From IMG/VR virus record IMGVR_UViG_3300029508_000035: a stretch of 7,006 nucleotides of DNA. One strand, 5' to 3'. The DNA is from a virus. Its lineage: Duplodnaviria > Heunggongvirae > Uroviricota > Caudoviricetes. Both the position numbers and the translations under genes were made by a program. A model generated the notes under the pieces. That model had not been told where the DNA came from. It did no database searches and saw only the letters and a list, made by a program, of their open reading frames with translations. Positions 1-7,006 of this stretch are shown here, in pieces (within the stretch, counting starts at the first letter, position 1; the number at the start of each line of letters is the position of its first letter).

Positions 1-472
1 CCAGGTTAAGGCAGAAATTACGAAAAATTTTCAGCAGCAATTAGATGAAGAAAAGCAACGCTCTCAGATGCTGGAGAAGCAGCTTTACGATTCTATGATT
101 GGCGGTAGTTTTGCGGGTTCAAAATATAGTGCCGATAAAATTGCGATCCCGGCAGATTTATTACAAGCCCGCTTCGGGCAGGCATTCAAAGTGGAAGAAG
201 GGAGGATCGTTGCTTATGACGCTTCCGGCAACAAAATTTATTCCCGCGCGAAGCCTGGCGAACTGGCGCAGTTTGATGAGGCGCTGGAGTTCCTTGTCGA
301 AAATTACCCTCAGAAAGACTACATCCTGAAAGCCAGTGGCAACAATGGCGGCGGCTCCCGTCCGACACAGCATGATATTGGTCAGAAAACGATGAAACGC
401 TCTGCTTTTGATGCACTGGATGTTGCAGGTAAGCAAAACGCATTGAAAGACGGTATCACAATCGTTGATTAA
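1..472 (+). CDS. Phage head morphogenesis protein, putative scaffolding protein (C-terminal part; 5' end lies outside the window)
   Basis: Reading frame is open from the window edge (codons begin at position 2: QVKAEITKNFQQQLDEEKQRSQ...) through the stop TAA at 470-472. Coiled-coil-like, charged N-terminal part and a Gly-rich linker (GNNGGGS). It sits directly upstream of the major capsid gene, where P22-type modules carry the scaffold gene. The function is inferred from position only. Confidence 0.5.
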   Translation, partial: QVKAEITKNFQQQLDEEKQRSQMLEKQLYDSMIGGSFAGSKYSADKIAIPADLLQARFGQAFKVEEGRIVAYDASGNKIYSRAKPGELAQFDEALEFLVENYPQKDYILKASGNNGGGSRPTQHDIGQKTMKRSAFDALDVAGKQNALKDGITIVD

Positions 473-570
473 CACATTTGTCAGCTTCCGGATGGGAGCT
501 GGTGTCAGGGCTGGATAGCTCATTACTCCATCTATTCACAATTACGCAAATTTTTAAGGAATATTTAATT

Positions 571-1710
571 ATGGCTGGAAATACCCTGACCGGGTTGATC
601 CCGACTATTTATACCGCCCTGGATGTTGTATCCCGTGAGCAGGTAGGTTTTATCCCTGCGGTAGCAAAAAACGCAAAAGCTGACGCCGCAGCAAAAGATC
701 AGACGGTAACCGCGCCAGTTGCGCCTGAGGCGAAAACCGAAGATATCGTACCGGGGCCGTCAGCTCCGAATACCGGTGATCAAAATATTGGCACTGTTGA
801 TGTAAAAATTACTAAATCCAAAATGGCACCGGTTAAATGGAATGGTGAAGAACAACTGGCTCTTGGCCCTTCAGGGACTTACAACACCATTCTGGCTGAT
901 CAGTTCAAGCAGGCTTTTCGCGCCCTTGCAAACGAGGTTGAGGCTGATCTTGGTGCGTTGTATTTCGGTGCTTCCCGCGCCGTGGGAACCGCAGGGACAA
1001 CGCCGTTTGGTGTTAAAGATGATCTTTCTGATGCTGCTCTGGCTCGTCAGGTTCTGGAGGATAACGGCGCACCGACAACCGATCTGCAGATGGTGCTTGG
1101 CTCCACTGCCATTGCTAATTTGCGCGGAAAACAGTCTGTACTGTTTAAAGTGAATGAATCCGGCACTGAACAGCTACTGCGTGAGGGCGTGTTGGGGCGT
1201 CTGGAGGGATTCAATATTCACAGTTCGGCAGGTGTGAAACGAGCGCCAAAGGTTGCTGCAACTGGTTATCTCGTGAATGGAGAGAAAAAAGAAGGCGATG
1301 TTCTTATTTCCATTGATACTGGTTCGGGGAGTATTTCTGCAGGTCAGATTGTTACGTTCGCTGGTGATCCGAATCAGTATGTTGTGGCAGCAGCGACCAG
1401 CAATCTGATTACTCTTGCAGCGCCCGGACTGCGTCAGGATCTGGCCGATGATACTGCCATCACAGTTGTTGGGGCCTTTACGGCAAATATGGCGTTTGAT
1501 CGCAACGCGTTTCTGCTGGCATCCCGTACTCCGGCAATGCCGGAAGGTGGCGATAATGCTGATGATGTAATGAATGTTACGGACCCGATTTCAGGGATTA
1601 CGTTCCAGATTGCACTGTATCGTCAGTATCGCCAGGTGCGCTATGAAGTTGGACTGGCATGGGGTGTTTCATCAGTGAAGCCGGCACATGGTTGTCTGAT
1701 TCTTGGTTAA
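571..1710 (+). CDS. Major capsid (coat) protein, HK97-fold, P22 gp5 coat-like family
   Basis: 379-aa ORF starting at ATG 571, preceded by TAAGGA at 555-560. The track ORF 478..1710 begins at a TTG with no RBS, so I take 571 as the true start. From memory, motifs resemble P22 coat protein: FRALANEVEADL (cf. P22 ARKLANNVELKV) and GQIVTFAGD (cf. P22 GDKISFAGV). A strong terminator follows immediately, as is typical for the most highly expressed head gene. Confidence 0.8.
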   Translation: MAGNTLTGLIPTIYTALDVVSREQVGFIPAVAKNAKADAAAKDQTVTAPVAPEAKTEDIVPGPSAPNTGDQNIGTVDVKITKSKMAPVKWNGEEQLALGPSGTYNTILADQFKQAFRALANEVEADLGALYFGASRAVGTAGTTPFGVKDDLSDAALARQVLEDNGAPTTDLQMVLGSTAIANLRGKQSVLFKVNESGTEQLLREGVLGRLEGFNIHSSAGVKRAPKVAATGYLVNGEKKEGDVLISIDTGSGSISAGQIVTFAGDPNQYVVAAATSNLITLAAPGLRQDLADDTAITVVGAFTANMAFDRNAFLLASRTPAMPEGGDNADDVMNVTDPISGITFQIALYRQYRQVRYEVGLAWGVSSVKPAHGCLILG

Positions 1711-1720
1711 ACATTCAAAC

Positions 1721-1740
1721 GGGGCTTCGGCCCCATTTTT
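1721..1740 (+). terminator. Intrinsic (rho-independent) terminator or attenuator downstream of the capsid gene
   Basis: GGGGC-TTCG-GCCCC hairpin (5-bp GC stem 1721-1725/1730-1734 with a UUCG tetraloop) followed by ATTTTT at 1735-1740, 11 nt after the capsid stop codon. Confidence 0.6.
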
Positions 1741-1752
1741 AATGGGGGGCAT

Positions 1753-1929
1753 ATGGCCGGATTAACTAAAGAGCAAAGAGCACAGCGTGAAGCCGCACAA
1801 AAAACGCAAATTGAGTTAGTGGTTATGGTGACCGATTATCAGATGTTTCCCGGCGCACCAACTATCGCTAATGTTCATCCTGATGAAGTTGACAACTGGA
1901 AGGCTATGGGCTGGAAAACTCAGGAGTAA
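1753..1929 (+). CDS. Small hypothetical phage protein (58 aa), not in the supplied ORF track
   Basis: ATG at 1753 preceded by a GGGGGG Shine-Dalgarno-like run (1744-1749); stop TAA at 1927-1929, only 3 nt before the next gene's ATG at 1933. Translation: MAGLTKEQRAQREAAQKTQIELVVMVTDYQMFPGAPTIANVHPDEVDNWKAMGWKTQE. Same strand and packing as its neighbours. No family recognised. Confidence 0.5.
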   Translation: MAGLTKEQRAQREAAQKTQIELVVMVTDYQMFPGAPTIANVHPDEVDNWKAMGWKTQE

Positions 1930-1932
1930 CAC

Positions 1933-2328
1933 ATGATCACTTACGTGACCTGTGATGACGTTGATAATGCGTTTGGGAACGCCTGGACGAGTGAGAACGC
2001 TAAAAATAAAGCTGTTTTAATGGCTAATGCCTGGCTTAATGGCTTCAACCTGAAAATTAACCCATCCCGTATTCCGGAAGAGGTAAAACTTGCGGGAGCA
2101 TATGCAGCCAGAATTGCCTCATTCGGTAAGTTGTTTCAGCAGAAAAATGATTCTGGCGTTGTTATCAGTAAAGCCGTGTCGGCTGACGGGGTCAGTGTAT
2201 CGAAATCATTTTCTGAGTTGCCAGCAAACAGCACTGCATTGCTTGAACCCGATTTACAGCTTGCGATAGCACTGCTGAAACCGTACGGACTTAGTCGCTC
2301 ACAAGTCAGGGTTGTGAGGGGGGGATAA
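1933..2328 (+). CDS. Putative head-tail connector / head completion protein (gp6-like position)
   Basis: 131-aa ORF with AGGAG at 1922-1926 before ATG 1933. First of four ~125-130-aa genes between the capsid and major tail genes, the position occupied by head-tail joining proteins in lambda/HK97-type modules. Its stop overlaps the next start (TAATG at 2326-2330). Function is inferred from position and size. Confidence 0.5.
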   Translation: MITYVTCDDVDNAFGNAWTSENAKNKAVLMANAWLNGFNLKINPSRIPEEVKLAGAYAARIASFGKLFQQKNDSGVVISKAVSADGVSVSKSFSELPANSTALLEPDLQLAIALLKPYGLSRSQVRVVRGG

Positions 2329-2711
2329 TGGGGCTTCGTGAAGAGATTCAGTCAGAGGTTGCCGCTGCTTTTGATGAGGATTTAGCGGACGCCGTGAGTG
2401 ATTTTTCTGGTTCTTACGTTACGCACCGGCACTGGGATCCTGTGACGGAAACTGGCGGCGAATCCACCGCAATCTATACCGGGCGAGGCGTGTTGACACG
2501 TTATAAGCTGGGCAGAATTGATGGGATTAATATTTTGCATGGTGACCTTAAATTAACCGCTCTGGTATGCGAGGTTACGGATAAACCAGCTGTCGACCAT
2601 ATTATTGAGATTTATGATCCTGTATCAAGGCAGTTACAACGATACGAGGTAATTACAGCAAGTGTAGATCCTTCCGCATCAGTTTACTCTATCCAGTTAA
2701 GGAGAGCGTAA
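2328..2711 (+). CDS. Putative head-tail adaptor / head closure (neck) protein
   Basis: 127-aa ORF, translationally coupled to the upstream gene (TAATG overlap) and directly abutting the downstream gene (stop 2709-2711, next ATG 2712). Function assigned by synteny only. Confidence 0.45.
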   Translation: MGLREEIQSEVAAAFDEDLADAVSDFSGSYVTHRHWDPVTETGGESTAIYTGRGVLTRYKLGRIDGINILHGDLKLTALVCEVTDKPAVDHIIEIYDPVSRQLQRYEVITASVDPSASVYSIQLRRA

Positions 2712-3092
2712 ATGGCAAAGGCATGGGATATAGAACCGTCAATATTTGCCGGGATGATTGAGGAAGATGTAGGGCTGAAGATTCGCTACATCGCTATTCA
2801 GATTCTTACTGCTATTGATATTGCTGCTCCGGTTGATACCGGACGTTTCAGAAATAACAACCTGGTGTCGTTACAGCATCCCGATTTTGGTATATCTGAT
2901 AACGTGGATCCGAACGGTACGATTGCTGTTCAGCGTGGGATCGGGGTTATTTCGAAAGCTGCAAATTACGGAGTTATTTATATCCAGAATAACCTTCCTT
3001 ATGCAGAGGCTCTTGAAAACGGTCATTCACAACAAGCGCCAACTGGCGTGTATGCCAACGCTTTTCATGGTGTTTTACAGGCTTACAAATGA
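2712..3092 (+). CDS. HK97 gp10-like head-tail joining / tail component protein
   Basis: 126-aa ORF containing a PVDTGRFRNN motif, which from memory resembles the conserved DTGRLR signature of the HK97 gp10 family. Overlaps the next gene by 4 nt (ATGA at 3089-3092). Confidence 0.55.
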   Translation: MAKAWDIEPSIFAGMIEEDVGLKIRYIAIQILTAIDIAAPVDTGRFRNNNLVSLQHPDFGISDNVDPNGTIAVQRGIGVISKAANYGVIYIQNNLPYAEALENGHSQQAPTGVYANAFHGVLQAYK

Positions 3093-3481
3093 CGTTTACT
3101 GAAATCAGAAATACGGTTATTTCCAGAATGACGGCACAGACGATTATTGATGGAAAAGACGTATTGTATCCGAACGCGCCAACGTTCGATCCTTCCGGTA
3201 AGTTAATCTGGGCGCGGTTAAGTAATATTCCCGGGCAGGCTGGAGTTAATGAAATTGGCGCGGGGCCGATTGTTTATCGCACGGGGATAATCATTATTCA
3301 GTTATTTGTCCCCGCAGGTTCTGGTTCAAAACTCATTACTGAGACAGCCGATAAATTGCGGGAACTGTTTGAGTTTCAGGATGACGATCGTCTCAGTTAC
3401 CAGGCTGTTTCCTCAATAGCCGTTGGCGAAAAGAATGGCTGGTTCCAGCTTAATCTTCAAATTCCATATCGCGCGCTCTAG
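3089..3481 (+). CDS. Putative tail terminator / tail completion protein (gpU/gpZ-like position)
   Basis: 130-aa ORF immediately upstream of the major tail protein gene, coupled by an ATGA overlap. Contains a beta-strand-rich hydrophobic core (GIIIIQLFVP). Function is inferred from position. Confidence 0.45.
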   Translation: MTFTEIRNTVISRMTAQTIIDGKDVLYPNAPTFDPSGKLIWARLSNIPGQAGVNEIGAGPIVYRTGIIIIQLFVPAGSGSKLITETADKLRELFEFQDDDRLSYQAVSSIAVGEKNGWFQLNLQIPYRAL

Positions 3482-3507
3482 CGCAATTAATGACATAGGA
3501 GGCTCCT

Positions 3508-4470
3508 GTGAGTTCAGGTGCAAAGGTTATCTCGGCATTTATCCGGGAGACGGTTGCAGGCACTACGCCAGCAAGTGGTGACTGGAGTTTATTAAAACGC
3601 ACAAGCTGGGGAGTAAAACCCACCCAGAATAAAGGCGAAAATAATGAGATTGGTGGCTCCCGGATGGCTCAGGGGGCGACGCCTGGCACTGTGGATGTCG
3701 GCGGTGATGTTGGTACCAAATTTCGCTGGGGTCAACATGATGATTTTCTTGCATCCTGTTTCGGCGCGGAATGGTCAGGCGATTCTCTGACAATGGGGAA
3801 TGAGCGAATAACATTTTCTCTGGCGACCTATGCGTCCGATGTCGGAATTGCCTCTGTCGTCAGAGGAGCGCAGGTTGGCTCATGGAAAATGCAGATCCCT
3901 AACGACGGCGATATTACAGCGACCGTAACCTTTGCCGGACTGGACTGGGAATCAAAGGCCGATGATACGAATTTTATCAAAGGCGAACCTGTGGATAGTG
4001 CAGGAAAGCTACGTTATTCGTTTAAGGAGGTTTCAGCAGTAAGCCTGAATGGTGTTGCCGGAGGTAACGGTTTTTGTATCGACAGTTTTGATATTCAGTT
4101 CGATAACAAACTCCAGACACAGCGTTGTATCGGGACTGGCTCGCCTTATGCAGGAGCAAATATTCCGACTACTTTTACACCGTCCGGTACGGTGACGCTT
4201 TCATGGTCTAAAGCCGCGTGGGAAATCTGGAGTAAAACACTGACTGGAGAAACAGTTCCGTTCAGCTTCACGCTTTCGAATGGAGAGGGGGCATACACTT
4301 TCAGTTTCCCGAAGGTTCAGGTGTCAGGTGAATGGCCTGATGGGGGTAATAGCGACATTATCCAGGTTCAATTGAGCATTACCGCAGCAGATGAAGCACC
4401 TACGATAACCAGAAAAAAAAATTCCCCGGCTGCCGTGATCGCAAAAGCCAGTGCTGAGGCGATTAGTTGA
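3508..4470 (+). CDS. Major tail (tube) protein
   Basis: 320-aa ORF with GTG start at 3508 preceded by AGGAGG (3497-3502). It lies between the neck genes and the G/GT chaperone pair, the canonical position of the major tail protein. Gly/Thr/Ser-rich, beta-type composition. Stop TGA at 4468-4470. Confidence 0.65.
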   Translation: MSSGAKVISAFIRETVAGTTPASGDWSLLKRTSWGVKPTQNKGENNEIGGSRMAQGATPGTVDVGGDVGTKFRWGQHDDFLASCFGAEWSGDSLTMGNERITFSLATYASDVGIASVVRGAQVGSWKMQIPNDGDITATVTFAGLDWESKADDTNFIKGEPVDSAGKLRYSFKEVSAVSLNGVAGGNGFCIDSFDIQFDNKLQTQRCIGTGSPYAGANIPTTFTPSGTVTLSWSKAAWEIWSKTLTGETVPFSFTLSNGEGAYTFSFPKVQVSGEWPDGGNSDIIQVQLSITAADEAPTITRKKNSPAAVIAKASAEAIS

Positions 4471-4518
4471 TTTTCCGTTATTCCTCCTGTGGTACTGCCC
4501 TACAGGGGGACGCATTGA

Positions 4519-4980
4519 ATGAGGTTATGGATGTTTATTCTTAATCAGAAAATTATCATTGGTGGAGAACGCTGGTTTACGCCAATGAAGGACTTAAAAC
4601 CTGTAGACGGGTTAAAACTGTTGGTGGCAAGCAGCGATAACGATCAGTATCGCTCCCGTAATGCATTAATCCGTCGCCACATTGAGAAAATGGATGCCAG
4701 TTTGCACGTCGGAACGAAGGAGTTTGATATTTCAAAGGTTTCCGAGGTGGATTCTGTTGATGATTTACTCATTGATAATGCCGCTCGTTATCTGCTGAAA
4801 GACTGGAAAGGGGTTGGTGAACTGGTTAATGGTGTTGAGGTTGCACTGGAATATACGGCAGAACGAGGGATCGCGCTGCTTAAGCAGAATCCAGAGTTGT
4901 ACTGGCAGATCCTTGCAGAAGCAGCCAGCATCGCCCAGGGTAAAGAGCAGCAGAAGCAGGATACGATAAAAAAGCCATAG
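4519..4980 (+). CDS. Tail assembly chaperone, lambda gpG-like
   Basis: 153-aa ORF with ATG 4519 preceded by AGGGGGA (4504-4510). An A_AAA_AAG slippery heptamer lies two codons before its stop, and the -1 frame stays open for a further ~100 codons. This is the lambda G/GT arrangement located just upstream of the tape measure gene. Confidence 0.7.
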   Translation: MRLWMFILNQKIIIGGERWFTPMKDLKPVDGLKLLVASSDNDQYRSRNALIRRHIEKMDASLHVGTKEFDISKVSEVDSVDDLLIDNAARYLLKDWKGVGELVNGVEVALEYTAERGIALLKQNPELYWQILAEAASIAQGKEQQKQDTIKKP

Positions 4981-5288
4981 CTGCCCAGCGGTGGTTATCG
5001 GAGTTCGGGGGAGAAAGGGGGGAAAAGGCAAGATGGAAGCGAGAAAAACTCAGGTTGCCACCGATACCGGAACCAGAAATAGACCCGGTGCTTAAGGAGT
5101 TGTTGTACGCCTATTCGGTAATATCCCGTGCCCGACGTTATGCTGGAATGGCTGGGGTGCCTTTGCCTTTATCTCTGACAGAGATAAATGAATATTTAGC
5201 CACTCATCCGGTATTGATTGAGCGCGATGAATTTGAAGCAGTGATCTTTGCACTGGATGACCAGTATTTTCAGGAGCAGTGTGTGTAG
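4519..5288 (+). CDS. Tail assembly chaperone G-T fusion produced by programmed -1 ribosomal frameshift (lambda gpGT-like)
   Basis: The -1 frame is open from 4944 to the stop TAG at 5286-5288. The slip site A_AAA_AAG at 4968-4974 is in the X_XXY_YYZ register of the G frame. Predicted fusion reads ...DTIKK|AIAAQRWLSEFGGERGEKARWKREKLRLPPIPEPEIDPVLKELLYAYS...QEQCV (~256 aa). The track's free-standing 5055..5288 ORF starts at a TTG with no RBS, so separate initiation is unlikely. Confidence 0.6.
4968..4974 (+). other. Programmed -1 frameshift slippery heptamer A_AAA_AAG
   Basis: Sequence ataAAAAAGcca: codons ATA-AAA-AAG in the G frame give A_AAA_AAG, the same heptamer used by E. coli dnaX. It lies in the 37-nt overlap between the G frame and the open -1 frame. 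Confidence 0.65.
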
Positions 5289-5408
5289 TTGTTAATTACG
5301 TACACTCTGTTACAGAGATGTGATGGTGTCTTTAATTAAATCGATGATGCTCCTGGAGAAAAGCATTGCGTGGCCTCGTAATCGCTATATCTACTATTAT
5401 GTCGCCTG

Positions 5409-5436
5409 AAACCCACTTCGCGGTGGGTTTTTTGTT
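5409..5436 (+). terminator. Intrinsic terminator-like hairpin in the gap between G-T and the tape measure gene
   Basis: AAACCCAC-(TTCGCG)-GTGGGTTT stem-loop (about 8 bp, 5409-5430) followed by a run of T residues (5428-5433). It sits 18 nt before the tape measure ATG and its AGGAG (5440-5444). Confidence 0.5.
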
Positions 5437-5453
5437 GTCAGGAGTTTTAATAA

Positions 5454-6931
5454 ATGGCAGAGCAAACCTCGCGTCTCGCAATAATTATTGATAGCACTGG
5501 AGCGAAAAATAATGCTGACAATCTGACCTCCTCATTAGTCAAAATGACGCAGGCTGGGGAAACTGCTGCAAATAGCGCAGGGAAAGTGACTAAGGCAACA
5601 GAAGATGAGAAGAACGCGCTCGCAAAATTAAAAGCAGCTATTGATCCAGTTGGTGCCGCAATTGATACTGTCGGTCGACGCTATTCTGAATTAAAGAAAT
5701 TTTTCGATAAAGGGCTTATTGATAAAGAAGAATATGAATTTCTTGTCCGTAAACTTAATGAAACCACAGAGGAATTGAGCGGGGTTGCGCAAGCGCAGAG
5801 AGAAGCCGAGAAGGCCGGAAAACTTGCTGCCGCCCAGCAGGAAGCGCAGGCTCAGGCCTTTCAAAGAATGCTGGACAAGATCGACCCTCTGGCTGCGGCG
5901 CTAAGAAATCTTGAACAACAGCATGATGAACTTAATGCTGCGTTTGCATCCGGGAAAATAAATGGTTCTCAGTTTGAGAATTATAGCCGAAAAATACAGG
6001 AAACACGGCGAGAGCTTACCGGAGAGGCTCAGGCAGAGCGAGAAGCAGCAAAAGCGCATGATGAACAGGTTGTTGCTTTGCAACGTCTGATTGCTCAACT
6101 TGATCCTGTCGGAACTGCTTTTAATCGTCTGGTAGAACAACAGAAACAGCTCAATGAAGCAAAAGCTAAGGGGATGCTTTCTCCTGAAATGTATGAGGAG
6201 CTTTCTGGAAAACTTCGTGCTATGCGGAGTGAGCTTGAGGTTACTCAATCACAATTAAGCAAAACCGGAATGTCGGCAAAACAAACGGCTTTTGCTATGC
6301 GCATGTTGCCTGCACAAATGACGGATATTGTTGTTGGGTTGTCCACTGGTCAGTCGCCATTTATGGTGTTAATGCAGCAGGGCGGCCAGCTAAAAGATAT
6401 GTTCGGTGGGATTGGCCCGGCGATCAAAGGTGTAGGTTCTTATGTGCTGGGATTAGTTAATCCTTTTACCCTAGCCGCAGCAGCCGTTGGGGTCTTAGGA
6501 CTGGCTTACTATAAAGGCTCTCAGGAGCAGGACGAATTTAATAAATCTCTTATTCTTACCGGAAATCAGTTGGGGACAACCAGCGGGCAATTGGGCGATA
6601 TAGCTCAACGTGCCGGGAATGCGGCTGATTCGACAACTGGTGCTGCGGCGGCAGTATTAAATCAGCTTGTGCGTTCGGGAAAGGTAGCGAGCAGTTCGCT
6701 GGAGCAAGTGACGACAGCGATAGTAAAAACGAGCGAAGTAACAGGAATATCAACCGAACAACTGGTTAATGACTTCAATGAAATTGCAAAGGATCCTGTC
6801 AGTGCCATATCAAAACTTAATGATCAGTACCATTTTCTGACACTTGCGACTTATAACCAGATTAAGGCGCTACAGGATGAAGGGAACCAGCAGGAGGCCG
6901 CCCGCATTGCGACAGAAGAATACTCATCCTC
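5454..6931 (+). pseudogene. Tail tape measure protein, lambda gpH-like, 5' portion; disrupted by an IS1 insertion at 6931/6932
   Basis: ATG 5454 with AGGAG at 5440-5444. From memory, residues ~275-390 match the conserved N-terminal region of lambda gpH: [39 protein letters not shown] vs lambda [39 protein letters not shown], and [12 protein letters not shown] vs DFNKTLVLSGNQ. The frame runs into IS1 sequence at 6932 and stops at 6951-6953, after only ~493 gpH-like codons, whereas a full tape measure is typically >800 aa. Confidence 0.8.
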
Positions 6932-6954
6932 GGTAATGACTCCAACTTATTGAT
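6932..6954. repeat. IS1 terminal inverted repeat (IRR, 23 bp)
   Basis: GGTAATGACTCCAACTTATTGAT matches the IS1 right inverted repeat as I recall it. It directly abuts the tape measure coding sequence at 6931. Confidence 0.85.
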
Positions 6955-7006
6955 AGTGTTTTATGTTCAGATAATGCCCGATGACTTTGTCATGCAGCTC
7001 CACCGA
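6947..7006 (-). CDS. insB: IS1 transposase InsB, C-terminal fragment (5' part outside the window)
   Basis: The minus-strand frame entering at 7006 translates to [19 protein letters not shown] with stop TAA (complement of 6947-6949), matching the InsB C-terminus as I recall it. Confidence 0.8.

Follow-up and report, generated by a model that had tools for sequence, protein, structure and literature searches.

The tail module and its G/T locus

The analysed stretch of DNA (7,006 nucleotides, here called the window) is the tail module of a Rac-type lambdoid prophage of the ydaY family. The genes stand in the order tail tube gene, G, T and tape measure gene, and this synteny is defined by the tube gene as the upstream neighbour. 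The features on which the following discussion depends are these:

3508 to 4470, + strand: tail tube (major tail) gene (Pfam PF18906 Phage_tube_2, E 9e-32; PGAP "phage tail tube protein")
4531 to 4980, + strand: open reading frame of a G-type tail assembly chaperone (ydaY family), 149 aa, with the stop codon TAG at 4978-4980
4958 to 4961, + strand: AGGA, a possible weak Shine-Dalgarno-like element 6 nt 5' of the heptamer
4968 to 4974, + strand: slippery heptamer A_AAA_AAG in X_XXY_YYZ phase, with AAA and AAG as P-site and A-site codons
4974 to 5288, + strand: T segment in the -1 frame, 104 codons plus the stop codon TAG at 5286-5288 (frame open from 4944 to 5288; PHROG 1189, E 1.4e-36)
5454 to 6931, + strand: 5' part of the tape measure gene (Pfam PF06791 TMP_2, E 6e-82), cut by the end of an IS1 element from 6932

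The initial annotation had placed the end of a G-like frame at 4980, the heptamer A_AAA_AAG at 4968-4974 and an open -1 frame between 4944 and 5288, and all three were confirmed, including the X_XXY_YYZ phase of the heptamer. G has its conserved start at ATG 4531 and not at ATG 4519, with GAGG 6 nt upstream of ATG 4531, and the zero frame ends with the codons GAT ACG ATA AAA AAG CCA TAG. After a slip by one base the reading would be GCC ATA GCT GCC CAG CGG, which gives the predicted junction ...DTIKK/AIAAQRWLSEF..., in agreement with the junction ...TIKKAIAAQR that had been proposed; the predicted junction-spanning sequence of GT contains DTIKKAIAAQRW. The first ATG, GTG or TTG of the T frame is TTG 5055, which lies 27 codons past the slip, and the T-frame peptides AIAAQR and WLSEFGGER are encoded 5' of any T-frame start codon. 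Between T and the tape measure gene lies a gap of 166 nt that contains a terminator-like hairpin. Judging from the sequence, the T segment would be produced solely within a predicted GT fusion of 252 aa, as its C-terminal part.

The profile searches place both halves of this predicted fusion in one family. G matches PHROG 313 ("tail assembly chaperone") with an E value of 4.9e-46 over profile positions 15-149, and T matches the same profile weakly (E 0.0097) at positions 173-246 of its 258 positions. Since G and T match successive parts of PHROG 313, they are collinear as in a GT fusion. The match of T to Pfam PF23812 (Phage_TAC_18) is also weak. The initial annotation had proposed an alignment to lambda G and GT, and the hhalign profile comparison returned probabilities of 0.1% for lambda G and 0.2% for lambda T against the T segment, and the ECs1801 chaperone reached 0.13%, so that none of the three comparisons gave a detectable similarity. 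No lambda-type G or T family was matched in Pfam, NCBIfam holds no family for G or T, and a sequence search of the PDB with the GT profile gave no relevant match. The structure prediction for the T domain (pLDDT 60, pTM 0.29) was too poor for a fold search. By these sequence comparisons the ydaY-type family is distinct from lambda G/T and from ECs1801, and the likeness to known chaperones lies in the organisation and perhaps, weakly, in the fold.

The locus is widespread and its annotation is inconsistent. Over positions 4400-5500 the window matches Salmonella phage SPF_0923 at 100% identity and nine E. coli vB_EcoS phages at 98%, and the region was found in 1075 of 5426 complete E. coli genomes, including the Rac remnant of K-12, after which the upstream gene is named ydaY in E. 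coli genomes. RefSeq presents this gene as "protein YdaY", a product of 119 aa read from an internal TTG even in intact prophages, with the T frame omitted or fragmented. For T, the SPF_0923 record has an open reading frame that starts at TTG 5103 and the vB_EcoS-606R9 record one that starts at GTG 5088, and PGAP gives a 42-aa fragment or none, which bears out the expectation that gene callers would split the pair or miss its second member; across the database relatives the calls range from 60 to 138 aa. Slippage is annotated in none of the deposited records of this region.

The window departs from SPF_0923 at 6932, and the sequence beyond this point carries the annotation IS1 family transposase element in thousands of E. 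coli records. The intact tape measure gene of SPF_0923 encodes 1077 aa. Because the tape measure gene of the present copy is cut by IS1, this prophage probably cannot build tails, and the recoding signal in the interrupted copy may be a relic. The signal itself is intact and is identical to that of the SPF_0923 record, in which the tape measure gene is uninterrupted.

Conservation of the frame relation and of the slip site

The single sequence alone does not exceed chance. About 0.7 occurrences of AAAAAAG are expected per strand in 7 kb and two are seen on the + strand, the forward genes hold seven in-phase X_XXY_YYZ heptamers in 2098 codons, and a -1 frame is open for at least 105 codons at about 2% of codon positions. 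Two further candidates of this kind were considered and rejected. The second in-phase heptamer followed by a long -1 frame, G_GGG_GGA (2319), sits at an ordinary boundary between two genes, the second of which starts from an ATG of its own. The tube gene contains an A9 run at 4412-4420, which opens a -1 frame of only 11-12 codons and is A7 in a close relative. What lifts the site at the end of G above chance is that the relatives keep the -1 relation, the slip position and the heptamer nucleotides.

Relatives were collected by tblastn with the conceptual GT product, and more loci were added from scans of GTDB genomes and IMG/VR. Phages of four genera were found by tblastn to encode G and T in two frames, with identities of 65% for Klebsiella, 55% for Erwinia, 32% for Pseudomonas and 31% for Acinetobacter. 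The resulting set comprises 96 loci from Escherichia, Salmonella, Klebsiella, Citrobacter, Erwinia, Mixta, Pseudomonas and Acinetobacter, and G is followed by T in the -1 frame in 95 of them, with protein identities as low as 25%; the sole exception (L016) has a deletion of one nucleotide in a downstream G6 run. In an alignment of the conceptual fusions the junction occupies one homologous column, an invariant lysine encoded by AAG and preceded by A, and an in-phase NNNAAAG is present at the junction in every locus examined. The site itself differs between groups. The enteric relatives have A_AAA_AAG, Mixta and Acinetobacter share G_GGA_AAG, Pseudomonas has G_GAA_AAG, and in Erwinia C_GCA_AAG runs directly into TAA. 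When IMG/VR was scanned again, with a profile built from Pseudomonas, Erwinia and Mixta, the search added 68 further unique loci, 66 of which carry the motif exactly at the projected junction (G_GAA_AAG in 36, A_AAA_AAG in 20 and G_GGA_AAG in 10). The synteny, the match to PHROG 313 and the -1 relation in 95/96 loci together uphold the proposal that this is the conserved recoding arrangement of tail chaperones upstream of the tape measure gene.

The heptamer A_AAA_AAG is invariant in 84 loci and in 52 unique enteric sequences, and synonymous sites are saturated among the latter. The 52 unique enteric GT sequences have 104 columns in which a degenerate residue is invariant; only 7 of these use one codon throughout, and both lysine codons of the heptamer are among them (AAA 52/52, AAG 52/52); the other invariant lysine columns of these sequences mix AAA and AAG. 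The residue before the lysine pair is valine or isoleucine and its codon is always GTA or ATA. The heptamer is fixed in place, and the zero-frame stop follows it at 6, 24, 78 or 108 nt in different relatives. Since the position of this stop varies, the nearby stop is no part of the signal. In Acinetobacter phage TRS1 the homologue is already annotated as a joined CDS.

This variation suggests, as a tentative proposal to which we would give somewhat less than an even chance, that the A_AAG tetramer at the A site is the only element of the slip site that is fixed across the family and that the P-site half drifts between AAA, GGG, GGA (in G_GAA_AAG) and CGC. The non-canonical G_GAA_AAG, found in 36 unique loci of mostly Pseudomonas type, is the commonest site of that branch. 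If the non-canonical sites are functional, near-cognate or single-tRNA slippage would be enough to set the ratio of G to GT. The family comparison brings together slip sites that differ naturally at one homologous position, and if the non-canonical ones are functional, they would form a natural series in which re-pairing at the P site could be measured as a tuner of frameshift efficiency. Among the papers searched, nothing relevant was found on a frameshift in ydaY or on G_GAA_AAG as a recoding site.

Alternative explanations and the proposed mechanism

One would argue that T is an independent small gene, started from TTG 5103 or 5100, GTG 5088 or TTG 5055, and that the heptamer is incidental. 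Gene callers do annotate such frames, the sequence AAGGAG (5094-5099) stands ahead of the in-frame TTG 5100 and TTG 5103 and a short independent C-terminal fragment is possible in E. coli, and both PHROG 1189 and Pfam PF23812 treat the last 75-79 residues as a unit in its own right. However, the spacing between AAGGAG and the TTG codons is only 0-3 nt, and the candidate starts do not stay in place: the first in-frame start lies at codon 28, 33, 39, 41, 43, 49 or 59 of T among the relatives, and two Acinetobacter phages have no T start codon in the first 70 codons. Moreover, the 27-43 codons 5' of the starts are under selection at the protein level and can be aligned across genera from the slip site onwards. 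The variable columns are distributed over the three codon positions as 9/9/24 in the first 27 codons of T, as 7/5/16 in the next 16 codons and as 35/25/59 in the remainder, and dN of the T segment is 0.2-0.3 at saturated dS against Klebsiella and Citrobacter relatives. The 9/9/24 pattern together with a dN of 0.2-0.27 at saturated dS indicates that the 27-codon stretch is translated in the -1 frame. The nucleotides of the heptamer are also conserved beyond coding needs. Shifting or missing starts, combined with protein-level selection upstream of them, thus remove the independent start from serious consideration, and we hold it to be highly improbable. The earlier statement that T has no credible start of its own agrees with this, and homologues in which the downstream frame has its own start and the heptamer is not conserved were looked for among the relatives and were not found.

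The frame could also be changed at another level, by RNA polymerase slipping on the A6 run and inserting one A into the mRNA. Six consecutive A are indeed present at the site, and automated assemblies show homopolymer length errors at this run (P0002, P0004 and P0010). However, the known transcriptional sites have runs longer than 7 A or 8 T (PMC3711429), the relatives with G_GGA_AAG or G_GAA_AAG keep phase and position with runs of only 3 or 4 A, and the nucleotide ahead of the run is held to A, in phase. Ribosomal slippage is therefore favoured over transcriptional slippage, because the A run is only six long and the relatives manage without a long homopolymer, and we consider the latter very unlikely. 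Still less probable, to the point of being negligible, is the view that G and T are the halves of a single gene split by a frameshift mutation, that is, a pseudogene without recoding. It could draw on the decayed state of the K-12 Rac prophage, on the IS1 element in the tape measure gene of the present copy and on rare in-frame fusions such as P0001, but the same -1 relation is kept in 95/96 and 66/68 unique loci from at least eight genera, deposited phage genomes among them, at saturated synonymous divergence, and the fusion in P0001 arose by a 35-nt deletion between direct repeats and is not ancestral. The natural GT fusions were likewise rejected as support for recoding: P0001 is this deletion variant, whereas P0002, P0004 and P0010 are error-laden assemblies that read A5 for A6. 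Being either a deletion variant or assembly errors, the fused entries are no evidence for a recoded product.

Therefore, the interpretation as recoding holds: the -1 relation, the junction and the heptamer are conserved, the codons of T are under selection, the starts are unstable, and the homologue in TRS1 is a joined CDS. On this comparative evidence the locus is very probably a programmed -1 frameshift of the G/GT type in the tail chaperone pair of a Rac-type prophage. Most ribosomes would start on G at ATG 4531, terminate at TAG 4980 and so produce the 149-aa chaperone. A minority would pause with one tRNA-Lys on AAA in the P site (4969-4971) and another on AAG in the A site (4972-4974); both tRNA-Lys would then slip back by one base onto AAA AAA (4968-4973), and reading would restart at GCC 4974 (4974-4976) in the -1 frame and continue to TAG 5288, giving the 252-aa GT. 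On the model of lambda only, G would be the part that binds the tape measure protein and T the part that brings in the tube protein, and by analogy with lambda neither G nor GT would end up in the virion. For lambda a gpG:gpGT ratio of 30:1 is given, along with the mechanism and the roles of the two proteins (PMC5009743). In line with this ratio, we infer a frameshift efficiency of a few per cent or less for the present locus, the slippage being presumably ribosomal.

In E. coli reporters A_AAA_AAG gave 0.29, 4.3 and 39% frameshifting with no stimulator, with that of IS911 and with that of IS3, respectively, and G_GGA_AAG gave 0.28, 3.8 and 43% (PMC4066793 supplement). These nearly equal values imply that the two heptamers are functionally interchangeable in E. 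coli. The initial annotation had described the signal as dnaX-type, which is correct for the heptamer and does not extend to a stable or conserved downstream structure. Two single-sequence folds of the downstream region gave a G-U rich hairpin at a spacing of 0 nt with a z-score of 0.9 against shuffled sequences, the consensus fold of 12 relatives reached -2.6 kcal/mol with no covariation support, and an Rfam search of the whole window at E values up to 1 returned only two matches, at chance level and elsewhere in the window. Upstream, the AGGA element could possibly act as a weak stimulator. The CAG codon that supplies its AG is one of five invariant codons in the 66 columns of G with an invariant residue (52 unique sequences); this codon is invariant in the enteric clade, and AGGA is missing in the Erwinia and Mixta relatives.

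A separate observation concerns the strength of the heptamer: without a stimulator, bare A_AAA_AAG shifts only about 0.3% of ribosomes in reporters, which counts against the frameshift given that no structure was found here.

The main value of these findings lies in annotation, and the biological understanding of recoding is unchanged by them, a chaperone frameshift being what one would expect in the tail module of a siphovirus. Thousands of records would be corrected if ydaY were named as a G chaperone and the 252-aa GT product were added, and the ydaY-type Pfam families PF27119 and PF23812 would gain a functional label, with the limit that T matches PF23812 only weakly.

Comparison with known recoding systems

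The frameshift of lambda G/GT is reportedly the subject of work by Levin, Hendrix and Casjens (1993) and by Xu, Hendrix and Duda (2004, 2013 and 2014). The lambda literature is reviewed in PMC5009743. As in lambda, the present locus stands after the major tail gene and before the tape measure gene, has a short G frame with a -1 extension T that has no start of its own, and carries an in-phase X_XXA_AAG near the end of G. The lambda heptamer G_GGA_AAG, which had been quoted for comparison, was verified in the lambda sequence and is in phase. No conserved stimulatory structure is detectable here, as is reported for lambda, and the sizes of the proteins are similar (G 140 aa and T 144 aa in lambda, G 149 aa and T 104 aa here). 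Unlike in lambda, where G_GGA_AAG stands about 15 nt before the stop codon and T overlaps H, the heptamer A_AAA_AAG stands 4 nt before the stop and the 166-nt gap follows T.

The heptamer was initially seen as a variant serving in the role of the lambda site. It does differ from that of lambda, but the use of A_AAA_AAG in this role has already been documented: Sharma et al. (2014) list the cluster A_AAA_AAG_25 (ECs1801), an E. coli prophage tail assembly chaperone, and mark it as "true" (PMC4066793, Table S4), and this cluster overlaps the GeneTack programmed-frameshift cluster 10 (PMC4066793). We verified that ECs_1801 of the Sakai prophage Sp9 ends with AGA AAA AAG TAG. As in the present locus, A_AAA_AAG is found at the very end of the chaperone frame of an E. 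coli prophage, and frameshifting lengthens the product relative to that of the zero frame. The ECs1801 protein differs in its length of 124 aa and in belonging to another protein family, and its stop codon follows the heptamer directly, whereas one codon (CCA) intervenes here. An HK97-like cluster of tail assembly chaperones was reported by Antonov et al. (2013), with 6-7% frameshifting in reporters for two genes (PMC3711429).

The gamma/tau frameshift of E. coli dnaX uses the identical heptamer A_AAA_AAG, decoded by tRNA-Lys (PMC3711429). In contrast to the present locus, where no conserved hairpin and only the 4-nt AGGA are found, dnaX has an upstream Shine-Dalgarno-like stimulator and a stable downstream stem-loop, and its shift of about 50% yields the shorter product, whereas the product of the shift would be the longer one here. 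The spacings looked for in a dnaX-type signal were 5-9 nt to a conserved stem-loop on the 3' side and about 10 nt to a Shine-Dalgarno-like stimulator on the 5' side.

The true homologue among the known cases is the pair TRS1_18/TRS1_19 of Acinetobacter phage vB_AbaS_TRS1 (NC_031098). Its T is 39% identical (tblastn) and its full-length GT 25% identical to the products predicted here, the slip position is the same in the alignment, and the two-piece joined CDS of the record amounts to ribosomal slippage. The differences are the lambda-type heptamer G_GGA_AAG and the zero-frame stop, which lies 81 nt downstream in TRS1 and 6 nt downstream here. Set beside these systems, the ydaY locus is an ordinary case of a well-known recoding device that E. 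coli annotation has missed.

Candidate slip sites at the homologous junction in relatives

The slip site A_AAA_AAG (window 4968-4974) has non-canonical counterparts at the homologous position in related loci:

G_GAA_AAG: Pseudomonas-type relatives (loci L005, L006, L011, L012 and L100-L179), for example L005 1887-1893
C_GCA_AAG followed at once by TAA: L004 1986-1995, Erwinia phage Gungnir39

The G_GAA_AAG sequence is placed precisely at the junction in 36 unique loci of the Pseudomonas-type relatives, and the whole overlap contained no canonical in-phase heptamer in the four such loci that were checked in detail. No description of G_GAA_AAG as a recoding site was found in the literature searched. 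The site of Gungnir39 retains only the A_AAG tetramer, which adjoins the stop codon, and it could represent slippage of a single tRNA or an artefact of sequencing or decay.

Fused, shifted and rearranged variants of G and T

The tail assembly chaperone ORF G contains a short direct repeat:

4915-4924 and 4950-4959: two copies of the 10-bp repeat GCAGAAGCAG, 35 nt apart

A variant protein from E. coli (P0001, 240 aa, five member sequences) matches in sequence the product predicted for a deletion between these repeats. In this variant G is joined in frame with the -1 frame segment T, so that it would yield the fusion GT alone, without any separate G.

Other variants concern homopolymer runs. Locus L016, whose contig is shared with L115, has five G (at about 2990) versus six in the run at window 5022-5027, and is the sole locus in which T lies outside the -1 frame; its shortened run is either an error in homopolymer length or a mutation with an inactivating effect. 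The heptamer itself has five A, not six, in several Logan assemblies (P0002, P0004, P0010). Rearranged parts of G or T are found in the database proteins P0014, P0015, P0019, P0040 and P0123; in several database proteins unrelated terminase-like or ParB-like N-termini are attached to the C-terminal two thirds of G, and in P0123 residues 1-28 of G are followed directly by a C-terminal portion of T. Each kind of chimera marks a separate deletion junction in decayed Rac-type prophages.

Annotated start of YdaY

The RefSeq/PGAP model of "protein YdaY" has 119 aa and begins at an internal TTG (window 4621), intact prophages included:

Window 4621-4980; L099 1722-2081; L098 1493-1852: YdaY, 119-aa model

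The start of YdaY/G that is conserved across genera is the ATG at 4531, which gives 149 aa. The shorter model was apparently taken from the Rac remnant of K-12, which is truncated at its 5' end.

Neighbouring genes and the gap after T

4412-4420: run of nine A within the tail tube gene, at its 3' end
5408-5431: terminator-like hairpin GAAACCCAC-TTCG-GTGGGTTTT, then a T run
6932-7006: end of an IS1 element (GGTAATGACTCCAACTTATTGATAGTG...), where the window departs from the tape measure gene

The -1 frame at the nine-A run is open for just 11-12 codons and the close relative L056 has seven A, therefore this run is probably not a recoding site.

The tape measure ORF ends at 6953 after 499 aa because the window passes into the IS1 end at 6932; its counterpart in the Salmonella phage record SPF_0923 has 1077 aa. 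The prophage copy in the window is probably defective. A lambda-type G_GGA_AAG is present in phase inside the tape measure gene at 6677-6683, and the -1 frame is then open for 28 codons.

The T stop is separated from the tape measure start by a non-coding gap of 166 nt (window 5289-5453), inside which the hairpin lies. The same gap contains one to several additional small genes in the Klebsiella and Pseudomonas relatives, so the gap resembles a place where morons insert.

Follow-up and report, generated by a model that had tools for sequence, protein, structure and literature searches.

Disruption of structural genes by insertion sequences (IS) is a well-known route of prophage decay. In phage lambda, amber mutants of gene H, which encodes the tape measure protein gpH, make no tails. 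Assisted by G/GT, the H protein attaches to a tip complex built on J and serves as the rod around which the tube protein V polymerises (PMC3224144). A shortened tape measure gene is also found in the Rac prophage of E. coli K-12 (ydaY, ynaA/tmpR region), where deletion has removed the head genes and the larger part of the tape measure gene, which is cut at nt 935. The stretch of viral DNA analysed here (7,006 nucleotides, IMG/VR record IMGVR_UViG_3300029508_000035, hereafter the window) carries a gene of the same family in the same layout, which is interrupted at position 6932 by the end of an IS1 element; on this point, the sequence-level statements of the initial annotation were all confirmed. 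By far the best explanation, in our view, is the transposition of IS1 into the tape measure gene of a Rac-type prophage, truncating its product, with tails expected to fail as a result.

A Rac-type structural module

Positions 1-6931 of the window make up the head-to-tail module of structural genes of a Rac-type lambdoid prophage, whose host is E. coli (or Shigella). The upstream part of this module (1..5453) is detailed in Table 1, and all of its ORFs are open. The ynaA gene of K-12 Rac corresponds to nt 1-935 of this tape measure gene, with 99.8% identity, and the chaperone gene (window 4621-4980) bears the RefSeq name ydaY in all related loci, which together identify the prophage as a Rac-type lambdoid one. 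In related genomes, the module is located beside trkG, ynaK, pinR, uspF and ompN, the setting expected of the Rac locus (ttcA side; uspF and ompN as neighbours), whereas the window itself contains neither an attachment site nor flanking host DNA. The whole of window 1-6931 differs by 4 SNPs, with no indels, from E. coli FDAARGOS_1279, where terminase, portal and lysis genes, trkG and ynaK lie upstream of the module, and where it extends past the tape measure gene to the M/L/K/I/J homologues, a Lom-family gene and genes for tail fibres, the head, tail and tail-fibre set being complete. The visible part of the prophage looks to have been intact until recently, as far as can be judged from such a comparison. 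The initial annotation had suggested a cryptic prophage remnant, a status that is unproven, given that the visible 6931 nt are undecayed when set against a prophage with a complete structural set.

Table 1. Features of the window and IS-disrupted alleles of the same tape measure gene in other strains (gene nt, position in the tape measure gene).
Feature	Coordinates	Strand	Basis or remark
DUF6651 C-terminus	within 1..5453	+	part of upstream module
Major head protein	571-1710	+	PHROG
Head-tail adaptor	1933-2328	+	PHROG
Head closure	2328-2711	+	PHROG
Tail completion	2712-3092	+	PHROG
Tail terminator	3089-3481	+	PHROG
Tail tube	3508-4470	+	PHROG; Pfam Phage_tube_2
Tail chaperone G/GT pair	4519-4980, plus -1 frame to 5288	+	PHROG 313; distal -1 frame PHROG 1189
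Truncated tape measure ORF	5454..6953	+	493 tape-measure codons + 6 IS1-encoded (VMTPTY) + stop TGA 6951-6953
9 bp adjoining IS1 end, CTCATCCTC	6923..6931	+	intact sequence = CTCATCCTC/AATGATCC (slash, junction site); candidate target-site duplication if insertion simple
Right end of IS1 element (IS1A/IS1B type)	6932..7006	-	100% identity over 75 nt; element extends beyond window
IS1 terminal inverted repeat IRR	6932-6959		exact match, 28 nt = GGTAATGACTCCAACTTATTGATAGTGT
Last 19 codons + stop of IS1 transposase (InsB part)	6947..7006	-	TAA = complement of 6947-6949
EC2, IS1	gene nt 2647		9-bp duplication AGCAGATAA; simple insertion
ETEC1717, IS1, two copies	gene nt 280 and 1929		duplications AAGAAGAAT and CAGTATTCA; simple insertions
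TW01221, IS1	gene nt 2082		no duplication; pinR fragment, ydfK, uspF after IS
LR-48, IS1	gene nt 1936		no duplication; mcrBC after IS
E28, IS3-family element	gene nt 1921		bounds deletion from nt 1921 into gpJ

The tape measure gene lies directly downstream of the tail tube gene and of a -1 frameshift chaperone pair. The chaperone gene ends in ATA AAA AAG CCA TAG, which includes a classic -1 slippery heptamer (A_AAA_AAG, positions 4968-4974). From 4968, the -1 frame stays open until a TAG at 5286-5288; the region 4519-5288 looks like a lambda G/GT-type programmed frameshift. RefSeq does not link the two members of the pair, naming one ydaY and the other a hypothetical protein. The spacer that follows (5289-5453), within the late operon, contains a strong, terminator-like hairpin (5408-5431, GAAACCCAC-TTCG-CGGTGGGTTTT and a T-run) 20 nt upstream of the tape measure start. 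In other strains, this spacer houses an inserted Lom-family gene (ETEC1717) or an IS5 (LR-48), and it may serve as a slot for moron insertion. No non-coding RNA was detected when the window was scanned against Rfam. In TW01221 (L001 4056-5017) and EC2 (L004 4056-5017), both of which carry IS1 in the tape measure gene, the tail tube gene bears a frameshift annotation, unlike the tail tube ORF of the window, which is intact.

Phage-collection records 99-99.7% identical to the module (hits H54-H63) were also found, under the names Salmonella phage SPF_0923 and Escherichia phage vB_EcoS-xxxR series. The latter are in-silico prophage predictions from clinical E. coli isolates (bioRxiv 10.1101/2022.06.29.498070). 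Being prophage predictions and not virion isolates, they were rejected as proof that intact relatives form virions.

The interrupted tape measure gene and the IS1 end

The identity of the interrupted gene is clear from several lines of evidence. The ORF matches PHROG 24, tail length tape measure protein (E = 2e-159), and contains the Pfam domain TMP_2 at aa 267-471, with a score of 274.8 bits for a gathering cut-off of 30.2 (E = 5.9e-82). In about 700 E. coli genomes, its first 1478 nt are the uninterrupted beginning of a gene of 3234 nt (1077 aa), and IS1 is placed after nt 1478 of this gene, i.e., window 6931. The comparison with related intact prophages, which the initial annotation had proposed, indeed showed homology to the window stopping exactly after CTCATCCTC at 6931, the intact relatives reading ...GAATACTCATCCTC/AATGATCCAGCG... 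at the junction (slash); an uninterrupted gene would read ...CTCATCCTCAATGATCC... across this site. Also in agreement with that annotation, the gpH-like frame, with about 493 codons upstream of IS1, enters the element at 6932 and ends there as VMTPTY. The partial codon TC, completed by the first G of IS1, still encodes Ser, and the product of 499 aa thus consists of 493 genuine residues followed by six from IS1. The break had been placed near gpH residue ~275, close to the BLASTP alignment, in which aa 493 falls at gpH ~278.

The 584 C-terminal residues (54%) are missing from this product. The lost part includes TMP_4 (aa 671-748) and Tape_meas_lam_C (aa 858-932 of the intact homologue), as determined by Pfam; the Pfam scan accordingly found no Tape_meas_lam_C in the 499-aa ORF, an absence which is the truncation itself. 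What is retained comprises three N-terminal repeats and TMP_2. These repeats, in tandem and of ~70 aa each, occupy window 5616-6248 (aa ~55-265), with a mutual identity of 37-40% and the pattern AxxxLxxxIDPxxxA...G.I....YE.....L.ET..EL.

The other partner of the junction is just as clear. The final 75 bases of the window (6932-7006) read GGTAATGACTCCAACTTATTGATAGTGTTTTATGTTCAGATAATGCCCGATGACTTTGTCATGCAGCTCCACCGA, and the earlier placing of the IS1 right inverted repeat at 6932 was borne out, the full 75 nt being identical to the right end of IS1A/IS1B. Used as a megablast query against the 5426 complete genomes of E. coli, this segment matched 9381 records, spread over 4961 of these genomes, many of them at 100% identity and under features annotated as IS1A or IS1B transposase. 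An exact match of 75 nt that starts at the outermost nucleotide of IS1 rules out a chance resemblance. Translation of the minus strand (6947-7006; 19 residues, ...HYLNIKHYQ*) yielded a sequence identical to the C-terminal end of the IS1A transposase annotated in strain TW01221, and the transposase is thus antisense to the phage late genes. These observations concern ~10% of the 768-bp IS1, the integrity and left end of the element lying outside the window.

From a functional point of view, the initial annotation had considered that an interrupted tape measure gene should abolish tail assembly, which is reasonable by analogy with lambda H: the 499-aa fragment, devoid of the C-terminal domains, should be unable to support tail initiation. 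IS1 polarity may also lower the expression of distal genes, if these are still present. As tail formation requires the tape measure protein to attach to the tail-tip complex and to act as the core for tube polymerisation, a prophage carrying this allele should lack functional tails, and it should yield no infectious particles on its own.

Insertion, rearrangement or artefact

The initial annotation spoke of an IS1 insertion. That the IS1 end abuts the ORF at 6932 stands; the insertion as such is unproven, the window containing a single junction. The most plausible course of events is that, in a Rac-type prophage, an IS1 copy landed by transposition after nt 1478 of the 3234-nt tape measure gene. 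Translation now proceeds for six codons into the IS1 inverted repeat and stops, giving a 499-aa product that keeps the N-terminal repeats and TMP_2 and is devoid of the 584 C-terminal residues, including TMP_4 and the lambda-type C-terminal domain. A simple insertion predicts the other IS1 end (...AGTAAGTTGGCAGCATCACC) ~768 bp downstream of 6932, followed by a second CTCATCCTC, then by AATGATCCAGCGCACC... and codons 494-1077. If the insertion is indeed simple, CTCATCCTC is the correct prediction of the target-site duplication. The 4 SNPs and the lack of indels upstream are consistent with a recent event, and loss of tail assembly would probably have followed from it.

IS1 might alternatively be the endpoint of a deletion or rearrangement, through adjacent deletion or IS1-IS1 recombination, in which case the remainder of the tape measure gene, along with the tail genes downstream of it, would have been removed or relocated, and the prophage would be a true remnant. 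Such outcomes have precedents in this very gene. Downstream of IS1 in TW01221 and LR-48, where the element has the same orientation as in the window, the rest of the prophage is missing, pinR fragment, ydfK and uspF following it in the former and mcrBC in the latter, and neither junction displays a target duplication; when a duplication is missing, an adjacent deletion or recombination between IS copies is a common cause (PMC11708052). In E28, a deletion from nt 1921 into gpJ is bounded by an IS3-family element, and K-12 Rac retains only the first 935 nt of the gene. By contrast, the rest of the tape measure gene and the tail genes are found downstream of IS1 in EC2 and ETEC1717. Three of the five IS1 junctions elsewhere in the gene are thus simple insertions with 9-bp duplications, and two are without duplication, a ratio that, like the orientation of the comparators, is a rough guide drawn from a biased sample, the comparators having been retrieved with a query that included an IS1 end oriented as in the window. 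All five new IS1 events recorded in long-term evolution lines displayed duplications and no deletion (PMC11708052), and the visible upstream module, with its 4 SNPs and no indels, is near-pristine. We therefore consider a rearrangement a serious possibility, yet a somewhat improbable one. The junction could also be an assembly artefact, a wrong join or a collapse at a repeat, the tape measure gene being really intact. IS1 is indeed a multicopy repeat, the 75-nt end matching 10 places in the median E. coli genome, and the exact junction was present in no other assembly searched. However, the phage sequence ends at the first base of a complete IS1 inverted repeat, which is a signature of transposition and would be rare for a chimeric join, and finished, independent genomes carry genuine IS1 insertions elsewhere in this gene, at five sites. 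Since the phage sequence stops precisely at the IS1 terminal nucleotide, an artefact is most unlikely, and transposition of IS1 into the gene remains our preferred reading.

The recurrence of IS in this gene deserves comment. IS1 occurs in it at nt 280, 1478, 1929, 1936, 2082 and 2647, in addition to IS3-family and IS5 events, and an N-terminal fragment is always left. The retained fragments amount to 311 aa in K-12, 493 aa here and ~640-880 aa in other strains. Selection, and not target size, might lie behind such repeated hits, either because knocking out the tail domesticates the prophage or because the N-terminal repeat/TMP_2 fragment has its own function. No other gene of the module offers as large a target, and we give selection very little credence. 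In addition, three independent IS-bounded breaks fall within 16 nt: IS1 at nt 1929 in ETEC1717, IS1 in the opposite orientation at nt 1936 in LR-48, and the IS3-family element at nt 1921 in E28 (locus records L006 8698-8706, L005 7922-7936, corresponding to gene nt ~1921-1936, and L008 4921). This cluster at nt ~1921-1936 could be a local insertion hot spot or a coincidence.

Distribution, annotation and comparison with known systems

The junction was sought in several collections. The 42-nt and 24-nt junction patterns had no match in GTDB species representatives, JGI metagenomes or IMG/VR, an exact-protein look-up returned no record of the 499-aa fusion product, and none of the 5426 complete E. 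coli genomes covered the junction in one piece. As the exact junction is absent from all collections searched, it looks strain-specific among these genomes, and it could serve as a lineage marker.

In terms of annotation, the ORF 5454-6953 should be labelled as a pseudogene interrupted by IS1, in line with equivalent IS-disrupted alleles already annotated as pseudogenes in RefSeq. Prophage predictors should not score this prophage as intact or inducible-infectious, even though the structural module is near-perfect. The relevance of the present locus is limited to annotation and strain biology, and it adds nothing to what is known of prophage decay, tape measure proteins or IS1: the two partners, IS1A/IS1B and the gpH homologue of Rac type, are textbook entities, and only the position of the IS1 end is new.

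With respect to lambda, the intact 1077-aa protein aligned with gpH in BLASTP from aa 270 to the C-terminus (E = 8e-78, 29% identity). TMP_2 and Tape_meas_lam_C are common to gpH (853 aa) and the Rac-type protein, and a G/GT-type chaperone pair with a -1 frameshift precedes the tape measure gene in both systems. The Rac-type protein is 224 aa longer than gpH, with a ~210-aa N-terminal extension made of the three ~70-aa repeats, which lambda does not have, and the head genes here belong to a P22-like capsid family, by contrast with lambda E. The insertion element itself, over the 75 nt visible, does not differ in any position from the IS1A/IS1B of E. coli and Shigella, with both IRR and the InsB C-terminus present, and the flanking nine-mer CTCATCCTC fits the 9-bp duplications of IS1 elsewhere in the tape measure gene. 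In the other disrupted alleles (EC2, ETEC1717, TW01221, LR-48, E28 and ETEC6), an IS likewise lies inside or bounds the same gene, which RefSeq treats as a pseudogene, but at nt 280, 1921, 1929, 1936, 2082 or 2647 as opposed to 1478 here, and none of them shares this junction. Finally, whereas K-12 Rac was reduced by deletion, the head-to-tail module of the present prophage is complete up to IS1, and its tape measure gene is cut further downstream, at nt 1478, by an IS.

Follow-up and report, generated by a model that had tools for sequence, protein, structure and literature searches.

[quoted passage not shown] The consensus of this unit is (q)rLlxqIDPvxxaLxrLxxqqxxLxxaxxxGxIxxxxF/YxxYsxKIxxxRxxL. 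Relatives within the TMP_2 family were found to carry 0, 1, 2, 3, 4 or 5 units and to be otherwise collinear, and the likeliest role of the unit appears to be to add length, as a coiled-coil module, to the tail ruler and perhaps also to the conduit formed after ejection. The module is previously undescribed and is widespread in a well-known class of proteins, and its significance is modest. The tuning of tape measures by tandem repeats is already an established idea, and the described cases, largely from phages that infect Gram-positive bacteria, involve 11- and 18-residue aromatic repeats or homorepeats. What is new here is a longer and different module in the lambda-type family, including ynaA of E. 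coli K-12, its copy number ranging naturally from 0 to 5.

The tape measure gene and its surroundings

The window (7 kb) corresponds to the late region of an E. coli prophage of the lambdoid type, in which the tail tube gene (3508-4467, a Pfam match to Phage_tube_2) is followed by a frameshifted chaperone pair and then by the TMP gene, a lambda-type context. The capsid gene (478-1710) carries the RefSeq label 'P22 phage major capsid protein family', and the modules of the window are mosaic, a P22-type capsid being joined to a lambda-type tail module (tube, G/GT and TMP). The features that concern the TMP are as follows.

4531-5288, plus strand: tail assembly chaperone pair, G/GT analogue, from its open reading frames and its site directly upstream of the TMP gene, as in lambda G/T
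5454-6931, plus strand: tail tape measure protein gene, first 493 codons only (Pfam TMP_2 at 6e-82; homology to SPF_0923)
5454-5621, plus strand: conserved N-terminal leader, residues 1-56, common to homologues with 1, 3 or 4 units
5622-5861, plus strand: unit 1 (U1), residues 57-136 (core 57-118, linker 119-136), period 80 residues, HMM match 4e-33
5862-6080, plus strand: unit 2 (U2), residues 137-209, period 73 residues, HMM match 6e-34
6081-6266, plus strand: unit 3 (U3), residues 210-271, adjoining TMP_2, HMM match 6e-33
6252-6866, plus strand: TMP_2 domain (PF06791), residues 267-471, including MRMLPAQ at 6294-6314 and a hydrophobic segment
6932-7006, no strand assigned: one end of an IS1 element (GGTAATGACTCCAACTTATTGATAG...; GGTAATGACTCC...), which interrupts the TMP gene at codon 493/494

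In the chaperone pair the G frame runs from 4531 to 4980 and the -1 frame has no stop between 4944 and 5288, reading ...DKKAIAAQRW.... At 4968-4974, 4 nt ahead of the G-frame stop (4978-4980), there is a canonical slippery heptamer, A AAA AAG, and -1 slippage at this site would yield a GT-type fusion. Phage_TAC_18 gave a weak match on the T part of the pair. In the record of Salmonella phage SPF_0923 the same region is annotated as two separate ORFs and not as a fusion.

The TMP region shows 99.7% nucleotide identity to the TMP gene of SPF_0923, which encodes 1,077 amino acids and is followed by genes labelled 'minor tail protein' and 'tail assembly protein'; intact 1,077-residue versions are present in SPF_0923 and in Shigella and E. 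ruysiae prophages. The window protein is a lambda-type tape measure (TMP_2 / tape_meas_lam_C family). Its TMP_2 domain (residues 267-471) scored 274.8 bits against a cut-off of 30.2, and the intact homologue contains TMP_2 (267-471), TMP_4 (671-748) and the lambda-type C-terminal domain Tape_meas_lam_C (PF09718, 91.4 bits; TIGR01541, 218.7 bits against a cut-off of 104.75). The window copy lacks this C-terminal domain because IS1 interrupts the gene. Homology to phage TMPs stops at 6931 and matches to IS1 start at 6929-6932, and RefSeq annotates an 'IS1-like element IS1A family transposase' in the best-matching genome. The element creates a false stop at 6951-6953, so that the predicted C-terminus reads ...SSVMTPTY where intact proteins read ...SSSMIQRTNQ.... 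A reading made from the sequence alone had taken the resulting 499-residue ORF (5454-6953) as the protein, and this must be corrected, since the gene is cut at codon 493 and the end of the ORF is false. Because of the interruption at 6932 the TMP gene in the window is dead and this prophage copy cannot make tails. The same region is found without IS1 in other E. coli genomes.

Similarity and age of the three units

The sequence-only reading had proposed three successive units of one pattern in the TMP N-terminus, and repeat detection bore this out. Smith-Waterman scores were 122 for U1/U2, 91 for U2/U3 and 78 for U1/U3, in alignments that had few or no gaps and kept the register over 52-59 residues. 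Composition-preserving shuffles (2,000) scored about 25-29 ± 5, giving z values of 17.5 (U1/U2), 13.8 (U2/U3) and 10.4 (U1/U3), and none of the 2,000 reached the observed score. As a stricter control the units were compared with all 70-residue segments from the rest of the same helical protein (median score ~26); the best match found elsewhere in the protein was 39-50, and therefore coiled-coil composition does not explain the similarity of the units. On the intact protein a three-copy profile gave exactly three matches, each with an E value of ~1e-33. The three peptides that had been singled out earlier (residues 63-121, 143-201 and 216-267; 5640-5816, 5880-6056 and 6099-6254) were rightly located, but the limits of the units needed adjustment, as the true start lies 6-7 residues upstream of the 'IDP' and the periods are 80 and 73 residues.

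Pairs of units share 32-35% amino-acid identity, 43-47% nucleotide identity and 30-35% identity at third codon positions, the last being near random. Repeat finding and alignment of the DNA of the units gave only chance matches of 14-24 nt and no significant repeat. The duplications are therefore old, in agreement with what had been proposed from their nucleotide divergence, and a recent duplication was rejected.

U1 (5640-5950) also shows a weak similarity to the C-terminal end of TMP_2 (residues 217-307 of lambda gpH; BLASTP E 0.009, Smith-Waterman score 64), with TMP residues ~625-695 noted alongside. This end of TMP_2 likewise shows a D-P...L...Y...G pattern (in lambda ...TTDPTSGLTAMARQF...SGDEAG), and U1 and the C-terminal part of TMP_2 may, from this resemblance, share an origin.

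Predicted structure of the unit

An AF2 model of residues 1-299 from 16 sequences had low overall confidence (pLDDT 55), and the same pattern was seen in each unit: a helix of 21 residues that begins at the Pro, a loop of five residues containing the Gly (KGLID, SGKIN and KGMLS in the three units) and a long helix reaching to the next Pro. In U1 these are helix 65-85, loop 86-90 and helix 91-143, and in U2 helix 145-165, loop 166-170 and helix 171-216. A second model, of U3 with the start of TMP_2 from 68 diverse sequences, reached a pLDDT of 80.7 in the best model and 88-95 over residues 219-258, with helix 218-238, loop 239-243 and helix 244-283. The unit region was all-helical in the AF2 prediction. 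We accordingly picture one conserved module of about 57-62 residues that would begin at I/L-D-P, its first helix being joined to a longer second one through five loop residues at an invariant Gly.

The hydrophobic periodicity was 3.4 in helix A and 3.5 in helix B (crude Fourier analysis of the mean profile of 27 representative units), a heptad spacing that, by this crude test, would fit a coiled coil. Covariation between helix A and helix B (MI-APC, 307 distinct units) was mixed, the pairs partly fitting one register (i+j ~60-65) and partly not. Foldseek searches of the PDB with both AF2 models found nothing significant (best E values 4.1 and 0.44), the weak matches being generic long helical hairpins such as those of SipB, colicin E3/E9 and integrase coiled coils.

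Curated families and known tape measure repeats

No Pfam or NCBIfam model covers the unit. The nearest candidates all fell below their cut-offs and were rejected, as was membership in any other curated family: SHOCT (PF09851) gave 22.0 bits to U1 against a cut-off of 27 and did not match U2 or U3, TMP_3 gave 20 bits against a cut-off of 41, and among 65 diverse units only three matched SHOCT at E ≤ 0.01, again below the cut-off. The core of the unit (L..ak..G.Id..eY..l..kL) does have the pattern of SHOCT and the SHOCT-like families PF08044 and PF20612, to which it gives weak matches, namely a conserved Gly that is flanked by two short amphipathic helices and has an acidic/aromatic pair after it; the unit is, however, twice as long, and its conserved I-D-P start has no SHOCT counterpart. 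SHOCT itself has no established function (PMC3581485). Some co-mentions of SHOCT and tape measures in the literature proved to be unrelated. For annotation, the unit region merits a domain model of its own, lambda should be treated as the 0-copy form, and the window copy as a pseudogene.

The units share with tandem repeats of TMPs in general a significant internal similarity and a copy number that differs among collinear homologues. The 11- and 18-residue Trp/Phe repeats of TP901-1 and the mycobacteriophages (Belcaid 2011, Mahony 2016) likewise are tandem, lie in a helical TMP and vary in number, and in TP901-1 the removal of short aromatic repeats shortens the tail proportionally (PMC5099701). 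The units differ from these in having a period of 63-80 residues (80 and 73 in the window), a helix-loop-helix form, a D-P start, a Gly loop and a position N-terminal to TMP_2, with no Trp and one conserved aromatic residue per unit, and the sequences are unrelated.

Comparison with lambda gpH

Lambda gpH (PDB 8iyk) belongs to the same family, with TMP_2 and Tape_meas_lam_C domains, and the order of G/GT chaperone and then TMP is alike in lambda and the window. Residues 57-850 of gpH are collinear with residues 270-1077 of the intact protein (28% identity, E 5e-76). Ahead of TMP_2, in contrast, gpH has only a 56-residue leader and no unit, and its total length is 853 residues as against 1,077 in the intact protein. 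MRMLPAQ lies at residues 281-287 here and at 69-75 in gpH. This exact shift of 212 residues agrees with the ~220 estimated in the sequence-only reading, which had also credited gpH with a single comparable unit before MRMLPAQ; the latter was not upheld, as the unit profile found nothing before MRMLPAQ in gpH, and gave only a weak partial match of 6.6 bits to the Gly-centred core at residues 416-439. By profile search, lambda gpH is thus the 0-unit form.

Copy number among relatives

The number of units and the length of the TMP in representative relatives were as follows.

Klebsiella phage ST11-VIM1phi8.2: 1 unit, TMP of 965 aa
Klebsiella phage ST974-OXA48phi18.2: 1 unit, TMP of 960 aa
PDB entry 9l9p: 1 diverged unit, TMP of 957 aa
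HK639: 2 units, TMP of 1,024 aa
Erwinia phage Gungnir39: 2 units, TMP of 1,121 aa
Window type (SPF_0923): 3 units, TMP of 1,077 aa
Klebsiella phage 5 LV-2017: 3 units, TMP of 1,213 aa
P0042, P0121 and one Shewanella prophage: 4 units
P0126: 5 units

A count of three in every homologue, which the sequence-only reading had named as the result that would make the three units ancestral and no expansion, was not what we found, the counts running from 0 to 5. In proteins with the same leader and the same TMP_2, MRMLPAQ lies at residue 128, 281 or 361, corresponding to 1, 3 and 4 units, and the steps of 153 (80 + 73) and 80 residues equal the unit periods. Gain and loss would then have involved whole units (+80 and +153 residues), with unequal recombination as the presumed mechanism.

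We also surveyed 80 prophage TMPs, one genome per species. About half had no detectable unit. Most Enterobacterales and many Pseudomonas had one, always adjoining TMP_2, while three were found in E. coli, Shigella, E. ruysiae and Citrobacter and four in a Shewanella prophage. A profile search of 1.84 billion representative proteins yielded 464 clusters at E ≤ 0.001. TMP_2 was present in 111 of the best 148 of these 464 clusters, preceded by 1-5 units, and in these 111 the last unit almost always ended where TMP_2 starts. The unit next to TMP_2 (the U3 position) is present in nearly all unit-bearing homologues.

Related repeats also occur outside this family. An unrelated TMP of the PhageMin_Tail family (P0125) has ~13 nearly identical 63-residue copies in exact period at residues 792-1610, with a three-unit (189-residue) super-period that points to very recent amplification. 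P0140, a TMP-sized protein with no PhageMin_Tail match, has ~6 nearly identical copies of a related 63-residue D-P/Gly motif at residues 92-469, and these repeats scored 41.9 bits to SHOCT with the copies summed.

In a distance tree of units, U1, U2 and U3 of E. coli each grouped with the Klebsiella units of the corresponding position, and the extra unit of the 4-unit form was a diverged sister of U2. Positional orthologues of E. coli and Klebsiella are about 53-82% identical. Each unit has its orthologue at the same position in Klebsiella and Citrobacter prophages, and the triplication is therefore older than the split of these prophage lineages. We envisage the units as ancient tandem duplicates in what would be the head-proximal, N-terminal part of the TMP, directly ahead of TMP_2.

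Protein length and the probable role of the units

Among 149 TMPs of 830-1,350 residues, total length rose by 50 residues per unit (r 0.54, p 1e-12), in a regression that ignores phylogeny and uses representatives biased towards multi-copy proteins. The median lengths for 0, 1, 2, 3 and 4 units were 945, 994, 1,068, 1,095 and 1,122 residues. The part from TMP_2 onward changed by -5.6 residues per unit in the same 149 TMPs, which was not significant. The units are a net addition to protein length, the direction being clear despite a sample that is related by descent and enriched for multi-copy proteins, and no shrinkage downstream would appear to compensate for them.

On balance we think that the units probably serve as a length cassette of the lambda-type TMP, an add-on to the tail ruler. 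Katsura and Hendrix reportedly showed in 1984 that the length of the TMP sets the length of the tail. By the ruler principle each TMP residue accounts for about 0.15 nm. If the 214 residues of units and linkers are extended, the tail would be ~30 nm longer than that of a 0-unit lambda-like phage, with ~7 more tube rings; that the extra residues are read out as tail length is itself inferred. If each helix-loop-helix stayed a hairpin within the tube, a unit would add only about half as much as an extended one. Length change mediated by repeats has been described in TMPs with 11-residue units (Belcaid 2011, PMC3271669), and TMP deletions in TP901-1 shorten tails in proportion (PMC5099701). The ~13 exact-period copies of P0125 look as copies of a length cassette would. 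Our literature search found no description of the module and no tail lengths for the phages of the 0-5 series. This series offers a natural test of whether the N-terminal end of lambda-like TMPs is measured as tail length, and it also bears on whether the conserved motif does something more specific.

Conservation of the motif argues against a pure spacer, since I-D-P, the Gly and the aromatic residue are kept across Enterobacterales, Pseudomonas and Shewanella, which is more than a spacer needs and suggests a specific contact. A specific contact therefore stays a live alternative or additional role. In its full form, the unit would serve mainly for specific docking and not as a spacer, with extra copies altering binding stoichiometry or avidity, and the candidate partners are the upstream G/GT chaperone, the tail terminator or, at the head-proximal end, the leading end of the DNA. 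We consider this unlikely as the main explanation, despite several observations that agree with it: D7 and G30 are at least 90% conserved and P8 is invariant across 65 diverse units, the position beside TMP_2 is fixed, the positional orthologues of E. coli and Klebsiella are about as conserved as the TMP_2 domain itself, and the TMP gene directly follows those of the chaperones. The G domains of lambda are also said to bind gpH (Xu, Hendrix and Duda, 2014). Against docking, lambda and many relatives build tails without any unit, and copy number varies freely between 0 and 5 and reaches ~13 in a different family of TMPs.

A broader form of the docking proposal is one we hold to be quite unlikely. 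Here the unit would be an uncurated, widespread D-P/Gly helical hairpin domain, distantly SHOCT-like, that acts as a countable docking site in several unrelated TMP families, and its copy number would set partner loading or conduit geometry and not length. If true, SHOCT-like motifs would for the first time have a defined function.

Lambda gpH* forms a hexameric channel that spans the periplasm, with its N-terminal residues 1-319 (hydrophobic at 116-140) tentatively placed at the outer membrane (PMC12617516), and therefore the units could also act after ejection, lengthening or modifying the trans-envelope conduit of the TMP across the periplasm, beside the hydrophobic segment of TMP_2. The units do lie immediately N-terminal to the region homologous to the 1-319 segment. 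We nevertheless find a mainly post-ejection role improbable: the width of the periplasm is similar among hosts and yet the copies number 0-5, and the published outer-membrane placement is explicitly tentative. Such a role is compatible with that of a ruler and does not exclude it.

The last alternative, that the similarity is merely the generic resemblance of charged, Ala/Gln/Glu-rich coiled coils, in keeping with weak matches to SMC, Rad50 and many coiled-coil families and with the low complexity of the linkers, is effectively refuted by the shuffles (z 10-17), by unit scores 2-3 times that of the best other helical segment of the same protein, by an in-register alignment anchored on residues that are not those of a coiled coil (D-P, G, aromatic), and by the large profile search, in which the motif was found almost only in TMP-sized proteins among the 1.84 billion representatives.

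Distribution in E. coli and the Rac remnant ynaA

The three-unit N-terminus was found in 1,071 of 5,426 complete E. coli genomes (~20%), including ynaA of K-12. We saw no copy-number polymorphism within E. coli: in 1,063 of the 1,071 a single unbroken match covers at least 80% of the query, and these apparently have three units. The units are too diverged in DNA to recombine and all 1,063 copies apparently have three, so that copy number is no longer adjusted in this lineage. The suggestion that the three units might be an expansion special to this locus could not be sustained, since they are fixed in the Rac-type TMP of about a fifth of complete E. coli genomes and have orthologues in Klebsiella and Citrobacter.

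In K-12, the Rac gene ynaA, a pseudogene labelled 'phage tail length tape measure family protein', has the same three units, with 99.9% nucleotide identity over 867 query bases. It is truncated by a deletion after ~311 codons, whereas the window copy reaches codon 493 before being cut by IS1. As ynaA is an N-terminal fragment of the same gene with all three units, the window represents a fuller Rac-type prophage. In K-12, ynaA (L088:5001-5933) is followed by remnants of lom and IS5 and by stfR.

A few E. coli database proteins depart from the common form. P0037 (-37 residues) and P0034 (-25 residues) show apparent in-frame deletions whose ends are marked by short strings that resemble each other (AAKA/EAKA and AMR/AMR), and P0083 is an apparent chimera in which an unrelated N-terminus is joined inside U3.
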